The position numbers and the translations under genes are program-made. The notes under the pieces are model-generated. The model did no database searches. It had not been told where the DNA came from and was given only the letters and a program-made list of their open reading frames with translations. A stretch of DNA of 64,000 bases from an uncultured Candidatus Poseidoniales archaeon (GTDB taxonomy: Archaea; Thermoplasmatota; Poseidoniia; Poseidoniales; Poseidoniaceae): contig CACEWA010000001.1 in the NCBI GenBank assembly GCA_902563095.1, positions 24,540 through 88,539 on the forward strand. The letters are read 5' to 3'. Shown piece by piece: positions 1 to 64,000 of the stretch (positions are counted from its first letter, which is position 1; the number at the start of each line of letters is the position of its first letter).

Positions 1-341
1 AAATATTCCAGAGTCCACGCTCCGTAGCGTATCTCACTCAATGCTTCACGGAATGTCTTTCCATTGTTAGAAGATTCAATTGCTGCTAGACTCTTTGCAT
101 TAGCATAGGTTGCAGCAGCCATCTTTTGCAAGATTCTTCCTCTTTGTGCTGGATCCATAGCAGCCCAATCTTTGGAATTAAGAGCCGCTCTGGAGGCTGC
201 AACACATCGCTCAACATCTCCGATTGTCGCCTTAGGAGTTGTTGCAATAACTTCGCCTGAAGCAGGGTTCAGTACATCGGATGTAGAGCCATCTTCTGCG
301 TCAGTCCATTCACCAGCAATCAACATTTGTTCACTCGCCAT
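1..341 (-). CDS. Aldehyde dehydrogenase family protein, N-terminal part (runs off the window edge)
   Basis: Not in the ORF track. Manual translation from ATG at 341: MASEQMLIAGEWTDAEDGSTSDVLNPASGEVIATTPKATIGDVERCVAASRAAL...W..MDPAQRGRILQKMA...IES.NNGK, the typical ALDH N-terminus. Confidence 0.9.
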   Translation of the reverse strand, partial: MASEQMLIAGEWTDAEDGSTSDVLNPASGEVIATTPKATIGDVERCVAASRAALNSKDWAAMDPAQRGRILQKMAAATYANAKSLAAIESSNNGKTFREALSEIRYGAWTLEY

Positions 342-418
342 AACCAATGCGAAGAGGAACCGCCTCAAAGCCTCTCCCGTTGGGGGTTGTCTTGATTAGC
401 AAGCAGGCACAGCATTAG

Positions 419-1084
419 TTGATGGCGAAGCGGATAGGTATCGCTGAAGCGACGACAACCAAAGTTACTGGACGCCCTCCTATCCTAGTATTGATCGCCG
501 GTACAACCGGGGTTGGGAAATCAACTACTGCTGTAAAAATCGCTAACGAGCATTCCTTTGCAAGGCTACTATCAACAGATGCGATTAGAGAAATTATGCG
601 AGTCCAGGGTTCTACTGAGAACCTAGCATTACACCGTTCATCCTTCTCAAGAGGAGAATCAGGAGATGCAGTGCTTGATTGGCAAGACACCTGCAAGGCT
701 GTTGAATCAGGAGTCCAAGCCACTATTGAAAGAGCGCGCAGAGAAGGTATTGACCTAATTTTAGAAGGCGTTCACCTTGAACCAAGTTCCCGATTACTAC
801 GCTCCTGGAGAGCATCTGGTGGTATTGCAATCGGAATTGTGATGCATGTAGATGATGAATCACAACATACTAGTTTCTTGAAACAAAGAGAAAGTCATTC
901 ATTTAGGAATGCAGAGAGGTACATTTCTGCATTACCTCGAATAAGAGCCATTCAAGATTCGCTAAAAGAAAAAGCTAGGATTGCTGATTGGAATACTTTG
1001 GACCCGACCGTGGTCAAGGATAGTCTGGACAGAGTCAATCATTGGCTAGACCTTGCATGGAATGAGTGGCGAAAGTCGAATTAA
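419..1084 (+). CDS. 2-phosphoglycerate kinase-like P-loop kinase
   Basis: LIAGTTGVGKST Walker A, STDAIREIMR and LILEGVHL motifs of the COG2074-type family; substrate uncertain. Confidence 0.75.
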   Translation: MMAKRIGIAEATTTKVTGRPPILVLIAGTTGVGKSTTAVKIANEHSFARLLSTDAIREIMRVQGSTENLALHRSSFSRGESGDAVLDWQDTCKAVESGVQATIERARREGIDLILEGVHLEPSSRLLRSWRASGGIAIGIVMHVDDESQHTSFLKQRESHSFRNAERYISALPRIRAIQDSLKEKARIADWNTLDPTVVKDSLDRVNHWLDLAWNEWRKSN

Positions 1085-1518
1085 GCATCTAAATCGATTT
1101 CAAAAGAAATCACTCTTGTCAGCATTGAGTTTCTGTCTGCTGCCCCTAATTCGCTGTATACAGTTACGACACCATCTGATTCGCTGACTGTAATATTCAA
1201 CAATTTGAGTTCGACACCTCTTATCTCGCCGTGATGTAATACATCATCGTGAAGAGAATCTATCGACTTCTGAACACTCTCTATCTCAGACAAACCAGAA
1301 TCATACCAAATTTGAGCACGAGCCTCTGTAAGTTGAGGAAGATTTTCTGCAATATCTGAGGAGGCTTGAATCGTATCGTCGCCTGCGGTATCGTATGGCA
1401 TAGAAATTCCAGCCATCTTTACACCGAAAATCGCCATAGAAAGAAGTGACATCATCAGTACAACTCCTGTCGCCAACAGCATTTGTCCACTCTCGTCTTT
1501 ACTTGCTGAACGCATCAT
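1081..1518 (-). CDS. Pilin-like protein with class III signal peptide (minor pilin)
   Basis: DESG/QMLLATGVVLMMSLLSMAIF: G-Q cleavage site then a hydrophobic helix; ATGA overlap with the upstream gene stop; last gene of the pilus operon. Confidence 0.65.
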   Translation of the reverse strand: MMRSASKDESGQMLLATGVVLMMSLLSMAIFGVKMAGISMPYDTAGDDTIQASSDIAENLPQLTEARAQIWYDSGLSEIESVQKSIDSLHDDVLHHGEIRGVELKLLNITVSESDGVVTVYSELGAADRNSMLTRVISFEIDLDA

Positions 1519-1952
1519 GAACCACGCTCCCACAAATCCAAACTAATAGTCCACAAATGGTCATCAACAGCTACCAATCCATGGGCATTGACTGTACTAG
1601 CACCAGGAGTTGCTACCTCCCCATTAGGTTGTGAAGTACCAGAATCTTTAGCCAGCCAGCAATTGGCTTCAACCCCACTAGCGAGGTAATTTTGGACTAA
1701 TTCACAGGCATCATCATTTCGTCCTGTAGCGAGTAATTCAGCGAGGCGTGAGTCGTGATCGCTCTCCATAGCAGGAGTTGCCAGTGCTAGATTGATGGCG
1801 TCCTCTCCTGCAAACTGCATTTCAGCATCGATGGAGATGCTCGCTTCATCAGGAACATGTATTGTGATTAGGAAGGCGGCAGTCATGAAAAAAAGCCAAA
1901 ACAAAGTCAGCATCTCAAGGATGTGAATTTGGGCGCTCTCATCATTCTGCAC
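1515..1952 (-). CDS. Pilin-like protein with class III signal peptide (minor pilin)
   Basis: DESA/QIHILEMLTLFWLFF resembles the euryarchaeal GQxHxLE minor-pilin N-terminus. Confidence 0.7.
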   Translation of the reverse strand: MQNDESAQIHILEMLTLFWLFFMTAAFLITIHVPDEASISIDAEMQFAGEDAINLALATPAMESDHDSRLAELLATGRNDDACELVQNYLASGVEANCWLAKDSGTSQPNGEVATPGASTVNAHGLVAVDDHLWTISLDLWERGS

Positions 1953-1961
1953 AGCATCACC

Positions 1962-3476
1962 TCAAGGCGAGAATGTTCCCGCTGATGGGCTCAATGCCGG
2001 TAATGTTGTGACACCTATCAAATCTGGCGAGAATACGATAACATTGAAACAAAGTAATGCAAGTAAAATCATCAGCCCTGAATGCTTCATTCCGCTAGTA
2101 AATCGGCCAGTTGCCATCAACCCAGCCATTGAACCATTACCAAGTGCCTGCATCGTCACTCCATAATAGAAAATCGTCAAGAAGAACAGGGGCTCGATGT
2201 TACGAATAACCATGTTACCCAATTGCTGGCCTCCGCCACCATCCTCACCATCAGAATTTGAACCTGCAATCGCTGGAATGAAAACCTTAGCTAGAACAAC
2301 AATAACACCAAGGAAAACACCGTAAGAAGTCCAAATAACCGAAATGTAGGAGGCAATAGAACGTCTTCTTTCACCTTCTAGGAACTTCAATTCACGACTG
2401 TCGTTGGCTGCAGTAACAAGAATATCTGAAATCTTTCCACCTGCTCTATTTGCTTCCGAAATCAGAGAGATAGCACGTAAAACAAGCGGAGTGCCGACTC
2501 TAGCAGCGAACATTTCGATAACATCACCGAAAGAAACACCCCAAGACAATTGGTCACTCATTTTCTTAACTTCGTGATTCAGAGCACCGTATTCACTCGT
2601 CGCTAACGTTTGAACCGCCACCGTCATTGAAAGACCACCTTTCCAGTATTCTGCAAGGTCTCTCAAGAAATCAGGGAACTTCTCTTCCATTTGGTTAGTC
2701 TTTTCTTTGACTCTATCCCAGTAGAATGATGCTGGCCAAAACATGATGAAGAAGCCTATTCCAAAGAAGTTCAGGAAAATCGTAGGTCTCAGAGAAATGC
2801 CGCCCAAATCTACTTCAGGGCCAATCCATTGAGACTTGTTATTCATATTCTCTGGAAGGCCGTCATAGTAATCCATCTCAAGACGGTATGTAGCTTCCTG
2901 AACTTCAACTTCAGAAATCATAATCAGTTGGTACAGATTACCTTTCTCCATATTTTGAATGAATACTTCACAATTGTCACCGTTAGCGTGAGAGTTACCG
3001 CTATACCTTGTGATTTCTACTCCACTCGGATCTTTGATTATGAACGAATAATCAGAAGGAATCGCTGTTTCAACTTTACATGTTCCCGTCAATGTTTGTT
3101 GGGGCCGCACACTGGCAGTGATATTCTCGTCCATTCCCGGAACATCAAACAGTTGCCCTAGCCCGATGAACTCCTTCCAAGGATCTTCAGGAGTCATAAC
3201 CAGAACATCAGGTTCGTCCTTCAACAATCCAAATTGACAAGATTCATTGTCATCGAATGTAGGTACGTAATTGGCGTCATAGCCACAAGCCATGTTGACG
3301 AACAATGGTTGTCCGTTAGGAGCAGTAGTAAAGTGAGAGTTGGTGACCCAGAATGTGAAAGATGCTAGGCCTAGGAAAATGCTAACACCAAGAATGGCAT
3401 ACAATTTGGTCAGAGTTGTATCGTCTTTTGGAAGGTCCAACTTTACGATAATTTTCTCTTTCTTCTTTCGTGCCAA
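1962..3476 (-). CDS. Type IV pilus platform protein (T2SSF/TadC-like) with large inserted domain
   Basis: FPDFLRDLAE...GGLSM...YGALNHEV...WGVSF...AGGKISDIL T2SSF motifs; TTG start with GGAGGTGA RBS at 3481-3488. Confidence 0.85.
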   Translation of the reverse strand: MARKKKEKIIVKLDLPKDDTTLTKLYAILGVSIFLGLASFTFWVTNSHFTTAPNGQPLFVNMACGYDANYVPTFDDNESCQFGLLKDEPDVLVMTPEDPWKEFIGLGQLFDVPGMDENITASVRPQQTLTGTCKVETAIPSDYSFIIKDPSGVEITRYSGNSHANGDNCEVFIQNMEKGNLYQLIMISEVEVQEATYRLEMDYYDGLPENMNNKSQWIGPEVDLGGISLRPTIFLNFFGIGFFIMFWPASFYWDRVKEKTNQMEEKFPDFLRDLAEYWKGGLSMTVAVQTLATSEYGALNHEVKKMSDQLSWGVSFGDVIEMFAARVGTPLVLRAISLISEANRAGGKISDILVTAANDSRELKFLEGERRRSIASYISVIWTSYGVFLGVIVVLAKVFIPAIAGSNSDGEDGGGGQQLGNMVIRNIEPLFFLTIFYYGVTMQALGNGSMAGLMATGRFTSGMKHSGLMILLALLCFNVIVFSPDLIGVTTLPALSPSAGTFSP

Positions 3477-3491
3477 TATCTCACCTCCTAC

Positions 3492-4511
3492 TCACATTTT
3501 TTGTTCTTCACTTGACGACCATACAATGAAAGCGAACATAGCGTGAATCATTGGTAAGACCAATAGAACCACAGCATACAGTGTGCTTTCTTCCATCTGA
3601 GCACCTGCACCGCTAACCCAGAACATAATGACTAGCATAACGATTAGGAACAGTGGCATTGCAACTGCAACAACAACATATGATTCCGCTAGCATAGCAA
3701 GAGATTCAAGGAACTCTTGCAATCGGGTCCTGTTTTCACGCATGTAGTGTTCAGCACGATTCAGGAAATACAGTTTGAGAGAACCTCCAGCTGTTAGGGT
3801 TCCGACCATTCCTTGGAAGAATTCCGTCATCCATGGCGAAGCTGCTCTATCTACTGCCATCTTCATTGCTGTCAGCAAATCATATCCTAACAATGAGACG
3901 TCGCGATATATCATTGACGAATCGTAGGCAATCTCTCCATAGATATCTCCATTCAGAGCTAGTGATTTGAAAATCTTGTGAGGTGTTGCATTTGCTGCAG
4001 CCATTGCCGCAGTGTAGGATGCAGCATATGGAAGGTATTTCTCAAGTGCAACACCGCGTGCTTTAGCAGCTCTTGCGGCTGAACCTTTCAAGAATCTGAA
4101 AGTGCCAAATGGTACAACTAGACCCAGCATTACAGGAAGTAGAATCTTAGCGAAGAATGGGAATTCCATGTATTGGAAGTATGGACACCCTCTACTCTCG
4201 AGAGTCTCATCAACCAAATCGCTATTCCAGTATTCCCACTCATAGCAAGCAAGAGCATAATCCAGATCTGGGCGTGATTCATACCATGCGATCAATCCTA
4301 TATCTGGCAAGAATACTGCAGTGAGCAATAATCCACAAATTATGGTAACTGCAACGGTTGTAACAAACAACTGTGCCATATACACTTCAGGCATAATTGG
4401 CATGTTTCCTTTGACTAAGTCTTCAGAAAGTTTGACATCATTACGCGCCCTTTTCTTGAAAGCTTTACCAAGGATTCGATGACAAATTTTCTGCCATGCA
4501 GTTAACTCCAT
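3492..4511 (-). CDS. Type IV pilus platform protein (T2SSF/TadB-TadC-like)
   Basis: LEKYLPYAASY..AMAAA...IYGEIA...LLGYD...SPWMTEFFQGMVGTLTAGGSL; GGAGGTGA RBS. Confidence 0.85.
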   Translation of the reverse strand: MELTAWQKICHRILGKAFKKRARNDVKLSEDLVKGNMPIMPEVYMAQLFVTTVAVTIICGLLLTAVFLPDIGLIAWYESRPDLDYALACYEWEYWNSDLVDETLESRGCPYFQYMEFPFFAKILLPVMLGLVVPFGTFRFLKGSAARAAKARGVALEKYLPYAASYTAAMAAANATPHKIFKSLALNGDIYGEIAYDSSMIYRDVSLLGYDLLTAMKMAVDRAASPWMTEFFQGMVGTLTAGGSLKLYFLNRAEHYMRENRTRLQEFLESLAMLAESYVVVAVAMPLFLIVMLVIMFWVSGAGAQMEESTLYAVVLLVLPMIHAMFAFIVWSSSEEQKM

Positions 4512-4540
4512 TCATCTCACCTCCAATTCAATCTAATCGA

Positions 4541-6064
4541 TCAACGTAGGCCGTCAACACGTGCTAAGATTTCATGCGGCCTTACGTAGTACTCGGTAAT
4601 AATTTGGCTAACTTGGTCAGACTTACGGATATCATTCAATACCATCCATTCAAGAATACGCTTACGGGTTCGTAATTCTCTACGCATCTCGTCTTGACTA
4701 TAGTTAATTTTGACCATGATTTTCTCAAGAACATATGACTTTCCAGAGAATATGAAATCATCATTTGCTACATTCCATCTAAACACTTCATTGGTGATAA
4801 CTTCCAGAGAGTTAGGGTCGATACCTACGATTTCAACAATCTGTTTTGTTCTTCTTACACGTCGTCCATTAATACGAGTCTGAATTTGAATCGCACATGC
4901 TTCCAAAGCAGGTAACAAAACACGCGGAATATCGATCGGCTTGTTCTCCAACCTATGTACTAACGAAGGTACAGAGTCAGCGTGCACCGTTGAATATGCA
5001 CAGTGTCCTGTTGCCATCGCTTGGAACAGAACATATGCTTCAGCACCACGAATTTCACCCACGATGATGTATTCTGGTCGCTCACGGAGAGCAGCCTTTA
5101 GCAACTCGAATTCCCCGATTTCACCTTCATTAGATTCACCACCGAATCCTTGTCTTGTCAGACCAGGGACCCAGTTTGGCTGTGGAATGTTAACTTCACG
5201 AGTGGATTCGATACTTACAATCTTCATCTGCCATGGAATGAAAATACACATAGCGTTCAATGTAGTTGTCTTTCCTGAAGCAGTACCGCCTACGAATAGC
5301 ATCGGCACTTCATTCTGGAAAGCGACCCACAGATATGCACCCATCAGCGAGGAGAGTGTACGGAAAGCGATAATGTCACACGGTGAGAACGGGTCGTCCT
5401 TGAATCTGCGAATACAGAATGCTGAACCACGAGTGGATACTTCACGACCTAATTTCATAACGATTCTTGAACCATCCATCAGCGTAGCATCCAGCAACGG
5501 GTCAGCAACAGAAATGTGCTTACCACAACGCTGTGCCAACTTGATAACATATGATTCTAATTCGTCATCTGTCTCCCAAACACAGGTGGTTTCTACAGAC
5601 TCGAATTTCCTGTGATAAGCGAAAATTGGAACATTTGTTCCGTCCAAAGAAACGTCTTCCACATTCGCATCATTCATCAGAACATCCATCTTTCCATATC
5701 CTACCAAATCTCTTCGGAGATAGTAGAATAGTTTTGACTTGGATTTCTTGTTAATTTTCATCCCATAGGCCTTGATGACCTTGTCCATCGCTGTCCGAAG
5801 GTATGCTGTAGGATCAGCATCGATTTCTTCGATATTTGCGGTTAGTGAGCGGATGAAGATATCGAGAAGCTCATCACGCCACTCTTGCTCTTTCTTATTC
5901 AAAGGAGGTTCAATGATTTGATAAATGATATTTAGGGTTCTCTTGTCACGCACAATTCTTGCAAATGCATGTGGAGGCATGACAGGATACTTGTCAAGTT
6001 CATCATACATTGCACGCTGTTGGTTACGACTTCTTCTTTGGCCACCACCGCTTTTCCTAGCCAT
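4541..6064 (-). CDS. Type IV pilus assembly ATPase (PilB/FlaI/VirB11 family)
   Basis: GGTASGKTT Walker A, ALRERPEYIIVGEIRG, AMATGH..STVHA. Confidence 0.95.
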   Translation of the reverse strand: MARKSGGGQRRSRNQQRAMYDELDKYPVMPPHAFARIVRDKRTLNIIYQIIEPPLNKKEQEWRDELLDIFIRSLTANIEEIDADPTAYLRTAMDKVIKAYGMKINKKSKSKLFYYLRRDLVGYGKMDVLMNDANVEDVSLDGTNVPIFAYHRKFESVETTCVWETDDELESYVIKLAQRCGKHISVADPLLDATLMDGSRIVMKLGREVSTRGSAFCIRRFKDDPFSPCDIIAFRTLSSLMGAYLWVAFQNEVPMLFVGGTASGKTTTLNAMCIFIPWQMKIVSIESTREVNIPQPNWVPGLTRQGFGGESNEGEIGEFELLKAALRERPEYIIVGEIRGAEAYVLFQAMATGHCAYSTVHADSVPSLVHRLENKPIDIPRVLLPALEACAIQIQTRINGRRVRRTKQIVEIVGIDPNSLEVITNEVFRWNVANDDFIFSGKSYVLEKIMVKINYSQDEMRRELRTRKRILEWMVLNDIRKSDQVSQIITEYYVRPHEILARVDGLR

Positions 6065-6119
6065 ACATACACCCCTGACACTTTGGACACGGTCTCACTC
6101 GGTTATGACCTTTCTCCAT

Positions 6120-6147
6120 TGTGAGAGGCCCTACGGGCCCTCTCACA
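6120..6147. repeat. GC-rich intergenic inverted repeat with central CCC-TAC-GGG
   Basis: tgtgagaggccc tac gggccctctcaca; overlaps the stop codon of the upstream kinase and lies ~55 nt upstream of the pilus ATPase. Confidence 0.75.
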
Positions 6148-6688
6148 GAGTATTCAGCCAAGCCGATACTTCAGATTGTAAATGCTCAAGTTCGCCCTCA
6201 TTAGAAAACGAAATTTCTGCTTGCTCGATTATTGTATCAAGACCCCATCCAGTTTCTCTCTCGTCTCTCTGTTCAAGATCGGACAAATCTCCATCTTCAG
6301 AACGTGCACGGGATTGAACTCTTTCGAATCGCAATTGCTTTGATGCAATAATTGCAACCACCTTGAAAGAATCACCCCAATGCTTCTCGAAAACATCCCT
6401 CTCAGCAGTACCCCGTAAGCCTTCGATTAAGACGATGCGGTTGTTAGCAAGTAATTCGTCGACAGCAGAAACTAATCTGTGCGCCAATACATCGTCGCCA
6501 TATTCTGCTCTCAAATCAGAAGCAACCTCTCCGAAAACATGTGGTGCTTCTGGAATTCCTCTGGCCTTTACTTCGGCTCTCACCATATCGCCCATGGAAC
6601 GCACGGGGATACCTGTCGCAGCAAGAATTGTAGCAAACTCGCCCTTGCCAGCAGCAGGCAATCCGCTAACTGCAATTACGAGTCCCAT
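6143..6688 (-). CDS. UPF0200-type nucleoside monophosphate/dephospho-CoA kinase-like P-loop protein
   Basis: IAVSGLPAAGKGE P-loop, SMGDMVRAE, IEGLR, RDERE..WGL; start moved to the ATG at 6688. Confidence 0.8.
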   Translation of the reverse strand: MGLVIAVSGLPAAGKGEFATILAATGIPVRSMGDMVRAEVKARGIPEAPHVFGEVASDLRAEYGDDVLAHRLVSAVDELLANNRIVLIEGLRGTAERDVFEKHWGDSFKVVAIIASKQLRFERVQSRARSEDGDLSDLEQRDERETGWGLDTIIEQAEISFSNEGELEHLQSEVSAWLNTL

Positions 6689-6707
6689 GGGTTGGTCGCG
6701 TACGGTT

Positions 6708-8363
6708 TCAATTGTTGAACTCTGCCCTTCCCCATTTGCGGTCAAGCAGTTTCATCAACAGTACTGCTGCTGCCACCAAGCCAACACTAACAGCCAATAT
6801 TCCCTTAAATCCGGTAGCCATTGCTTCATTATCAAATTCTACAGCTTCGGCTTGCAATCCTTTGTCTTGGACTTGGTCTGCCCAATTCTCGTAAAATGAT
6901 ACATCTCCTTGCGTGAATGAAAGTAGGAACAATGCGAGTAATGGAATGACTGTTCCAATCCAAAACCAGGTCATTATTTTAGCATCGAAAATCGCTTTAT
7001 TAGGAGCAAGCCCCATCAAGAATGCGGTCAAGCAAACGATGTAGATGCTATTGGCTATCATAACAATTAATCCAACCGGTAGAACTGCCCATTCATCTAA
7101 TCTCCAAGCCATTAAGCACAGGAAAATAACTGAAATCCAGGTAGTCGCCAAGAAGTAAACTGTGACCTTTGCCCGAATCAATTGTGGAACACTGAGCGGC
7201 AATCCATTCATGTGTTCGGGTGAATCGAGAGCGGTTAACCATGAGTAAAAATTGAATCCAAAGAAGCCCAAAAATGGCGCATATGATAACAGATTTATCG
7301 GAATCGGAGCCTCGGCGAAATCAACTAACCACGCCATCATTAGAAGCACAATTAGAGGTACAGAATACGATACAACCATTTTCTTTAGAGACCCTGAGCG
7401 AATCAAATCGACTGCTTCCTTTGCAACAAGTAGCCTGAGTGGCCCGTTTCCTAGGAATCGCAAACGATTCCATGCTGGCAAAAATATCTCCTTCTTGGAG
7501 ACGACTTTTACTTCGAAATCATCCAATACCAATTGCGATGCAACCCATGCCAAAAATATCGAGGCTGCCAGTGCAGGAATTGCGAGTAAAATTCCATCAG
7601 GTTGTTGCGTTGCTAATCCCCAAAGTAAGTATTGACGCGGAATCAATCCTAAGCCGATTATCGTACCTATTCCTACCACAAATACAGGTGTTAGTCGGCT
7701 GAACCAACCGCCCAATAGCCATAGTGAAGAGGCGATGAATGAGAATGCCAAGCCCTGAGCCAATGTCACTGACATTGCAATCCATGTTCTAGGCAGGCTA
7801 CTATATTCCAATGGGGTACTTACACTCGTGAAATTTTCCAATAAGATACCAATAGCCATTCCTGAAATAACTGGTGTCAAAATGAGCATTACATAGTAAG
7901 AAAGATCTTTGACATAATATGCAAAATGGGCGGTTGGATTTGTCAATGGTTGAAGTGCTGGAGAGGCCAAAAGATAGTTCTTAGTTCCGGTTCTAGCAAG
8001 CACTTTTTCTCTCCCTAAGAATGCAAATGAACCCATTCCTAAACTGAAAAATAACAACGGCAAATGAAGTGCAAAACGCATCTCTTCCCAAGTGAAAGCG
8101 TTGGCATTCGGATCTGGTCCTTGAGCTGCCCCCTCGCCGACCAAAAATTGCAAACCAATTGTTGCTACCATGGTGACTAAGGCTACAAGCAATGGGAAAA
8201 GTAGAATTCGTCTTTTCTTTGCGAAGTCTAAATTTTCTCTAAATTCTTCAACGAACATAACTTGGAATGTAGCAGAAAATGCACTCCAGCCTACCAATGG
8301 CGTGTTAAGATGCATTCCTCCATCGGTGGAGCCCAATGCATCAGGTAGAGATTTTTCTGACAA
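6708..8363 (-). CDS. Multi-pass membrane protein, probable ABC exporter permease
   Basis: More than 10 hydrophobic segments; directly downstream of an ABC ATPase. Confidence 0.7.
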   Translation of the reverse strand: MSEKSLPDALGSTDGGMHLNTPLVGWSAFSATFQVMFVEEFRENLDFAKKRRILLFPLLVALVTMVATIGLQFLVGEGAAQGPDPNANAFTWEEMRFALHLPLLFFSLGMGSFAFLGREKVLARTGTKNYLLASPALQPLTNPTAHFAYYVKDLSYYVMLILTPVISGMAIGILLENFTSVSTPLEYSSLPRTWIAMSVTLAQGLAFSFIASSLWLLGGWFSRLTPVFVVGIGTIIGLGLIPRQYLLWGLATQQPDGILLAIPALAASIFLAWVASQLVLDDFEVKVVSKKEIFLPAWNRLRFLGNGPLRLLVAKEAVDLIRSGSLKKMVVSYSVPLIVLLMMAWLVDFAEAPIPINLLSYAPFLGFFGFNFYSWLTALDSPEHMNGLPLSVPQLIRAKVTVYFLATTWISVIFLCLMAWRLDEWAVLPVGLIVMIANSIYIVCLTAFLMGLAPNKAIFDAKIMTWFWIGTVIPLLALFLLSFTQGDVSFYENWADQVQDKGLQAEAVEFDNEAMATGFKGILAVSVGLVAAAVLLMKLLDRKWGRAEFNN

Positions 8364-8401
8364 GTCAGACCAATCTCGGCTGGAGATAGAAACGGACAGT
8401 T

Positions 8402-9181
8402 TTACTCCTCCTCGCTGATTCCTTCATCACTCATTCTTTCTGCTTCTTCAATTGAATGGCCTACTAATCGAATGAATACATCCTCAAGTGTCTCTTCATC
8501 GGATTCTTTCAAACCTTTTACAGTGCCTGCAGCCAATACCTTGCCGTGATTGATGATTGCCATTCTGTTACACATTCTCTCAGCCATTTCCAACACGTGA
8601 GAACAAAGGAAAATAGTACCTCCGTTAGCGACCATATCCAGCAGCCATTGACGGCACTTGCGTTGGTAAATAGGGTCCAAGTTTGCGAATGGTTCATCCA
8701 AGAAAAGCAGTTTCGGTTCATGGATGAATGCAGAAGCAAGCATCACTTTTTGGCGCTGCCCTTTTGACAAATCTTTGCACATAGTATCTCTTTTTTCATC
8801 TAGACCAAACCAATCCATCCAATGTTCGACCTTTGCATCTAGGTCGTCTATCCCACGAAGTTTACCGACAAATTGCAAGAATTCACTTGGGGTTAAGTAC
8901 GAGGGCGGTGATTCCGATTCTGGCACAATTCCGATGTTTGCTTTGAGTTTCTGAGGCTCTTTTGCAGCATTGATTCCAAGAACTTCTACAGCGCCAATAC
9001 TAGGACGTAATTGCCCGGTTAGGAGTTTAATGAATGTAGATTTACCAGCACCATTAGGCCCAAATACTCCAAAAAATTCACCTGAACTAACTTTGACATT
9101 CAAAGGATGAAGTGCGATGAAATCGCCATATCTCTTGCCCAAGTCTTTTGCGACTACTAAGGATTCTTCACCTTCGGACAT
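8402..9181 (-). CDS. ABC transporter ATP-binding protein (exporter type)
   Basis: GPNGAGKST, LSKGQRQK signature, LFLDEP, SH switch. Confidence 0.95.
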   Translation of the reverse strand: MSEGEESLVVAKDLGKRYGDFIALHPLNVKVSSGEFFGVFGPNGAGKSTFIKLLTGQLRPSIGAVEVLGINAAKEPQKLKANIGIVPESESPPSYLTPSEFLQFVGKLRGIDDLDAKVEHWMDWFGLDEKRDTMCKDLSKGQRQKVMLASAFIHEPKLLFLDEPFANLDPIYQRKCRQWLLDMVANGGTIFLCSHVLEMAERMCNRMAIINHGKVLAAGTVKGLKESDEETLEDVFIRLVGHSIEEAERMSDEGISEEE

Positions 9182-9252
9182 AATTCATCGTTGGCGCTCA
9201 ACATTTTGAATGTGTGCTTACAATTGATTTGATATGACTCTCTCGGAGTATC

Positions 9253-10077
9253 ATGAGCGAAGTACTAGTCATCGAAGAAATCCCCTGTGAAAATGGAGAC
9301 GGAATGATTGCAAAAGTCACAATAAACCGCCCGGACAAACTCAATGCATTGAATCAAGATGTAACATCTAGCATCAAAGAAATGTGTAAATGGGCTGACG
9401 AAAATGATTCCATCAGATGTGTGGTAATAACTGGTGCAAAACCAAATCCACCTCCGGAAGGTAAGAGGGCTAAACCCAACGCTTTCGTTGCGGGCGCCGA
9501 TATTACAGAATTTGTTGGCAAGGGTTCACAAGAAATTAGAGAAATGTTCAGAGATAATGCAATCGAAGCAATTTGGAACTTGAAAAAACCAACTATTGCT
9601 ATGGTAGACGGTTTTGCATTGGGCGGAGGGTGCGAAGTTGCTTGCTCATGCGATATTCGAATAGCTAGTGACCGCTCAATTTTCGGCACTCCAGAAATTA
9701 AACTGGGATTGATTCCAGGCTACGGTGGCTCTCAGAGATTGGTCCATCTTGTAGGATATGGAAGGGCTATGGAGATGATGATGACTGGAAATAATGTAAG
9801 CGCAGAAGATGCTTACAGAATGGGTATTGTAAATCACTTGTGCACCCCAGAAAACTTGGAAGAGAAGACAATGGAAATTGCACAAACGATCGCATCCAAG
9901 TCAATGCATACCCTTCGAATTGCAAAGCAAACTATCCGTGCATCTCTCGATAACGGAATTACGGATGGAGTAGAAATCGAAGCGATTGCATTCGCTAATC
10001 TATTTGATACCGAAGACAAAGAAATCGGAGTCCAAGCATTCCTAAATCGAAGCGAACCTAAATGGGTACACAAGTAA
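9253..10077 (+). CDS. Enoyl-CoA hydratase/isomerase (crotonase)
   Basis: INRPDKLNAL, AFVAGADI, ALGGGCE, PEIKLGLIPG.GG. Confidence 0.95.
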   Translation: MSEVLVIEEIPCENGDGMIAKVTINRPDKLNALNQDVTSSIKEMCKWADENDSIRCVVITGAKPNPPPEGKRAKPNAFVAGADITEFVGKGSQEIREMFRDNAIEAIWNLKKPTIAMVDGFALGGGCEVACSCDIRIASDRSIFGTPEIKLGLIPGYGGSQRLVHLVGYGRAMEMMMTGNNVSAEDAYRMGIVNHLCTPENLEEKTMEIAQTIASKSMHTLRIAKQTIRASLDNGITDGVEIEAIAFANLFDTEDKEIGVQAFLNRSEPKWVHK

Positions 10078-10135
10078 TTAGAATCTTACGATTATTTGCC
10101 GTGTAATAGTATGAGCAATCGCTTGCATCAAAACC

Positions 10136-11029
10136 TCAATCGTTAGCCATCTCGTCTTTCAATGCTGCTAAGGCTCCTGATGCTCCTGGCGGCGGAGGCA
10201 ATGGTAGACCCAAATCTTCTGGAGTAGGCAAGCCAGCAGGTAGTGGTAAAGTGGCGGTAGTCGTCCTTTCCTCTTCAACTGCTACGAAACCGGTGTCCAA
10301 AGGAACTCTCAATTTCAAAATAGTAGACTCATCAATTCTTACTAGTGATGCACCATAGACGTGCCCTGCCTCTGCATTGGCTGGTTCAATCAGAATATTA
10401 TGGCCGTGATTTTCGCTTTGTACTAGGCCAACTAAATCCTCACCAGAACTGTGCTCTTCCCACATTTTTGCAGTAGATGCTCTGATTTCAGCCATCTGAT
10501 CTCGACGTCTCTCTTTGATTCTTGCACGGATTCGGGAGTGGCGGTCTCTCTTATCTTGGATGTGTGCAGCAATATTTGCATCCTCAATAGATTGAGGAGA
10601 TACTTCGACAACAAATTCGTCTGCCGTGTGAAATTCTTCGACTGTCACTGCGATTTCTTCTAAATCGTCATCGGGCTCGACTGTAATTTGATTGGATTCA
10701 TCCTCTTCTTTACTAGAAGCAACCTTGGCCATTTTTCTTTCGCGAAGTGATGCTCCATCCAAACTGTCCTCAGTGACTACTTCTGGAATATCTACTGAAG
10801 ATTCTTCTGATTCTTCCGAAGAAACTTGCCTAACAGCTACCTTAGTAACAGATTTACCTTTTTCTGGAGCATCTCCCAAGAAGACCCAGATTATTGCCAG
10901 AAGCAGGATTACACCTACCAGCGCCCAGCGGCTATTATCATCCAATTCCGCCTGAAGCATGAAGAACGCGATAATACCTGATACTAGTAGAATGAAAACT
11001 ACAAGTCTGGAGGTTCTCATGCTGCTCAC
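10136..11029 (-). CDS. Hypothetical membrane-anchored protein (2 N-terminal TM helices, acidic linker, Pro-rich tail)
   Basis: Long ORF filling the gap between genes; no family motif recognised. Confidence 0.75.
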   Translation of the reverse strand: MSSMRTSRLVVFILLVSGIIAFFMLQAELDDNSRWALVGVILLLAIIWVFLGDAPEKGKSVTKVAVRQVSSEESEESSVDIPEVVTEDSLDGASLRERKMAKVASSKEEDESNQITVEPDDDLEEIAVTVEEFHTADEFVVEVSPQSIEDANIAAHIQDKRDRHSRIRARIKERRRDQMAEIRASTAKMWEEHSSGEDLVGLVQSENHGHNILIEPANAEAGHVYGASLVRIDESTILKLRVPLDTGFVAVEEERTTTATLPLPAGLPTPEDLGLPLPPPPGASGALAALKDEMAND

Positions 11030-11059
11030 CTCATCCCAAAACGCTCACACTCAAGAACA

Positions 11060-11704
11060 TCACCCAAGCCTGTCGAGATTAGAGAGTAAACTTTGAAGTG
11101 CTCTATGGCGGTGAGAATAATGCTGCTTTTCTTCTAATGAAATTCCGCCAAATGGCTTCCCATGAGTGCTTTTAGCCCCCATTGTTCCAATTGGTAATGC
11201 ATCACCATCCTCGTCTAAATCAGCAGGAATGAAAATCGGGTCAAAACCGAAACCATCTCCTGTTACTGCTTCGTGAGCAATTCGTCCAGGGCAGACGCCT
11301 TCTGATACAATGGTTTGGCCATCTTTGTAAAGAACTGCTACTGCTCTGAATTCTGCTTTCCTTAAATTCCCGTCTTGAATGAGGTCGTCACTCTTCAAGT
11401 GATTCATCAATTTGAGAACGCCATGGACATCAAGGGTATTCAGGACATATGACGAGTATACTCCGGGAAAACCATTCAATGAATCTACAAACAAACCTGC
11501 ATCCTCTACCAATAGCATATCATCTGGATTGGGAAGATGTGGAATCGCTTGTTCAACTTTGGATAAAGCTACGGTTTCTAGATCTTCGGCCTGAGGCTCT
11601 ACTGCCTCGAACTCGAATTGCTCAACCGTCATTCCGTACTCGGCAAAATAGTGTCTTGCTTCAGCAACCTTGCCAGAATTAGTGGTCATGAACCATATGG
11701 TCAT
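11060..11704 (-). CDS. rdgB: Non-canonical purine NTP pyrophosphatase (RdgB/HAM1 ITPase)
   Basis: TTNSGKVAE, EDAGLFVDSLNGFPGVYS, GFGFDPIF, SHR..A; start moved to the ATG at 11704. Confidence 0.92.
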   Translation of the reverse strand: MTIWFMTTNSGKVAEARHYFAEYGMTVEQFEFEAVEPQAEDLETVALSKVEQAIPHLPNPDDMLLVEDAGLFVDSLNGFPGVYSSYVLNTLDVHGVLKLMNHLKSDDLIQDGNLRKAEFRAVAVLYKDGQTIVSEGVCPGRIAHEAVTGDGFGFDPIFIPADLDEDGDALPIGTMGAKSTHGKPFGGISLEEKQHYSHRHRALQSLLSNLDRLG

Positions 11705-11769
11705 AATTTGCCCTCTGTATGTAAGGCTCTTGAGCATGTTTGATAGAGTTGCCCCGACAAGAGGTGTTT

Positions 11770-12123
11770 GTGAATTCGTATTTTGCAGTGGCATTAGGAG
11801 GGGCAATAGGCGCTACACTACGTTTCGCTGTAAGTGAATGGGTTGGTAATCCGCAGGGCACATTAATTGTGAATGCAGTCGGATCTCTGCTTCTAGGGAT
11901 ATGTATGGCAGCGCTAGCCACTGAGATGATTTCCAAGGAACTAACTTTGTTCATCGGAACTGGAATATTAGGTGCATTCACTACGATGTCTACCTTTTCT
12001 GTAGAGACCATTGAAATGTGGAATGATGACTCTTCGAAAGCGATTGGTTATGTTTTGCTTACGATGATTTTATGCCCGCTATTAGCGCTTGCAGGATGGA
12101 AGGCTTTCGAGGCTACTGCTTGA
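11770..12123 (+). CDS. crcB: Fluoride channel Fluc/CrcB
   Basis: VALGGAIGATLRF, GTLIVNAVGSLLLG, GTGILGAFTTMSTF; GTG start with GAGGTG RBS at 11761. Confidence 0.93.
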   Translation: MNSYFAVALGGAIGATLRFAVSEWVGNPQGTLIVNAVGSLLLGICMAALATEMISKELTLFIGTGILGAFTTMSTFSVETIEMWNDDSSKAIGYVLLTMILCPLLALAGWKAFEATA

Positions 12124-13243
12124 TTGAAAGCATTCTTTCGAGGGCGATTTTCGCACCTTCTTGAACCTCTGGAGCGACAATAACCTGATTCGGAACTTCG
12201 CCATCTGCCAATCTTTCCAATACATCCATTAGGTAAGCTGGATGAATCATATACATTGTAGAACAGGGACATATCGTAGGTTCTAAACATTGAATGTGTA
12301 AATCTTCATGTTGTGAATCCAATCTCGCAACCATGTTGATTTCGGTACCAACCGCGATGTGAGTTCCTGGTTCTTGTTGTGCAACAAATCTTCGTATGAA
12401 CTCGGTGCTGCCATTAGCATCGGCGGCTTGAACAACTTCCATCGGACATTCAGGGTGAACGACAACTAAGCCATCTGGGTGCTCTTCTCTAAACGCTTCA
12501 ATCTGAGGAACTGTGAATCTTTTGTGGACAGAACAAAATCCATGCCACAAGACAATTTTGACATCATTAGGGATTTCATTCTCTTCTCCTGGAGTCCATA
12601 CTGACATTCTTTCAAGAGGAATTCCCATGGAAAGACCAGTATTTCGGCCGAGGTGTTGGTCGGGGAAGAAAAGAACAGCTCCATTTGGTCCAGCCCTCTC
12701 ATATGCCCATTCTAGGATACCTGCAGCGTTTGATGAAGTGCATACGATTCCTCCGTGACGGCCACAAAAGTCCTTGAGTTCCGCAGCACTATTCATGTAA
12801 GTTACAGGAATCAGACAGGATTCTCCTTCTTTTGCAGTTGCAGGGTCACTCAATCCTGATTTACTGAGAATTTCTTCCCAAGCAATTTCAACTTCATCCA
12901 GAGCAGCCATATCTGCCATTGAGCAACCAGCACGCATGTTTGGAAGAATCACTCTCTGATTGTTTGATGTAAGAATGTCCGCAGATTCAGCCATGAAGTG
13001 AACACCACAGAATACGATATTCTTTGCATCAGACTGTGCTGCTAGTTCAGAAAGTAGGAAAGAGTCTCCTAGCAAATCTGCGTGCATGACAATCTGGTCT
13101 CTTTGGTAATGATGTCCCAAAATTAGCAAATCTTCTCCCATCTGCTCCTTCAACTCGGTTATTCTGTCAGCAATTGCTGCTTCTTCAGGACCCATCGCGT
13201 CATTGGTGAAGTCAATGGCGCACATCGGCAATGACACTGTCAT
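12113..13243 (-). CDS. nadA: Quinolinate synthase
   Basis: ILGHHYQ, FCGVHFMAE, GCSMAD, YMNS, CTSSNA, HGFCSVH, HPEC, GSTEFI, CPC. Confidence 0.95.
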   Translation of the reverse strand: MTVSLPMCAIDFTNDAMGPEEAAIADRITELKEQMGEDLLILGHHYQRDQIVMHADLLGDSFLLSELAAQSDAKNIVFCGVHFMAESADILTSNNQRVILPNMRAGCSMADMAALDEVEIAWEEILSKSGLSDPATAKEGESCLIPVTYMNSAAELKDFCGRHGGIVCTSSNAAGILEWAYERAGPNGAVLFFPDQHLGRNTGLSMGIPLERMSVWTPGEENEIPNDVKIVLWHGFCSVHKRFTVPQIEAFREEHPDGLVVVHPECPMEVVQAADANGSTEFIRRFVAQQEPGTHIAVGTEINMVARLDSQHEDLHIQCLEPTICPCSTMYMIHPAYLMDVLERLADGEVPNQVIVAPEVQEGAKIALERMLSIKQ

Positions 13244-13306
13244 GGTTGAGCCTCAACTGTCGGTGGTAGCACCCCTTTTTCAACCATACACTTCCTCGCT
13301 TATTCG

Positions 13307-13984
13307 ATGCAGGCATGGACAGGCGGTGAAAGATTGCACCTCGGAGCGGAAGCAGAGGTGATTTCTGGCTCATGGCATGGAAGGTCTGCAATTCTGAAAA
13401 AGCGAAGGCCTCGAGGGTGGAGACATCCAGATCTGGATGCGAGTCTAACCAGAAAACGAATGACGAATGAAATCAAATTGACGATTTGGCTGGCCAGCCG
13501 AGGAGCTCCAGTTCCAGCAATATGGGATGTTGATATGGAGGAAGCCAGTATAATCATGGAGAGAATCGAAGGAAGGCCGCTTATCGAAGTACTCCATTCG
13601 AATGAACACGATGAAGAATTGCTTATCTCAGTAGGAAAAGCGATTCGTGAATTACATCGTAACGCAGTAAATCATGGAGATTTATCTACTAACAATATCC
13701 TAATCAACAGTAATAGAGATGCAGTTCTAATCGATTTAGGATTAGCAACTCGTGAATATGACTTGGAAGGTTTTGGAATCGACTTACATGTTCTTCATGA
13801 AATCCTGAGAGCAAGTCATCCAAGTGTCAAAGGTGCAATGGATTTGGTCCTCAAGGGATACCTCGCTTTAGATGAGGAACTTGGCAACCCTGAAGCAGCC
13901 CCTGGAGGAATGCCTCCAAAAGCGATTGAAGTAGTCAAAAGACTAGAGCAAATTATGAAACGTGTTCGATACCATGGTGGTTAG
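13307..13984 (+). CDS. bud32: KEOPS complex kinase Bud32
   Basis: GAEA, KKRRPRGWRHPDLD, HGDLSTNN, IDLGLA, IDLHVL, KRVRYH. Confidence 0.92.
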   Translation: MQAWTGGERLHLGAEAEVISGSWHGRSAILKKRRPRGWRHPDLDASLTRKRMTNEIKLTIWLASRGAPVPAIWDVDMEEASIIMERIEGRPLIEVLHSNEHDEELLISVGKAIRELHRNAVNHGDLSTNNILINSNRDAVLIDLGLATREYDLEGFGIDLHVLHEILRASHPSVKGAMDLVLKGYLALDEELGNPEAAPGGMPPKAIEVVKRLEQIMKRVRYHGG

Positions 13985-16037
13985 AAGTATTCGCTTCTCT
14001 TTGCTTTTGTACAATATAGATGAACGCTAGTGAAATAACCAGTATGACTCCGAATTTCAAAACATTCGATGAATATGGTTGTAGCGTAGGTTCTTTTGCT
14101 TGGACCTCAACACTAATGTCGCCTTCACTATTCATCTGTTGATATACATAATAATCTTGTAACACCATAGGAGCCCATTGGTCTAAGTCATCTGCAGTCA
14201 AAGGTTTTGTCAAGTTAGTTGAGAATTCATGGATGTAAATTTCTCTATCAGTATATTTGCTTGAAGCATTTGAAGGGTCGATTTCTGTGTATGCAGAAAA
14301 CATCAGAACACCATAGTCTACATGCGGGTCGTAGGCTGCAAATTTATGATCTGAAATAATCTGACTTTCGCCTGTAAGTGTATCGAGTAGAACTAATCTA
14401 GAAGTTGCATTAACATCAATCGTGGCTGCTAACTTATTTCCAGAAAAAGAGATGTCAGTAATTGTGGCATTTTCTAAATCAACATTCAAACCTTGAGCGA
14501 TTAATATGTCATCTTCTCCAGAGTCCGCAGTTGCATTCACTTCTAGTGAAATCAAACCTTCGCCATCTATGATTCCAAGATGTACTGTATCTGGGTCGCT
14601 AGCGAATACTAATGCAATCTGGCCATTTGATGATTCAAGCAAAATGATTGAATCCCCTTGACTAGAAGTTGGCCCTACATTTTCCGTACCGTCAAAGGCC
14701 CAGTAAGTCACTTGCCCATCCTGTAACAAAGCAAAACAATCATCTGAAACAATCGTCACATCACTTGGTGATTGAACATCCATGGTGTGTCTTACTTCAA
14801 GTGGATTTGTCAAATCAACAACCATCAGAACAGTTTGATTTGCCATAACTAACATGTCTCCACGTACCGTGTATGTTGAATTTTCATCCATTTCCGGCTG
14901 TAAAACTTCTATCTCGGAATTTAAGTTAGATAAATCATGAACCACCAATAAAGTCGCTTCTTCTTTCTCGTCCAGAGTGATTAGCCAACCATCGGCAGCT
15001 TCCACACCTACAGGTGCATCAACTCCTCCGGCCGGTATTGATTGGTGAGTCAAATCCCAAGTAATCACGCCAGCGACTACAATCATAACTACGGTCAACA
15101 TGATTCCTGTTTCCCTACTGGTTGGCTTCGTGAATCTTGAAAGTTGTTTGCCGAAATGTGATTTAACCACATCAAATGCCCTTTTCGGATTTGTCAGCAA
15201 TGTTACAAGCCGAGCGTTAATTGTTCTTTCATCAAAGATTCTCCAAAATGGATCTGCCAACTTATTGGCAATATTTACTGCTATTGTTGCGACAACCATT
15301 CCTCCGATGATATCCACGAACCAGTGTATACCAAGATATAGGATACAAAATGCAGTCATCAATACAAACACCAATAGTATCCTGCGATAATTAGTCCAGC
15401 GTCCATCTGTATCAAATCTCAATAAACAGAGCCAAACAGCAAATGGGAATGCAATATGTAAACTTGGCATTCCATTGGTCAAAGGGTCTATTCGATGAAA
15501 CCAGTCATTGATTTCTGGAGTGTGATTGTAAGCCAGTGTTTCCATTCCGGGAATATAATTTCCAGTTACATGTACATTGAAAAACAGATAAAATGGAATT
15601 GCTATTACATACACCCAAAATATCGCTAAACTAATTCTATCAGCCATATACCTGTCATCGAAATATGCGAAATAGAATATCGAAACATAGCATATTACCA
15701 TGAATCCGACAACATAGAAATGTGTCATGAAAGCAGTTAGCCAATCCGCTCTAAATGTCTCTTGAACCCACAAAACCATATCTGCTTCAATAGCATAAAT
15801 CCATGGAGTCATGTTGAGCATGCCATCGGTATTGGCCATCAAAATTCTATCTACTTCGTCCAAGAAATCTTTGGCGTTGTAAATGACTAAGACTATAGCG
15901 ATATGCAACCAATATCTGCGAATGAAATCAATGAAACCTTCCGATGTCACTTTAGCCCAAGGCGGTTTAATCATTGGCATCAACAGTACACCAATTGCCA
16001 ATGCGGAAATCAACCAAGTAAGATAAACACCATCCAT
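13953..16037 (-). CDS. PAP2/AUR1-like (IPC-synthase-like) membrane phosphotransferase fused to a beta-propeller-like domain
   Basis: NGMPSLH and LYLGIHWFVDIIGG PAP2 motifs; C-terminal half has TolB-like repeats and a final TM helix. Confidence 0.8.
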   Translation of the reverse strand: MDGVYLTWLISALAIGVLLMPMIKPPWAKVTSEGFIDFIRRYWLHIAIVLVIYNAKDFLDEVDRILMANTDGMLNMTPWIYAIEADMVLWVQETFRADWLTAFMTHFYVVGFMVICYVSIFYFAYFDDRYMADRISLAIFWVYVIAIPFYLFFNVHVTGNYIPGMETLAYNHTPEINDWFHRIDPLTNGMPSLHIAFPFAVWLCLLRFDTDGRWTNYRRILLVFVLMTAFCILYLGIHWFVDIIGGMVVATIAVNIANKLADPFWRIFDERTINARLVTLLTNPKRAFDVVKSHFGKQLSRFTKPTSRETGIMLTVVMIVVAGVITWDLTHQSIPAGGVDAPVGVEAADGWLITLDEKEEATLLVVHDLSNLNSEIEVLQPEMDENSTYTVRGDMLVMANQTVLMVVDLTNPLEVRHTMDVQSPSDVTIVSDDCFALLQDGQVTYWAFDGTENVGPTSSQGDSIILLESSNGQIALVFASDPDTVHLGIIDGEGLISLEVNATADSGEDDILIAQGLNVDLENATITDISFSGNKLAATIDVNATSRLVLLDTLTGESQIISDHKFAAYDPHVDYGVLMFSAYTEIDPSNASSKYTDREIYIHEFSTNLTKPLTADDLDQWAPMVLQDYYVYQQMNSEGDISVEVQAKEPTLQPYSSNVLKFGVILVISLAFIYIVQKQREANTSNHHGIEHVS

Positions 16038-16116
16038 TGGACTAACCTCCTAGTTTCGTCGTGTCATAAAGGCATACAAGTGTATTACTACGACAAATAC
16101 ACTCGGAAAGAGCGTT

Positions 16117-16464
16117 TCACCATACTCCGTGGACATACGCTTTGCCATTATCTGGATCTTGTTTTTCTCCCAATCTCCAGATTCTCTCAAATCTATAAAT
16201 TCCTGATGAGCAACCACTTGTCCACTCAAATGCTAGGGCATAATTCCCGACTGGTCTAACAGTTGGCTTTTCTTTAGGGAGTGCTTCTACGGTTCTTCTC
16301 AATATTTTTGATGAATCATCGTTGTTCCTTTGGGGAGAGCAGTTCGCACAAGGACATGCGTGTCTCAAATCATCATAGGTAATTACATGCTCTGTACCAT
16401 CTGACCAAATAAGATGCATGTCGACATCTCTACGCTCTAAACGCTTCAATTCAGGAATATCCAT
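16117..16464 (-). CDS. DUF971 / GBBH-N-like small protein
   Basis: LIWSDG.EH...Y..LRHACPCANC...PVGNYAL...SGIY; GAGGTG RBS before the ATG at 16464. Confidence 0.88.
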   Translation of the reverse strand: MDIPELKRLERRDVDMHLIWSDGTEHVITYDDLRHACPCANCSPQRNNDDSSKILRRTVEALPKEKPTVRPVGNYALAFEWTSGCSSGIYRFERIWRLGEKQDPDNGKAYVHGVW

Positions 16465-16474
16465 GAAGATCACC

Positions 16475-17482
16475 TCAAATGATTTCTAATCCACTACCGG
16501 TTGAACCGGATTCGACCTTGGATTGGATTTGAGCTACTACCTCTGCGAATGCTTGAGATGCAGGACCATCGGGTTCAGACACGATTCTGTGAACTCCGTC
16601 ATCTCCACCTCTTACGAAGCCTGGGTCGAATGGAAGTTTACCGAGGAATGGTACACCGAATTCTTCAGCAGTTTTCTCACCGCCTCCCGATTTGAATATA
16701 TCCAAAGTTCCGGACCAGTGGCCTTCTTCATCCGCAGTAACTTGAACTGTCTTTCCACCAGGTGCAGCTAATTCTATTTCAGTTCCAGAAGGAGCCTTTC
16801 CTCGAATCGTGTAACCACTCATATTTTCGATTACTCCGATTACATCAACCTTCAGTGAATTTGCAAAGGTAATAGATTTACGAGAATCAAGAAGTGCAAC
16901 ATCTTGCGGAGTTGTGACGATAACCATCCCGTCAATATCTGGGAGGTTTTGTGCCACAGTCAGCGGTTCGTCAGATGTGCCGGGAGGGAAGTCGATAATC
17001 AGATAATCCAATTCTCCCCAATCGACATCGCCAATAAATTGCTGGATTGCTCCAAGTTTGATTGGTCCGCGCCACACGACTGGAGTATCCTCGTCTTCCA
17101 AGAGAAATGCCATCGATATGACCTTGACACCCAAATGGCCCTGTGCAGGATGAATTCTTCCGCTTTCTACATTCAAGCGTCTACCGCTTAGACCCATCAT
17201 CTTCGGAACGTTTGGACCAGTGATGTCAATGTCTAGCAAACCTACTTTCAAGCCTTGTTGCGCTAGCGATAGTGCCAATCCTGTAGCGACAGTAGATTTG
17301 CCTACTCCACCTTTACCAGAAAGGACCATTATTTTGTGTTTAATCGCCTTACCCATCTCTGAAATCGCCATCTTGCGCTTCATCTGATTGTAAGCAGCCT
17401 CCATTTTCTTCTGCTCTTCAGGAGAAGGTCCAGCAGGTGCGTCTCCGGGTTGGTTTACCTTGACAGGGGAATCAGCCATCAT
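16475..17482 (-). CDS. mrp: Mrp/ApbC/NBP35 family P-loop ATPase, atypical (no cysteine)
   Basis: SGKGGVGKS, DIDITGPN, VVWRGP, DWGELDYLIIDFPPGTSD, VTTPQ, GVIENMS. Confidence 0.92.
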   Translation of the reverse strand: MMADSPVKVNQPGDAPAGPSPEEQKKMEAAYNQMKRKMAISEMGKAIKHKIMVLSGKGGVGKSTVATGLALSLAQQGLKVGLLDIDITGPNVPKMMGLSGRRLNVESGRIHPAQGHLGVKVISMAFLLEDEDTPVVWRGPIKLGAIQQFIGDVDWGELDYLIIDFPPGTSDEPLTVAQNLPDIDGMVIVTTPQDVALLDSRKSITFANSLKVDVIGVIENMSGYTIRGKAPSGTEIELAAPGGKTVQVTADEEGHWSGTLDIFKSGGGEKTAEEFGVPFLGKLPFDPGFVRGGDDGVHRIVSEPDGPASQAFAEVVAQIQSKVESGSTGSGLEII

Positions 17483-17810
17483 GTGCATGCGCGGGCCTGT
17501 TATACTTCAACCCTTTTTCAGTACCATATTGCAATAGAATTGCTCCAAAAACCCATAACAAAATGTTCCATTCCATCTGCATACCGGCATATGCCCATCC
17601 TAAACCAACACTCAATGCTATCACTGGAAGCCTAGCATGGCGAACATCGCCATCGAGCAAATGTAGAACTAATCCCGCGAACATTGTTTGAATCGTGATA
17701 ATTGTTGCAATGACCCTGAAAAGCATGTCAAAATCGTTTGCTGCGGCAATGATGTGAGCGATGAACAATGTCAGAAATATGGCGGCATAAACCAAAATTG
17801 GCTTCCACAT
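17472..17810 (-). CDS. Small hypothetical membrane protein (~4 TM)
   Basis: Hydrophobic ORF whose stop overlaps the mrp start. Confidence 0.65.
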   Translation of the reverse strand: MWKPILVYAAIFLTLFIAHIIAAANDFDMLFRVIATIITIQTMFAGLVLHLLDGDVRHARLPVIALSVGLGWAYAGMQMEWNILLWVFGAILLQYGTEKGLKYNRPAHAHDG

Positions 17811-17863
17811 CTATTGAGGCTATGTGCCATTGGTTCATATGCCTCTTCTATGCAGACCTCATC

Positions 17864-18223
17864 ATGCGCCTACTATTCGTATGTGTTGGAAACTCTTGTC
17901 GCTCGCAAATGGCAGAAGGTATTGCAAGAAGCCTAGGTCATGACGCTGCGAGTGCAGGAACTCATCCAGCTTCAGCAGTCAGCCCTAATGCTCTGAAAGT
18001 ATTGGAATCAAAAGGAATCAGTACCGATGGATTACATCCTAAGTTAGTTGATGACATAGACTGGCAATCCTATGATATGGTTATCTCGATGGGCTGCGGA
18101 GTTAGTTGTCCAATGATTCGCATCGATCAGGATTGGAATCTAGAGGACCCTGTTAGTCAATCTCTCGAAGTATTCGAAACATGCGCTAGCACAATCGAAG
18201 AAAACATCAGAAATTTGGAATGA
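17864..18223 (+). CDS. arsC: Arsenate reductase / low-MW phosphotyrosine phosphatase family
   Basis: FVCVGNSCRSQMAEG P-loop, SAGT.P, SMGCGVSCP, W.LEDP; start moved to 17864. Confidence 0.85.
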   Translation: MRLLFVCVGNSCRSQMAEGIARSLGHDAASAGTHPASAVSPNALKVLESKGISTDGLHPKLVDDIDWQSYDMVISMGCGVSCPMIRIDQDWNLEDPVSQSLEVFETCASTIEENIRNLE

Positions 18224-18673
18224 TTATTCTCCAAGAGTTAGAAGTTCTGCCCCTTGAGGGACTTGGTCACCTTCAGCAAAATGAATCGATTCTACAATAC
18301 CCTCGCTACCAGCGACAATCTTGTGCTCCATTTTCATAGCCTCCATAACCATCAATACATCTCCAGCACTGACTTTTTGGCCTAATGCAACATGAACTTC
18401 TAGAATCTTGCCAGGCATTGGAGCGGTAAGTCCACCTTCATCATCCGCAGATGATGCACCGGGCTCGATCAATTCGAACTGCATTGTGTGTCCGTTCACA
18501 TGAACCCACCAAATATCTCCAACCTTTGTGGCAACTGCCTTGTGTTTTCTACCATCGATTTCCAGCCACAACTCATTGCCTGTGTGAATTGTCATCCCTT
18601 CGTAAGTAAAGGATGAACCATTACGCACAGCATCGATTTCGATACGCCCTTCAGAGGTTTTGAATTCCATCAT
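18224..18673 (-). CDS. Biotin carboxyl carrier subunit of acyl-CoA (probably methylcrotonyl-CoA) carboxylase
   Basis: LTAPMPGKI and EAMKMEH biotinylation motif. Confidence 0.92.
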   Translation of the reverse strand: MMEFKTSEGRIEIDAVRNGSSFTYEGMTIHTGNELWLEIDGRKHKAVATKVGDIWWVHVNGHTMQFELIEPGASSADDEGGLTAPMPGKILEVHVALGQKVSAGDVLMVMEAMKMEHKIVAGSEGIVESIHFAEGDQVPQGAELLTLGE

Positions 18674-20157
18674 GGAAACCTCCTATTGATTGTAATGAAT
18701 GGAGAAGGAATTGCGGATTCTACTCCTGAAGAAGTCAAAATTCTTCCGTGATTTGTTGATTCACATGCTGCTGCAATGAGAAGCCCAGCATTGCCAATTT
18801 GTGCACCGATATTTGGGCTCCAACCATCAGGCCATAATCTGTCAATCATGTCAGTTGTAGTCCAACCGTCTACCACATCGGGGTTAGTGCACAACTCTCG
18901 AAGGAATCTCACATTCGTTGTACATCCAAGTACCACGAAATCATCTAGTGCTCTTCCCATACGCTGCAATGCTTCCTCCCTGGAAGGCGCCCAAACAATC
19001 AATTTGGCAAGCATTGGGTCATAATCGGGCGTCACTGAATCTCCCTCGCGCACGCCTGTATCCAGGCGAACTCCGGGGCCGGTTGGAGCAATAAATTTCT
19101 TCAATTCACCAATTGCTGGAAGGAAATTATTGGAAGGGTCCTCTGCATATAATCGAACTTCGATTGCGTGGCCTCGCATGTTAAGTGGGCCACAACTCAT
19201 CGGTTCGCCGCCAGCGATTCTAAGTTGCTCGCGGACCAAATCGACTCCTGTGACCATCTCAGTCACAGGGTGTTCTACCTGAATTCTAGTATTCATTTCC
19301 AAAAAGAAAAACTCCCCCTTGGGCGTTACTAGGAACTCAACAGTTCCTGCTCCCTCATAGTCAACTGCACGGGCTGCATCACAAGCAGCTTCACCCATTG
19401 CTTCACGTAATTCTACATCTAAGGCAACGCTCGGGGATTCTTCGAAGACCTTCTGGTGTCTTCTTTGAATACTACATTCGCGCTCGCCAAGATGTATGGT
19501 TCGACCATACTTATCGGCCAATACTTGAATCTCAATATGTCGACTACCGCCCAATAGTCTCTCGACGTAGATTCTGTCGTCACCAAAGGCGTTGAGAGCC
19601 TCCCTCATGGCGGCCTTCGCTTCACTTTCGAGATCTTCTTGCTTGTGCACGGCGCGCATACCTTTGCCGCCACCTCCTGCAGTCGCTTTCAGAAGCAGAG
19701 GGTAGCCAACAGACGGAGCGATTTCAAGAACTTCCTCAAATCCTCCAGATACTTCTTCACCTGGAATAACCGGGACTCCGGCTTCCTTCATTGTAATACG
19801 GGCAGTCATTTTGTCTCCCATTTTTGTTATGGCGTCCGGTGAAGGCCCTACCCAAATTAAACCTGAATCCATAACCGCTTGAGCAAAGTCAGCACGCTCA
19901 GACAAAAATCCAAATCCAGGATGGATTGAATCACAACCATTGTCTATAGCGATTTGTAAAATCTGTTCTTGGTTTAGATATGTTTCAGCAAGACCTTCTC
20001 CATCAAGTTGAATCGCCATATCTGCTAACTCTGTGAATAACGTACCTGAATCATTAGCCGCATAGATTGCAACACCTTCTATGTCTGCCTCTCGACAAGC
20101 ACGTAGGATACGGCATGCTATCTCACCGCGATTTGCGACAAGAGTACGCTTTAGCAT
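18670..20157 (-). CDS. Biotin carboxylase subunit
   Basis: LVANRGEIACR, IHPGFGFLSE, KATAGGGGKGMR, RECSIQRRHQK, EMNTRIQVEHPVTE; start moved to 20157. Confidence 0.95.
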   Translation of the reverse strand: MLKRTLVANRGEIACRILRACREADIEGVAIYAANDSGTLFTELADMAIQLDGEGLAETYLNQEQILQIAIDNGCDSIHPGFGFLSERADFAQAVMDSGLIWVGPSPDAITKMGDKMTARITMKEAGVPVIPGEEVSGGFEEVLEIAPSVGYPLLLKATAGGGGKGMRAVHKQEDLESEAKAAMREALNAFGDDRIYVERLLGGSRHIEIQVLADKYGRTIHLGERECSIQRRHQKVFEESPSVALDVELREAMGEAACDAARAVDYEGAGTVEFLVTPKGEFFFLEMNTRIQVEHPVTEMVTGVDLVREQLRIAGGEPMSCGPLNMRGHAIEVRLYAEDPSNNFLPAIGELKKFIAPTGPGVRLDTGVREGDSVTPDYDPMLAKLIVWAPSREEALQRMGRALDDFVVLGCTTNVRFLRELCTNPDVVDGWTTTDMIDRLWPDGWSPNIGAQIGNAGLLIAAACESTNHGRILTSSGVESAIPSPFITINRRFP

Positions 20158-20161
20158 CGAA

Positions 20162-20998
20162 TCACTCCTCTGATTTCCAATTAGCACTTCGCTTTTCGAG
20201 GAAAGAGGACAGGCCTTCTTGGCCTTCTTCACTACCGCGCATTCTACTGGTGAAATCAAGTGTCCACAACCTTAGAGATTCATCATTTTCATTCCATCTA
20301 TCAAATCCAAGTGTCAATTCCTTGGCTGCAGTGACTGCGCAAGGACCTGTCGATAGAACTTCAGCAATAACACCAGATTCATCCAATGAATCATCAACAC
20401 CGTCAATCATTCCAATCCGAAGTGCTTCTGTTGTATCCATTCTACCAGCTAGCATAGCGTGACGACGGAAATTAGCGCTGCCAATTCTTCTGTAAACGTA
20501 TGGGCCAATTACTGCGGGTAGAATTCCTAACTTCCCTTCAGAAAGGGCGATTTTGACCTTTGAATCACAAATTACGTGGTCAAGGCATGCAATCAATCCT
20601 GCTCCTCCGCCAAGGGCAACGCCCTGAATTTTACCAATAGTGAAACATGGATGGGACCATAGACCATTGAATAGCGAATCGAGTCTTTCTGAATCTCTAC
20701 GATTCTCTTCGGGTGTATTTGCACCTGCATCTCGCATCATGTTGATGTCGGCTCCAGCACAGAAATGTTTGCCTTCTCCTGACAAAACAAGAACTCTGAA
20801 GTAGGGTTTACCATCTTCAGATTCGAGCTTTCCAGTAACACCAACAGAGTTCTTTGCTGTCCAAGTAAATACCTCGATCAACTCAGAAATCATCTGAACA
20901 TTTAGGGCGTTATATTTGTCGGAACGGGCCAAGGTCACCCTAGCAATGCATCCATCGATTTCCAATTGAATAAGTGAAGTTTCCGGTTGAGTGTTCAT
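20162..20998 (-). CDS. Methylglutaconyl-CoA hydratase-like enoyl-CoA hydratase
   Basis: HFCAGADINMM, ALGGGAGL, LSEGKLGILPAVIGPY; lies between the carboxylase subunits. Confidence 0.85.
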   Translation of the reverse strand: MNTQPETSLIQLEIDGCIARVTLARSDKYNALNVQMISELIEVFTWTAKNSVGVTGKLESEDGKPYFRVLVLSGEGKHFCAGADINMMRDAGANTPEENRRDSERLDSLFNGLWSHPCFTIGKIQGVALGGGAGLIACLDHVICDSKVKIALSEGKLGILPAVIGPYVYRRIGSANFRRHAMLAGRMDTTEALRIGMIDGVDDSLDESGVIAEVLSTGPCAVTAAKELTLGFDRWNENDESLRLWTLDFTSRMRGSEEGQEGLSSFLEKRSANWKSEE

Positions 20999-21033
20999 AT
21001 CTAATTCTCCAATTGCAAAATTTAAATTTTCAA

Positions 21034-22644
21034 TTACATTCTAAAGACGCCAAATCGGTCATCTGGTAACTTAGCATTTTGACTAGCGGCAATACATAAC
21101 CCTAGTATATCGCGAGTGTCCCTAGGGTCGATTATTCCATCATCCCAAAGTCTGGCAGTAGAATAATACGGGCTTCCTTCGGTTTCATATTTCTCAAGAA
21201 TTGGAGCACGGAATGCTTCCAACTCTTCGCCTTGCATAGGAGAATTACCCTCTCTTGCCCTCTGGTCTTGCTTGACAGTAGTTAGAACGTCTGCTGCCTG
21301 AGGGCCACCCATTACTGAAATTCGGCTGTTTGGCCACATGAACAAGAATCTAGGATCATAGGCTCTCCCACACATTCCGTAATTTCCTGCTCCGTGAGAG
21401 CCACCTACTATTACTGTGAATTTAGGAACGTTTACGCAAGAGACCGCAGTTACCAATTTGGCCCCATCTTTAGCTATGCCGCCAGCCTCATATGCTTTAC
21501 CGACCATGAAACCAGTAATATTCTGCAAGAAGACCAATGGAATCCCTCTCTGGCCACACAGTTCTACAAAGTGTGCGCCTTTTAGCGAAGATTCTGAGAA
21601 TAATATTCCGTTATTTGCAACGATTCCGACTTTGTATCCATGGATATGTGCAAAACCACAAACCAGCGTTTGACCGTATCTCGATTTGAATTCGTGAAAC
21701 CGGCTTCCATCAACAATTCTTGCGATGATTTCCTTGACATCAACAGGAGTGCGATTATCTGCAGGAATCAATCCTAGAAGTTCATCTGGATCATAAAACG
21801 GCCCTTCAGCATCAATTCTCTCAAACGGGGCTAGTTCCCTAGAGCCTAGGTTCTCGACAACATTCCGCACCATTCTTAGAGCCTCATCCTCATCTTCTGC
21901 AAAATGATCTGCAACACCGCTCTGTGAGGTGTGCACATCCGCTCCCCCGAGCTCTTCAGCGGTTACTTCTTCACCTGTAGCCGCTTTGACAAGTGGAGGC
22001 CCTGCTAGGAAAATAGTACCATTTCCTTTGACGATGATCGACTCATCACTCATTGCTGGCACATAGGCCCCTCCCGCAGTGCAACTACCGAGAACTGCGG
22101 CAACTTGAGGGATACCGTCGCCAGACATTTTGGCCTGGTTTCTGAATATTCGGCCGAAGTGTCCGATATCGGGGAATACCTCATCTTGCATTGGAAGGAA
22201 AGCGCCTCCAGAATCAACAAGATAGATACAAGGGAGGTTGTTCTCATGAGCCACTGTTTGTGCGCGAATATGCTTCTTAACAGTCATTGGATAGTATGAG
22301 CCGCCTTTTACAGTAGCATCATTTGCAACGAAAAGACATTCTCGGCCGTGGACTAATCCAACGCCAGTAACAATGCCGGCACTGCTTGCCTTTCCATCGT
22401 ACAAATCGTATGCAGCTAACGGTGATAACTCCATGAATGCAGTTCCGGGATCGATGATTTTCTCAATCCTTTCACGCGCTAACATCTTACCCCTACTTCG
22501 ATGCCTTTCGACATATTTTTCGCCCCCTCCTTGATTTACAACATCTAGGCGCTGGCGTAAAGTTTCAATCAATTCTTGATTATGATTCCGATGTTTTTGG
22601 AAGTCCGGGTCGGCACGATTGACACGAGTTGGTAGCCTATCCAT
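21034..22644 (-). CDS. Methylcrotonyl-CoA carboxylase beta (carboxyltransferase) subunit
   Basis: [75 protein letters not shown]. Confidence 0.93.
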
Positions 22645-22692
22645 GTCTTCCCCTCAAATCACCGAAGGTAGATTGCGACTTGAATCAACCGC

Positions 22693-23970
22693 TTACACGC
22701 CGAGGATTAATCTTCCAATATCTCGAAGCCCTGGAGCCATACCTACAATCATCACTGCTAGTACAATTAACACTCGTAAATGCTGCTGCCTAGACTCAAT
22801 TCTTAGTTGTGAGAACATCCAAATTATCAGAGTTGCAAGTGCTGCCTTAACCAAGAAAAAGAGCCAAGCGCCTTCACCCAGTATGTCGAAACCGTTGCCG
22901 AATTGGATTACAGCATCTGATAGTGGATGTTTTTCAGAGTATCCAAACCAATCAATACCAACCATTGTTGCCAGTCCGTCGCAAAGTTGACCGAATAACA
23001 TACCCGCAACCATCGGAGTTGCAAGAATTCCCTTAGGCGATAATACCTCTACGGGATGGCTGGAACGGTCTTCGCTCTCCCATTGGTCCAATGTCATTCC
23101 ATCTGGAATTAATCCAACAACGTTACCGGTTAATCGTAATTGAGCTAAATCTTCCACACCTTGGCGCCATACAGCCCAGGTGATAATCAAAGGAATGACA
23201 ACCACTACAAGAACAGGCCACAATATTTCATTATCTCGCGGCAACAGTCCGCTATCTTGAACCCATGGAGTTGATGCTAATTGCACCCAATGTCCTAATC
23301 CCATTGTTATCAAACCGGTTGCAAAAGCCAACATTGCTCGGGTGATTGGTTCCCAATCCCATGTATTGTGAATCACTACTGCTATCATTACTGCTCCAGC
23401 GATTGAACCTCCAAGAATCCAGAATTGGCCAGTCTCGTGCACGTGAATACTCGGTAGTACCAACAGCCCTGTGAAGGCGATGTACGCCACCAGCAACATT
23501 GCTAGCATTGAAAGTTGATTTTTCTTACAAATATGTCCGATGAATGCAGAAACTATCAGCCATGCAGCCAAATGAATGTGAATTAATGGTGAGATGAATA
23601 AAACGTCGATTCCTTCTTTGAAATAATCAGCATCTTCCATTACCCTGAGAACCGGAGCAAGGGCGACCCACGAGATTAGTGCCCACACCATACGGTCGTC
23701 AACAGGTAGTTGCCACTTTCTAAATAAGGCTTGAAAGACAATCACTGCGGCGATCATCGTAAGGATATACACAATAGTATTCACTTCTGAATAACCTGCA
23801 TCTCCAGTAGTTCCAGCGTCCTTTACGATTGGATCCCAAATGTAGACTTTGACAAAGTCGTCCCAAAACAACTCAGGAGCAAAAATAAGGCCGCCTACAA
23901 CAACGAGCGAAATTAAACCAAATAGGGAAAGAAGAATCCTCTCTCCGTTGGAGAATTCTGTGTCTTCCAT
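22693..23970 (-). CDS. DUF63-family archaeal membrane protein
   Basis: GYSEVNTIVY, PVLRVMEDA, DGLATMVGI..FGYSEKHPL, GMAPGLRD. Confidence 0.75.
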   Translation of the reverse strand: MEDTEFSNGERILLSLFGLISLVVVGGLIFAPELFWDDFVKVYIWDPIVKDAGTTGDAGYSEVNTIVYILTMIAAVIVFQALFRKWQLPVDDRMVWALISWVALAPVLRVMEDADYFKEGIDVLFISPLIHIHLAAWLIVSAFIGHICKKNQLSMLAMLLVAYIAFTGLLVLPSIHVHETGQFWILGGSIAGAVMIAVVIHNTWDWEPITRAMLAFATGLITMGLGHWVQLASTPWVQDSGLLPRDNEILWPVLVVVVIPLIITWAVWRQGVEDLAQLRLTGNVVGLIPDGMTLDQWESEDRSSHPVEVLSPKGILATPMVAGMLFGQLCDGLATMVGIDWFGYSEKHPLSDAVIQFGNGFDILGEGAWLFFLVKAALATLIIWMFSQLRIESRQQHLRVLIVLAVMIVGMAPGLRDIGRLILGV

Positions 23971-24012
23971 GATTGTCTCACGCCGTCACAGGTGATGAGC
24001 ATTCCGCGGACA

Positions 24013-24777
24013 TCACTCTTCTTCGCTACTTGTATCGCAATCTTCGGATTCACAGGTTGTATCTGGACAACATGATTTGTTCTCTTCCTCCTCAGACGCA
24101 ACGCGAGGTTCGTGAACTTCAACGAATGACACCTTTCCAGCCTCTACAGCATCTCTAAGAACAGTTACTAAGCGGAACTTTTGCATTGCAGCATTAGGGT
24201 CGAATAGCATAGTTTGAGGTACGACGATTGAAATGTCATCACCTTCAAATGAAACTTCGAAACCTTCCTGTCCAGTATTTGCTTCAAGTAGTGCAGCAAC
24301 TTTCTCTTCCTTGCCTTCGATGACCTTTACAATCTTGTAATCGTACTTCAGTGTACGTCCGGCCATAGGATGGTTGTAATCGATACGAGCACGGCCTGCT
24401 GCTAAGTAGGACAGAATTCCTTGTCGACCATCAACGGTAACTGGTCCACCGATATACAGCGACTTAGGGTCACGGACATGGCGTAGAAGTTTATCGATAG
24501 AAATAGTTTCAATTTGTTCTGGATCTTTTTCTCCATAGGCATCTGCCGGAGCGATCTCTAGAGAAACATCCTTGTCTGCTTCAGCTTCTAGTAGACTGTC
24601 CTCGAAACCAGAAATTAGGTTTCCAGCACCAACCACACAGACAAGAGGAGTGTAAGTTCTACCCTCTTGATGCATGTCATGCTCCTTTGCGACTTCTTCT
24701 CTAGTGGTCTCAATCAAATCGCCGGAGTCTGCGTTATACAGGTCATAATCGACGTGGACAATGGTTCCTTCTTCCAT
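24013..24777 (-). CDS. slyD: Long-type FKBP peptidyl-prolyl isomerase (SlyD-like)
   Basis: IETT.EEVA, GNLISGFE, IAPADAYG, RIDYNHPMAGRTL. Confidence 0.9.
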   Translation of the reverse strand: MEEGTIVHVDYDLYNADSGDLIETTREEVAKEHDMHQEGRTYTPLVCVVGAGNLISGFEDSLLEAEADKDVSLEIAPADAYGEKDPEQIETISIDKLLRHVRDPKSLYIGGPVTVDGRQGILSYLAAGRARIDYNHPMAGRTLKYDYKIVKVIEGKEEKVAALLEANTGQEGFEVSFEGDDISIVVPQTMLFDPNAAMQKFRLVTVLRDAVEAGKVSFVEVHEPRVASEEEENKSCCPDTTCESEDCDTSSEEE

Positions 24778-24792
24778 GGTTATTCACCTATC

Positions 24793-24807
24793 GCCCCCTA
24801 CGGGGGC
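24793..24807. repeat. GC-rich intergenic hairpin GCCCCC-TAC-GGGGGC
   Basis: Perfect 6-bp inverted repeat between the ccmF stop and the slyD start. Confidence 0.7.
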
Positions 24808-24832
24808 AATTCGGCGACCAACCATCCCTATT

Positions 24833-27139
24833 TCAATCAGTTGGGTCTTTACGCGGCAACCAGATTGCAAGACTTGACAACAACATTAGTGTCCATCCGC
24901 CCCATACTAAGTGGATGCCTGGCAAATCATAGACCATGATTCTGACTAAGTCGCTTCCTTCCATCAATGAACGCGCTTGTGTACCATCCATAATCAAAAC
25001 CAAATCACCATGCCACATACTAATCCTGTCTATTTCAGAACGGGAGCGAGTATCAAATCTAAGTACACCAGGCTCCACAGTTTCTATCAATTCACCATCG
25101 TCATAGACATTGATTACAGCTCCGAGATAGCCGTCGCCGACTTCAAGATCATCTGTCTGAGTAACGACCTCGGTAAACTCAAATTCGTAACCTCCCCATT
25201 CAACTCTCTCATCTTTGATTAGAGTCACAGTATGGGAAAAGGTCCCTCTATCGATTATTGTCGTACTCATCACATGACCGATGATTAACAAGACAAGGCC
25301 CAGATGAATCAAATGGGCGAAAAATGGTATATCGCGTTTACCAAAATTTTCCTTGGCTAGAGAGATTGTTGCTGGCAATGCTAAAAGGGCAGGAATCAAG
25401 ATTACAATTCCAATCTGACCTCGGTTAAGAGATGCTCCAAGAATATCTTTTGAATCGTAACCAAGTGAGGCTCCAAAGAACCATGCGGCAACGAGAATTA
25501 GAGGAGTTGAAGCCATCATGTAGAATACTCTCTTTGGCCTATCTCTAATACTCCAAGATACAAATGCAAGCATTATGGCAGCAATGAATGGTGCACCATA
25601 CAATTCATGTGCAGCAAATTGAATCGAGTCGATGCTTGAAATCAAAATCACCAATGTTAGAATGAGATACAAGCCAACTACAACGACAGGCGCCCACAGA
25701 ACTAATCTCTGTTGAGTGCTTCTTTCCATGAATGAAAATTTTGTTTCCCCGTTATCCTCAGCAAAGAACCATGGAGATACGAATGTAGTCATACCTATGG
25801 CGCATATTGTTATGTCCAACATTCCCGACCATGATGCTGATAAAAACAGCATGACCCCAGCACTTGCCCAACCCCAAGCCTTGAATCGTTCTTTTTCAAA
25901 AATTAGACCAAATGCAAACAACAGAGACAATAATTCAAACAGTACCATTCCATGAATGAACCGTAATACTACCATTATACCAGGTATTGCAAACCATTTC
26001 CAATCATGTCCTTCAGGTAATGACCTGATGCCGGATTCTACGAAAGGTCCCAATCCCAATATTACCAAAAGAGTGGGTGGGAATCCATCTAGGATATCTC
26101 CGCCCCCGATAATTCCAATTGTTGCTACAATTGGTAGTAACGCTAGCCAATAATTCGAGAACTGAAAACCTAGCCTTGAAGCAAGGAAAATTGCTAGTAA
26201 CTGAAGTATCCCAAGGAAGTATACTACCACTTCAATACCACTTGCATCAGAAAGTAAGACCATGATTCGCCCAAATACATCACCCGGAGGAGAAGCGGCA
26301 GAATTCACAACGAATGTATGGACGCTCACTGCCCAAACTCCTCCGGCTCTGGTAACCATTGTAGCGAAAAGGGCGAGAGCCCCGCAAGCCATTGCAACTC
26401 CTGCCCACATATGGTCGGGCGTCCTACCTGGCCGAGTTCTTAGATGCAGTAACATAACCAAGCAAATCCACGGCAATAACGAACCGGTTTCCACTGGATC
26501 CCAGGCCCAATAGCCACCCCAATCTAGAATCAAATAGGCCCATAATCCACCTAAGCCAATTCCTAAAGTCGCGAAGAAGAAAGCAGGTCTAGCGACTTGG
26601 ATTAACCTGTCCTTAATTCCTGTGAAATTCGTCAATATTGAAGAAATTGCAATACAAGCTAAAGTAATACACAAGGAATATGCTAGGAAGATAAGAGGTG
26701 GGTGAATTACCATCAAGTCTGTCTGCAACAATTCATTCAGACCAGGCCCTCGGACATCTGCTGGCTTGAATGGTTGTAAAATCCATGCAACCAATAAGAG
26801 AGTTAGTGCGAAACCATTCATCAATCGCAGTCTGAGCAAATGCGTTTCTTCAGATTCTGATGCTAGTGGGTTTCTCCATATTATTGACAATAGAGCCATC
26901 CATGCTACCCAAAGGAGGATTGGCCCCTCTCTAGCAGCCCATGTGGCTGCAAATCTGTATTTTAGTGGGAGTTCTGCACCTCCATACCAAGCAACAAGAT
27001 GAATTGTGTCGTAATTCATTGTAAACATGAATGCCAATAGAAAAAATGGTAGTGCTAGAATCCATGTTACCTTTGGATCAGGTCGAAAGGTTACCCACGC
27101 TGCAACAAATACAGCGAATGGCATCAGCAAAGATTCCAT
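24833..27139 (-). CDS. ccmF: Cytochrome c biogenesis heme lyase, CcmF family
   Basis: WAAREGPILLW, GLNELLQ...MVIHPP, WGGYWAWDPVET (WWD domain), SVHTF. Confidence 0.88.
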   Translation of the reverse strand: MESLLMPFAVFVAAWVTFRPDPKVTWILALPFFLLAFMFTMNYDTIHLVAWYGGAELPLKYRFAATWAAREGPILLWVAWMALLSIIWRNPLASESEETHLLRLRLMNGFALTLLLVAWILQPFKPADVRGPGLNELLQTDLMVIHPPLIFLAYSLCITLACIAISSILTNFTGIKDRLIQVARPAFFFATLGIGLGGLWAYLILDWGGYWAWDPVETGSLLPWICLVMLLHLRTRPGRTPDHMWAGVAMACGALALFATMVTRAGGVWAVSVHTFVVNSAASPPGDVFGRIMVLLSDASGIEVVVYFLGILQLLAIFLASRLGFQFSNYWLALLPIVATIGIIGGGDILDGFPPTLLVILGLGPFVESGIRSLPEGHDWKWFAIPGIMVVLRFIHGMVLFELLSLLFAFGLIFEKERFKAWGWASAGVMLFLSASWSGMLDITICAIGMTTFVSPWFFAEDNGETKFSFMERSTQQRLVLWAPVVVVGLYLILTLVILISSIDSIQFAAHELYGAPFIAAIMLAFVSWSIRDRPKRVFYMMASTPLILVAAWFFGASLGYDSKDILGASLNRGQIGIVILIPALLALPATISLAKENFGKRDIPFFAHLIHLGLVLLIIGHVMSTTIIDRGTFSHTVTLIKDERVEWGGYEFEFTEVVTQTDDLEVGDGYLGAVINVYDDGELIETVEPGVLRFDTRSRSEIDRISMWHGDLVLIMDGTQARSLMEGSDLVRIMVYDLPGIHLVWGGWTLMLLSSLAIWLPRKDPTD

Positions 27140-27143
27140 CTAT

Positions 27144-28370
27144 TCACCATCCGAAATGCTTCGCCCTCGAATAACCAAATGAAAGTAGAACACTAATCAC
27201 GCCTTTAGTGTACAAGAAAGGATGGCGTACCAAAATTTTCAATCCAATCCATAGTTTGTCAAGTACTGACATTGAACCTAATTCCTCGGGCAAACATTTG
27301 GCCATATTGGATAGTTCTTGATCACTCAAATCATACAGTGATGTTTTCCCCTTCAAAATCTTGTGATATGGTGGGAAGCGCTTCTTCCAAGCCTTGACGT
27401 AACTCTGCATTTTTGAATCGGACAAATCGCCTTCAGAAATTGCTGCAGCAATAGTTTGAGCCGCTTGTCTGCCTGACCATAAAGCAAGATGAGAACCTCC
27501 TTCAAACAGCGGTGAAGTAAATCCTGCCGCATCTCCAACCAGAATCAAACCATCTCCAGTAGTAATTTCTCTAGGCCCAGAGATTGGTATTGTACCGCCG
27601 AATGGCCTTGGTTTGATTCCGGGTTTTCTCCATTCTGGATTCTGAATACCTTTACCTTTGAGATAAGTATCCTCAACAAATTTGTCGAGATATTTGATGG
27701 CGCCCTTCTTGTCAGTAGTAACAAGGCCAACATTTGCTCTTCCGCCTTTCTTAGGAATCATCCAAACATATCCATGCGGAGAATATTCAGGCCAGAGATA
27801 GAAATCCAAATAACCGTCATTATCTACTTCTGTCATCTCATATTGGAATCCTGCAATCACTTCAACTTCAGTTCCCATGTCAAGTAATTTTGTGGCCGCT
27901 CCTGTCACTCCAGAGGCATCGATTACTGCTTTGCATTCAATAGGAAACTCGTCTCCACGTCCATCAATTTTCCAATTGACAAATTCATTTTTGCTATTGT
28001 AAATTCTTTCCATAGAAGTTACCCTGTGAGAGAGGTGTAGGCTAGCTCCTTTCTTGACCGCCTCATCACACAACCATTGTTCGAATTTATGTTTCTCGAG
28101 AACATATCCTTTCTCTGTCAACAACTTTGCAGTACCATCGGGAAATATTACGCGAATACCTTTGCAATCAAGTGCGATCACATCTTCCGGCAATTCCAAA
28201 TCAAGATTGTCGACTGCCATCTGCGATAGGCATTCTCCGCAGTGCACTGGCACTCCGACTTCGGCATCAGCCTCTACAATCATTGTACTGAGGCCTGCGC
28301 GAGCGGAGTGTAGAGCGGCCGAACCCCCTCCTGGGCCGGCGCCGATAACCAGAACGTCGCAACTCGCCAT
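27144..28370 (-). CDS. Geranylgeranyl reductase family FAD oxidoreductase
   Basis: DVLVIGAGPGG, P.HCGE, GYVWMIPK, LVGDAAG..SPLFEGG; start moved to the ATG at 28370. Confidence 0.88.
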   Translation of the reverse strand: MASCDVLVIGAGPGGGSAALHSARAGLSTMIVEADAEVGVPVHCGECLSQMAVDNLDLELPEDVIALDCKGIRVIFPDGTAKLLTEKGYVLEKHKFEQWLCDEAVKKGASLHLSHRVTSMERIYNSKNEFVNWKIDGRGDEFPIECKAVIDASGVTGAATKLLDMGTEVEVIAGFQYEMTEVDNDGYLDFYLWPEYSPHGYVWMIPKKGGRANVGLVTTDKKGAIKYLDKFVEDTYLKGKGIQNPEWRKPGIKPRPFGGTIPISGPREITTGDGLILVGDAAGFTSPLFEGGSHLALWSGRQAAQTIAAAISEGDLSDSKMQSYVKAWKKRFPPYHKILKGKTSLYDLSDQELSNMAKCLPEELGSMSVLDKLWIGLKILVRHPFLYTKGVISVLLSFGYSRAKHFGW

Positions 28371-28389
28371 GCCTCCCCGAAGGGGAGGC
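28371..28389. repeat. Perfect hairpin GCCTCCCC-GAA-GGGGAGGC abutting the GGR start codon
   Basis: 8-bp stem; on the minus strand it reads gcctcccc-TTCG-gggaggc-ATG. Confidence 0.8.
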
Positions 28390-28448
28390 GGGACTTCAAT
28401 GAGTCGGCACAGAACAAGTATTGATGAGGAGGTCCTCCTAGCGGTATC

Positions 28449-30374
28449 ATGGCCTGGCGTAATTCTACTCGCTGGCTCGCCCATCTCGAGAAGCAGGGTG
28501 AGCTACTGCGCATATCAGAGCCCGTAGATGTAGAATTAGAGGCTGGTGCAATCGCAGACAGGCTTGTGAAGAACAACGGGCCAGCCGTTCTTTTTGAGAA
28601 ACCAAGACTACCTAACGGAGAAATTAGCGAAATACCTCTTGCAATGAATCTGTTTGGCTCTCACGATAGAACACTTAGAGCGCTGGGTGCTTCCCATCCG
28701 ACCGAAGTAGGAGACAGACTTGTTGCACTGATGAAACCCGACATTGGTGGAATCATGAAAAAGCCGTGGACCGGGATTCCATTACTCAGAGATGCGATGT
28801 CGCTTCCACCTAAGAAAGTAAGAAAGGGCTCTTGTCAGAGAGTAAAAATGGAACTCGATGTTACGCAATTACCGATCCCCAAAACATGGCCTATGGACGG
28901 TGGACGATACATCACATTACCTCTTGTAGTTACAAAGGACCCCAAGTCTGGAGAACATAATCTAGGAATGTACAGAGGTCAAATTTTTGGGCCAAAAGAA
29001 GTTGGTTTGCATTGGCAAATTCACAAACATGGCGCTGACCATGCTGCCGCATGGCCTGAAGGAAAAATGCCCGTCGCAATATGCATAGGCGGACCACCTG
29101 AATTGATTTTCTCGGCAATAGCACCTTTACCAGACAATTTGGAAGAATACATGTTCGCAGGATTGCTTGGTAAAAGACGCCTTAGAATCACCAAAGCTCT
29201 AACACAAGATTTGCTGGTTCCTGCAGATGCTGATATCGTAATCGAAGGATGGGTCGATGCAACTCAAACAAGAACTGAAGGCCCATTTGGAGACCACTTT
29301 GGTTTCTATTCTCTTACTGGCCAGTACCCTGTTCTCAACGTTACTGCAATTACTAGAAGGAAAGATGCAATACTACCTGCAACAATTGTAGGTCAACCCC
29401 CTATGGAAGATGGCTATCTTGGAGAAGCCATTGGAAAGCAGTTTAGACCAATTTTGTCCTTCCAACACAGAGATGTCTTGGATTTACACCTACCATTGGA
29501 AACTGGATTCCATAACTTGGCCATCGTCAAAAGTAAACAACGTTACCCAAGACAAGCTAGGAAAACATGTCTTGGATTGCTTGGTGCGGGACAAATGATG
29601 TTCTTGAAAATCCTAATCGCTACTGATGAAGACCCTAGTGACTTGGATGCCCTATTGGATGTCCTAAATGATAGAGTAGATCCTGAGAGTGATATCACAA
29701 TTATCGATGGGATGGTAAGTGATTCTCTAGAGCCAGCATCAACTTACGAAAATGTACATTCGAAAGTAATCATTGATGCCACAAAACTTGTTTCTTCAGA
29801 CCCTAGAAGTGGGAGGCCATTAGAAGGCTCCTCCGTAGAGGAAACTCCTGCTTGGAGAAGAGGCGAAGAAGAAGCTCCAGGAATTAGCGAATCTCTACTA
29901 AATGAAATCTCAGAACTCGAAGGCGTAGAAGATTGCCTACTCCTTAGAAATTCGATGCTTGTTGTTACCGTTGATATCGACGGAAAACCAGAGCCTAGAA
30001 CCGGAATGCAATGGCCAAATGAGGAAGCAGCGAAGGCACAACGGGAGAAAATTTCTCAATTGCGAAATTCAATTTGGCAATTAGACTCCAAAAATGAATT
30101 GAGATGGTTATTTGTTACTGATAATGACATGAACCTTCACGGTGAAGGGGCGATGAGAAGATTGCTTTGGCAACTAACTTCACGCTTCGCTGTTGAGCGT
30201 GATTTCATCGTGGAGAACGGCCGTATATTCTGGGATGCAACGACACCAATTCCTTCGCTCGAAGGACCCTCTCCTGTTCGAAGATGGCCCGCAATTACAA
30301 TGCATGATCCTGAAACTTTAGATGCGATTGAAAGGTTCGATTTACCACCTTGGCCGGAAAACTTGGTGATGTGA
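28449..30374 (+). CDS. UbiD-family decarboxylase, menaquinone (MqnL-like) subfamily
   Basis: GPAVLFEKP, PIPKTWPMDGGRYIT, NLGMYR...GLHWQIHKHG, EGPFGDH.GFY; coupled to a UbiA gene. Confidence 0.88.
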   Translation: MAWRNSTRWLAHLEKQGELLRISEPVDVELEAGAIADRLVKNNGPAVLFEKPRLPNGEISEIPLAMNLFGSHDRTLRALGASHPTEVGDRLVALMKPDIGGIMKKPWTGIPLLRDAMSLPPKKVRKGSCQRVKMELDVTQLPIPKTWPMDGGRYITLPLVVTKDPKSGEHNLGMYRGQIFGPKEVGLHWQIHKHGADHAAAWPEGKMPVAICIGGPPELIFSAIAPLPDNLEEYMFAGLLGKRRLRITKALTQDLLVPADADIVIEGWVDATQTRTEGPFGDHFGFYSLTGQYPVLNVTAITRRKDAILPATIVGQPPMEDGYLGEAIGKQFRPILSFQHRDVLDLHLPLETGFHNLAIVKSKQRYPRQARKTCLGLLGAGQMMFLKILIATDEDPSDLDALLDVLNDRVDPESDITIIDGMVSDSLEPASTYENVHSKVIIDATKLVSSDPRSGRPLEGSSVEETPAWRRGEEEAPGISESLLNEISELEGVEDCLLLRNSMLVVTVDIDGKPEPRTGMQWPNEEAAKAQREKISQLRNSIWQLDSKNELRWLFVTDNDMNLHGEGAMRRLLWQLTSRFAVERDFIVENGRIFWDATTPIPSLEGPSPVRRWPAITMHDPETLDAIERFDLPPWPENLVM

Positions 30375-31181
30375 ATGGACTTGAAGCAAATAGCATCCTT
30401 CGTCAAAATTGAACATACACTGTTTAGTTTACCATTCGTTTTCATTGGAGCATTGATGGCGGGCGAACCAACTAATTCAGAATTCTTCTGGATATTGATT
30501 GCCGCAATTGGTGCCAGAGGCCTGGCGATGGGGTTGAACAGAATAATCGATAGAGATATCGATGCTGAAAATCCGCGAACTGCAAACAGGCATCTTGCTT
30601 CGGGAAGCATGTCGATTCAAACCGCATGGATCCTTTGTGGAATTTTCTTGATAATGCTTGTCGGCGGAGCTGCCATGCTCAATCCATTGTGCTTGTATCT
30701 CTCACCAATACCTGTAGTTGCATTCGTTGTATACCCTTACCTCAAGAGATTCACATGGATGTGCCATTGGTGGCTAGGTGGTTGCTTAGCACTAGCCCCT
30801 GCGGGCGCCTGGGTAGCAATTACTGGAGAAATTTCTTCCAACTCATGGTATCCCGACCTATTGATTGTCTCGCTTGGAGTAATGATTTGGATTGCAGCAT
30901 TCGACTTAGGATATGCACAAATGGATATTGAAAGTGACAAAAAAACCGGAGTGAAATCATTCCCTGCTAGATTCCAACCCCCTACAACAATGGCTGTAAT
31001 GTTGCTATCCATTCCGATTTGGGCTGCCGCTTTTTCTGTAGTATCGCCAATAGGCTCTCTAGTTTCTGTAGTACTGGTTGTCAGTGTGCTGGTTGCTGCG
31101 GGCTCACAGTTCCAGAATTGGTGGTTTAGGGCTCACGTATCCACAGGATGGATTCTACTTGCTGTAATGCAACTTTCATAG
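30375..31181 (+). CDS. UbiA-family aromatic prenyltransferase (MqnP-like)
   Basis: FVKIEHTLFSLPF, MGLNRIIDRDIDAENPRTANR, YPYLKR, FDLGYAQMD. Confidence 0.88.
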   Translation: MDLKQIASFVKIEHTLFSLPFVFIGALMAGEPTNSEFFWILIAAIGARGLAMGLNRIIDRDIDAENPRTANRHLASGSMSIQTAWILCGIFLIMLVGGAAMLNPLCLYLSPIPVVAFVVYPYLKRFTWMCHWWLGGCLALAPAGAWVAITGEISSNSWYPDLLIVSLGVMIWIAAFDLGYAQMDIESDKKTGVKSFPARFQPPTTMAVMLLSIPIWAAAFSVVSPIGSLVSVVLVVSVLVAAGSQFQNWWFRAHVSTGWILLAVMQLS

Positions 31182-31204
31182 AGTGGCAAGACCCCCGTAG
31201 AGTT

Positions 31205-31582
31205 ATGAATCCAATAGTGAAGTCCTTACTAGAATTCAATGATGCATTCGAAATTCCAAAATTAGACCAACCAGGACTCGGGCCTGATGAGTTGATTGAA
31301 TTAAGAATCAAACTACTAACTGAAGAAGTGCAAGAATATGCTGAAGCCGCTAGAGCAGGAGATTTGGTAGAAGTTCTTGATGCGCTTGCAGATATTGGAT
31401 ACATCTTGGCTGGAACTATCATCAACCATGGAATGCAAGACATCTATGATGATGCATTCAATGAAGTTCATCGCTCCAATATGGCGAAATTAGTTGATGG
31501 AAAGGTCCTACGTAGAGAGGATGGGAAGGTGCTCAAACCAGATGGTTGGCAACCTCCACAACTCGCACAATTCCTCCAGTGA
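31205..31582 (+). CDS. MazG-like / PRA-PH-family nucleotide pyrophosphohydrolase
   Basis: LRIKLLTEEVQEY, EVLDALADIGY, EVHRSNMAK, REDGKVLKP. Confidence 0.85.
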   Translation: MNPIVKSLLEFNDAFEIPKLDQPGLGPDELIELRIKLLTEEVQEYAEAARAGDLVEVLDALADIGYILAGTIINHGMQDIYDDAFNEVHRSNMAKLVDGKVLRREDGKVLKPDGWQPPQLAQFLQ

Positions 31583-31611
31583 GTTATTGAGTATCTCCTC
31601 GTGGGGAGTTC

Positions 31612-32337
31612 ATGCGCACCGCATTGGTGACCGGAGGCGGCAGAGGAATTGGCGCTGCGATCTGCAAAAAACTAGCTAGCGATGGCTACAGAGTTTTGTT
31701 GACTTACTGCAACTCTTCCAAACCTGCAGAGATGGTCGTAGACGACATTCGCAATTCAGGAGTTGACGCTGTTGCTGCTAACTGCGATGTTACAGACGCA
31801 AGAGAAGTTGCTCTTCTAGCAACACACCCATGGGTTACCGAAGGAGTCGATGTCCTAGTTCTAAATCATGGAAGATACGATAGAATCGATGCAAAAGAAT
31901 TGGATCTTAACCACTTACGTCGAACTATGTCTACAAACTTTGAAGGAGCATTCCTAGTCTGGGATGCGGTAAAACCTCGTCTTTCTGAAGAGGCCAGGAT
32001 TTGTGTAATTGGAAGCCAGTTAGGAACAAGAGGGTCGCCACATGGTGCAGATTATTCGGCATCCAAAGCGGCCTTATCCATTTGGGCACGCTCTCTGGCT
32101 CAATCTCTAGCACCAGAAGGAAAACGAGTGAATGTTATTGCCCCCGGATTTGTAGACACTGATATTTTAGCAGGAGATAGTCCTGAGAAGAGAACCAGTA
32201 GGGAACAAGAAGTTCCTCTAAAAAGAATCGGAACACCTGAAGATATTGCTGGAGTCGTGTCGTTTTTGGTAGGCGAGAATTCTTCCTACATTACCGGTGC
32301 AGTAATTCATGTGAATGGTGGATTGTACCTACCATAG
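31612..32337 (+). CDS. Short-chain dehydrogenase/reductase (FabG-like)
   Basis: TGGGRGIG, YSASK catalytic motif, VNVIAPGFVDT. Confidence 0.92.
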   Translation: MRTALVTGGGRGIGAAICKKLASDGYRVLLTYCNSSKPAEMVVDDIRNSGVDAVAANCDVTDAREVALLATHPWVTEGVDVLVLNHGRYDRIDAKELDLNHLRRTMSTNFEGAFLVWDAVKPRLSEEARICVIGSQLGTRGSPHGADYSASKAALSIWARSLAQSLAPEGKRVNVIAPGFVDTDILAGDSPEKRTSREQEVPLKRIGTPEDIAGVVSFLVGENSSYITGAVIHVNGGLYLP

Positions 32338-32348
32338 GATGTGAGTAA

Positions 32349-34634
32349 ATGAGTGACCCCTTCGACATCTCGAAGGCCCTTGAGGGGGCAGTGAAAGACA
32401 AACTTTCGCCAGAAGTTTCTCGCTTCAAAATTCATTCCGAACACAGCACTGCCGGCGACCAAGAAAAAGCAATTGAAAAATTAATTTCTCAATTGGAAAA
32501 TAAACAAGAAAGGTGTGTGCTTTTAGGAGTTACTGGCTCGGGAAAAACCTTCGCAATGGCCAACATCATTGAGAGGTTGAACATCCCCACATTGATCATC
32601 AGCCACAACAAAACTCTAGCACGCCAACTCTATCAAGAGATGGCTGGATTATTCCCCGAGAATGGCATAGAATATTTCGTATCTCACTATGATTACTATC
32701 AACCTGAAGCATACCTACCGAAGAGAGATTTGTATATCGACAAAGAGTTGTCAATCAATGAAAGAATTGAGCAGGAAAGATTTGCAACCGTCGCAAGTCT
32801 AGTCAGCAGACCAGACTGTGTGGTAGTTTCATCAGTGTCATGTATATACGGTCTTAACGCCCCAGAAACATTCCTATCCTACCATTGTAGAATTCATGTA
32901 GACCAAGTTATTGAGCCAATTGACCTAGTCCGGGAATTGGTAGCATTACAATATGAAAGGACAAGCACTGATTTGGAAAGAGGACAGGTACGCCTTAGAG
33001 GAGAAAACCTCGATGTTTGGATGCCGAGTCGTGACGACCCGCTTAGAATTAGATTTGGATTCGAGGGAGTTGAACACATTCAGATTTGTGACCCAGTTTC
33101 TTGGGAAATTCTCGATGAATTAGAGGAAGCATGGATTCATCCAAAAGAATTCTTCATGGTCTCTCCAGAAAGATTTGAAGAAGCTCTCGAGAATATTGAA
33201 ATGGAATTGGATGGCAGATTTGCAGAATTAAAAAGCGAAGGTAAGGAAGTTGAAGCACATAGGCTCCAACAGAGAACTCAATACGACTTAGAAATGTTAA
33301 GAGAAGTCGGCCATTGTACCGCTGTTGAAAATTATTCGATGCATTTTGATGGCAGAAAGCATGGCGAACGTCCGTATTGTCTGCTTGATTTCTTTGCCGC
33401 TGCTGCAAAACAATTCCATGGTGATGCGAATAAGTTCCTTGTCATAATGGATGAATCTCACGTGACTCTACCTCAAGTTGGAGGTATGTATGGAGGAGAC
33501 AGAAGTCGAAAATTGAATTTGATTGAACACGGATTTAGATTACCTTCGGCTGCAGATAATCGGCCGTTGAAATTGAAAGAATTCCAAAGTTTAGTCCCTC
33601 AAATGTTGTACGTTAGCGCCACACCTGGTGAAAGAGAACTACTACATTTGTGTGAAGTGACTGGACAAGATGTCCCAATTGGCCTCAGGCATACCTCAGG
33701 AGGCGGCGGAGTTGAAGAACCTGAATATGCAAAGAAACATCCTGATTCTGAAAGTATGTATGACATGTTACAGATGATTGAACATATCCCCCGCATGGAG
33801 ATTAGGCCGACCGGTTTGCTCGATCCTTCTATCGAAGTTCGAGGCACTGAAGGGCAGGTTGCTGACCTTCTTTCCGAGATCAATGCACGAATCGAAAAGG
33901 GAGAGAGAACCTTGGTTACCGTACTGACCATAAAATTCGCAGAAGAAGTGGCTCATTATCTCAACAAAATGGGAATTAAAGCGCATCATCTACATTCAGA
34001 AATTGACACGATTGAGAGAACAGAGATACTCAACGCCCTAAGAATCGGCCATATCGATGCAATCGTTGGAATCAACCTACTAAGAGAAGGTCTGGATATT
34101 CCTGAAGTTAGCCTAGTTGCAATTTTTGATGCAGACCGCCAAGGGTTCTTACGAAATGAAAGAAGTTTATTGCAGACGATTGGAAGAGCTGCTAGGAATT
34201 CCAATGGCAAGGTGATTTTGTATGCTGATTCGATGAGTCCAGCAATGACGGCGTCGATTCGACAAACTCTGGAAAGAAGAGATAGACAAATGGAACATAA
34301 CAAAAAATTCGGAATCACTCCTGCTACTATCAAGAAGGCGCTTCCACAAATGGGTAGTGACATCGACGAACTGATCGCTGGCACTTCCGGTGGCAAGAGA
34401 TTAGTCGGCTCTAAAGGTGGCCGAAAAGGCGGAGATTGGGCTAGCAATTTACGAGTTGGCGCCGGTCAATGGGCACGCTCTGATTCCGTTACTAGCAACA
34501 TTTCACAACCAATTGAAGAATTAAATTATTCAATTGAAGAATTAAAGAAGATGATGCAACAAGCTGCACTCGAATTAGACTTCGAAAGAGCGGCAATGTT
34601 AAGAGACAAAATTCACGAATTAGAATCCTCATGA
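32349..34634 (+). CDS. uvrB: Excinuclease ABC subunit B
   Basis: LGVTGSGKT, SHYDYYQPEAY, DESHVTLPQ, RPTGLLDP, GINLLREGLDIPEV, C-terminal UVR helix (LDFERAAMLRDKI). Confidence 0.97.
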   Translation: MSDPFDISKALEGAVKDKLSPEVSRFKIHSEHSTAGDQEKAIEKLISQLENKQERCVLLGVTGSGKTFAMANIIERLNIPTLIISHNKTLARQLYQEMAGLFPENGIEYFVSHYDYYQPEAYLPKRDLYIDKELSINERIEQERFATVASLVSRPDCVVVSSVSCIYGLNAPETFLSYHCRIHVDQVIEPIDLVRELVALQYERTSTDLERGQVRLRGENLDVWMPSRDDPLRIRFGFEGVEHIQICDPVSWEILDELEEAWIHPKEFFMVSPERFEEALENIEMELDGRFAELKSEGKEVEAHRLQQRTQYDLEMLREVGHCTAVENYSMHFDGRKHGERPYCLLDFFAAAAKQFHGDANKFLVIMDESHVTLPQVGGMYGGDRSRKLNLIEHGFRLPSAADNRPLKLKEFQSLVPQMLYVSATPGERELLHLCEVTGQDVPIGLRHTSGGGGVEEPEYAKKHPDSESMYDMLQMIEHIPRMEIRPTGLLDPSIEVRGTEGQVADLLSEINARIEKGERTLVTVLTIKFAEEVAHYLNKMGIKAHHLHSEIDTIERTEILNALRIGHIDAIVGINLLREGLDIPEVSLVAIFDADRQGFLRNERSLLQTIGRAARNSNGKVILYADSMSPAMTASIRQTLERRDRQMEHNKKFGITPATIKKALPQMGSDIDELIAGTSGGKRLVGSKGGRKGGDWASNLRVGAGQWARSDSVTSNISQPIEELNYSIEELKKMMQQAALELDFERAAMLRDKIHELESS

Positions 34635-34676
34635 CGCAGTCATGGGTTTCATATGTGAAAGCCTCGCGCACTGTCT

Positions 34677-35684
34677 ATGGCAATAGACCCCGAGTCATTT
34701 GACGAGCCGGTCAAAGACTACGATTTCGCATCCTTAGGAGATGCTTCTTCACTTATTGACCAGATGGCTACAGCCGGTGGTTTCACTGCAACAAAACTAG
34801 CCTATGCTAGAGAAATTCTCAAGGACATGAAAGCAGAGATCGATGAGGTAGAGGGAGACCCTAGCAAAGTCACAAACTGGCTCTCTTTTCCAGCATGCCT
34901 GTGTGCTACCGGCACTAGAGGATTTTTTGTTGAAGCAGTGAAGCGTAAAATGTTCAATGTAGTTTCTACAACTTGTGGAATGTTAGACCATGATATCGCT
35001 AGAGCATACAAGCACTACTACCACGGTGCTTTCGAATTAGATGATATTGAACTAGGTGAGCATGAGTTAATGCGTTTAGGAAATGTAATAGTTCCAAACG
35101 CTAGTTATGGCGAAATTATTGAATCAGTAGTTTTGCCTGTTCTTGAAGATATCAGAACCGACAGGATTGCAGAAACAGGAAAAGAAGGTGCTGATGCATG
35201 GGTCGGGTTCGGCTCCATCCACCTAGTATGGGAACTTGGAAAGCGAATCGGGACTCCTGATTCACTAATCTATTGGGCTTACAAGAATCAAATTCCTGTG
35301 TGCATCCCTGGAATCACTGACGGCAGTATTGGGGCGCAGTTATTCATGTTCAGGCAGAAATACCGTGATTTCCATATCGATACCCTTGCAGATGAACAAG
35401 TGATGAGCGATCTAACATGGGATGTGGAGAAATCCAACGCCCTCATGGTCGGAGGAGGAATATCCAAGCATCACGTTATTTGGTGGAATCAATACAGAGG
35501 AGGACTAGATTCTGCAATCTACATCACTACGGCTCCTGAACACGACGGTAGCCTTTCAGGTGCTCGTTTGAGAGAGGCAATCAGTTGGGGGAAGATGCGC
35601 CCAGAAGCGCCGAATGTTTGCGTCGAAGGCGATGCATCAGTCCTATTGCCACTTCTTGGCGCTGATATATTCAAGGGTGAGTGA
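34677..35684 (+). CDS. dys: Deoxyhypusine synthase
   Basis: GGFTA, PGITDGSIG, GGGISKHH, TAPEHDGSLSGARLREAISWGK. Confidence 0.95.
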   Translation: MAIDPESFDEPVKDYDFASLGDASSLIDQMATAGGFTATKLAYAREILKDMKAEIDEVEGDPSKVTNWLSFPACLCATGTRGFFVEAVKRKMFNVVSTTCGMLDHDIARAYKHYYHGAFELDDIELGEHELMRLGNVIVPNASYGEIIESVVLPVLEDIRTDRIAETGKEGADAWVGFGSIHLVWELGKRIGTPDSLIYWAYKNQIPVCIPGITDGSIGAQLFMFRQKYRDFHIDTLADEQVMSDLTWDVEKSNALMVGGGISKHHVIWWNQYRGGLDSAIYITTAPEHDGSLSGARLREAISWGKMRPEAPNVCVEGDASVLLPLLGADIFKGE

Positions 35685-37118
35685 ATGAGAACGATTTTCC
35701 TATCACTACTGATGGTCAGTGCATCTCTTGCCGGATGCTTTGGAGAGGAGGAATCCAAAACCACAGTTGTGGAAGAAACCGTTTGGGACTTTGAAAGGCC
35801 TGAACTTACTTGGTATCACTTTGCCGATGCGATTGATGCTTGGGGAAATAATGAGTATGAATTCAAAGACAGGAATATGCCATTTGTTGCTACTGGAACA
35901 TATTACGGAATAGGAATGTCAACCTTTGAGCCGACGATGGGAATCACTCAAACCGATACGATGGTGATGACATCATGGGGCAATGGCCCTGCAGGCTCAA
36001 CTGCGATTATTTCATGTGATTTGATTGGAATGTATGATGCTCTTTCATACACTTGTGAGAATACATATGACCCTTTAATTCCAGTTCCAAATTCTAACGA
36101 TCCGTATGTGTATGTAGATCCATGGACTGGCCGAATTATGAAATTCGACATGCATGCTCTTCTCGGAATGACTGTTGAATGGTCAGATAATGATGGAGAT
36201 TCATGGAGCCCGATTACTGTAGCTACAGATGTTCGCTCGGTTCAAGACCATCAAACGATTGCTAGTACAAATGCTCCAACTGCTTTACACCCCACAACTT
36301 GGATGTTCTGCATAAATGGAAATGCACCTCATCCATTATGCTCTGCTAGTTTTGATGGAGGCAATACATGGACTCCAGAATCTTCTGGCGCACCTATATC
36401 CTGTGGTTCAGGAGGCCTTACCGCTCATCTTGTTGGTAGTGTTGACGGGAATTTCTACCGAGGTAACACCGGTTGTTCTGGCGAAGGTTATTCGGTTTAC
36501 AGAACCACAAATGCTGGCCTTACTTGGACCGAACATGAACTACCAACTTCTGAATCTGGCACTGCTGATACTTGGAACGCTGAAGAGGCACAGGTCGAAG
36601 TCGATAGTGAAGGAAATGTACACGCTATGTGGATGGGGCTAGACAACATGCCTTACTGGTCTTACTCAAGAGACCAGGGTGACACATGGTCTAATGCCAC
36701 AATGATTGCACCACCAATCAATTTGTCAGGAACCGGATTCCCAGTTGTAGTAGCAGGCGATGTAGGAACTGTGGCATTCGGATATGTTGGTGAAACCGAA
36801 GGCGAAGATGAAATCTGGAATGCTTACCTAACGTATGCCACTGATGCGTTCAACGAGACACCATTGCTGACTACAGTACAGTTGAACGGAGATGATGACC
36901 CAATCGACACAGTCACAGATTGTGGATACAACCGATGTGGAGGCCTAGGTGACTTCTTAGACATCAGAGTAGATGCATACGGTAGAACTTGGTTCTCACT
37001 ATCTCACAACATCGCTGATATCGGCATATTCGCTACCTTCGATGTAGGACCAAGCCTACGAGGCGAGACAATATTCATGCTACCTGAGATGCCTGCTGGT
37101 GGCCCTCAGACTCTGTGA
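35685..37118 (+). CDS. Secreted lipoprotein with four Asp-box (BNR) repeats, sialidase-like beta-propeller
   Basis: LAGC lipobox; SDNDGDSW, SFDGGNTW, TTNAGLTW, SRDQGDTW. Confidence 0.8.
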   Translation: MRTIFLSLLMVSASLAGCFGEEESKTTVVEETVWDFERPELTWYHFADAIDAWGNNEYEFKDRNMPFVATGTYYGIGMSTFEPTMGITQTDTMVMTSWGNGPAGSTAIISCDLIGMYDALSYTCENTYDPLIPVPNSNDPYVYVDPWTGRIMKFDMHALLGMTVEWSDNDGDSWSPITVATDVRSVQDHQTIASTNAPTALHPTTWMFCINGNAPHPLCSASFDGGNTWTPESSGAPISCGSGGLTAHLVGSVDGNFYRGNTGCSGEGYSVYRTTNAGLTWTEHELPTSESGTADTWNAEEAQVEVDSEGNVHAMWMGLDNMPYWSYSRDQGDTWSNATMIAPPINLSGTGFPVVVAGDVGTVAFGYVGETEGEDEIWNAYLTYATDAFNETPLLTTVQLNGDDDPIDTVTDCGYNRCGGLGDFLDIRVDAYGRTWFSLSHNIADIGIFATFDVGPSLRGETIFMLPEMPAGGPQTL

Positions 37119-37137
37119 TTAGCACTAATTCGGCTAT

Positions 37138-38421
37138 TCACCACTGGCACGGTTCAAGATGGGTTTTTCCTCCCATCAACGGTACTAAGCAATCGGGAAT
37201 GCTTACTCGGCCATCCTCAAGTTGGTTTTGTTCCATGATTGCTACAAGAGCTCTGCTAGTTGCAACCGCTGTTGAATTTAATGTGTGAACGGCAGCGTTA
37301 CCTTCACTAGTCCTGTAACGCATTCGTAGCCTATTTGCTTGGTAATCTGTACAGTTTGAGCAAGAGACGATTTCCTTGAATGCATTAGCACCTGGAAGCC
37401 ATGCTTCCAAATCGTATTTCCTTGCAGCAACTGTTCCCATATCTCCTGTGCAGATGTTTACTACCTCGTAATGTAGTCCGAGTTCATCCCAAAGGTCGAC
37501 ACAATTCTGCAACAAATCTTCATGGTGGTCCCAAGATTCATCAGGATGAGAAATCACAATCTGCTCGATCTTTGTAAACTGGTGTACTCGCCAAATTCCA
37601 CGGTCTGAGAGACCGTGTGCACCCACTTCTCTACGGAAACAAGGGCTTACCCCTACCATCTTAATCGGGAGGAGACTTGGCTCGATTACTTCGTCCATGT
37701 ACATCGAGGTGAGAGGGTGTTCGCTGGTTGCAATCATGTATAGCGGGTCTGGAGTTATGCCATACATTACTGTCTCAAAGTCAGAAAGATCTGTTACTCC
37801 CTCATAGGCCTGACGATTCATCATTACCGGCGGTTGCACAAAAGTGAATCCACGGGATGCTAAGAAATCGACAGCATAGGTTTGAAGAGCTAACTCAAGG
37901 CGTGCTAAATCTCCTTTTAGGAAAAAGAAGCGACTGCCTGCAATCTTTGCAGCACGTTCTAAATCGACCCATTTGTTCATGTCGATTAATTCGTTGTGAG
38001 TTCTTGGCTCAAAATCGAATTCTGGCTTTGCTCCGTGTAGAGAATGCTGAGTGTTTCCAGATTCGTCATCACCTTTTGGTACAGCATCGTGGAGAAGGTT
38101 AGGGATTCGCATTCTGATGCGATCTCTTTCTTCGAGCAGAGAGTTTGCCTTCTCATCTAAAGCAGCGATTCTATCGCCCAAATCTTTGACTTGGGCCATG
38201 ATTTTGTCCGCTTCTTCTTTGTTGCCGCTCTTCTTTGCATCTGCGATTCCTCGCGCTGCTAGATTACGTTCCCTTCGACCCTCTTCCATTTCTTTCAGAG
38301 CGCCTCTCCATTGTTCATCTAAATCGATTACTTGGTCGATTCGGTCATGGGGTATTCCACGCTTATCGTGATCTGCACGGACCTTATCCACTTCATTTCG
38401 AAATAAATCCATACTCAACAC
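37138..38421 (-). CDS. serS: Serine--tRNA ligase (bacterial/standard type)
   Basis: IATSEHPL, CFRREVG, RVHQFTKIE, KYDLEAW, EIVSCSNCTDYQ, HTLNSTA; start GTG 38421 or ATG 38412. Confidence 0.97.
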   Translation of the reverse strand: MLSMDLFRNEVDKVRADHDKRGIPHDRIDQVIDLDEQWRGALKEMEEGRRERNLAARGIADAKKSGNKEEADKIMAQVKDLGDRIAALDEKANSLLEERDRIRMRIPNLLHDAVPKGDDESGNTQHSLHGAKPEFDFEPRTHNELIDMNKWVDLERAAKIAGSRFFFLKGDLARLELALQTYAVDFLASRGFTFVQPPVMMNRQAYEGVTDLSDFETVMYGITPDPLYMIATSEHPLTSMYMDEVIEPSLLPIKMVGVSPCFRREVGAHGLSDRGIWRVHQFTKIEQIVISHPDESWDHHEDLLQNCVDLWDELGLHYEVVNICTGDMGTVAARKYDLEAWLPGANAFKEIVSCSNCTDYQANRLRMRYRTSEGNAAVHTLNSTAVATSRALVAIMEQNQLEDGRVSIPDCLVPLMGGKTHLEPCQW

Positions 38422-38431
38422 GAAAATCACC

Positions 38432-40693
38432 TCACAATGTAATTCCAAATGAAAATGCTGCACTGCCCACGAAAATTAGCCCGCCTACAATGTAACCTAA
38501 AATTGCGCCACCATTCAGTAATGGAAGCCCAGCCTGTGGCCTACCTGATGCCACATAAGTCATCAGAACGAGATAACCAATCAATCCACCTATCAGTGCA
38601 GATATGCCTACTGCTAAACCGCTATCAGAAATGTAGTTGACACAAGAAATCACCAACATTCCGGGGAAAATTACGTCTCCAAGACCCATGAACATGGCTT
38701 CCTTAGGCTTCTTTCGCTTTACGACCTGCTTAGGACTGGATTCTGCTGTACTTTCTGCAGGAGCATCGCTCTGTTGCTCAGGCGGACGAATTGAATCCTT
38801 TTCATCAAGCATTGAGTAACCGCTTTCTTGAGGTGCTACTAGCAATATTGGTAGATTTAGACCAATCATTGTATCTGCAAGGTCTAACATGTGCTTTGAG
38901 CGATAGACTGCCCATGCATCATATACTGCAGCTAAAACCATGAAAATTACAATCAGTGTAGGAACGAATGTTACTCCTAGCATGACGATTACACCGGCTC
39001 CAACCAATACTCCTACAGTATTGACAATGTACCATTCTGGACGAATCATAAGAGCAGTCATTAGCAAGACTGCAAGACCAATTCCGACTAGGAATGCTGT
39101 ATCATCCCACTGAATTCCATAGATATTGTACATTGTATCGGGGTTGAACTGACCACTTTCTACAACGAACATTTCCATTGTATTATTATTCGAATCTTGA
39201 TATTCTGAAGTTCGTGTTGTTTTGATGTCATAACCATCGATGAACATAATTGAATCAGAACCTAACTCTACATTAATAGTGACATACTCTATCAGTGAAT
39301 CATAGAATAGGCCGTGAATTCCATCACCATCGGCAATCCATAACTCATCACCATCATGAGCGTCCAGATCGAAGTTTGCGATGTATGCAATTGGCCCTTG
39401 GAAGGAGTCGCCCCCTCGGAATCTATCTTCCTCTTCGAAAATCTCATCAACCTCTTCATCGATAATCTCTGCATCTATTGCTCCATTTTCAAATCCTGCC
39501 ATCACTAATTCTTGTGATTCATTCCAAGGGTTGGTTACCACATTGAATGCCGAAATCAAATTATTTGTTTCAGGAATCAGAATCCATTCAAGACTACAAC
39601 CGTCAGCCCAATTTCCAGGCTTCGGCCCCTGATCCATATAAGGGCTAGATGATTGTTCCAATTCAATCATAGCTGCACCGTATGGAGTCGCCACTAGCAA
39701 ACTATCTGAATCATATTGCCGGCTCATTAGAACCTCGCCATTCATTTGTAATTGGGGGTAAGACCATTCAGCAACATTGCGATGAATTTCGACATCATCC
39801 ATCTGATCTGACTCGATAAAGGAATTTGCAAAGGTCTCGGACCTGACTATTGTATTCGTAGCGGTCAAAATATACAGCGCACCTTTCCTTTGCCCAGTTT
39901 CTGCTTCAGCGTCTTCAATGACTTCTAAGGCTGAAACGCACGGTCCAATCTCTGCAATTTCAGTAGCATTAACCAGTGTACCATCCCAATTTTCGAATTC
40001 AAAACAAGCGTACTTGCTCAAAATTTCGCCGCTGTCTTTGTCTAAAGTCCAGATCCATGCATTGTTGTTGACTGTGTAGCCATAATCACCTTCGATTACT
40101 GCAAACTGGTCGGGAACCCCTGGATATGAATCCAACTCAACAGACCATTGAGATGTAGCATTAGACGATTTCTTGGAAACTATCAACGAATGTTCAGATG
40201 GATCATCGCCATAAATCACTTTGTGAGTAATTATCGAACCGTCGCTGTTAACAGCGAGTAAATTCTCTTCCACATCCTCAAAATCTGTAAATTCAAAGGC
40301 CTCGGTTTCTATTTCAGGAACCAATAGAATGTGTGCCCCTGGAACGGTAGTATAGCAAAGAGCAAGGAATAAAACGAACAGAATTCCATACTTGATGAAA
40401 TGTTGCAGGTGATTCTTTGCTAACCACAAAATCATGAAAGTAAATGCAAAAATAGCAATCAATTCAAGAACAATCCAGCGAACTTCTGTAGATCCCGATT
40501 CACCAAATGCTTGTAATCCTGCAGCATCAAACCAAGGCTGCAACCATATACCTATGAAAATGGTAATCACGAACATGAACGCCATTCCAATCATGCCCGG
40601 AGCCTGCTCAATCATATTGGAAAGAAGGCTGTCTTCTTTGGCCAATTCACGTTCGACGCGCTTGACATGGTCTGTAGATGAAGACTCTCCCAT
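38432..40693 (-). CDS. Presenilin/SPP-like GxGD intramembrane aspartyl protease with large inserted domain
   Basis: AVYDAWAV (YD), MGLGDVIFPG (GxGD), QAGLPLLN (PAL-equivalent). Confidence 0.9.
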   Translation of the reverse strand: MGESSSTDHVKRVERELAKEDSLLSNMIEQAPGMIGMAFMFVITIFIGIWLQPWFDAAGLQAFGESGSTEVRWIVLELIAIFAFTFMILWLAKNHLQHFIKYGILFVLFLALCYTTVPGAHILLVPEIETEAFEFTDFEDVEENLLAVNSDGSIITHKVIYGDDPSEHSLIVSKKSSNATSQWSVELDSYPGVPDQFAVIEGDYGYTVNNNAWIWTLDKDSGEILSKYACFEFENWDGTLVNATEIAEIGPCVSALEVIEDAEAETGQRKGALYILTATNTIVRSETFANSFIESDQMDDVEIHRNVAEWSYPQLQMNGEVLMSRQYDSDSLLVATPYGAAMIELEQSSSPYMDQGPKPGNWADGCSLEWILIPETNNLISAFNVVTNPWNESQELVMAGFENGAIDAEIIDEEVDEIFEEEDRFRGGDSFQGPIAYIANFDLDAHDGDELWIADGDGIHGLFYDSLIEYVTINVELGSDSIMFIDGYDIKTTRTSEYQDSNNNTMEMFVVESGQFNPDTMYNIYGIQWDDTAFLVGIGLAVLLMTALMIRPEWYIVNTVGVLVGAGVIVMLGVTFVPTLIVIFMVLAAVYDAWAVYRSKHMLDLADTMIGLNLPILLVAPQESGYSMLDEKDSIRPPEQQSDAPAESTAESSPKQVVKRKKPKEAMFMGLGDVIFPGMLVISCVNYISDSGLAVGISALIGGLIGYLVLMTYVASGRPQAGLPLLNGGAILGYIVGGLIFVGSAAFSFGITL

Positions 40694-40739
40694 GCTTTAC
40701 ACCGAGAGTGAGGGTGGTTTTCTAATCATTGGATGGTCT

Positions 40740-40754
40740 GGCCCCTACGGGGCC
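40740..40754. repeat. Hairpin GGCCCC-TAC-GGGGCC one base before the probable folC ATG
   Basis: Perfect 6-bp inverted repeat followed by aATG (40756). Confidence 0.7.
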
Positions 40755-40755
40755 A

Positions 40756-41889
40756 ATGACCGATAATACTGTTCGAGAGTGGTTGCAGGCCTCTAAATCA
40801 AAAGGGATGTCGCTTGGATTATCTAGAGTAAACGCAGCACTGGAAGCCCTTGGGCGCCCCGATAAAGAAATGGATTGTATCCATGTTGCCGGCTCAAATG
40901 GTAAAGGAAGTACGTGTGCACAACTCGTAGCCGGCTTAATTCGGGCAGGTTATCATGTAGGACTGTTCTCTTCGCCTCATTTGATTAGTATTGAAGAACG
41001 AGTTAGAGTTGATGGCAAGGCGATCTCAAAGGATGATTTTGATGCCGCATTACAACAAATTAGGGACCTTGATTGTGAACTAACTTTTTTCGAAATAACA
41101 TACCTTACTTCTCTAATCGCTTGTAGAGATGCGGGAGTGTCGATAATGGTTCTAGAGACAGGGTTAGGTGGCCGACTTGATGCAACTAGATCGGCTGAAG
41201 TTGTGGCCTGCCTTGTCACTTCAATCAGTTTGGAGCACAGTGATATCTTGGGAGATACTATCGAAAAAGTCGCTAGAGAAAAGGCAGCAATATGGAGGCC
41301 AGGAATCCCCATGCTAATTCGAGATCCTGGAAATGCACGAGTTCGCAATGCCATGCGTGATGAAGCGATTAGTGCTAGATTCTATTCTCCCGAACCATCT
41401 ACATTCATGGATGAAGCCGGTGATTTAGCAGAAATGTTGTGTTCAATGATCGGTTATTCCTTCATTCGCAGACCCATTTCATGGCCTGCAAGAATGCAAT
41501 ACATACCAGGTGAGCAGAACTACCTACTCGAAGCAGCTCACAACCCAAGTGGAATGAGAAGAGCAATTCCCGAAATTGCTACAATCCTACCCGAGAGGTG
41601 GTCGCTTTTACTCGGAACCTCTCCTCAACAAGACATGGATGCGTTCCTGGCCCCTATCTATGAATTGATGAGAGCAGTTCCACCTGTTGAAGTGATAACA
41701 ACCGAGCCACAAAACGGGAGATACCCGGGGGTTGAAAACCCTCTTAATGGAGTGAAGCATATCGAAAAACCGGATACTGCTTTAGATTCATTCTCTGAAA
41801 AATCGGACCTCATAGTCGTAATCGGATCACTATATCTATGCGGAAATATACTCTCTCATCTAGGCCTTAATGCCGACATAGTTTATTGA
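40756..41889 (+). CDS. folC: Folylpolyglutamate synthase/dihydrofolate synthase
   Basis: IHVAGSNGKGS, GLFSSPHL..EER, LTFFE, LETGLGGRLDAT, ITSISLEH-like motif, EKAAI; alternative start 40729. Confidence 0.9.
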   Translation: MTDNTVREWLQASKSKGMSLGLSRVNAALEALGRPDKEMDCIHVAGSNGKGSTCAQLVAGLIRAGYHVGLFSSPHLISIEERVRVDGKAISKDDFDAALQQIRDLDCELTFFEITYLTSLIACRDAGVSIMVLETGLGGRLDATRSAEVVACLVTSISLEHSDILGDTIEKVAREKAAIWRPGIPMLIRDPGNARVRNAMRDEAISARFYSPEPSTFMDEAGDLAEMLCSMIGYSFIRRPISWPARMQYIPGEQNYLLEAAHNPSGMRRAIPEIATILPERWSLLLGTSPQQDMDAFLAPIYELMRAVPPVEVITTEPQNGRYPGVENPLNGVKHIEKPDTALDSFSEKSDLIVVIGSLYLCGNILSHLGLNADIVY

Positions 41890-41923
41890 ATGGGGAACCA
41901 ATCAGTTCGTTTGGGGCGGCTCT

Positions 41924-42361
41924 ATGAGTAACAAATGGGACCATCGATTCATCGAGTTAGCAAACCACATTGCGAAATGGAGTAAAGACCCTTCAACCAA
42001 AGTCGGTTGTGTTATCGTAGGAGAGGACCGTGAAATTCGTTCAACTGGATTTAATGGGTTTCCAAGAGGCATAAATGATGACGAGGAAAGGTTGAGTAAT
42101 CGTGAACTAAAGTACCCGTTAATCTGCCATGCGGAAGAGAATGCAATTATGCACGCCGCAAGGATTGGAGTTTCACTCAAAGGAAGTACTGCGTACGTAA
42201 CTTGGCCCCCTTGTTCAAGATGTGCTAGGTCATTAATTCAAGCAGGAATAAGAGAAGTTGTATATTATGGAGATGTTGAAATTCCAGAAAGGTGGGTTGA
42301 TGACTTCAATGTGTCTTCGAGTATGTTTGCTGAAGCCGGAGTTGGCGTTCGCAAAATTTGA
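41924..42361 (+). CDS. dCMP deaminase
   Basis: SKDPSTKVGC, GFNGFPRG, HAEENA, PCSRC zinc motif. Confidence 0.92.
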   Translation: MSNKWDHRFIELANHIAKWSKDPSTKVGCVIVGEDREIRSTGFNGFPRGINDDEERLSNRELKYPLICHAEENAIMHAARIGVSLKGSTAYVTWPPCSRCARSLIQAGIREVVYYGDVEIPERWVDDFNVSSSMFAEAGVGVRKI

Positions 42362-42430
42362 GCCGTAATTCATGTTTTTCTAAAGCGCAATACCGGTGCG
42401 TTCAAATGGAAAGTTTGCTAGTTTGACTCT

Positions 42431-43570
42431 ATGCGAGGGCATGTTTTGTTGGTGTCCTTGATTCTGCTTCTATCGCCGGGTTGCACCTATTTTGACGAAA
42501 TTTCTGGCGAAGAAAATGTAGATGCAACTCAGCAAATTGACCCAATTTTTGGATGTACTGACTCTGAAGCCAACAATTACAACTCAAGCGCAACCGAAGA
42601 TGATGGCTCGTGTGAATATGATGAACCGGAGCCCGAACCTGAACCTATTTTGGGTTGTACGGATTCTGATGCGATGAACTATGATTCAAATGCAACTGAA
42701 GATGATGGATCATGCAAGTATATGGAAACGATTCCATGCAATGGTTTAGTCATACTTTGCCACAGAACTTACGACCAAGTGACATTCCCTGAAACTCACA
42801 ATTCCTACTCAACACACGAAGATAACATCTACTATCCTGCAAGCAATCATAGAACCGGATTCCAAGCACAATGGAATGCAGGCATGAGGGCATTCATGCT
42901 AGACACTCATTACCTTACAACAGCAGACCAAAGCGCATCAAATGTACGATTTTGCCATGGCGATTCAGATAGAGGATTCAGCCCCTGTACCTACGGAGCT
43001 GTTGACCCTTGGAACTGGTTGAGCAATCTAGAATCGGAAATGAATAGTGAAGAAAGAGACATTGTCACTTTACTGATTGAAAATTATGTTGAGCCCGACC
43101 ATTTGAAGGAGATATTCGATGATGTGGGACTGTCAGAAATGATGTATGTCCATGAAATGAATTCCGAATGGCCCACCCTGATTGATATGATCAACATGGA
43201 CAAGCGCCTTGTTGTTTTCTGGGAGCAATCGGGTGATTCTGAACATCCTTATTTCCATGATTTCCTAACGCATAGCTGGACCACAAATTATGCTGATGAT
43301 GATACATCTTCAATGGACTGTGAGAAGTTAAGAGGCGATGTCAACCAACCTGTGTACCACATGAATAATTGGTTGAAAAATCAAGCAGGATTGTCAGATC
43401 CAAACCGCGCTAGTGAAGCGAATGATGTTGATTTCATGGTTGAACGCGCAATCGAATGTATCGAACTTCATCAAAAGCGCCCCACCTTCATTGCTGTTGA
43501 TTGGTGGGAGGAAGGAGATGTAGTTGAAGCGGTTGAAAGGGTTAACCTGATGGAACTAGATTCTGACTAA
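42431..43570 (+). CDS. Lipoprotein with GCTD repeats and PI-PLC X-domain-like phosphodiesterase
   Basis: LSPGC lipobox-like; THNSYS, MLDTH, FCHG, LLIENY, WPTL.DM...KRLVVF, PTFIAVDW. Confidence 0.8.
   Translation: MRGHVLLVSLILLLSPGCTYFDEISGEENVDATQQIDPIFGCTDSEANNYNSSATEDDGSCEYDEPEPEPEPILGCTDSDAMNYDSNATEDDGSCKYMETIPCNGLVILCHRTYDQVTFPETHNSYSTHEDNIYYPASNHRTGFQAQWNAGMRAFMLDTHYLTTADQSASNVRFCHGDSDRGFSPCTYGAVDPWNWLSNLESEMNSEERDIVTLLIENYVEPDHLKEIFDDVGLSEMMYVHEMNSEWPTLIDMINMDKRLVVFWEQSGDSEHPYFHDFLTHSWTTNYADDDTSSMDCEKLRGDVNQPVYHMNNWLKNQAGLSDPNRASEANDVDFMVERAIECIELHQKRPTFIAVDWWEEGDVVEAVERVNLMELDSD
42550..42720 (+). repeat. Two GCTDSxAxNYxSxATEDDGSC repeats separated by a Pro-Glu linker
   Basis: Direct repeat visible in both protein and DNA. 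Confidence 0.9.
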
Positions 43571-46500
43571 CCCCAGAATCGCCGTGTCCTAGCATACTCT
43601 ATTTCTGCAATATGAATCGCTTCTAACAAAGCCTCCTTATCTCCGCGCTGAACCTTACGCATCAGCCTTTGACAAGTTGCCTCTCCAACTCCTCTACCCA
43701 TCAATGCAAGTATGGCGTCCATTCCTCTATTTGCAACAGTCTGAGCATTTTTCATCATCCGGTCTCGAGTTTTTTCATCATCTGATTTTACCCATTCAAT
43801 CAGTTGCTTTTCTAAGCCTTCACGTGCGCAAGCCAACATATGTCCACCGCAACTCAAGCACTTTTTACCATCCGACATTTCAGGATATCTTGCAACCCTG
43901 AATCTTCGTATTGAATGGCATTTTAAGCAACACAGAACCGCTCTCTCGTTCATCAATCGGCCCTCAAGTCTAGCACGGACTTGTTGATTGTCAAAATTTG
44001 GGAGAAGTAGGTCTTTTTCCGAGCGACTAGAGATACCTAGAGGCCCCATTGCAGTTACTTCTAAACTAATCAATCCGGATTGCAATGCCCGCATTATATC
44101 GCTAGCACCATTGACATCCATTCTCTCATGAAATAATTTTGACAACACTTCTTCAAGAACTGGTGTGCCTCTATACTTCTTCAACAATGCTTGGATGTTG
44201 ATTTTTCTTGGATCCACTCCGTGTCGCAAAATTCCGAAAATTTTGGCTATTTGTGCGAAGCGCCATCTAACTTCTCTAGAATTTGGAAGAGTTACTGACA
44301 AGACGCCTTCCAATGCTTCAGGAGGAGTATCGCATAACCATTCGATAATCTCCCTAGGAGCAACCCCGCCTACCTGTAGTGAAATTCTACACGGTTCAAC
44401 GACTAATCTACCCCACTTACCTGTACGGGTACTTGCCATCGCTAACAGATAGTGTCCAAGAGCTTCATTTATTCGGTTCCCCTGACATGAATTGATTACC
44501 AAAGCCTCGTCTCTATCTTCGATTGTAATCAAACGCTCGCTAGGAATCATTCCTGCTGAGTCAAAATGAGTGGTAATTATCTCTGCGATTATTCCCTTTG
44601 CTTCCCCGTTTAGCGGATAGTCTTCTAATTTTGAATCACCTTTGAGTAATTCTGCAGGATCGATTTCATTCACTTTTTCATCTTCCATTAGGCCTAAGTC
44701 AATAGCAAACAAACGACGTAATCGACCTGCTTCTCTCGCTACTTCGGCTGGAGTTGGAGGTAATTCTCCCACCCATTGAGGAGCATGCCCTTGGTCGGAA
44801 ACGGGAGCCACTAGCAGTTCATTTTGCTCAGGGTCTGCATCTACGACAATCCAGGTTCTACCTGCCATAACGAATCTTCTTTGAGTTCCATCTTGGTCTT
44901 CACCGCCATCATTCAATGATAGCACGAATGCTTCGTCTACATTACCAAGTTGCTTTCGAGTAACAGCATCTCGCACCCTATACGATTGTTTATCTGGAAT
45001 CATCGAAAGGTGCCTGCTTACCCATTCTCGTGTCCTTCCTGAGCGACTCAGCCAACCCTTAGCGAACTTGGGTGGTACATCGAATGACAATTTTGCCAAA
45101 TCCTCGCTGGGTTCTTCATCGTAAGCGAGTTTGGGTTGTTCAGGAAGTGGTTTTTTGTGATTTTTTTGGAATTCCTGCCACACATCATGTGGCCAGCGAT
45201 ACCAAGGAACAGTAGTTGGATCTTCTACGCATCTTACAACCCACCTATCAGCAAGAATATTACCAATAGAAATTGTATCTTCTCGTGACCATCCTTCGAA
45301 TTGATATGCACCAGATATCGCTTGTGAAACCGTATCGATTGGGAGTGCGCCGTGACTGTGTACCATCATTACAATTTGATTTGCTGCTACAGAAAGAGGA
45401 CGGTCTCTCCATTCTACTGCTTCGATTTCTCCAGCTATCGCTTTGCGCGCGATAACTGCAGACTCGAATATATCATCACTTTCCCATGACAAAAGGTGTC
45501 CTCGACCTATTCCTCCCAACCGGTGATCTGCTCTACCGACTCTTTGCAACATCCTATCTACAGAACGAGGGGAGCGTATCTGCACTACATGATTGACACT
45601 ACCAACATCAATTCCCAACTCTAAACTCGAAGTACAAACCAAGCCCTGCAAATTCCCTTCACGGAGGTCATTTTCCATTTGCGTTCTAGTTTCCTTCGCA
45701 AGAGACCCATGATGGACGCCAATCGATAGTTCTGGAGCAATGGCTGTCAATCGTTGAGAAACTGTTTCGGCACTATTCCTCGAATTTACGAAAATTAAGC
45801 AAGGGAACTTGTTAGCAACGATATCCGCAAGTCCTCTCAATGTTGCGTGCGCTCTTGGAGAAATTGCCAATTCTAGTGAACCAATTTCATCTTCAGGTAG
45901 TTGAATGACCGCATCTACAGAAAGCTCTGTAGAACGTGGAGCGACCGCATTAATCGCTTCAGCATCTTTGGACAACCACTTCGCTACTTGGTCAGGATTT
46001 CCCACCGTTGCTGAAAGACCAATTTTCTGAACCTGTCTGCCAATGAATGATTCCAAACGTGAAATCCCAACCGAGAGTTGCCAGCCTCTTTCTCCATCAG
46101 CCATTTCGTGAACTTCATCGATTACAACCGCCTGAACACTCTTGAGTAATTCTCTCAGTTTTGAGCCTGTGAACATAAGTTGGAATGTTTCTGGGGTTGT
46201 GATCATCACATTCGGTGGATTTCTGACCTGTTTGGTTCTTTCCGATTGAGTTGTATCTCCATGTCTGAGGCCGAGGCGTAACCCTACTGCGGAAGTAATT
46301 TCATCCAATCGCCTATCTACGTCTCGGTTTAATGCACGCAGTGGAGTGATGTAGAGAATTGACATACCCTGCCATTTTTGTTTTAGGCATCTGTCCAATA
46401 ATGGAAGCATTGCAGCCATTGTTTTCCCGGAACCAGTCGGAGCGATTACCAACCTGTCTCCACCGGATGAAATTGCATTTTGAGTTACTTCTTGAACCGG

Positions 46501-46575
46501 CGTTGGTGTCCATTTCCTCTCTTCAAGAGCCTTCTGGAGACTCTCGTCGAGTTTAGAGAATACACCCTCGGCCAT
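43567..46575 (-). CDS. lhr: Archaeal Lhr-type SF2 helicase
   Basis: APTGSGKT, ITPLRALNRD, TTPET, DEVH, HHGSL, TSSLELGID, QRVGRA; C-terminal Cys cluster and YARTRRFW end. Confidence 0.92.
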   Translation of the reverse strand: MAEGVFSKLDESLQKALEERKWTPTPVQEVTQNAISSGGDRLVIAPTGSGKTMAAMLPLLDRCLKQKWQGMSILYITPLRALNRDVDRRLDEITSAVGLRLGLRHGDTTQSERTKQVRNPPNVMITTPETFQLMFTGSKLRELLKSVQAVVIDEVHEMADGERGWQLSVGISRLESFIGRQVQKIGLSATVGNPDQVAKWLSKDAEAINAVAPRSTELSVDAVIQLPEDEIGSLELAISPRAHATLRGLADIVANKFPCLIFVNSRNSAETVSQRLTAIAPELSIGVHHGSLAKETRTQMENDLREGNLQGLVCTSSLELGIDVGSVNHVVQIRSPRSVDRMLQRVGRADHRLGGIGRGHLLSWESDDIFESAVIARKAIAGEIEAVEWRDRPLSVAANQIVMMVHSHGALPIDTVSQAISGAYQFEGWSREDTISIGNILADRWVVRCVEDPTTVPWYRWPHDVWQEFQKNHKKPLPEQPKLAYDEEPSEDLAKLSFDVPPKFAKGWLSRSGRTREWVSRHLSMIPDKQSYRVRDAVTRKQLGNVDEAFVLSLNDGGEDQDGTQRRFVMAGRTWIVVDADPEQNELLVAPVSDQGHAPQWVGELPPTPAEVAREAGRLRRLFAIDLGLMEDEKVNEIDPAELLKGDSKLEDYPLNGEAKGIIAEIITTHFDSAGMIPSERLITIEDRDEALVINSCQGNRINEALGHYLLAMASTRTGKWGRLVVEPCRISLQVGGVAPREIIEWLCDTPPEALEGVLSVTLPNSREVRWRFAQIAKIFGILRHGVDPRKINIQALLKKYRGTPVLEEVLSKLFHERMDVNGASDIMRALQSGLISLEVTAMGPLGISSRSEKDLLLPNFDNQQVRARLEGRLMNERAVLCCLKCHSIRRFRVARYPEMSDGKKCLSCGGHMLACAREGLEKQLIEWVKSDDEKTRDRMMKNAQTVANRGMDAILALMGRGVGEATCQRLMRKVQRGDKEALLEAIHIAEIEYARTRRFWG

Positions 46576-46621
46576 GATTGCTGGGCGAAGTCACTGGTTC
46601 AAGAGGGCAACGATTTGAAAA

Positions 46622-49600
46622 TCAATAATCTTCATCGTAATCGTCGTCTTCATCCTCTTCGTCTTCATCCTCTTCCCAATCTTCTTCCTCTTCCCATTCT
46701 TCATCGAAAAGAGAATCTTCGCCATGGCTAATCGCGGTTCTATTTGCAGTTATTCCAATAGCAACTAGAACGATTATCGATAGAATCGAGAATAGCCAAA
46801 TCAGAGGTTCTTCACGTATAGAATCAAACCATCCCATGTATGAAACATAGACAATTTCGACTTTGTGATCTGCAGAGTTGTCATCATCATTAACTTCAAC
46901 GATGACATCATCTGGGTCTACTTCAACACGAATACGGTCAATTCCTTCCTTGGCAGTCCACTTAGCCGAAACGGGGATATTCTCATTTGCATCGATATTG
47001 TTCAGTGTTACTGTATCGAATGGTACAATCGCATCTCCTGCATAGAATGCGACTTTGAATTGATAATTTGTTTCGCCTCCAACGTTTAGCACATTTGCAG
47101 TGATTTCGATTTCTTGCCCTGGAGCTACATGGTCATCTGATAACTCAATTGAGCCAATCTTTAGTTGAGGGCCGACTGCTCCCAATCGAACCCATTGCCT
47201 CTCAAAGTCGGTATCATCTGCAGCTATTTCGGCAATAGGACTTGCCTCAGAATTAGATACAACTGGGAATTCATTGCCTGCAGAATCATATCCAGTTAGA
47301 TAGAAACCTACCCAGTCTCCTTCACGCAGTGTGATTCTTCCGTTATCGGTCAAGTCTACTGTACCTGTCCAAATCACACTCTGTCCGTCTTGTTGCATTC
47401 CCAATTTAGACTGGCCTGCTCCTAAAGTCAGTGTACGGCTGGAATCACGCATTACCCAATGAACGATCTGTTCTGAACCAGTCATATCAGCATCTTCTGT
47501 TCCATGGAATTCAACTGGAACCTTGGTCAGGTCGGTGGTTGCAGAGATGTCGATGATATTCAGAGGAGCAGTTCTACTAACAACTCTCGGAGCGGTGTCA
47601 TCAACAACTACTCTTAGCGTAGTAGAAACCGTTTGACCAGTCATGTCCTCTCCAGTCCCAGGGATTCCTCCAATTGAGATTAGACAGGTTCGGGTTGGCG
47701 AGGATTTCAAAGTCTCAGCGTGCGATAGTGGGACTTCGACCGAATATCCTCCGTCATCAGCAATTGAACCATCTGACCAGATACTCTCGCCATCGAATAC
47801 TTCGATTACAATCGATGCGTCATTCGGCGCAGGAACGTTGCTACCTTCAAAGACAACTTTACCTGTAAATTCTAGGCGGTCATCATTACGTACCCTGCTA
47901 CCATCTGCTACAATTCCTGTTCTTGGCTCGCTTATATCCTCAACCAAGAATGATGCCGCATCAAGTACCAAATCATTCTCTACAGTGAATGTATGTTCTG
48001 CAATAATGTGACGTGTTGGGTACTCGTAACCTCTCTCTTTGTATTCCAATGCTAAGTCAGAAATATCCTCATCGGGCCAATCCCAGCCAAATGTGAAATC
48101 GAAATCGATTAGAATCAATGGCATCCCAGATTCGTTTGTAGTCTGAACCATATTTGATGAAGTTGCTAAGTTAATGAAATCTGAGTTACTTGCAAACATA
48201 TCGCTAATCCCATAGTAAGAGATTCTTTGTTTGTCAACTTCGTCATCAGGCCCTTCAAAGTCGAATACAAGATCGATGTATTCGAAATCAATCGCTGTGT
48301 TTGCATCGATTAGACCTAGAGAAATTGTTTGTTCTGTGCCAGCAAAAATCGGAGCGCCGTCGTTATGCCCTGCCCACTCAAGACCTGTGAAAATAGCAGA
48401 TGAGTCCTTTCTAGTTCTGAAAGTTGCATCATCTGTATCGAATCCAGGTCCACTCTCCCAGGTGTAGGTTTGGTCATCGATTATTGTGGAATAGTGTAAC
48501 GGGTTTCCTGCCCTGTCTCCTCCATCCCAATAATACGAAACACGGCCCATGTTAGGGTTGCGAGAGTGATCGATTGTTGTCGTGAACATCTTGTAATCCG
48601 CCTCGGTTTGATTGGTTACAATCTTGTGAGCATATTCGCTTGGGTCCGCTTCTCCGTTTCTGTTTAGATCATGGTCCGCTTCAACCCAGTAATAGAGAAT
48701 CAACTCCGTTGGGTCTCCAACAACGTCAGATACTGCAATGCTAACCTTTTGGCTTTCATCCGCAGCTTCGTAAGCATCATCTTCAGGAGAAGTCACCAAA
48801 GCCTCTGGATGTGATGCATCCACCTTGTAAGTTCTGAACCAATCGGAATTAGAATTCAGAACCTTAGTTGCATCTCTTTCGTTATAGGTTTGGATTTCAT
48901 AGGATAGCCCACTTTCTACATCGATATCTGGCATTTGAATAGAGATGAAGAACGAACCGTTAACGTTTGAAGTATCTCTCCAATCTGCATGTACGAATCC
49001 ATTTTGTGCAATTCGAACATCGAAAGCACTGTCCTTAGGCGCATCCGTTGAATCAGCGAACCACATTGCGCCTTGGAAGTGTAAAGTATCACCTGCTGCA
49101 ACCCAGCTTCCATCTTCAACATCGGTAGAAATTACCTCTCCGTCATTGTCCCTAACATTCAACCAGCCCAGACCGAATGAATTGTTTACTTTCAATCCGG
49201 TGTCACTGGATAGTGGCGTGGGACTAAATCCTGCACTACCTGAAGTGTCTAGGCAACTTGTCACAAATCGTACATTCTCTTGGTCTGGGAAGTTAGATGT
49301 CACAAAGAATAACCAGTGGATTTCCAAAATTCCATTGTTTAGGTAAGACCATGATGATTGATCGATTTCAACCCAGTCATCTGGGTCATTTGGAGACGGG
49401 AATATATCGCCATCTTGCCATTCTAAAGTAGGTGCACTAGATGCTGGTGTTGCTATGAATGACAGAGATGCTGATTGAATGTAATTTGTAGCACCATCAC
49501 CAACAATATGTCTCGTCACTACCTCATAAGGTTCGTTTCTTTCGTGAAGAATTTCTCCATCTGGAATACTGATGTCTAAATTCACCGTATTGATTGAGTA

Positions 49601-51625
49601 GGTAACACTGAATCTCTCCAGCACCACTGTTCCAGCAGCCTGCGAACTAACATGTATGGGTATGATTACACTACCCGCACCGGTATCAGGAATCAAATCG
49701 TTGAAGGCTTTGACAAAAGTAGTTCCTCCTTGAGTCGTAGTTCCTAGCAACACTCCTTGACTTGTCCATTCTTTGCTGCCATCTCCTCCTACGTCGATTC
49801 CAACCTGTTCAGGGGCATTGGTATGTAGTGCAATTTGTAAATCGTCTAGTGTGGGCGTATTTGATCCAGTAGAAGTGAATCTGACATAGATGTAAATGTA
49901 GCCACTGGTCATCGCAACCGTCTTTGAGTCGCCGCTAAAACCAAAAATCTTAGTTGACCCAGAGTCTTGGAATTCGACTTGTATACCAGTTCCTGAAGGA
50001 GTGGTAGAATTCCACCATGCTGAAATTGCAACTGGAGCGTTTCCAGAGTAATAGTTGGAACGTATTTGGAAATATCCGCTGGTTTGGTAGCTAGTTGAAT
50101 AAGTCAAAACTACGAAATCCAACACTGGGGTTTCGCTAGAAGTACCATTGAGATAAGCCTTCCAAACAATACTCGAACCAGGGCTAGTGAATGTCAACCT
50201 TTGATTGAAGATACCACTCAGCCAAGTTGTACCACCATCATTCGAAACCTGCAACTCTATACTCGTGTTTGCAGGCATATATCCAACCAATGCCGACACC
50301 GTAATTTCGGTCACTTGCTTGGATAAGGCAGTAGTAGTGCTAGTTACAATAGAGGAAGAACTGGATACAGTTCTGTGATCAAATACAGCGCCGGTCCCTT
50401 GGCGCTGAATCTTATTCGTTGTTGAGGAACAGTATGAACTGTAATGGCACTGATACCCAAATGTGTTGTCACCTAATTGGTCCATTCCATAGTGCCCACC
50501 GCCAGAAATCTTGATTTTGCCATCTCTTTCAACAAAGATGCCATTCATTGTGAAATGGTTGTGATATCCATAATTTCGATAATACTCATTTGTAACAATC
50601 TTGGGAAGATCGACTACTAATCCACTAGATTGGGTGCTTGAAGAACCTAATTGCTCACGAGAACCTAGAAGCCAACTGCCGTTAACGCTAGTTGGATTAC
50701 TTGGATTAATTTCGTACAGATATCTGTTGTAATTTGGATACGATGCCTCATACATTAGCAAAAACATCCTACCAGAATCCTCGTCTACGTCAACACCCAT
50801 TGGATAGTAACTTCCTGAATATGTGTAGGTTCCTTGACATGTCCAATCTCCATTGGTTGAAACCGACCACTTAACCAGGATTCGATAACTGTAGGAAACA
50901 GTCCATACATTCCCATTAAAATCACTAGTAGCATCATAAGTAGAATACAACGGAGTAGAATAGGAACATGAACCAGCACTAATGCTAGAAGTCCCGATGT
51001 AAGAGCCAGTTGTTGAGTTGTACCTCTTTAGGATAGGAGTGGTGTAAACAGTGGTTGATGAATAAGTTGCAGAGACATATTCATCTCCATTGGCGATAAC
51101 AAATCCACGATAGTTGGATGTTGAAGAAGTAAGTGAGAATGAAGAAAGAGGTTTAGTAGAGCCTATGAATCCAAGGTCACCGTTTGCAGCAAACCCTCCA
51201 GTATTGTTGATTGTACCTGTTGATGTCGCCTCAGCAGAGCGGTCTAATCCATTGACATTGTCAGTTGGATTGCCTACCAACTCGACTTGGTCATTTTTAA
51301 TATCGAGATTAGAACGGCTTCCATATGCAAAACCTGGCGGGGTTCCTACCCATTGACCTGAACCAGCACCGCCGAAATCAGAGTTTGTAGTCATGTTACC
51401 CCATGACGTTGAGGAAGGTTGTCCTGCAATGTCAAATGTTGCAGAAGAAACCTCTGCGCCATATGGGAATGTAAGGTTCCCCGCAAAACCATCTCCTGTT
51501 CCAGTGAAAGTATGAGTATAAGATGTAGAACCATCTTGAAATTGCGTTTCAGTAACATCTGCTAACGCCATTGGAGATAGTACTGAGATAACGAAAATTG
51601 CCGTTAGGAATAGTGATTTTTTCAT
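46622..51625 (-). CDS. Giant secreted surface protein (~1670 aa): signal peptide, propeller/beta-sandwich modules, CARDB-like domain, C-terminal TM and acidic tail
   Basis: MKKSLFLTAIFVISVLSPMALA signal; NVGGE...IRVEVDPDDVIVEVNDDDN CARDB-like; start moved to 51625. Confidence 0.85.
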   Translation of the reverse strand: MKKSLFLTAIFVISVLSPMALADVTETQFQDGSTSYTHTFTGTGDGFAGNLTFPYGAEVSSATFDIAGQPSSTSWGNMTTNSDFGGAGSGQWVGTPPGFAYGSRSNLDIKNDQVELVGNPTDNVNGLDRSAEATSTGTINNTGGFAANGDLGFIGSTKPLSSFSLTSSTSNYRGFVIANGDEYVSATYSSTTVYTTPILKRYNSTTGSYIGTSSISAGSCSYSTPLYSTYDATSDFNGNVWTVSYSYRILVKWSVSTNGDWTCQGTYTYSGSYYPMGVDVDEDSGRMFLLMYEASYPNYNRYLYEINPSNPTSVNGSWLLGSREQLGSSSTQSSGLVVDLPKIVTNEYYRNYGYHNHFTMNGIFVERDGKIKISGGGHYGMDQLGDNTFGYQCHYSSYCSSTTNKIQRQGTGAVFDHRTVSSSSSIVTSTTTALSKQVTEITVSALVGYMPANTSIELQVSNDGGTTWLSGIFNQRLTFTSPGSSIVWKAYLNGTSSETPVLDFVVLTYSTSYQTSGYFQIRSNYYSGNAPVAISAWWNSTTPSGTGIQVEFQDSGSTKIFGFSGDSKTVAMTSGYIYIYVRFTSTGSNTPTLDDLQIALHTNAPEQVGIDVGGDGSKEWTSQGVLLGTTTQGGTTFVKAFNDLIPDTGAGSVIIPIHVSSQAAGTVVLERFSVTYSINTVNLDISIPDGEILHERNEPYEVVTRHIVGDGATNYIQSASLSFIATPASSAPTLEWQDGDIFPSPNDPDDWVEIDQSSWSYLNNGILEIHWLFFVTSNFPDQENVRFVTSCLDTSGSAGFSPTPLSSDTGLKVNNSFGLGWLNVRDNDGEVISTDVEDGSWVAAGDTLHFQGAMWFADSTDAPKDSAFDVRIAQNGFVHADWRDTSNVNGSFFISIQMPDIDVESGLSYEIQTYNERDATKVLNSNSDWFRTYKVDASHPEALVTSPEDDAYEAADESQKVSIAVSDVVGDPTELILYYWVEADHDLNRNGEADPSEYAHKIVTNQTEADYKMFTTTIDHSRNPNMGRVSYYWDGGDRAGNPLHYSTIIDDQTYTWESGPGFDTDDATFRTRKDSSAIFTGLEWAGHNDGAPIFAGTEQTISLGLIDANTAIDFEYIDLVFDFEGPDDEVDKQRISYYGISDMFASNSDFINLATSSNMVQTTNESGMPLILIDFDFTFGWDWPDEDISDLALEYKERGYEYPTRHIIAEHTFTVENDLVLDAASFLVEDISEPRTGIVADGSRVRNDDRLEFTGKVVFEGSNVPAPNDASIVIEVFDGESIWSDGSIADDGGYSVEVPLSHAETLKSSPTRTCLISIGGIPGTGEDMTGQTVSTTLRVVVDDTAPRVVSRTAPLNIIDISATTDLTKVPVEFHGTEDADMTGSEQIVHWVMRDSSRTLTLGAGQSKLGMQQDGQSVIWTGTVDLTDNGRITLREGDWVGFYLTGYDSAGNEFPVVSNSEASPIAEIAADDTDFERQWVRLGAVGPQLKIGSIELSDDHVAPGQEIEITANVLNVGGETNYQFKVAFYAGDAIVPFDTVTLNNIDANENIPVSAKWTAKEGIDRIRVEVDPDDVIVEVNDDDNSADHKVEIVYVSYMGWFDSIREEPLIWLFSILSIIVLVAIGITANRTAISHGEDSLFDEEWEEEEDWEEDEDEEDEDDDYDEDY

Positions 51626-51647
51626 CTCAAACCCGCCTCTTCGCCCT

Positions 51648-51664
51648 GTGGGCCTTCGGCCCAC
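51648..51664. repeat. Hairpin GTGGGCC-TTC-GGCCCAC in a divergent intergenic region
   Basis: Perfect 7-bp inverted repeat; cUUCGg on the plus strand. Confidence 0.75.
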
Positions 51665-51761
51665 GTGTTTACATCCCATTTCAACTATACTCCGTCAAGT
51701 CATTATCAAGAAAAGCAAAAATCGAATAAGAAGCCTGACTTTCGCCAAACAGGTGAGACAC

Positions 51762-52133
51762 ATGGGATGGTGGGACAATCAACACGGAAATCAACTCAGA
51801 ATATCAGGGACTGCTACGTTCGCATTCGCTTTACTGACTACCATGTCGGCTGCACAATTGATGTTCTTACAAGACAACGCTGACTTTGCAGATTATACTG
51901 GTTTGGCAATCGTTCTAATCGTAATTGGCGCAATCGGACTTGCTGTGTCAGCTCCTGCATTCATCAATTTGAATGCTAGAGCCAGTACTTTAGAGAGAAT
52001 CAAGACCATTAAATCCACTTCAGAATTGAGAAAAATGAAGCCTGATGGAGATGAAGCAGCCCGAATCCTAGGTGGCGGCCATGAAGAAGCATGGAATGCA
52101 TTCCTTCAAGAGAAGGGATTGAAGAAGCGTTGA
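51762..52133 (+). CDS. Small two-TM hypothetical protein
   Basis: AGGTGA RBS before the ATG at 51762; two hydrophobic helices and a basic tail. Confidence 0.7.
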   Translation: MGWWDNQHGNQLRISGTATFAFALLTTMSAAQLMFLQDNADFADYTGLAIVLIVIGAIGLAVSAPAFINLNARASTLERIKTIKSTSELRKMKPDGDEAARILGGGHEEAWNAFLQEKGLKKR

Positions 52134-52149
52134 CCACTGGGTAGTTGTA

Positions 52150-53112
52150 ATGGGCGAATACGATCCGATGCGCACACTCGTCCGTGAACTCGTATTAGCG
52201 GCGGGAATGATTACGTTACTAGTGCTAGCAATGTGGGCCCATACTGGTTCAATGCCCCCGTTAGTCGTGGTAGAATCAAATTCTATGCAACATGATTCAG
52301 ATGGTGAAATCGGCACTATTGACGCTGGAGATTTGGTTCTTGTACACGCACCAGAGGATAATCGAATAGTTACATTTGCAGAAGCAACCGACTCAAAATC
52401 GGACTACTACGGCTATGAATCTCTAGGAATGGAGGGCGATGTAATCATCTATGAACGTAATGGCGAGAGTGATAGTACACCAATTATTCATAGAGCATTA
52501 TTTGAAATTGTAATTGGACAATCAGTACCTGCGGAGAATCAAGACCAGTGTGAGGGAGGTGTCTTCTGGGAAGATGTTTGCATTACGTCTTGGTCTGTTC
52601 CCGGTTCTGACCAGGTTAATGTCAAAGAAATCAACCTAATTTTTGATGGAGAAAATACTGGGAAATACGCTTGTGAAGGAATTGCTGCACAGCATGGTTC
52701 CGAATGGTTCAGCGTTGAGAATTACACCCCAATGAATCCGGGTTACATCACTTTGGGAGATAATAATGATTGCAATGATGACCAAGGGGTATTCGAATTC
52801 GCTCAAGGGCTCTCATCCATCCACAGTGGAATGATTAGGCCTGTTCAAGAAGATTGGGTTATTGGCATCTCAGGTGCTGAAATTCCTTGGCTGGGAACTG
52901 TAAAATTGATGGTCAGTGGAGGAGATTCTCCTGGCGTTAGCCAAGTACCTGGTCAATCATTCATATTCCTAATTTTATTCGTAGGAGCGGTTTTGGTTGC
53001 TCCAATTGTAATTGAACCAGTAATCAAGAGAATTTTACGAAATTCTCCAGAAGCGGTTGAAGCTGAGATCGAGGATGCAATTGCGCTGATTTATTCTTCC
53101 GAAGAAGAATAA
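52150..53112 (+). CDS. Signal peptidase I (S26, archaeal/ER type) with inserted domain
   Basis: VVESNSMQH (Ser), GDLV, PIIHR (His), ITLGDNN. Confidence 0.88.
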   Translation: MGEYDPMRTLVRELVLAAGMITLLVLAMWAHTGSMPPLVVVESNSMQHDSDGEIGTIDAGDLVLVHAPEDNRIVTFAEATDSKSDYYGYESLGMEGDVIIYERNGESDSTPIIHRALFEIVIGQSVPAENQDQCEGGVFWEDVCITSWSVPGSDQVNVKEINLIFDGENTGKYACEGIAAQHGSEWFSVENYTPMNPGYITLGDNNDCNDDQGVFEFAQGLSSIHSGMIRPVQEDWVIGISGAEIPWLGTVKLMVSGGDSPGVSQVPGQSFIFLILFVGAVLVAPIVIEPVIKRILRNSPEAVEAEIEDAIALIYSSEEE

Positions 53113-53639
53113 TCCGATTTGGTTCCTGCAAGTTTGTAATCTGCGCTGTCAAGCCTAAATTCAACATACCTAACCTCATCATTGATATCTGAAAGATTGG
53201 CTTGGTCTAGTAATTTTTCAACACGATCTCTTGTTCTCTTTAGGCTAGACAAACGTTGTTGCTTAGTCTTTGGAATTCTTGATTCCCCTCGCATATCTTT
53301 TAGCCAATTCTCCAAAAGATTAGACGCCCAATCGATTGGTTGAACCCTAGGAGCTAGTAGTATCTCATTCGACCTATGTCTAATTCTTACGAAACCATCG
53401 GGCATCCTTCTAGTTTGAATCGAATTGGGTTGCTGCCATTGGCTTTGGCGAATAATCAGTGAGTCTTCTTCGACAATTTCTCCACCTTCTGTCGACAAAT
53501 CCATAATCGCAACCCTATCGGAAAGACGGATTAATAATTGGACAAAATCATCATCTTGAGCCCATACAGAAATCTCAGCAGGTTCCTCACCCAATGCTTC
53601 GACAATCCATGATTTCACTTCATGCCCCATTGCGTCCAT
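53091..53639 (-). CDS. Hypothetical protein
   Basis: ORF fills the gap between convergent and divergent neighbours; no motif recognised. Confidence 0.6.
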   Translation of the reverse strand: MDAMGHEVKSWIVEALGEEPAEISVWAQDDDFVQLLIRLSDRVAIMDLSTEGGEIVEEDSLIIRQSQWQQPNSIQTRRMPDGFVRIRHRSNEILLAPRVQPIDWASNLLENWLKDMRGESRIPKTKQQRLSSLKRTRDRVEKLLDQANLSDINDEVRYVEFRLDSADYKLAGTKSDYSSSEE

Positions 53640-53694
53640 GCTAATGCCAAGCAGGCACCCTTCAAGAACTACTCGACATGGGATTGAAGTGTGA

Positions 53695-55176
53695 GTGCTG
53701 AGTGGGCAGTACATGGCAAGTGGTTTCCTATCGGTTCAATTCGGTTGGACTGAAGTCTTGCTACTAGTCTTGGCGTGGTATTTACTGCTAAGATATTGGG
53801 AAAATAGTGGTAAACTCGATGAATGGAATGCTTCAAGAATTTTCTTCGGAATGGTCCTAATGGTCCGTACGGAAAAAGGGAAGAAATCTCTAGAGAAAGT
53901 CTCCAAGCCTCGCAAATTTTGGCGAGCATACGGTGAATTATCCCTTTGGGTTTGTTGGGGTGCAATGTTTATTGTTGCTGTGGGGATTATTCTTGCAGTA
54001 GTATCAGCGATTATAATGGGAAATCAGGCCGAAGCCAGGCCTGTTTCCGAATTGGTTGCAATTCCAGGCCTAAGTCCAATCATTCCACTGGGATGGGGAG
54101 TTATCGCATTTGTTGTGTGCTTAGTAATACATGAATTCGGCCACGGCATACAGGCGCGTGCGCATGGAATGCGTGTTCGTAATTTCGGCCTACTGATGGC
54201 TGGACCTTTGCCATTAGGTGCATTCGCTGAACCAGAATACAATGAAATTGCTAACTCTCCAAGACGCGAAAGACAGAGGATGTTTGCTGCTGGCCCAGCA
54301 ACCAATATTTTCGCTGCATTCATTCTCATCGTTATTTTAGGGCAAGTAGCAGGACAATTTTCAGCAGCAGATCCTGGTGTTCACTCCAGTCAAATCATCG
54401 TAGATTCTGGAGCGGATGAGGCTGGGCTAGAAGCATGGGATGTAATCACTATGATCAACGGTAGTGAAATTCGTAATTCTAACGATTTCGTAGATGTGAT
54501 GGGGGGATTGTCTGCAGGTCAAATTGTTCCAATGGAAGTTGTAAGGTATAGCGATGGGACTACTGAAACGCTAATGGTTAATCTTACAGATAAATACCAA
54601 TATTACCTCGACCTTGGATACGAAGAAGATTTGTTAGAATCGATGGACATCGAGCAAGGTGATGCATTCTTGGGGGTTCAAAACCTAGCCGGAGGAACTG
54701 CAGGAGTTGACCGCCTAGCAGGTTGGGCACACCCTGACTTTGAGACTAGCATTGTGGGTTACCTAATCAGTGTTCCAATCAATACTGGTCAGATTTTGAT
54801 AACTCCATTCGAATACCAAGGAGTGGCTATTCACCCTGCGCAAGAAGAGATGCTCGATTCCGGTGATGGTTGGCTTGCATCTACTATCGGATTGAGTGGC
54901 CTGTTGTTCTTGGTCAACCTACTATTTTGGTTGATTTGGGTGAATATTCTGCTTGGATTCACCAACTTGTTCCCGATGATTCCTTTCGATGGTGGCCATT
55001 TGTTCAAGGATATGGTTCATGGAATCATGACTGGAATTAGAAACCTAGGCAAGAAAACTGGTCTGTACAAAGTACATCCACTTTGGGTCGAACATTTCAC
55101 AAGAAAGGCTTCTTCACTATCGTCAATGATTCTGTTCATTGTTCTGATAGTTCTCATCGGTGCACCATATCTGTGA
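53695..55176 (+). CDS. Site-2 protease (M50) with PDZ domain
   Basis: HEFGH, GAFAEP, AGPATN, NLFPMIPFDGGH; PDZ-like SGADEAGLEAWDVITMING. Confidence 0.92.
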   Translation: MLSGQYMASGFLSVQFGWTEVLLLVLAWYLLLRYWENSGKLDEWNASRIFFGMVLMVRTEKGKKSLEKVSKPRKFWRAYGELSLWVCWGAMFIVAVGIILAVVSAIIMGNQAEARPVSELVAIPGLSPIIPLGWGVIAFVVCLVIHEFGHGIQARAHGMRVRNFGLLMAGPLPLGAFAEPEYNEIANSPRRERQRMFAAGPATNIFAAFILIVILGQVAGQFSAADPGVHSSQIIVDSGADEAGLEAWDVITMINGSEIRNSNDFVDVMGGLSAGQIVPMEVVRYSDGTTETLMVNLTDKYQYYLDLGYEEDLLESMDIEQGDAFLGVQNLAGGTAGVDRLAGWAHPDFETSIVGYLISVPINTGQILITPFEYQGVAIHPAQEEMLDSGDGWLASTIGLSGLLFLVNLLFWLIWVNILLGFTNLFPMIPFDGGHLFKDMVHGIMTGIRNLGKKTGLYKVHPLWVEHFTRKASSLSSMILFIVLIVLIGAPYL

Positions 55177-55777
55177 TTCGCAGTTGTGAAGGTTCTGATT
55201 CTTCCACAGTGCTCAAATCAACTGCCTTGATTCTCTTGTCAAGAGATTCTAGTGAACTGCTTGCCTCTTTTCTACATACTAATGATAAGAATTTGTGCAA
55301 GGGCATTCCTTTTTCCCAATCAAGGAATGGTTTGCCGTTTCTTGTCAGAGGAAGTTCTGGAATTCTTCTAGTTAGCATTCCTAATCTGCCAGTTAAACGA
55401 CCAACTTCCACTCTGAAAATGCGCCATGAGTCTCCTCTAACTCCCTTTAATCTGTAGGCATATAGTGGCATTAATTTGCACCGTTTGCCTTCATAAATCA
55501 TAGCTTGATACTGATCCCATGTTCTTCCTGAGAGATACAATTTTGATTTTTTAGAAGTCTTCACTTCGATAGGGAAACAAAGGTCTCCTCTAAGTGCGAG
55601 TAAATCGCCGCTTCCTTCCATTCCAGAACCTGCTGCCCTGACTACTAAGAACGGTCTTTCGATTACTTGTCTCGCTTTAGCTTTAGCAACAGCATCGCAT
55701 GACCTAGTAACCGCATCTACTCCTTTTGGTACACCTGCGAGAACTGCGCGAAGTTCTCTCTCATACTGTCCTGCCAC
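55154..55777 (-). CDS. hjc: Hjc-like Holliday junction resolvase (PD-(D/E)xK)
   Basis: GQYERELR, RAAGSG, DLLAL, IEVK. Confidence 0.75.
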   Translation of the reverse strand: MAGQYERELRAVLAGVPKGVDAVTRSCDAVAKAKARQVIERPFLVVRAAGSGMEGSGDLLALRGDLCFPIEVKTSKKSKLYLSGRTWDQYQAMIYEGKRCKLMPLYAYRLKGVRGDSWRIFRVEVGRLTGRLGMLTRRIPELPLTRNGKPFLDWEKGMPLHKFLSLVCRKEASSSLESLDKRIKAVDLSTVEESEPSQLRITDMVHR

Positions 55778-55859
55778 AATAGAGAATCAATGTCAAGTGC
55801 TTTTGATGATATCGCTGTTTACGCGTCACATTGAAGCGTGATTAGCACTAGGACGGTAT

Positions 55860-56576
55860 GTGCGCCGAATAGCGGTCAGAACGGATAATTTTCGACTTTC
55901 TTTCCATTTGATGCGAGAGTTAAAGAGAAGAAAATGTGAATTCGTAATGTTAGCATCTGGTGAAAAATGGGATGGTATACTTCTAACTTCACCCGAAGAA
56001 GTTCTGGATGGTGAGATCCCAGCAACTGAAGAAACACTAGAAATCTCTGTTGAAAGGGCGATTCAAGCATCTAGAGGATTAGATTCCGCTATACAATTGG
56101 TGTTCGGAGTAGACCCTGGGCCTAGACCTGGAATTGCTTGGTTAGCAGATGGAATAGTTGTTGGAAGTGCTCAACTCGAGCAAATTGAATTTGTTGCGGA
56201 GCACATAATCGGTTTATCTTCAGCTGTGGAACACAAGAGAATGTGTGTCAAGGTCGGTGACGGCGCTCCATTAATTCGAGACAGAATCATCAATCAATTA
56301 ATTCTCAAAGGAATTGAAACATTACAAGTAAACGAATATCGAACCAGCCAAGGGTCAAGAATCAAAACGCATCAACACGCAGCTACTAGAATTGCATTGA
56401 TGGGAGGAACTAGAGTCAATGCCATTAGGGAATTGAATCCCACTGAAGGAGATTTGAAAGAAATTCAAAGACAATCAAGAATCATGAGTTCTGGCAATCT
56501 AACAATATCTACAGAATTAGCAAGACTAGTTGCTTGTGGCGAATTATCTATGGAAGATGCAATCAGGAGAGCCTGA
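55860..56576 (+). CDS. Hypothetical protein with RNase H-like (YqgF/RuvC-type) motifs
   Basis: VFGVDPG, VKVGDG, VNE, HQHAATRIA. Confidence 0.6.
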   Translation: MRRIAVRTDNFRLSFHLMRELKRRKCEFVMLASGEKWDGILLTSPEEVLDGEIPATEETLEISVERAIQASRGLDSAIQLVFGVDPGPRPGIAWLADGIVVGSAQLEQIEFVAEHIIGLSSAVEHKRMCVKVGDGAPLIRDRIINQLILKGIETLQVNEYRTSQGSRIKTHQHAATRIALMGGTRVNAIRELNPTEGDLKEIQRQSRIMSSGNLTISTELARLVACGELSMEDAIRRA

Positions 56577-57411
56577 CGCGGTATCTTTCTCTTCCTTTCG
56601 AGTACAGAGTGATTACTCCACTTGATGAGACACAAATTGCAATTGAGTCTGCCAACTGACTGATTGCCCTAGCAGCAAGGTGCCTGCCTCCTTCTCCAGG
56701 TTTAGGGTTGATTCCTGCAGGGACTTGCACATATCTTCCAGCATCGCTGGCTATTCCTTTAGAATTGAATAGAATCGCTCCATCTAACCAAGCGAATTCG
56801 GCTAAAGTTTCATGATTATTTTGAACTGATACACTTTTTTTGGCATCGGAGTGGCCTTTGAAAGGATTGAGAACTAATGCCGTTGTATATCTTCTAAGTT
56901 TAGGCACCGAGCCTATCGCAAATAATGCGCCAACAGCATGACCTTCACGACCACGCCCCCCAATATGTCTTGCCAACTCCATTAGTTTAGCAAGTACTTC
57001 AATTTCGATATCATGCTCATTAGCCATTATCGCCAACTTGTTTGATGCCAGAGTACTTGCCTCGATGACAATCACTCCATCCATTGGTTCGCCCATGATT
57101 GCTAGTATCCTATCATTCGATTTGAAGCGGCCTTCACCCAAACCTTGCAGGATGATGTCGTGAAGGCTATTCAAAACCGATAACCCCTGAGAAGACAACG
57201 AATCCTCGAGAACTTCGACCTCAAACCCTAATTCTTTGAGATTATCACTAACCTTTGAAGATGAAGTAAGTGTGACGAGTCTCATCTTTTTAGGAAGGAT
57301 CTCTCTGATTCTCTTAACTGTTCGTGAATTGTTTGAAAGTAAGACTGCTGCAGAAAAATTTGAGCGGTCATTTTCGATTGCCGAAGCCACCAAATTTGGC
57401 AGATCGACCAT
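56563..57411 (-). CDS. Diadenylate cyclase (DacZ-like, DisA_N domain plus N-terminal alpha/beta domain)
   Basis: EGHAVGALF, LDGA catalytic motif, GRHLAA (RHR-equivalent), VSSSG.ITLY. Confidence 0.88.
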   Translation of the reverse strand: MVDLPNLVASAIENDRSNFSAAVLLSNNSRTVKRIREILPKKMRLVTLTSSSKVSDNLKELGFEVEVLEDSLSSQGLSVLNSLHDIILQGLGEGRFKSNDRILAIMGEPMDGVIVIEASTLASNKLAIMANEHDIEIEVLAKLMELARHIGGRGREGHAVGALFAIGSVPKLRRYTTALVLNPFKGHSDAKKSVSVQNNHETLAEFAWLDGAILFNSKGIASDAGRYVQVPAGINPKPGEGGRHLAARAISQLADSIAICVSSSGVITLYSKGRERYRVRLS

Positions 57412-57420
57412 TTAATCCCC

Positions 57421-58047
57421 TCATTGCATGGTGGTATCGATTCCCGGAAGTTGATCTTCAGATTCTCGATATACTGTACGCATGTTTTTAATGAAATTCT
57501 TTTCTTTAACAACAATATTGTATTCCTTGATTCCTGGGTTTTCTTCACCATCCATCAACCCAAGTAGAGTCTCAAGTGTCAGACGTGCACCTTCACGATG
57601 AGGGTATGCGAAAACACCCATGGATAACGGTGGAGCCATCACGACTTTGACTCCCTTCATTCCTTTCAATGTATCAAACAGATTGTGATATGCTTGTGGA
57701 AGTAAATCTCTTCTTGACTCATCTTGATTTGGCCTGCGGCAATCAGGGCTTACAACGTGAATAATGTGCTTGAAGCGTTCTTTCAGATTGAACGGCTTTG
57801 ACACAACATTTGTTGTAACTGGACAAGGTGGTAAATTCAATTTTCTTTGCTCTACGCTTACATCACGGCAAAATTCGCGAAGTTCATCTCCTGCGGCTTT
57901 GTGAATTTGTGCATCCAAACCTTCCCTTCCAGATAGTCGGTTATTAGCAGGAGTGACTACAGCATCTGCTTCTTGTAAATGGAGTTCCCCTCCTATGACT
58001 CGAACTACTCCCCATCGGCAAGTTCGCGCCATGTACAACTCGACCAT
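57421..58047 (-). CDS. Macrodomain protein (ADP-ribose-binding fold)
   Basis: DAVVTPAN, IHKAAG, IIHVVSP, PPLSMGVFAYP. Confidence 0.85.
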   Translation of the reverse strand: MVELYMARTCRWGVVRVIGGELHLQEADAVVTPANNRLSGREGLDAQIHKAAGDELREFCRDVSVEQRKLNLPPCPVTTNVVSKPFNLKERFKHIIHVVSPDCRRPNQDESRRDLLPQAYHNLFDTLKGMKGVKVVMAPPLSMGVFAYPHREGARLTLETLLGLMDGEENPGIKEYNIVVKEKNFIKNMRTVYRESEDQLPGIDTTMQ

Positions 58048-58166
58048 GTTTTGAGCAGGGGGGGCCGTCCTTCATATACACATTGACGATTTTAGCAAAA
58101 ATAGGCTATTTTTGGCACATACAATCAATCGAAGTGACTTTGAATAATCATCATGCCCATAGTAAT

Positions 58167-61100
58167 ATGTCCCCCGCTCGAAAAGCGCTTTTTTTAGTCG
58201 CGCTTTTCGTGATAAGTACGATTCATTTACCAAATGAAAAAATCGAAACGAATGAAATTAGTGATGAGATATTCAATGGATTTAGTGTCGCTAATGACAT
58301 TTGGAATGAAACCCCTCTCGAATCCATAGCTGTCCCTGGTGGTTTTGAACTCTCAACTGCGGTCGACTACAGTGACGTTGCTGTTTTGATTAACAATAAA
58401 TCTGAAGCAAGCCGTACTATTGGATGGGCTTTCGTAACTGCAAGAAACATAAGTGCAGACAGAGTATTCGTTTTCGATAATTCATCTAATCCGACTGGTG
58501 AGACTATCAATAGAGACCAATTCAACACATATTTCCTAGACCCATTCAAAGTGATGCTTTCTAATTACAATGGAACAGATATCAATTATCTAGTCACAAC
58601 TAAAGGGATTCCATTAAGAGTAAATGGAGGCAACAACAAAGCTTCCTTTGATCAAGAGATTTCATTGGCAGGCGGTACCTATGATTCAGATATAGGGGCA
58701 GACTGGTGGAGTAATCACGACTATGGCCCACTTGCGGGCAAGCAGATGAAGGAATTTACAAGGGATGAATACGGATTTTTCCTGGTCACAAGGTTGACGG
58801 GTTATACCGTTGACACTGCACTGGAGTTGATTGAAAAAGCAAACAACTCGTATGGTTCAAGAGGTATGCATGTATTGGATTTAGCAACAAACCGAAACGA
58901 TACTGGTTACAAATTTTGGAACGATGATTTGTATGTTGCAAATAGCACACTTAATGGCAGTATGAACTTGCCAGTTTATTTCGATGAAGAAACCGAATTT
59001 GTAACAAATATGTCCAATGTTCTCGGTTATGCATCATGGGGCAGCAATGATGGAAATTGGAATAAAAATTATCTCGCAAATGGGGGCTTTGACACCCTAG
59101 ATTCATCGTGGTCTAGCGGTTCAAGATATTGGAATATCTCTGGACCAACGGTTTCTGCAGGTGATGAATTCAACTGGTCGTATCAGACATCTAACAAACA
59201 AGGTGGTAATGGAGCATTCGAAGCTTCGATTTCTTCTGAATGCAGTCAAGAATCTGGTTATCTGCTACCCGGAATGTATGCTGAATATTTCGATAATGAA
59301 GGAATTAGTTTCAATGCCGCATCTATGCCTACTCTTATCGATAGAACCCCCGACCATATCAGATTAGAAAGCGATCTTGCATACTCCTCATCTGGAAATG
59401 CATACCCTGGTTTGGATGACCGATTCAAAAATAACTGGGGTGCGAGATTTAGTGGCTTAATCGATGTGCCAGAATCAGGAAATTGGACTTTTTATCTGAA
59501 TACAGACGATGGTTCTGAGTTATGGATTAACGGTGCAAGTGAAATTCAGAATTATGGAATGCATGGGATGCGGGAATATTCCTCTACATTGAATCTAAGT
59601 GAAGGGTATCATGATTTCAGAATTGAATTCTTCCAAGGAGGAGGCCCACATGGATTGAAATTTTCTTGGGAAGGTCCCAATGTGAGTAAAACAACGGTTC
59701 CTGCTTCTGCATTCTTCGTTTCGGGAGATTATGTTCCCAAATCTGAAAATCTAATTCACAGATGGGATTTCGAAGAAGGCAGTGGAACACAATCCAATGA
59801 TAGCATCGACAATAATTCAGACTTCACATTGTATGGAATGAACTCTTCTAATTGGAAGAATTGTATTGATGGAAACTGCTTGTGGTTTGATGGAACTGAT
59901 GATTATGCCAAAGTAAATGTCGACGATTGGTTGGGCAATTTCACTATCAGTCAATGGGTTTGGGCCAACACATCAAACCAATCTAACTATGCTTCTACAT
60001 TTGCAATAGACGATAATGCAGGTTCAAATCAATCATTCCAACACATGATATCTGGCGGTGAATGGAAACTACATAACAACCAAACTAAGTCATTTGGAGA
60101 TGTGATTCCGCAAAAGTGGAGCCACTTGGTTACTGTGTTTGAAACGGGTGAAACTAGACAATACATGGATGGAGTTCTGGTAAATTCAAACTACTATCCT
60201 AACGGTTCTGTCAATAACTTTGATTTGTACAAACTTGGAGTAAATCGAGCCGGTAACTCGCATTTTGAAGGTATGATTGACAATGTGATGGTTTGGGATA
60301 CTGCTCTCAGTAATAGTTCAATCACGGTTCTTAGTAGGAATATAATCGACAATTGTACGGCCTATTCGGGTAATGGCCAAGGGGTTGCATATCTCGAAAC
60401 GACACATGATATTCCTACTAACTTCACCAACCATGCATGGGTAGTATATGCCCACGGTAAGAGGGATGGAGATGTATTTGGAGAATATGAACTTCAAGTT
60501 ACATCTTACGATTCTAATGGGACCGAACTTAGTTACAATGAATCTTCAAAACAAGATTACACCGCATCGTGGAACTCTGAAACAATGCGCTTCAGGCCTC
60601 ATGAAAATGCTACCAGTATGAAAATTAGAATCTCGATTGACATTGTTCCTACATCAACTGAAGGTTCTCTATTCGTTGATTCTACTGTTTTACGAGTAAT
60701 TAGACCGCACATGGATTGGGTAAACGGTTCAATTGTCGAAACCGCAGTTAGTACAGGTGCTCGATCTTTCAATTGGGGTACAACATACGGTCAATCACTA
60801 GTTGCTGATATTCTTGAAGACGGGGCTAGTGGCATCAAAGGATATGTGTATGAACCATATCTAACCGCTGTATCATCTCCAAGCGTACTACTCTCATCTT
60901 ATGCAAGCGGGTTCAACCTTGCTGAATCCTATGCTGCTGCAAACACCATGACTAGTTGGATGGGAGTTGTTGTTGGTGACCCTAAGATGAGCCCTTACGC
61001 TGACATCGTACACGATATCGACATCATAGACGTAAGAGTTGTAGAAAATGTATCTAAAAATCAGAATTTCGAGATTGAAATCGCAATCCAAAACATTGGT

Positions 61101-63281
61101 CCTGGAACAGCGATTGGTAATCTGAAGGTAATTGACAAATTAGGTAGCCTAGTCTTGGTGAATCAAAGTGTGATGATGCCAAATGGCGCAGAAAACGGTA
61201 GTAGACAAATCATCAAGTTACAATTGAATACATCTCGTGAAGGTTGGAATAATCTAGCGGTGCGCTGGGAAGCTACATCGATATTGAACCCAGAACGAAA
61301 TATCGACAATAACTTGGTCGACTACACACTTTGGGTAAACAGCGCACCTGTAATCGAAGACATTTTTTGTGATTCATCACAATATAGTAGAGGAGATAGA
61401 TTTGTTTGCAGTATTGAAGCCAGTGATGATAGTGGCATTCAAACTACAGATATTGCATGGCGAATCACCAATGGCAACAACAGTACTGAATGGATTTGGA
61501 AAGGTACAGGTAGTCAAGATGGGTTCTTGTGGTGGACAACCATTGACCTGCCCTCGGATGTGGAGTTAGGAATGCTAGACATCATGGCAAATTCAACTGA
61601 TGAGTCCAATATTTCGACCATATCTATCGCTTCAGGAATTGCACAGATAACCGATGCACCAGCGTTTTGGTATGGCGTTCACGTATCGGGTGTTGATGAC
61701 CCTGAATGGGGTGGTGCTTCTGTGCTAACTTCCTATCCCAGTATTGGTGTTCTCAGAGGGCATGTCCTAACACTGAGGGCGTGTGTACTCGATACCGATC
61801 ATGACCTTTCTTCTCAAGCACCATTATTTTCTTCAACACGAGGACAGATTGACGGGCTGACACACGTTGCTGGAAGCAGTTCTGACCAGCATTGTTACAT
61901 CGCATCGTTTACACTACCTACAGAGACAAGCTTGGATTCGTTCAAAATTGAATTGCGGGACCACAATGGAGATTTCATGACTCGAAGAACAATTCAGATT
62001 GCGGACCAATCGCCCGAAGCAGAGATTATAATTGTTGATAACTCGGGTTCCGAAGTAGAAAATGTTCTAGGCGGAGGTGATGAATTCATCAAAGTCATAG
62101 TTACAGATAATGATGATTCAATCGAAGGAGTATACGGTGACCTCACAATTAGATGGCCTGGACAATCTGTGTATTCAGTTCCGGTAGAATTCAATGATGG
62201 AATCGCCATGGTTCCTCTTTCGACTTCTGAAAGCATCGAAAATGGAGACCTTCTAATCACAGCCAACATAACAGGTGCAAATGGTGCTAGTAACTCTGCT
62301 CAATTCCTAACTCCAATTGTACTGAGCCCACCTGAAATTCTCAGTATCGACTTGTGTCAGGACGGAGAAGAAATACAACAACTGATGTTTGGTCAGACTG
62401 CAGATGCAGTGGTTAGAATTCGCTCTTCTAGACAAATCAGTGAGGTTACTGCTAGCCTAGAACAGTTGGGCTGGATTGTTAATGCTCCTTCCCAGTCTGC
62501 AACTAGTTGTGGAAATGATTTGGCTGAGCAGGATGCAGCATTCCATTTCAGAATCCAACTCGATTCATCTTTCGTACCAGGAGATGGTTCCTTAGGAATT
62601 AGAGTAGTCGATATTGACGAAATTAGTTCTGTATCCTATCTCAATTTCGAATTCCTACACTCTCCTCCTGAAATTCAAGTCTCACATCCAGCAAATGTAT
62701 CGCATGCTTCACTATTGGAAATTTTGCTGGAAATGGAAGATGCCGATGGAATCGATGCTGATTGCGCTATTGGTTATCTACAAGGTGGAGAAGTGATTTA
62801 CTCTAAACCAGATAGTGCCGTTACAGATTTGGATGGAACTGGATTCTGGTCAAGTTCTTGGCTATTACCGGCTGAATTAAGTGGTAATATTACAGCAGAA
62901 ATTAATTGTGAAGACTGGAGTGGTAATGTAGTAAATTATTCAGCTATCATTGTTATTGATGAAGCCGAAGAATGCCTTGATTGTGAGAAGTTAGAACAGG
63001 AAACAGATGATAGTTCAGAATCGCTTGCAGTACCCCTTACAGTAAGTATCGTGATTCTATTATTGATTGTGCTCTTAGTTACTACTCGCGTGCGCGCACG
63101 CGAGGAAGACGAAGAAAAAGAAACCTGGCAAAATGAAGAAATTGCACCTCAGCGCGATGATAGAATTCCGGAAGGATGGACTCTTGAAGAATTCCTATCT
63201 TGGCTTGATGGCCCTATGCCTGATGAATGGGAAGAAGAACAATGGGAATTGTATCGAACCAGTTTAGAAGACCTAAGATAA
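58167..63281 (+). CDS. Giant membrane-anchored surface protein: TIGR03790-like domain with nested CBM-like/PA14/LamG, CARDB and Ig-like modules, C-terminal TM
   Basis: YLVTTKGIPL, FLVTRLTG, GYASWGSND ... GIKGYVYEPY, NLAESY, VVVGDP; PA14 NTDDGSELWING; LamG EGMIDNVMVWDTALS; start moved to 58167. Confidence 0.85.
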   Translation: MSPARKALFLVALFVISTIHLPNEKIETNEISDEIFNGFSVANDIWNETPLESIAVPGGFELSTAVDYSDVAVLINNKSEASRTIGWAFVTARNISADRVFVFDNSSNPTGETINRDQFNTYFLDPFKVMLSNYNGTDINYLVTTKGIPLRVNGGNNKASFDQEISLAGGTYDSDIGADWWSNHDYGPLAGKQMKEFTRDEYGFFLVTRLTGYTVDTALELIEKANNSYGSRGMHVLDLATNRNDTGYKFWNDDLYVANSTLNGSMNLPVYFDEETEFVTNMSNVLGYASWGSNDGNWNKNYLANGGFDTLDSSWSSGSRYWNISGPTVSAGDEFNWSYQTSNKQGGNGAFEASISSECSQESGYLLPGMYAEYFDNEGISFNAASMPTLIDRTPDHIRLESDLAYSSSGNAYPGLDDRFKNNWGARFSGLIDVPESGNWTFYLNTDDGSELWINGASEIQNYGMHGMREYSSTLNLSEGYHDFRIEFFQGGGPHGLKFSWEGPNVSKTTVPASAFFVSGDYVPKSENLIHRWDFEEGSGTQSNDSIDNNSDFTLYGMNSSNWKNCIDGNCLWFDGTDDYAKVNVDDWLGNFTISQWVWANTSNQSNYASTFAIDDNAGSNQSFQHMISGGEWKLHNNQTKSFGDVIPQKWSHLVTVFETGETRQYMDGVLVNSNYYPNGSVNNFDLYKLGVNRAGNSHFEGMIDNVMVWDTALSNSSITVLSRNIIDNCTAYSGNGQGVAYLETTHDIPTNFTNHAWVVYAHGKRDGDVFGEYELQVTSYDSNGTELSYNESSKQDYTASWNSETMRFRPHENATSMKIRISIDIVPTSTEGSLFVDSTVLRVIRPHMDWVNGSIVETAVSTGARSFNWGTTYGQSLVADILEDGASGIKGYVYEPYLTAVSSPSVLLSSYASGFNLAESYAAANTMTSWMGVVVGDPKMSPYADIVHDIDIIDVRVVENVSKNQNFEIEIAIQNIGPGTAIGNLKVIDKLGSLVLVNQSVMMPNGAENGSRQIIKLQLNTSREGWNNLAVRWEATSILNPERNIDNNLVDYTLWVNSAPVIEDIFCDSSQYSRGDRFVCSIEASDDSGIQTTDIAWRITNGNNSTEWIWKGTGSQDGFLWWTTIDLPSDVELGMLDIMANSTDESNISTISIASGIAQITDAPAFWYGVHVSGVDDPEWGGASVLTSYPSIGVLRGHVLTLRACVLDTDHDLSSQAPLFSSTRGQIDGLTHVAGSSSDQHCYIASFTLPTETSLDSFKIELRDHNGDFMTRRTIQIADQSPEAEIIIVDNSGSEVENVLGGGDEFIKVIVTDNDDSIEGVYGDLTIRWPGQSVYSVPVEFNDGIAMVPLSTSESIENGDLLITANITGANGASNSAQFLTPIVLSPPEILSIDLCQDGEEIQQLMFGQTADAVVRIRSSRQISEVTASLEQLGWIVNAPSQSATSCGNDLAEQDAAFHFRIQLDSSFVPGDGSLGIRVVDIDEISSVSYLNFEFLHSPPEIQVSHPANVSHASLLEILLEMEDADGIDADCAIGYLQGGEVIYSKPDSAVTDLDGTGFWSSSWLLPAELSGNITAEINCEDWSGNVVNYSAIIVIDEAEECLDCEKLEQETDDSSESLAVPLTVSIVILLLIVLLVTTRVRAREEDEEKETWQNEEIAPQRDDRIPEGWTLEEFLSWLDGPMPDEWEEEQWELYRTSLEDLR

Positions 63282-63401
63282 ATCATGATCAATAACCTTG
63301 TGAAAACAGAAAAATGAGGGTTATTCTAAACGCCGCACTGCTCTAAAGTGCCTTGTGAAAAGGCTCACTGCGGCCAATATGTGGCGCAGTATAGCGGTTT
63401 G

Positions 63402-63420
63402 ACGGGGGAAATATTATAAC
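63402..63420 (+). promoter_or_regulatory. Putative BRE/TATA promoter of the MC1 gene
   Basis: Purine-rich ggggaaat followed by ATTATAAC ~36-44 nt upstream of the ATG; GAGGT RBS before the ATG. Confidence 0.5.
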
Positions 63421-63455
63421 CCTTGCAATACCGTAGACGGTACGAGGTAAAACCT

Positions 63456-63719
63456 ATGGGTGAAAAGAAGTACTTCGTTCTGATGAAGGGCGGAAAAGAC
63501 ACAAGCCAAGTATTTGCGAGCAGACAACCACGTGGAGCGGCACTAAAAGCTGCTACTCGTGGACACACAGACATCCGTCTACGTGAGCGTGGAACCAAGA
63601 GAGTCCACGTCTTCACCGGACGCATCGAAACTGTTGACAAGCCTGCAAACGGCCCAGCGTGGCTTCCTGACAAGATCAAGAAGGCTAACGTAAGCAAGAC
63701 AGGTATCGAGCACCTTTGA
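63456..63719 (+). CDS. Non-histone chromosomal protein MC1
   Basis: RQPRGAALKAA, IRLRERGTKRVHVFTG, P.WLPDKI.K..V.K. Confidence 0.92.
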   Translation: MGEKKYFVLMKGGKDTSQVFASRQPRGAALKAATRGHTDIRLRERGTKRVHVFTGRIETVDKPANGPAWLPDKIKKANVSKTGIEHL

Positions 63720-63765
63720 ATTAAGGATGCTATGATGCATTGTTGAAACGCCCTTGCGGGACTTT

Positions 63766-63804
63766 GCCCCTCACAGGAGTTCGCTCCTGTGAGGGGCTTT
63801 TTTT
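63766..63804 (+). terminator. Hairpin plus T-tract terminator after MC1
   Basis: Perfect 14-bp stem gcccctcacaggag-TTCG-ctcctgtgaggggc followed by T7. Confidence 0.85.
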
Positions 63805-63872
63805 ATTTCAAATCGGCAATCGAGTCTTGGTTGCTCACATTCCTTTTTTTATTCGATTCAACTCGAAGAGTC

Positions 63873-64000
63873 GTGGAATACAGATTAACGGTACGAGATT
63901 TCTTGGCATTGGGCTTAGGCCTAGCCTTCATCTTAGTAGGTGTTGACCATTTCATTAATCCAGTATGGTATGAGCCAATCGTACCTTCATTACTCCCCAA
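63873..64000 (+). CDS. DoxX-like membrane protein, N-terminal part (runs off the window edge)
   Basis: Not in the ORF track. GTG start gives MEYRLTVRDFLALGLGLAFILVGVDHFINPVWYEPIVPSLLP, matching the G..HF..P..Y..IVP..LP pattern. Confidence 0.75.
   Translation, partial: MEYRLTVRDFLALGLGLAFILVGVDHFINPVWYEPIVPSLLP

Follow-up and report, generated by a model that had tools for sequence, protein, structure and literature searches.

We asked whether an Mrp-family ATPase that carries no cysteine could have handed its iron-sulfur (Fe-S) cluster-binding function to a small protein encoded directly beside it. The question arises from a gene pair in the window, the stretch of 64,000 nucleotides that was analyzed, whose source organism belongs to the Poseidoniales (Marine Group II archaea, MGII) and whose named homologues come from Candidatus Poseidoniaceae and Poseidonia. 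In this pair, mrp is followed by a gene for a DUF971 protein. The original prediction took the two genes for a split HCF101-like module and proposed that the small protein may provide, in trans, the cluster ligands that the ATPase has lost. The features of the locus are as follows.

13953..16037, minus strand: PAP2-domain membrane protein, 694 aa (PF14378/PF01569), downstream of the DUF971 gene
16117..16464, minus strand: DUF971 / GBBH-like_N protein, 115 aa (PF06155, E = 1.8e-16)
16465..16477, minus strand: mrp/DUF971 junction, read directly from the sequence as TGA, ggtgatcttc, ATG
16475..17488, minus strand: mrp, Mrp/NBP35/ApbC-family P-loop ATPase, 337 aa from the first ATG (PF10609)
16700..16816, minus strand: insert of ~36 aa that replaces the CXXC motif, residues ~225-263, TIRGKAPSGTEIELAAPGGKTVQVTADEEGHWSGTL (alignment against canonical Mrps)
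17472..17810, minus strand: hydrophobic 112-aa ORF, no Pfam match, upstream of mrp

The mrp stop codon (TGA, 16477-16475) and the DUF971 ATG at 16464 are separated by the 10-nt spacer ggtgatcttc, and the two reading frames are out of frame with each other; these are two separate genes. At the junction, TGAGGTGATC holds a 9-nt Shine-Dalgarno-like match, GAGGTGATC, which confirms that the DUF971 gene has its own ribosome-binding site, as had been claimed. Because this match overlaps the mrp stop codon, translational coupling from mrp to DUF971 is likely. The alternative mrp start at 17482, which was the one originally chosen, gives a protein of 335 aa and agrees with the lengths of homologues (334-336 aa).

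An Mrp ATPase with a beta insert in place of CXXC

The Mrp matched PF10609 (the Mrp/NUBPL-type ParA family) at 301 bits (cut-off, 27.1) in two stretches, with a break after residue 228. Against NCBIfam it reached 322.6 bits for MrpORP and 204 bits for ApbC, in both cases less than the equivalog cut-off (450 and 348, respectively). It retains the deviant Walker A motif SGKGGVGKST, the DIDITGPN switch, and DYLIIDFPPGTSD. Across 32 Mrp sequences, K59, K64, D86, D88, D166, and P168-G170-D173 were invariant. Since the signature Lys, Walker A, switch Asp, and Walker B are thus all maintained, the MGII Mrp reads as a nucleotide switch that is still intact, minus the cluster-bridging loop.

That loop is the main departure from the canonical Mrp/NBP35/ApbC/Cfd1 carriers, which are the best sequence and fold matches of the protein (6G2G, 8ZKC, and 2PH1) and share its fold, deviant Walker A, Walker B, and ENMS motifs. 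Canonical Mrps read ENMSGF-ICPHCG-xxxDIF, with a CXXC that bridges a [4Fe-4S] cluster at the dimer interface, whereas the window Mrp reads ENMSGY-[36 aa]-DIFKSGGG and contains zero Cys. None of the 42 Poseidoniales Mrps that we translated had a CXXC after ENMS. All 42 carried an insert, a segment of 36 to 43 aa between ENMSG[YF] and D[IL]FK, and their 0 to 2 Cys were found at non-conserved positions. An AlphaFold2 model built from a 32-sequence alignment (pLDDT, 87; pTM, 0.84) predicted the insert as four beta strands (226-231, 237-241, 247-251, and 257-262; pLDDT, 90 to 97) and superposed on Cfd1 (6G2G), ApbC (8ZKC), AF2382 (2PH1), and the ATPase-type HypB of Thermococcus. Judging from the loop that it replaces, the insert would lie at the Mrp dimer axis.

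We considered whether a second, canonical Mrp is hidden in MGII genomes and rejected this, as the other PF10609 matches were weak, covered the P-loop only, and belonged to MinD/ParA-type ATPases. The genome of the window is 63% complete; relatives that are 90 to 97% complete are also without a second Mrp. The claim that the ATPase has no cluster ligands therefore stands, both in the zero Cys of the window protein and in its being the only Mrp of these genomes. It follows that the label "Mrp/NBP35 family ATP-binding protein" in these genomes does not imply a cluster-bridging carrier.

The DUF971 protein and its four cysteines

The DUF971 protein matched PF06155 at 61 bits (cut-off, 22.8) and has Cys at positions 37, 39, and 42 (CPCANC) and at position 85 (SGCSSG), in agreement with the motifs reported at the outset. 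All four Cys were invariant in 30 Poseidoniales sequences. By sequence, the nearest solved structure was 3LUU (DUF971 protein AFE_2189; E = 2e-8), in which CPCAEC is followed by SDGH, and Foldseek matched the AlphaFold2 model (pLDDT, 83) to 3LUU and to the N-terminal domain of human BBOX1 (3O2G and 3MS5), both at a probability of 1.0. These structures share with the window protein the fold and a CxCxxC plus a distal ligand, but their distal ligand is His, where that of MGII is Cys. In BBOX1 this domain serves a 2OG oxygenase as a structural Zn module, without any part in Fe-S chemistry; its equivalent site binds a mononuclear Zn through Cys3His, and such a homologous Zn knuckle argues against cluster binding by DUF971. 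Zn in crystal structures is compatible with an Fe-S cluster in vivo, and ligand sets of three Cys and one His, or of four Cys, can accommodate labile clusters, as NEET proteins show, which is a point in favor of cluster binding.

The distal Cys appears to be peculiar to MGII. The CxCxxC motif is present in MGII, where the distal ligand is Cys (GCSSG) and elsewhere His (DGH). Among 80 prokaryotic DUF971 loci outside MGII, His occupied the fourth ligand position in each of the 65 that were readable, and Cys in none of them (15 were unreadable); these loci were found with a three-sequence alignment, and the sample is biased towards DUF971s of the CPCAxC type. The CxCxxC triad itself is not universal within the family. 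A profile search of the PDB returned two NMR structures of free DUF971 proteins, 2L6N (Shewanella loihica) and 2L6P (Pseudomonas), in which SPSAEV replaces CPCAxC, and 2L6P is the Pseudomonas ORF beside the pha genes, the position of PP_5002.

These genera matter because the link between DUF971 and Mrp was described there. From its cofitness with Mrp, DUF971 has been annotated as an Fe-S cluster maintenance protein; BolA and YggX are cofit with it as well, and the HCF101 fusion has been cited as support for the DUF971-Mrp link (Price et al., bioRxiv 10.1101/072470). A cobalt phenotype has been reported for the Pseudomonas putida DUF971 protein PP_5002 (PMC12041740). Both the Mrp-DUF971 link and the argument from the HCF101 fusion had thus already been published, and the reasoning of the original prediction is a rediscovery of them; in the literature searched, we found no paper on a cysteine-free MGII Mrp or on the MGII mrp-DUF971 pairing. 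Given that the SPSAEV structures come from genera with DUF971-Mrp cofitness, the Cys triad would seem to be dispensable for the Mrp-linked function of DUF971 in Shewanella and Pseudomonas, if orthology is assumed.

Two smaller observations concern the protein as a whole. The C-terminal tail of the window DUF971, DPDNGKAYVHGVW, is specific to the family of the window (f1, below), whose DUF971s share the conserved tail DPDxGxPYVHGAW, and DUF971s of family f3 are without it. A word-based homologue search with the DUF971 protein returned Poseidoniaceae-type proteins only.

Gene order across the Poseidoniales

We examined 121 Poseidoniales genomes from three families, f1 (the family of the window), f2, and f3. 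DUF971 was present as a single copy in 120 of these genomes, and one strong Mrp was present in 117. The mrp gene was followed by an adjoining DUF971 gene on the same strand in 58 of 59 f1 genomes, the one exception being a fragmented assembly. The two genes were adjacent in none of the 61 genomes of f2 and f3, and where both were found on one contig, they were 119 to 133 kb apart. The expectation that the adjacency would recur across genomes thus holds throughout f1 and fails in the other two families. Within f1, the gap from the mrp stop codon to the DUF971 ATG was 8 to 10 nt in 19 of 22 loci, with TGAGG, and this gap was retained across at least five genera. The recurrent gap and the adjacency in 58 of 59 genomes mean that the arrangement exceeds chance.

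Across the order, the conserved downstream neighbor of mrp (tblastn) was the gene for the PAP2-domain protein, which lies directly after DUF971 in f1 loci and directly after mrp in f3 loci. Because DUF971 is interposed between mrp and the PAP2 gene only in f1, it has either entered or left an mrp-PAP2 arrangement that is older.

This gene order bears on an alternative in which the insert-type Mrp has left Fe-S delivery and acts as a MinD/ParA-like ATPase, for example in a task with the PAP2 protein, with DUF971 as a neighbor acquired by operon drift. The retention of mrp-PAP2 adjacency in f1 and f3, where the DUF971 adjacency is not retained, is what would be expected from such a role, as are the missing cluster ligands and the scores under the MrpORP and ApbC equivalog cut-offs, and the beta insert could serve as a new interaction surface. 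Yet aerobic heterotrophs with Fe-S enzymes, such as the NadA encoded in the window (12113-13243), have this protein as their only Mrp, and the Mrp core is strongly conserved, with 57 to 96% identity across Poseidoniales. The close coupling of mrp to DUF971 across at least five genera and the independently known DUF971-Mrp link also count against this alternative, as does the A-type Fe-S carrier gene that lies 2 to 3 kb from mrp in a related family (f28, below). On balance we regard a role outside Fe-S delivery as improbable.

Phylogeny of the ATPase and the question of a split HCF101

The order of the two genes, Mrp and then DUF971, is that of the domains in HCF101, as was originally pointed out. 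In chloroplasts and in Toxoplasma, HCF101 has an Mrp domain followed by DUF971, and CxCxxC is found in the DUF971 domain in most lineages; it is absent in Viridiplantae, and its function has been called elusive (PMC7980591). HCF101 differs from the MGII pair in being one polypeptide with an N-terminal DUF59 domain, in belonging to another Mrp clade, and in having His as fourth ligand, whereas the MGII pair consists of two genes, with no DUF59 in mrp. The pair could have arisen by fission of an HCF101-like DUF59-Mrp-DUF971 gene. The domain order is identical, a free DUF59 gene is found on another contig of the genome, and fusions exist within the class: DUF971 was found in 2 of 108 genomes of Thermoplasmatota other than Poseidoniales, both times as the C-terminal domain of a DUF59-Mrp-DUF971 fusion in the sister order MGIII.

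The history of the ATPase does not agree with such a fission. In a tree of Mrps from which the insert columns had been removed, MGII grouped with f28, a family of another class whose proteins are named Thermoplasmatota or Thermoplasmata archaeon, in one clade (support, 99/85) nested among archaeal Mrps of the CXXC type. The fused DUF59-Mrp-DUF971 Mrps formed a separate, bacterial-type clade far from MGII. Constraining the MGII Mrp to group with the fusions was 71 lnL units worse and was rejected (AU test, P = 0.0017). Descent from a split HCF101 is thereby rejected for the ATPase part, and for that part only, as the DUF971 domain is too short for a tree of its own; we consider a fission origin of the pair very improbable.

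The joint clade of MGII and f28 means that the insert-type, CXXC-less Mrp arose once in these two groups and works without DUF971 in one of them, f28. A common origin for every beta insert at the CXXC site was rejected, as two DUF59-Mrp representatives from bacteria, whose insert is similar, were placed elsewhere in the tree (AU test, P = 1.7e-6).

Cysteine-poor Mrps with and without DUF971

If DUF971 had taken over the cluster, Mrps without CXXC would be expected together with DUF971. This co-occurrence was observed in Poseidoniales and in three bacterial pairs and broke down in f28 and in most of the fusions. In f28, all 17 intact Mrps have the insert of ~36 aa, no CXXC, and 0 to 2 Cys, but none of the 18 genomes contained DUF971. 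A search for a divergent DUF971 in f28 gave a sole weak match (E = 0.16), which fell within a histidine ammonia-lyase-like gene but in another frame and is spurious. Takeover of the cluster by DUF971 is therefore no more than a possibility, since the same Mrp type exists without it. In f28, the nearby gene for an A-type Fe-S carrier hints at another cluster-holding partner. In the other, canonical Thermoplasmatota Mrps, CXXC was present in 30 of 30 (ENMSGF-ICPHCG-xxx-DIFKxGGG), and both MGIII fusions retain it (ENMAYYHCPECGH and ENMSHYVCPDCGH), with His as the fourth ligand of their DUF971 domain.

Of the 80 DUF971 loci outside MGII, 68 had no Mrp within 4 kb. Nine were fusions, eight with and one without CXXC, and those that bear CXXC also have CxCxxC..H. 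In the remaining three, all bacterial, a free DUF971 gene directly precedes mrp, which is the reverse of the MGII order. The Mrps of these three loci have no CXXC, contain 1 to 3 Cys, and are the only Mrps of their genomes. They also form one Mrp clade, so that the three cases represent one evolutionary event. For comparison, most of the 150 nearest Mrp cluster representatives have the canonical CXXC loop, and a rough count put the loss of CXXC at ~15%, with zero Cys in several.

These counts allow the model of the original prediction to be weighed. In that model, the cluster-binding function has moved in MGII from the ATPase to DUF971, giving a two-component carrier in which the Cys4 site binds Fe or an Fe-S cluster, either by itself or bridged across a pair of DUF971 copies on the dimeric Mrp. 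Much about the pair is consistent with it: the only Mrp of the genome is free of ligands, DUF971 is near-universal in the order (120 of 121 genomes) and has four invariant Cys, its fourth ligand has changed from His to Cys in MGII only, and the two genes are probably coupled in translation. Likewise, CXXC is missing from all three bacterial Mrps adjacent to DUF971 and from one of the nine fusions, as compared with ~15% in the rough count of the 150 nearest Mrps. The proposal that ligands in trans are the reason for the pairing is, however, not supported, on several grounds. The same Cys-poor, insert-type Mrp occurs in f28 without DUF971, the genes are unlinked in all 61 f2 and f3 genomes, eight of nine fusions keep CXXC alongside CxCxxC..H, and DUF971 structures of the Pseudomonas/Shewanella type are without the Cys triad; the homologous BBOX1 site and the single event behind the bacterial pairs weigh on the same side. 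Together, f28, the unlinked genes of f2 and f3, the CXXC-bearing fusions, and the gammaproteobacterial DUF971s without Cys argue against ligand transfer as a general logic.

Transfer of the cluster ligands to DUF971 is thus possible but unsupported. The MGII change from His to Cys and the bacterial pairs without CXXC keep the two-component carrier alive as an explanation, although we judge it unlikely. Slightly less likely still, in our estimate, is its more specific form, in which the Fe-S (or Fe) site of the carrier has moved to the Poseidoniales DUF971, whose Cys4 knuckle would hold a labile cluster where the insert shapes a face of the ATPase dimer. If it were true, Poseidoniales would have the first Mrp carrier made of two components, and a biochemical role would at last be assigned to DUF971, both as a free protein and as a domain of HCF101.

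DUF971 as a probable adaptor of the ATPase

We favor, as slightly more probable than everything else taken together, the explanation that in the MGII pair the known Mrp-DUF971 partnership in the maturation of Fe-S proteins has taken a tightly coupled form specific to this lineage, with DUF971 as an adaptor. According to this explanation, the MGII Mrp would be an ATP-driven, dimerizing ATPase of the Mrp/NBP35 family, with all nucleotide motifs intact, that is probably unable to bridge a cluster because a four-strand beta insert has taken the place of the CXXC loop and the protein has no conserved Cys. It may act as a nucleotide switch or adaptor, with the metal or cluster on a partner, as the HypB-HypA precedent suggests. 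The DUF971 protein, a Cys4 knuckle with the fold of the BBOX1 N-terminal domain, would most likely be an accessory or adaptor subunit that docks on the ATPase, and in Poseidoniaceae translational coupling would cause it to be made in fixed proportion to Mrp. Its four Cys most likely hold one structural metal ion, presumably of the Zn type. The cluster itself would more likely be found on other carriers, as MGII genomes encode A-type carriers and DUF59/SufT at other loci. The layout of the pair, its conservation, the single-copy state, the coupling, and the phylogeny are observations; for MGII, we infer the physical contact of the two proteins, their Fe-S role, and the kind of metal.

Several observations favor an adaptor over a donor of ligands. 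The f28 Mrp is without DUF971, 2L6N and 2L6P are without the Cys triad, the fold and site match those of the BBOX1 N-terminal domain, and the cluster Cys of Arabidopsis-type HCF101 lie outside DUF971. With regard to the last, the Arabidopsis HCF101 cluster requires C128, C347, and C419, and since no Cys motif is found in the DUF971 of Viridiplantae, that motif is not the source of the ligands in the reference HCF101. Other observations count against the adaptor. The distal Cys that is found only in MGII coincides with a Cys-free Mrp, and a purely structural Zn site leaves this coincidence unexplained. The bacterial sole Mrps without CXXC beside DUF971 fit a compensatory role of DUF971 and thus go against a plain adaptor reading, and two of the three MGII families lack the adjacency.

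The stand-alone DUF971 of Shewanella and Pseudomonas resembles the MGII protein in being a small, free DUF971 with a separate Mrp/ApbC ATPase and a part in Fe-S maintenance. There the genes are unlinked and the structures have SPSAEV, whereas in MGII the genes are coupled, the Mrp is Cys-free, and the DUF971 has four Cys; the Shewanella and Pseudomonas Mrps, being of the ApbC type, presumably carry CXXC. As a working analogy for a two-component MGII Mrp-DUF971, the closest mechanistic one may be HypB/HypA. The ATPase-type HypB of Thermococcus kodakarensis (3VX3 and 5AUO) belongs to the Mrp/MinD family and is among the top fold matches of the Mrp model. ATPase-type HypB is Cys-less and has no metal site of its own, and its ATP-driven dimer binds HypA, a small Cys4-Zn metal carrier. 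HypB/HypA differs from the MGII pair in that it inserts Ni into hydrogenase and that the HypA fold is unrelated to DUF971.

MGII are among the most abundant archaea of the surface ocean, and DUF971 is part of HCF101 and shows Fe-S-related phenotypes in bacteria. In MGII, an Mrp that would be unable to ligate a cluster and a free DUF971 with four Cys are naturally separated, and a ready-made control exists in the f28 Thermoplasmatota, where the same Mrp occurs without DUF971.

Upstream of the pair, the hydrophobic 112-aa ORF was conserved 5' of mrp in 18 f1 loci (tblastn). Because its stop codon and the first mrp ATG overlap, this ORF may open a transcription unit that it shares with mrp.

Genes around the mrp-DUF971 pair

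The genes next to the pair in the window, with the conserved tail of the DUF971 protein, were as follows.

12113-13243, minus strand: quinolinate synthase NadA-like gene, identified by reading of the translation
13307-13984, plus strand: Bud32/RIO-type kinase gene
13953-16037, minus strand: PAP2-domain membrane protein, 694 aa
16117-16160, minus strand: C-terminal tail DPDxGxPYVHGAW of the DUF971 protein
17472-17810, minus strand: hydrophobic ORF, 112 aa, without a Pfam match
17768-18223, plus strand: low-molecular-weight phosphatase/ArsC-like gene

The mrp-DUF971 linkage is younger and narrower than the linkage between mrp and the PAP2 gene, whose product has a long C-terminal extracytoplasmic part. 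In the window's own Poseidoniales family (f1), the PAP2 gene follows mrp-DUF971, and in f3, another MGII family, it follows mrp directly (compared across loci L035-L054). The free DUF971 gene of f3 has a Pus10-like gene on one side and, on the other, a DnaJ-like gene that is transcribed divergently and encodes a Cys-rich zinc-finger segment; no Fe-S gene adjoins the DUF971 gene at this locus (L034, G023:C1:525514-528771). On the upstream side, the 112-aa ORF ends within the first codons of mrp; because it is kept there in 18 f1 loci (31 to 66% identity), the operon may begin with this ORF. Quinolinate synthase NadA is a [4Fe-4S] enzyme; the NadA-like, kinase, and phosphatase/ArsC-like neighbors look ordinary. 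In f28, a Thermoplasmatota family of another class, the Cys-poor Mrp gene has a ThiF/MoeB-rhodanese-like gene on one side and an ABC-F ATPase gene on the other, with an A-type Fe-S carrier gene 2 to 3 kb away (L102, G159:C4:334500-339500; G231:C1).

C-terminal tail and second Cys motif of DUF971

The DPDxGxPYVHGAW tail is conserved in f1 and absent from the f3 DUF971 proteins, the genes of which do not adjoin mrp (alignment A4). It is predicted to be disordered (pLDDT, <50) and could be a docking peptide. Many DUF971 proteins of Acidobacteriota, Chloroflexota, and Planctomycetota carry an additional Cys motif, of the form CPCxxC or CxCxxC, directly after the domain, as does the fusion in genome G174, bringing the total to 6 or 7 Cys (loci L162, L173, L178, L179, L182, L184, L188, and L127). 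In contrast to these bacterial proteins, MGII DUF971 lacks the second motif.

Origins of the fusions and the beta insert

The DUF59-Mrp-DUF971 fusions of the MGIII type lie in DNA of ∼68% G+C (L104 [G144:C11], L131-L133, and L148), and their ATPase clusters with bacterial Mrps, which together suggest that the fusion was acquired laterally as a whole. Two bacterial DUF59-Mrp representatives (P0167 and P0192) have, at the same position, a very similar beta insert in place of CXXC, with a weak CarboxypepD_reg match. Grouping of these two with the MGII and f28 Mrps outside the insert was rejected (AU test, P = 1.7e-6); the insert was therefore either acquired on two occasions or transferred laterally.

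Follow-up and report, generated by a model that had tools for sequence, protein, structure and literature searches.

The window analysed here, a stretch of 64,000 nucleotides of contig CACEWA010000001.1 from an uncultured Candidatus Poseidoniales archaeon (Poseidoniales are the marine group II archaea, MGII), belongs to a metagenome-assembled genome (MAG) that is 63% complete. At 16475..17488 on the reverse strand, it encodes an Mrp/NBP35/ApbC-family P-loop ATPase of 337 amino acids, the translation of which contains no cysteine at any position. As close homologues begin MADSPV, translation probably starts at M4 (17479), which would give a protein of 334 amino acids. Directly downstream on the same strand lies a DUF971/GBBH-like_N gene (16117..16473; likely start ATG at 16464, 115 amino acids), identified by PF06155 (E = 2e-16; 60.9 bits, cut-off 22.8), whose product contains a CxCxxC metal motif. 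Only 10 nt separate the Mrp stop from the DUF971 ATG, and a Shine–Dalgarno-like box, GAGGTGAT, overlaps the Mrp stop codon. On the other side of Mrp, a hydrophobic open reading frame of 112 amino acids (17472..17810, reverse strand) ends in a stop codon that overlaps the Mrp start (ATGGCTGA). This frame had no Pfam match and is possibly the first gene of an operon; in L011, another MGIIa genus, a homologue (37% identical, E = 5e-10) immediately precedes Mrp.

The family assignment of the ATPase was examined by profile, structural and motif comparison. Against PF10609 (NUBPL iron-transfer P-loop NTPase), the protein scored 301.1 bits (cut-off 27.1), the match falling into two pieces, residues 49–228 and then from ~261, with the split near profile position 179. 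It scored below the NCBIfam equivalog cut-offs for both ApbC (NF008669; 204.2 against 348 bits) and MrpORP (NF041136; 322.6 against 450 bits). An AlphaFold2 model of the window-encoded sequence, computed as a single chain using as input an alignment with canonical Mrp proteins (alignment A1), had a mean pLDDT of 87 and a pTM of 0.84. When this model was used in a Foldseek search, the top matches were ApbC (8zkc, E = 5e-23) and Cfd1 (6g2g, E = 8e-23), both with a probability of 1.0; further close matches were AF2382 (2ph1), 3kb1 and ATPase-type HypB, including HypAB complexes.

All elements of the nucleotide-binding core could be read on the reverse strand, and their columns are invariant or nearly so in A1. 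These comprise the deviant Walker A motif SGKGGVGKST (residues 57–66, 17291..17320), which includes the signature Lys59 and Lys64; the switch I sequence LDIDITGPN; the Walker B/switch II block DYLIIDFPPGTSDE (residues 161–174, 16967..17008), with D166, P168, G170 and D173 and containing the Walker B sequence DFPPGTSDE; and the WRGP block. The ENMS family motif (16817..16828), which normally stands just before the CxxC hairpin, is also present, with E221, N222 and M223 invariant in A1 and an entropy across MGII of 0–0.07 bits. The protein is a genuine Mrp/NBP35/ApbC ATPase with intact ATPase machinery. It resembles Mrp, ApbC, NBP35, Cfd1 and Ind1 (8zkc, 6g2g, 2ph1 and 3kb1) in fold at ~35–55% identity, shares with them the signature-lysine Walker A, WRGP, ENMS and FKxGGG blocks, and is likewise a single-copy housekeeping gene. 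It differs from them in having no CxxC, no cysteine at all and a four-strand module of ~37 amino acids at the cluster hairpin.

In canonical Mrp proteins, the CxxC hairpin bridges a [4Fe-4S] cluster across the dimer axis, and ENMS is followed by x-x-C-P-x-C-G-x(4)-IFG. The window protein instead reads GYTIRGKAPSGTEIELAAPGGKTVQVTADEEGHWSGTLDIFKSGGG after ENMS, and in A1 it has ~27 net extra residues where the canonical proteins have x-C-P-x-C-G. The gap in A1, the AlphaFold2 model and the profiles together delimit an insert of ~37 residues (226–262; 16703..16813, reverse strand) in place of the CxxC hairpin. Cfd1 6g2g, AF2382 2ph1, ApbC 8zkc and 3kb1 align on either side of this insert but not across it, their alignments covering residues 48–227 and resuming at ~261, so that the insert itself is unmatched. 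The cluster-bridging site that follows ENMS in the family is absent, the hairpin having been exchanged for the insert. An earlier note on this DNA had described a cysteine-free Mrp in which an insert at these positions replaces the CxxC pair and which cannot hold a cluster in the canonical way. The first two points were confirmed and the third is true by inspection, as the protein has no cysteine. It can bind a cluster neither at the canonical site nor by a thiolate of its own.

So odd a protein in an incomplete MAG could be a pseudogene in decay or the product of faulty sequencing or assembly, and the earlier note had recognized that a sequence error might restore the cysteine codons. A near-identical stretch was found in 20 marine metagenome runs, and contigs from four runs of four studies, compared over 16100–17500, differed from the window by 2–6 SNPs each, with no indels. 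The four SNPs that fell within the Mrp gene were all synonymous, so an error of this kind is excluded by four independent assemblies. None of the sampled words of the stretch occurred in the two RNA runs returned. The 120 closest protein clusters at 90% identity (76–96% identical to the window protein) include several from Poseidoniaceae or Poseidoniales. Cysteine is absent from 114 of them. ENMS could be placed as a landmark in 119, every one of which has the insert; frame, motifs and insert are kept in hundreds of clusters over this range of identity. Across the closest clusters, mean column entropy was 0.27 bits in the ATPase core, indicating strong purifying selection on Mrp, and 1.19 bits in the insert, which evolves ~4 times faster by this measure. 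With a core so constrained, an artefact or a pseudogene is an extremely improbable explanation.

One further conserved element was found at the C terminus, where a variable linker is followed by the pentapeptide GLEII (16478..16492, reverse strand), modelled with low pLDDT at the very end. All but one of the 120 closest clusters have the pattern xLEI[IV], which is lacking from the Marinimicrobia proteins described below and from P0121 and P0126. From this pattern of conservation, the tail is possibly a short docking motif.

To follow the insert through the class, 151 genomes were scanned with PF10609. Every Poseidoniales genome with a match, in the families MGIIa and MGIIb alike, gave the split, insert-type pattern. 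A continuous canonical match was found in none of the ~100 MGII genomes, the remaining matches there being weak and ParA/MinD-like. In the source MAG, too, no second, CxxC-containing Mrp was found, its other PF10609 matches being ParA/MinD-like and scoring 23–24 bits. In the sister order, MGIII, the match is continuous and lies in a DUF59–Mrp–DUF971 fusion of ~460 amino acids, which is the architecture of HCF101. This fusion has CPECG in most genera and a short cysteine-less loop in one (L008), in which the DUF971 cysteine motif is kept. When the comparison was widened to 201 Thermoplasmatota genomes, Mrp outside Poseidoniales was canonical except in one family, f29, whose sole Mrp is ~50% identical and has an insert of the same type. 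In two of the three f29 genomes sampled, the cleanly called Mrp proteins have 0–1 cysteines.

The same arrangement was also met in bacteria. Representatives at 43–44% identity led to a large group of Marinimicrobia/Fidelibacterota proteins that are DUF59–Mrp fusions with an insert at the same position, 117 of 119 such insert-bearing proteins being cysteine-free. Insert-type Mrp occurs in 12 of the 77 Marinimicrobia genomes with an Mrp, the rest being canonical; these 12, many of them small genomes from a pelagic subclade, have one Mrp each. Insert-type and CxxC-type Mrp were mutually exclusive within the genomes examined, which suggests that the insert type fills the Mrp niche. Three pelagic lineages, namely MGII, f29 and the Marinimicrobia subclade, have no other Mrp. 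At two diverged Marinimicrobia loci, a gene for a 2x[4Fe-4S] ferredoxin of ~100 amino acids lies directly upstream of Mrp on the same strand, at a distance of 72 nt.

The origin of the insert was addressed using a quick maximum-likelihood tree of Mrp from which the insert columns had been removed. MGII (99*) and f29 (100*) were neighbours with a support of 85, and the Marinimicrobia proteins (100*) and the MGIII fusions both fell within a bacterial clade of DUF59 type (97*). Left unconstrained, this tree suggests that archaea and Marinimicrobia acquired the insert independently. Forcing the 22 insert-bearing proteins into one clade nevertheless cost only 3.5 lnL units (AU p = 0.47), and a comparison of profiles showed the MGII and Marinimicrobia inserts, without their flanks, to be homologous (hhalign probability 95%, E = 4.6e-8). 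Given this small cost and the hhalign result, separate origins are not established, and a single origin of the insert followed by lateral spread is possible on these sequence comparisons. Simple fission of an HCF101-like fusion of the MGIII type found no support as the source of the MGII protein, as MGII groups with f29 and archaeal-type Mrp and the MGIII fusions lie in the bacterial DUF59-type clade.

For structural characterization of the insert, the AlphaFold2 model and profile searches with isolated inserts were used. Four beta strands were predicted (226–231, 237–241, 247–251 and 257–262) with pLDDT values of 90–97. In the model of a Marinimicrobia homologue, the insert was beta-rich and less well defined (pLDDT 75–88). 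Big_6 (PF17936), a bacterial Ig domain, was matched by 19 of 20 isolated MGII inserts (best E = 7.9e-7), the window's own isolated insert giving no Big_6 match, and CarboxypepD_reg (PF13620) was matched by 11 of the 20. The longer inserts of relatives covered positions 1–43 of the 82 in the CarboxypepD_reg model (E = 5e-4 to 0.035). All of these Big_6 and CarboxypepD_reg matches were partial and below the curated cut-offs, with no full-length match above the gathering score. Precomputed Big_6 matches exist on many Mrp homologues, and the window protein also has a weak Ca_tandemer repeat match at 206–263. The Ig-like resemblance noted earlier thus gained support from the four predicted strands and the matches of relatives, with the reservation that those matches are sub-threshold and extend over about half of the domain. 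Because only about half of the domain model is covered, the insert is, as modelled, approximately half of an Ig-like/CarboxypepD_reg beta sandwich, and folded. It shows the pattern xGx..G..V.V...G....TDxxGxF...L; it differs from those domains, which occur in secreted and surface proteins, in its half length and in its position inside a cytoplasmic ATPase.

Conservation within the insert is confined to G225, T227, G230, A232, G235, P243, G245, T247, D253, G256, F/W258, T261 and L262. As these are structural residues (glycine, proline, threonine, a turn aspartate and an aromatic), they fit a structural or docking module and not a metal site. A metal site in the insert is unlikely, with no histidine, cysteine or acidic set conserved among its positions.

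Thiolates could still reach the ATPase from its neighbour. In the DUF971 protein, for which 3luu is the best PDB relative, the motif CPCANC (C40, C42 and C45; 16339..16356, reverse strand) aligns with CPCAEC of 3luu, and a fourth cysteine (C88; 16210..16212, reverse strand), in the block WTSGCSSGIY, aligns with the histidine of SDGHNTGIF. The sequence GCSSG is common to DUF971 of MGIIa and MGIIb, whereas 3luu and the MGIII proteins have DGH there. Almost all genomes of the class have a single DUF971. In every MGIIa genome sampled, it follows directly on Mrp; in MGIIb the two are unlinked, DUF971 lying ~130 kb off among another conserved set of neighbours. No DUF971 was found in three f29 genomes (92–94% complete) or in one of the two Marinimicrobia genomes tested. 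The homologous site of GBBH is a structural zinc site. The conserved CxCxxC motif of DUF971 has been discussed for HCF101 (PMC7980591), and the function of the domain is described as undefined (PMC7980591, PMC11838916).

Mrp could on this basis remain a cluster carrier, with a cluster ([4Fe-4S] or [2Fe-2S]) seated on the Mrp dimer or where Mrp meets DUF971, and with thiolates provided in trans by the four-cysteine site of DUF971, in effect as a split HCF101. The two MGIIa genes are translationally close, the fourth cysteine takes the place of a histidine in relatives, and MGIII carries the same modules in one chain, including genus L008, which lost CxxC and kept the DUF971 motif. Plastid HCF101 is without the canonical C-terminal cluster site, yet binds a cluster and acts in [4Fe-4S] delivery (PMC2805927), so loss of that site need not end an Fe-S function. 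HCF101 (DUF59–Mrp–DUF971; plastids, alveolates and PVC bacteria) and MGII indeed have the same three modules and the same CxCxxC in DUF971. The one-polypeptide architecture of HCF101 is not found in MGII, however, where the window Mrp is the ATPase domain only, DUF971 is a separate open reading frame and DUF59 is encoded elsewhere. HCF101 moreover binds its cluster through other cysteines, of which the window Mrp has none, and has no beta insert, and the MGII core stands apart from the MGIII and HCF101-like fusions on the tree and is not sister to the former. Since f29 keeps a similar Mrp without DUF971 and the MGIIb gene is unlinked, DUF971 cannot be the general partner and is ruled out as an obligatory one for the whole subfamily. 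The idea of a DUF971 partner therefore stands for MGIIa, where it is plausible given the adjacent gene and its four cysteines, and fails as a general rule. With the zinc site of GBBH and the undefined function of DUF971 also against it, cluster binding by Mrp with ligands in trans seems to us unlikely.

The earlier note had concluded that the protein is either repurposed or relies on a partner, and as far as could be tested these were the right two options. Repurposing would place Mrp outside Fe-S biology altogether, as a positioning ATPase like MinD, ParA or FlhG or as a regulator like SalA of Bacillus, a CxxC-less protein reported as a regulator and the precedent for such a change. The total lack of cysteine, an added module that has a protein–protein interaction fold with a variable surface, the conserved C-terminal tail resembling a docking peptide and the availability of A-type carriers for cluster trafficking are all compatible with it. 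It has to account, on the other hand, for a protein that is the only Mrp of its genomes and ~50% identical to canonical carriers over the whole core, including WRGP and ENMS, in genomes that have separate, weaker ParA/MinD-like genes. The conserved associations, with DUF971, with ferredoxin and, in Marinimicrobia, with fused DUF59, are moreover all linked to Fe-S. A function unrelated to Fe-S is for these reasons somewhat unlikely.

The reading we favour, which we judge to have an even chance of being correct, is that Mrp now works without metal, as an ATP-driven adaptor, and still takes part in the maturation of Fe-S proteins together with cysteine-bearing partners. Three observations favour it. 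The domains and genes kept next to or fused with Mrp (DUF971, ferredoxin and DUF59) are linked to Fe-S; this Mrp never shares a genome with a canonical one; and there are other carriers to which the carrying of clusters can fall, as A-type carriers and, away from the window locus, stand-alone DUF59 proteins are also encoded in MGII genomes. The MGII ortholog belongs to a cysteine-free subfamily; it would no longer carry a cluster itself and would still dimerize and cycle with ATP. The structures solved for the Cfd1 and AF_226 dimers have the two CxxC hairpins, one from each subunit, meeting on the two-fold axis, which would put the two inserts side by side on that axis. At the former place of the cluster, the two beta modules could then work as a protein latch or as a platform for docking, with the ATPase serving as an adaptor or chaperone that unites cysteine-bearing Fe-S partners with their clients. 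DUF971 is a candidate for such a partner in MGIIa, as is the 2x[4Fe-4S] ferredoxin in Marinimicrobia; the stand-alone DUF59 proteins and the A-type carriers might be others.

Such an arrangement would be analogous to that of ATPase-type HypB with HypA in Thermococcus (3vx3, 5aun), likewise a CxxC-less Mrp/MinD ATPase with a small cysteine-rich metallochaperone as partner. HypB differs in serving nickel insertion into hydrogenase, in its ~31% identity to the window protein and in having no beta insert. Weighing against the adaptor reading, the adjacency of Mrp to ferredoxin or DUF971 is circumstantial, DUF971 is not universal (unlinked in MGIIb, lacking from f29 and one Marinimicrobia genome), and complete loss of cysteine would also be expected from a change to a function unrelated to Fe-S.

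A bolder form of the adaptor reading can be drawn from the predicted half sandwich. The inserts of the two subunits might pair across the two-fold axis into one inter-subunit beta sandwich, an ATP-gated latch that replaces the bridging [4Fe-4S] cluster and turns a universal carrier into a metal-free adaptor. Such a redesign could serve to spare iron or to withstand oxygen, and could have spread laterally among dominant pelagic heterotrophs (MGII, SAR406/Marinimicrobia and a further Thermoplasmatota lineage). We regard this version as speculative and doubtful.

In the literature consulted, a search for cysteine-free or insert-bearing Mrp, or for Mrp in MGII or Marinimicrobia, returned no description, so no published account was found of these proteins as an already characterized subfamily, the other circumstance that would have overturned the earlier note. 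Few factors of Fe-S biogenesis are as conserved as the Mrp/NBP35 proteins, whose accepted mechanism rests on a CxxC pair bridging a labile [4Fe-4S] cluster. A very abundant order of ocean archaea and a pelagic Marinimicrobia clade have as their only Mrp a protein without cysteine and with a folded module at the cluster site. Should Mrp have left Fe-S biology, MGII and SAR406 would be without any Mrp-type carrier, which would matter for models of iron use in the ocean. If it still serves Fe-S maturation, the ATPase core must have a role that does not need cluster carriage, which bears on the debated question, for ApbC, Nbp35 and Ind1, of what the ATPase is for. The protein also offers a natural 'ligand-free' Mrp variant with which to dissect the role of the ATPase, as well as a handle on the function of DUF971. 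Of interest to Fe-S specialists, it would separate, in nature, the ATPase function of Mrp from the carriage of clusters.

The gene for the Mrp-type ATPase is preceded on the same strand by a hydrophobic ORF of 112 amino acids (17472–17810, minus strand), the stop codon of which overlaps the Mrp start (ATGGCTGA). No Pfam match was obtained for this ORF; a 37%-identical homologue lies immediately upstream of Mrp at locus L011, from another genus of the Poseidoniales family MGIIa, and none was found directly upstream of Mrp at L009, from the second family, MGIIb. The product may be a small membrane partner that is co-translated with Mrp. Downstream of Mrp, a membrane protein of 694 amino acids (13953–16037, minus strand) is syntenic in MGIIa and MGIIb alike (L009, 257–2350); it carries a PAP2 domain at the N terminus, and its long C-terminal region is non-membrane. 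A low-molecular-weight phosphatase/ArsC-like gene (PF01451; 17768–18223, plus strand) is transcribed divergently from the Mrp operon and is also kept in MGIIb (L009, 3590–3952); its annotated start is probably too far upstream, the real one likely being MRLLFVCVGN.

Mrp itself ends in a conserved pentapeptide, xLEI[IV] (16478–16492, minus strand), which was present in 119 of 120 MGIIa-type homologues, preceded by a variable Ser/Gly-rich linker. By sequence comparison, the tail is missing in the Marinimicrobia proteins and in two further proteins, P0121 and P0126, the latter a relative of the proteins of f29, a second Thermoplasmatota family. The tail looks like a short docking motif. In the closed MGIIa genome G006, the Mrp ORF (L011, 2268–3173, plus strand; 301 amino acids) terminates early at ...GGDLEFTEL, ∼35 residues short of the usual C terminus, likely because that assembly contains a frameshift or a sequencing error.

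Four proteins from the sister order MGIII were examined (loci L005–L008; genomes G003, G031, G001, and G017). Three are full HCF101-like DUF59–Mrp–DUF971 fusions, and the N terminus of the fourth (L006) carries no recognizable DUF59 sequence; in the tree, the MGIII fusions are placed together with bacterial DUF59-type Mrp proteins. At L008, representing one MGIII genus, the CxxC is lost (loop GFTPPGSEEIFHIFG), and the DUF971 domain retains CPCAHC. In Marinimicrobia (L019–L023), the Cys-free DUF59–Mrp gene (5001–6128) is preceded on the same strand, at a distance of 72 nt, by a gene for a 2x[4Fe-4S] ferredoxin of ∼100 amino acids (4627–4929). This arrangement is conserved at two loci, with ∼62% identity between their Mrp proteins.

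The separate DUF971 protein encoded directly downstream of Mrp was compared with those of L011 and L025–L029, with its best PDB relative, 3luu, and with the MGIII domains. A fourth Cys (16210–16212, minus strand), in the motif GCSSG, is found in these Poseidoniales proteins, and the corresponding residue in 3luu and MGIII is His (DGH), so that the change replaces a Cys3His site with a Cys4 site. It occurs in the same order whose Mrp has lost all Cys.

Follow-up and report, generated by a model that had tools for sequence, protein, structure and literature searches.

The gene at positions 38432-40693 on the minus strand of the window (the whole 64,000-nucleotide stretch of DNA analysed here) is the sole presenilin-type intramembrane aspartyl protease gene (PSH, peptidase family A22) of a Poseidoniales (Marine Group II) archaeon, and the nine-TM catalytic core that it encodes is complete. 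Between TM3 and TM4 the protease carries a large insert that is predicted to fold as a seven-bladed beta-propeller, distantly FG-GAP/BBS-like and joined to the membrane core by a short conserved linker at either end. The DNA that codes for the propeller behaves as a recombining cassette, whose divergent alleles are exchanged by homologous recombination in the conserved TM-coding sequence on both sides. No paper describing a propeller-in-presenilin design was found in the literature searched, in which subscription journals were sparsely covered.

The assignment of the protease core rests on several lines of evidence. The ORF encodes 753 residues with zero internal stops (stop codon at 38432-38434; this and all features below are on the minus strand), and the protein scores 210.4 bits with NF041679 against a cut-off of 125, and 165.8 bits with PF06550 against 23.9 (1.9e-48). 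No other presenilin-family match occurs in the genome, where the gene is present as a single copy with no paralogue. Sequence alignment with the crystallised enzyme PSH 4hyc (E-value 2.8e-31) pairs Y591-D592 (nt 38918-38923) and G670-L-G-D673 (nt 38675-38686) with the corresponding PSH residues, all of them invariant in 76 homologues, and sets QAGLPLLNGG in the PAL-type region before TM9 (residues 720-729, nt 38507-38536) against QAGLPPLNGG of PSH.

Three hydrophobic segments lie N-terminal of the insert and six C-terminal of it. The cytoplasmic N-terminus and TM1-TM3 (residues 1-124, 40322-40693; helices H31-58, H71-93 and H97-124) align to residues 9-91 of PSH 4hyc, a likeness that is weak and seen by sequence alignment only. 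TM4-TM6 and the helix that follows (residues 531-611, 38861-39103) align to PSH 102-206, and the TM4-TM6 region is near-invariant across the 76 homologues. Next comes a TM6-TM7 loop (residues 612-666, 38696-38860) that is cytoplasmic by the positive-inside rule; it contains a basic KRKKPK cluster, a predicted beta-strand (E617-620) and a disordered stretch at 631-663. A beta-strand at 667-670 and TM7-TM9 complete the protein (residues 667-753, 38435-38695) and align to PSH 210-294, with Foldseek matches to 4y6k_B/4hyg. The AF2 model built from the 76-sequence alignment has nine TM helices, and the full model is matched by Foldseek to 4y6k_B/4hyg over TM4-9 (214 columns, rmsd 4.2 A, 30% identity). 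The original prediction of a 753-residue presenilin homologue with intact YD and GLGD motifs is borne out by the ORF, by NF041679 and PF06550, by the alignment to PSH 4hyc and by Foldseek.

Residues 125-530 (406 in all) stand where the crystallised PSH has a TM3-TM4 loop of about 10 residues. Unlike the compact PSH plan of about 300 aa, in which the outer loops are short, this protein has 753 aa, and we count it as a PSH variant because of its 406-residue TM3-TM4 insert. The N-linker VPEIETEAFEFT (residues 125-136, 40286-40321) leads from TM3 to the first propeller strand, the propeller ectodomain, which is also the hypervariable cassette, occupies residues 137-515 (39149-40285), and the C-linker FNPDTMYNIYGIQWD (residues 516-530, 39104-39148), with conserved M521, Y522 and G526, leads from the last strand to TM4. 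In the AF2 model from the 76-sequence alignment the propeller consists of 27 strands in groups of 4, 4, 4, 4, 4, 4 and 3, predicted with a pLDDT of 90-96, and the pTM of the full model is 0.64. With 23 sequences the membrane part was poor (pLDDT 30-65), a fault that the larger alignment remedied. Foldseek returned DDB1 BPB, RFWD3 WD40, BBS9 and kaptin with probability 1.0 and a target-normalised TM-score of about 0.5, and the whole AF2 model matches PSH as well as generic propellers.

Sequence comparison places the fold at a distance from known families. The window's own insert matches zero Pfam families at E <= 5, and homologous inserts give weak matches to Beta-prop_BBS7 (8/14, best E 1.3e-4) and FG-GAP_3 (2/14). 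A search of PDB sequences with the insert profile returned nothing above noise: GAPDH scored E 0.007, and both PQQ dehydrogenase and kaptin had E > 1. The hhalign alignment of the insert with an FG-GAP propeller protein (48% probability) spans the FG-GAP-like loop DLDAHDGDELWIADG in blade 6 (residues 442-456, 39326-39370), which is marked by conservation as well. Its residues 442-450 form the only DxDxDGxxD-type Ca-binding loop of the propeller, with none in the other blades. An intein or mobile element was also considered and rejected: there is no Hint, homing-endonuclease or transposase Pfam match, and the fold is an all-beta propeller.

The original prediction had placed an acidic domain with propeller-like strands and an FG-GAP-like motif between the third and fourth hydrophobic segments. 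This position agrees with the three segments before the insert and the six after it, the acidity with a net charge of -67, and the proposed limits (39130-40270, residues 142-522) lie near the refined limits of strands and linkers. The strands named (SQWSVEL; WIWTL...ILSKY) come out as beta-strands in the AF2 models (E181-188, E213-217, E224-229), the FG-GAP-like motif holds as a single loop, and the structure prediction and Foldseek checks that had been suggested yielded a seven-bladed propeller with both PSH and propeller matches.

That the propeller lies outside the cell is inferred from the topology of presenilins and the positive-inside rule, and from three features of the insert: its conserved Cys pair, its excess of sequons and its extreme acidity. 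The K-bearing TM2-3 loop agrees with the positive-inside rule, and the net charge of homologous inserts ranges from -27 to -73. Sequon density is 1.63 per 100 aa in the insert versus 0.12 in the rest of the protein, and 6.4 sequons are observed in inserts versus 3.5 expected. Most inserts have exactly 2 Cys. C252 (39938-39940) is present in 76/76 sequences and C230 (40004-40006) in 67/76, the remaining 9 being alignment gaps, and this pair in blade 3 (39938-40006) probably forms a disulfide. Charge, Cys pair, sequons and presenilin topology, four independent lines, together support the outward-facing, rather than cytoplasmic, insert on which the earlier functional proposal depended.

Hundreds of homologues, some with as little as about 33% overall identity, keep the insert architecture, and dN/dS is about 0.13 in the unsaturated pair, indicating purifying selection; with this conservation and selection, the feature is far beyond chance. 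Both linkers are better conserved than the propeller loops (N-linker 0.56, loops about 0.39). Blade 6 is the best-conserved blade, with strands at 0.6-0.72, and D442 of its FG-GAP-like loop is at least 90% conserved.

Searched against 1.84 billion representative proteins, the insert profile produced 71 matches at E <= 0.001; apart from 4 marginal repeat proteins that are not PSH, these were PSH fusions and short fragments. All sampled genomes of the archaeon's own family have the propeller, as does part of the sister family. Insert-free orthologues occur in one clade of small-genome genera in the sister family and in the sister order, so the propeller is dispensable for the basic PSH job. Propeller-type inserts at the same loop are present in at least 9 other Thermoplasmatota families. 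The other-family PSHs (loci L027-L042), which form separate clades on the core tree, have an acidic insert of about 230-400 aa in the same TM3-TM4 loop, with several DxDxDGxxE FG-GAP-like motifs, whereas the Poseidoniales insert has one such loop. One of these inserts exceeds the Pfam thresholds for Beta-prop_BBS7 and FG-GAP_3, and hhalign of an other-family insert with the Poseidoniales insert gives a collinear alignment (52% probability, E 1.4e-4) in which sequence similarity is marginal. The f18 inserts show no detectable relation to the Poseidoniales insert.

Downstream of the gene by 10 nt, on the same strand and in conserved synteny, lies serS (seryl-tRNA synthetase, GTG start, 37138-38421), which is probably co-transcribed with it. 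The neighbours are housekeeping genes (a folC-like gene, a dCMP deaminase gene and serS), and the neighbourhood offers no functional clue: it shows no obvious partner, transcription factor that could be released, or regulated operon. Conservation in all sampled genomes of the family, a dN/dS of 0.13 and one copy per genome were the points weighed for a function of the insert.

The cassette is seen when strains are compared. Two strains are identical at 344/347 core positions and at 211/385 propeller positions. At the nucleotide level, flanks and core show about 92% identity, versus about 55% between residues ~130 and 520. The junctions fall at residue 132 on the left, within the N-linker, and at residue 515 on the right, at the end of the propeller. 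Silent divergence was scored at four-fold sites in codons for the same amino acid. This measure replaced NG86 pS per domain, which had pointed to higher silent divergence in the insert but gives inflated values between differing amino acids. At four-fold sites the flanks diverge by 0.28 and the core by 0.22, against 0.76 for the insert (p ~1e-15), and a second pair gives 0.40 vs 0.68 (p 1e-5). Within one core cluster 5 propeller classes are found, and certain classes occur in more than one core cluster. Within one allele class, selection is purifying. A hypervariable propeller that is exchanged by recombination suggests that its surface meets something variable or hostile outside the cell.

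In our analysis the propeller is best read as a cis-acting substrate gate or exosite. Acting as an ectodomain in cis, it would choose which type-I membrane stubs reach the active site, a proposal that we hold tentatively, at a little under an even chance. Linkers of 12 and 15 residues would tether the propeller to the outer ends of TM3 and TM4, and with linkers this short a propeller of about 45-50 A should extend over a large part of the protease's outer side, next to the TM2/3/5/6/7 substrate pocket. Selection could operate by steric exclusion of long ectodomains, by docking, or by both. The proposal is drawn by analogy with nicastrin in gamma-secretase, the PDZ tandem in RseP and the PA domain in SPPL2. 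The conserved linkers would then serve as an adaptor that positions the propeller, and the environment-exposed surface would diversify, probably under virus-driven or other frequency-dependent selection. To our knowledge, a physiological substrate is known for no archaeal PSH. The presenilin substrate pocket is formed by TM2/3/5/6/7 (PMC7248309), and the insert is anchored to TM3. In gamma-secretase, TM3/TM4 are contacted by PEN-2 (PMC7248309), so the TM3-TM4 loop need not lie directly above the lateral gate. When the two propeller faces were assigned from strand order, neither emerged as conserved (0.40 vs 0.38, a crude comparison whose uncertain blade register makes it count for little in either direction). 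The hypervariability, which is unlike the prediction for a specific substrate-binding site, and to a small degree this result weigh against a gate; the non-nicastrin fold and the close relatives that work without an insert complicate a plain one.

Comparison with known systems locates the design between several precedents. PSH/MCMJR1 of Methanoculleus marisnigri (PDB 4HYC, 4HYG, 4Y6K) has in common with it the nine-TM core, the YD, GLGD and QAGLPxLNGG motifs and the single chain, but is 301 aa long with a TM3-TM4 loop of about 10 residues, as against 753 aa and a 406-residue propeller module here. Gamma-secretase likewise has the presenilin fold and has its substrates screened on the outer side: in the account of Bolduc 2016 that is given in PMC7248309, nicastrin acts as a steric hindrance to long ectodomains. 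Nicastrin, however, is a subunit of its own and has a fold other than a propeller, whereas the archaeal ectodomain belongs to the protease chain itself and sits in the TM3-TM4 loop, the PEN-2 side in PS1. No nicastrin chain was among the best 50 listed Foldseek matches of either search, and the non-PSH matches were all propellers.

The closest architectural analogy is RseP, which also has a soluble module in an outward inter-TM loop of an intramembrane protease, although it is a zinc S2P of unrelated catalytic class and fold, and the module is PDZ, not a propeller; we know of no report of hypervariability in RseP. Its PDZ tandem between TM2 and TM3 is a size-exclusion filter, positioned by a conserved adaptor helix (PMC7728848). 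SPPL2a/b/c belong to the same protease superfamily (GxGD) and have a built-in luminal/extracellular domain, but theirs is an N-terminal PA domain of another fold, where the archaeal protein has a loop-inserted propeller; no PA domain is found by Pfam in the 753-aa protein. SPP/SPPL proteases have an inverted topology and cleave type-II substrates. The PA domain of SPPL2 takes part in telling substrates apart, according to their luminal portion (PMC12043953).

Among the alternatives, the strongest, which we nonetheless regard as rather unlikely, is that the propeller is an independent surface module for adhesion or envelope/glycan binding, or a viral target or decoy, with PSH merely its membrane anchor and substrate choice unaffected. 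Recombination-exchanged hypervariable alleles are typical of exposed surface structures, as in the concept of replacement islands (PMC4033161), and both the existence of insert-free orthologues and the lack of a detected conserved propeller face agree with such a role. Three observations argue instead for coupling to the protease: the domain sits in an internal loop with short conserved linkers and not at a protein end, its significant matches among 1.84 billion proteins are mostly PSH proteins and short fragments (4 are marginal and non-PSH), and propellers recur at the identical loop in several PSH clades.

Propellers often bind ligands on one face, and the domain could be a sensor of Ca2+, glycan or peptide that switches the protease, making a one-protein regulated-intramembrane-proteolysis device. 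A sensor would fit the one FG-GAP-like DxDxxxG/D...E loop, which is conserved and lies in blade 6 (the best-conserved blade), as well as the conserved linkers to TM3 and TM4, but a hypervariable surface fits a fixed ligand poorly, and the housekeeping neighbours, with serS adjoining, include no evident partner, released transcription factor or regulated operon. We judge this reading distinctly unlikely. A structural role, in which the insert stabilises the TM3-TM4 hairpin or drives oligomerisation in a loosely PEN-2-like manner and makes no contact with substrates, is improbable: PEN-2 does contact TM3 and TM4 of PS1 (PMC7248309), yet PSH is active alone and partner-free (PMC2947513), insert-free orthologues exist, and some 400 hypervariable residues would be a costly hairpin stabiliser. 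An artefact (an assembly chimera, intein or mobile element within a normal PSH gene) has nothing but the unusual length in its favour and a negligible chance of being right, given the same uninterrupted ORF on many independent contigs and genomes, the purifying selection and the confident AF2 fold.

Extending the reading of the propeller as a cis-acting gate or exosite, we can also sketch an evolutionary proposal, which is speculative and, taken whole, unlikely. Thermoplasmatota would have evolved a cis ectodomain controller independently of nicastrin, either in one ancient event or several times over at this loop, and in Poseidoniales this controller would now be a polymorphic, recombination-swapped specificity or recognition module that is also a contact point for viruses or partners. 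As the propeller would also be where viruses or other variable outside partners engage the cell, strains would retain many ancient alleles of it and exchange these by recombination. If this is true, ectodomain gating would be a convergent general solution for GxGD proteases, and natural enzymes with and without the propeller, or with swapped alleles, would allow the gate to be tested in one polypeptide.

How presenilin-family proteases choose their substrates is a long-standing question. Gamma-secretase requires four subunits, which makes the role of its ectodomain hard to isolate, whereas here a single polypeptide joins the core and an outer domain. Natural controls are provided by insert-free orthologues in close relatives and by many divergent propellers on near-identical cores, and further controls come from other archaeal families, whose versions are either independent or very old. 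With these controls and a single chain, ectodomain control of intramembrane proteolysis becomes directly testable. A domain-precise hypervariable cassette in a core housekeeping gene of abundant ocean archaea is, in addition, a population-genetic oddity that points to surface interaction with viruses or other partners. Overall, the propeller-PSH offers a natural single-chain model for target selection by presenilin-type proteases.

The gene at window 38432-40693 (-) has an uninterrupted reading frame of 753 codons and encodes a member of the archaeal presenilin homologue (PSH) family. It matches Pfam PF06550 (SPP/presenilin aspartyl protease) with an E-value of 1.9e-48 and scores 210 bits against the NCBIfam equivalog NF041679 ('presenilin family intramembrane aspartyl protease PSH'), for which the curated cut-off is 125. 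Among solved structures its sole sequence match is the 301-aa PSH of Methanoculleus marisnigri (4HYC/4HYG/4Y6K, E 2.8e-31), to which it aligns in three pieces: TM1-3 (query 34-120 to PSH 9-91), TM4-6 (533-636 to 102-206, AAVYDAW over VLLAVYDAI) and TM7-9 (663-743 to 210-294, MGLGDVIFP over MGMGDLIMP and QAGLPLLNGG over QAGLPPLNGG). Residues ~121-532 thus take the place of the ~10-residue TM3-TM4 loop. The Pfam and NCBIfam matches and this alignment bear out the original prediction of a presenilin homologue with a domain between TM3 and TM4, and every string it quoted lies where it was placed. The catalytic core is intact, and all defining PSH features tested are present except the compact architecture. 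The host genome, a MAG of 1.38 Mb and 63% complete, carries a single presenilin gene, and the insert occurs in it once.

Given 23 homologues, AlphaFold2 returned a confidently all-beta insert and a poor membrane part, and with 76 diverse homologues (alignment A3) a mean pLDDT of 83 (TM helices 80-93, insert 90-96) and a pTM of 0.64. The latter model contains nine TM helices and two short strands, 617-620 (LLVA, window 38834-38845 (-)) and 667-670 (MFMG, window 38684-38695 (-)), predicted to flank a cytoplasmic loop, with the second immediately preceding GLGD. We take their positions to resemble those of the strands with which presenilin pairs its substrate. The 27 strands of the insert are grouped 4,4,4,4,4,4,3, and therefore form a seven-bladed propeller, held by conserved linkers of 12 and 15 residues. 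In Foldseek searches of the PDB, this single model matches both PSH crystal structures (best 4y6k_B, E 3.9e-7, rmsd 4.2 A over 214 columns at 30% identity) and generic seven-bladed propellers, namely DDB1 BPB, RFWD3 WD40, YncE, BBS9 and kaptin (probability 1.0, 8-13% identity, target-normalised TM-score ~0.5).

By sequence the insert is nearly an orphan propeller. No Pfam family matches the window's own copy; 8 of 14 homologous inserts match Beta-prop_BBS7 weakly (best E 1.3e-4) and 2 of 14 match FG-GAP_3, while hhalign pairs the insert with an FG-GAP propeller protein at 48% probability over the blade bearing DLDxxxGxE. The FG-GAP-like label proposed originally is a reasonable family assignment, though these Pfam and hhalign signals give it slight support. 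A single FG-GAP-like loop is left, in blade 6, the most conserved blade.

A cytoplasmic location for the insert, which the original prediction had named as grounds against itself, is contradicted by four concurring lines of evidence, and we infer that the insert lies outside the cell. Homology to PSH and presenilin places the TM3-TM4 loop outside the cytoplasm. In agreement with this, loop 1 of PS1 has been assigned to substrate recognition (PMC7248309). K/R residues occur in the TM2-3, TM6-7 (KRKKPK) and TM8-9 loops, following the positive-inside rule, and the insert's net charge is -67 (-27 to -73 across 76 homologues). A pair of cysteines is conserved, C252 in 76/76 sequences and C230 in 67/76, the remaining 9 having alignment gaps there; most inserts contain exactly two cysteines. 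Furthermore, the insert has 1.8 times as many N-glycosylation sequons as shuffled sequences would lead one to expect; their density is 1.63 per 100 aa, whereas it is 0.12 for the remainder of the protein and 0-0.7 for neighbouring cytoplasmic proteins.

The propeller behaves as a hypervariable cassette. Identity to the query is 55-96% over the membrane core and 13-79% over the insert, and the two are decoupled: in pairs with at least 99% core identity, insert identity has a median of 98% and a minimum of 55%. For P0044/P0046, a homologue pair from two strains, nucleotide identity in a 90-nt sliding window is ~92% across the upstream gene, the TM1-3 and TM4-9 parts and serS, and ~55% between residues ~130 and 520. 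Their proteins are identical at 344/347 core and 211/385 propeller positions; the variable block, residues 132-515, coincides exactly with the propeller, with just three differences elsewhere. At four-fold degenerate sites, taken only from same-amino-acid codons, divergence reaches 0.76 (saturated) in the insert, against 0.28 for the flanks and 0.22 for the core (Fisher p ~1e-15); a second, independent pair, L021/L023, gives 0.40 vs 0.68 (p 1e-5). Five propeller classes occur on one core cluster (>=97% identical), and some classes are shared by different core clusters. Selection on the propeller is purifying among members of one allele class (dN/dS 0.13, from one unsaturated pair).

Saturation at silent sites goes beyond what positive selection on amino acids alone would produce, so old divergent alleles are being swapped between backgrounds. 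Chimeric metagenomic contigs could in principle create such a pattern; however, the junctions match domain boundaries, lie in intact ORFs and come from independent samples. Judged from two DNA pairs and protein-level clustering, homologous recombination moves these alleles, its crossovers falling in the conserved DNA that encodes the linkers and TM segments.

A word-indexed search returned 956 homologues; among the matches listed, all are 714-772 aa long save two truncated ones of 456 and 472 aa, and several carry Poseidoniales or Poseidoniaceae labels. When the profile of the insert by itself was run exhaustively against 1.84 billion representative proteins, only 71 matches reached E <= 0.001. 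They are PSH fusions, short gene fragments and, at E ~1e-4, four marginal cases among FG-GAP/BBS propellers and PKD-repeat proteins. Each Poseidoniaceae genome scanned has the insert in single copy. In one of them (G081:C1:108507-109684) the insert-bearing PSH lies in two frames of 416 and 354 aa, broken inside the propeller at profile positions 259/260, which could reflect a frameshift, an assembly error or a pseudogene. The sister family has a diverged insert-bearing PSH (701-867 aa) in five genera, whereas in four small-genome genera (1.3-1.6 Mb; loci L013-L015, L017 and L018) its PSH is uninterrupted and the TM3-TM4 loop tiny; PSH in the sister order is of the ordinary kind, ~300 aa long. 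In core trees, built by a quick method on ~280 columns with deep nodes not settled, the Poseidoniales PSHs that lack the insert group together in a single long-stemmed clade (SH-aLRT 99), nested among insert-bearing lineages with modest support (82). In the most parsimonious history the insert was gained once near the base of the order and lost once. The single clade and its long stem would fit a secondary loss of the propeller as genomes were streamlined, after which the core evolved faster. Given the unsettled basal nodes, the insert-free clade may instead never have acquired it.

serS (window 37138-38421 (-)) has a GTG start 10 nt past the PSH stop, an arrangement kept in every close relative examined (loci L021-L026; 19 nt in L025/L026); this spacing suggests that the two genes are probably co-transcribed. 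An M28 peptidase gene lies just 3' of serS in some relatives, joined by an M9 collagenase gene in L026; the window has neither. Window 35685-37118 (+) encodes a 477-aa predicted lipoprotein with a signal peptide ending LAGC and four Asp-box/BNR-like SxDxGxTW motifs, on account of which it is probably a propeller of the sialidase-like kind and secreted; for its orthologue in relatives no Pfam match is on record. The product of window 42431-43570 (+) is a secreted protein of 379 aa, in which two Cys-bounded repeats (GCTDSxAxNYxSxATEDDGSCxY) stand in tandem before a domain whose counterpart in orthologues matches PI-PLC_X / Rv2075c_cat.

A PSH model scan of 301 Thermoplasmatota genomes found nine or more additional families whose PSH genes are split at the same profile position (~88-98), with frames 500-780 aa long. 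Sixteen loci from other families (L027-L042; for example L030, G150:C1:623500-627700) each consist of TM1-3, an acidic 230-400 aa insert and TM4-9. Many of the non-Poseidoniales inserts contain several canonical FG-GAP-like repeats (DxDxDGxxE-hydrophobic-G), and one exceeds the Pfam thresholds for Beta-prop_BBS7 and FG-GAP_3, with another slightly under. In the phylum-wide core tree, insert-bearing PSHs fall into three clades, namely Poseidoniales, a seven-family group (support 97) and a two-family pair (support 98), with at least four changes of state. Profile-profile comparison links the Poseidoniales insert to that of the second clade (probability 52%, E 1.4e-4, collinear over 244 columns) and the second to the third (probability 78%, E 1.8e-5, 325 columns), compared with 0.2% for a reversed-sequence control, which is suggestive of shared ancestry. 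As the backbone of the tree is not settled, the propeller may have been inserted once, anciently. Either way, the PSH TM3-TM4 loop is a recurrent or ancient propeller site, which favours functional coupling to the protease over chance fusion.

In gamma-secretase, the pocket for APP and Notch is formed by TM2, 3, 5, 6 and 7 (PMC7248309). Since TM3 belongs to this pocket and a propeller roughly equals the nine-TM bundle in width, the propeller would overhang much of the outer face near the exit of the substrate stub. Substrate selection by an ectodomain module has three precedents among intramembrane proteases: nicastrin acts via steric hindrance (PMC7248309), the PDZ tandem of RseP is inserted in the outer TM2-TM3 loop and placed by a conserved adaptor segment (PMC7728848), and the PA domain of SPPL2 tells substrates apart by their luminal part (PMC12043953). 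On the strength of the TM3-anchored overhang and these precedents, we tentatively favour a propeller that acts in cis as a gate or exosite; the conserved linkers would serve as its adaptor, leaving the exposed surface free to diversify. The protein may work like these three but belongs to none of their families: no nicastrin-like fold is among the Foldseek matches listed; a PA domain like that of SPPL2 was looked for and is absent; and RseP is of an unrelated catalytic class. The insert is retained lineage-wide under purifying selection. Against a gate or exosite, however, orthologues without the insert exist, and a comparison of loop conservation detected no conserved face on the propeller.

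Exposed surface structures that are subject to frequency-dependent selection typically behave as such cassettes (a concept from PMC4033161). An autonomous surface function, with PSH as a mere anchor, is a less likely candidate than the gate or exosite. It is unlikely that the propeller is a ligand sensor switching proteolysis, and a structural, PEN-2-like role seems very improbable. An artefactual origin of the insert was considered and rejected with near certainty. A presenilin-family protease with a loop-inserted propeller was not found in the literature searched, mostly outside subscription journals. Overall, the protein is a real and apparently undescribed variant within a known enzyme family, and its population genetics adds an unexpected twist.
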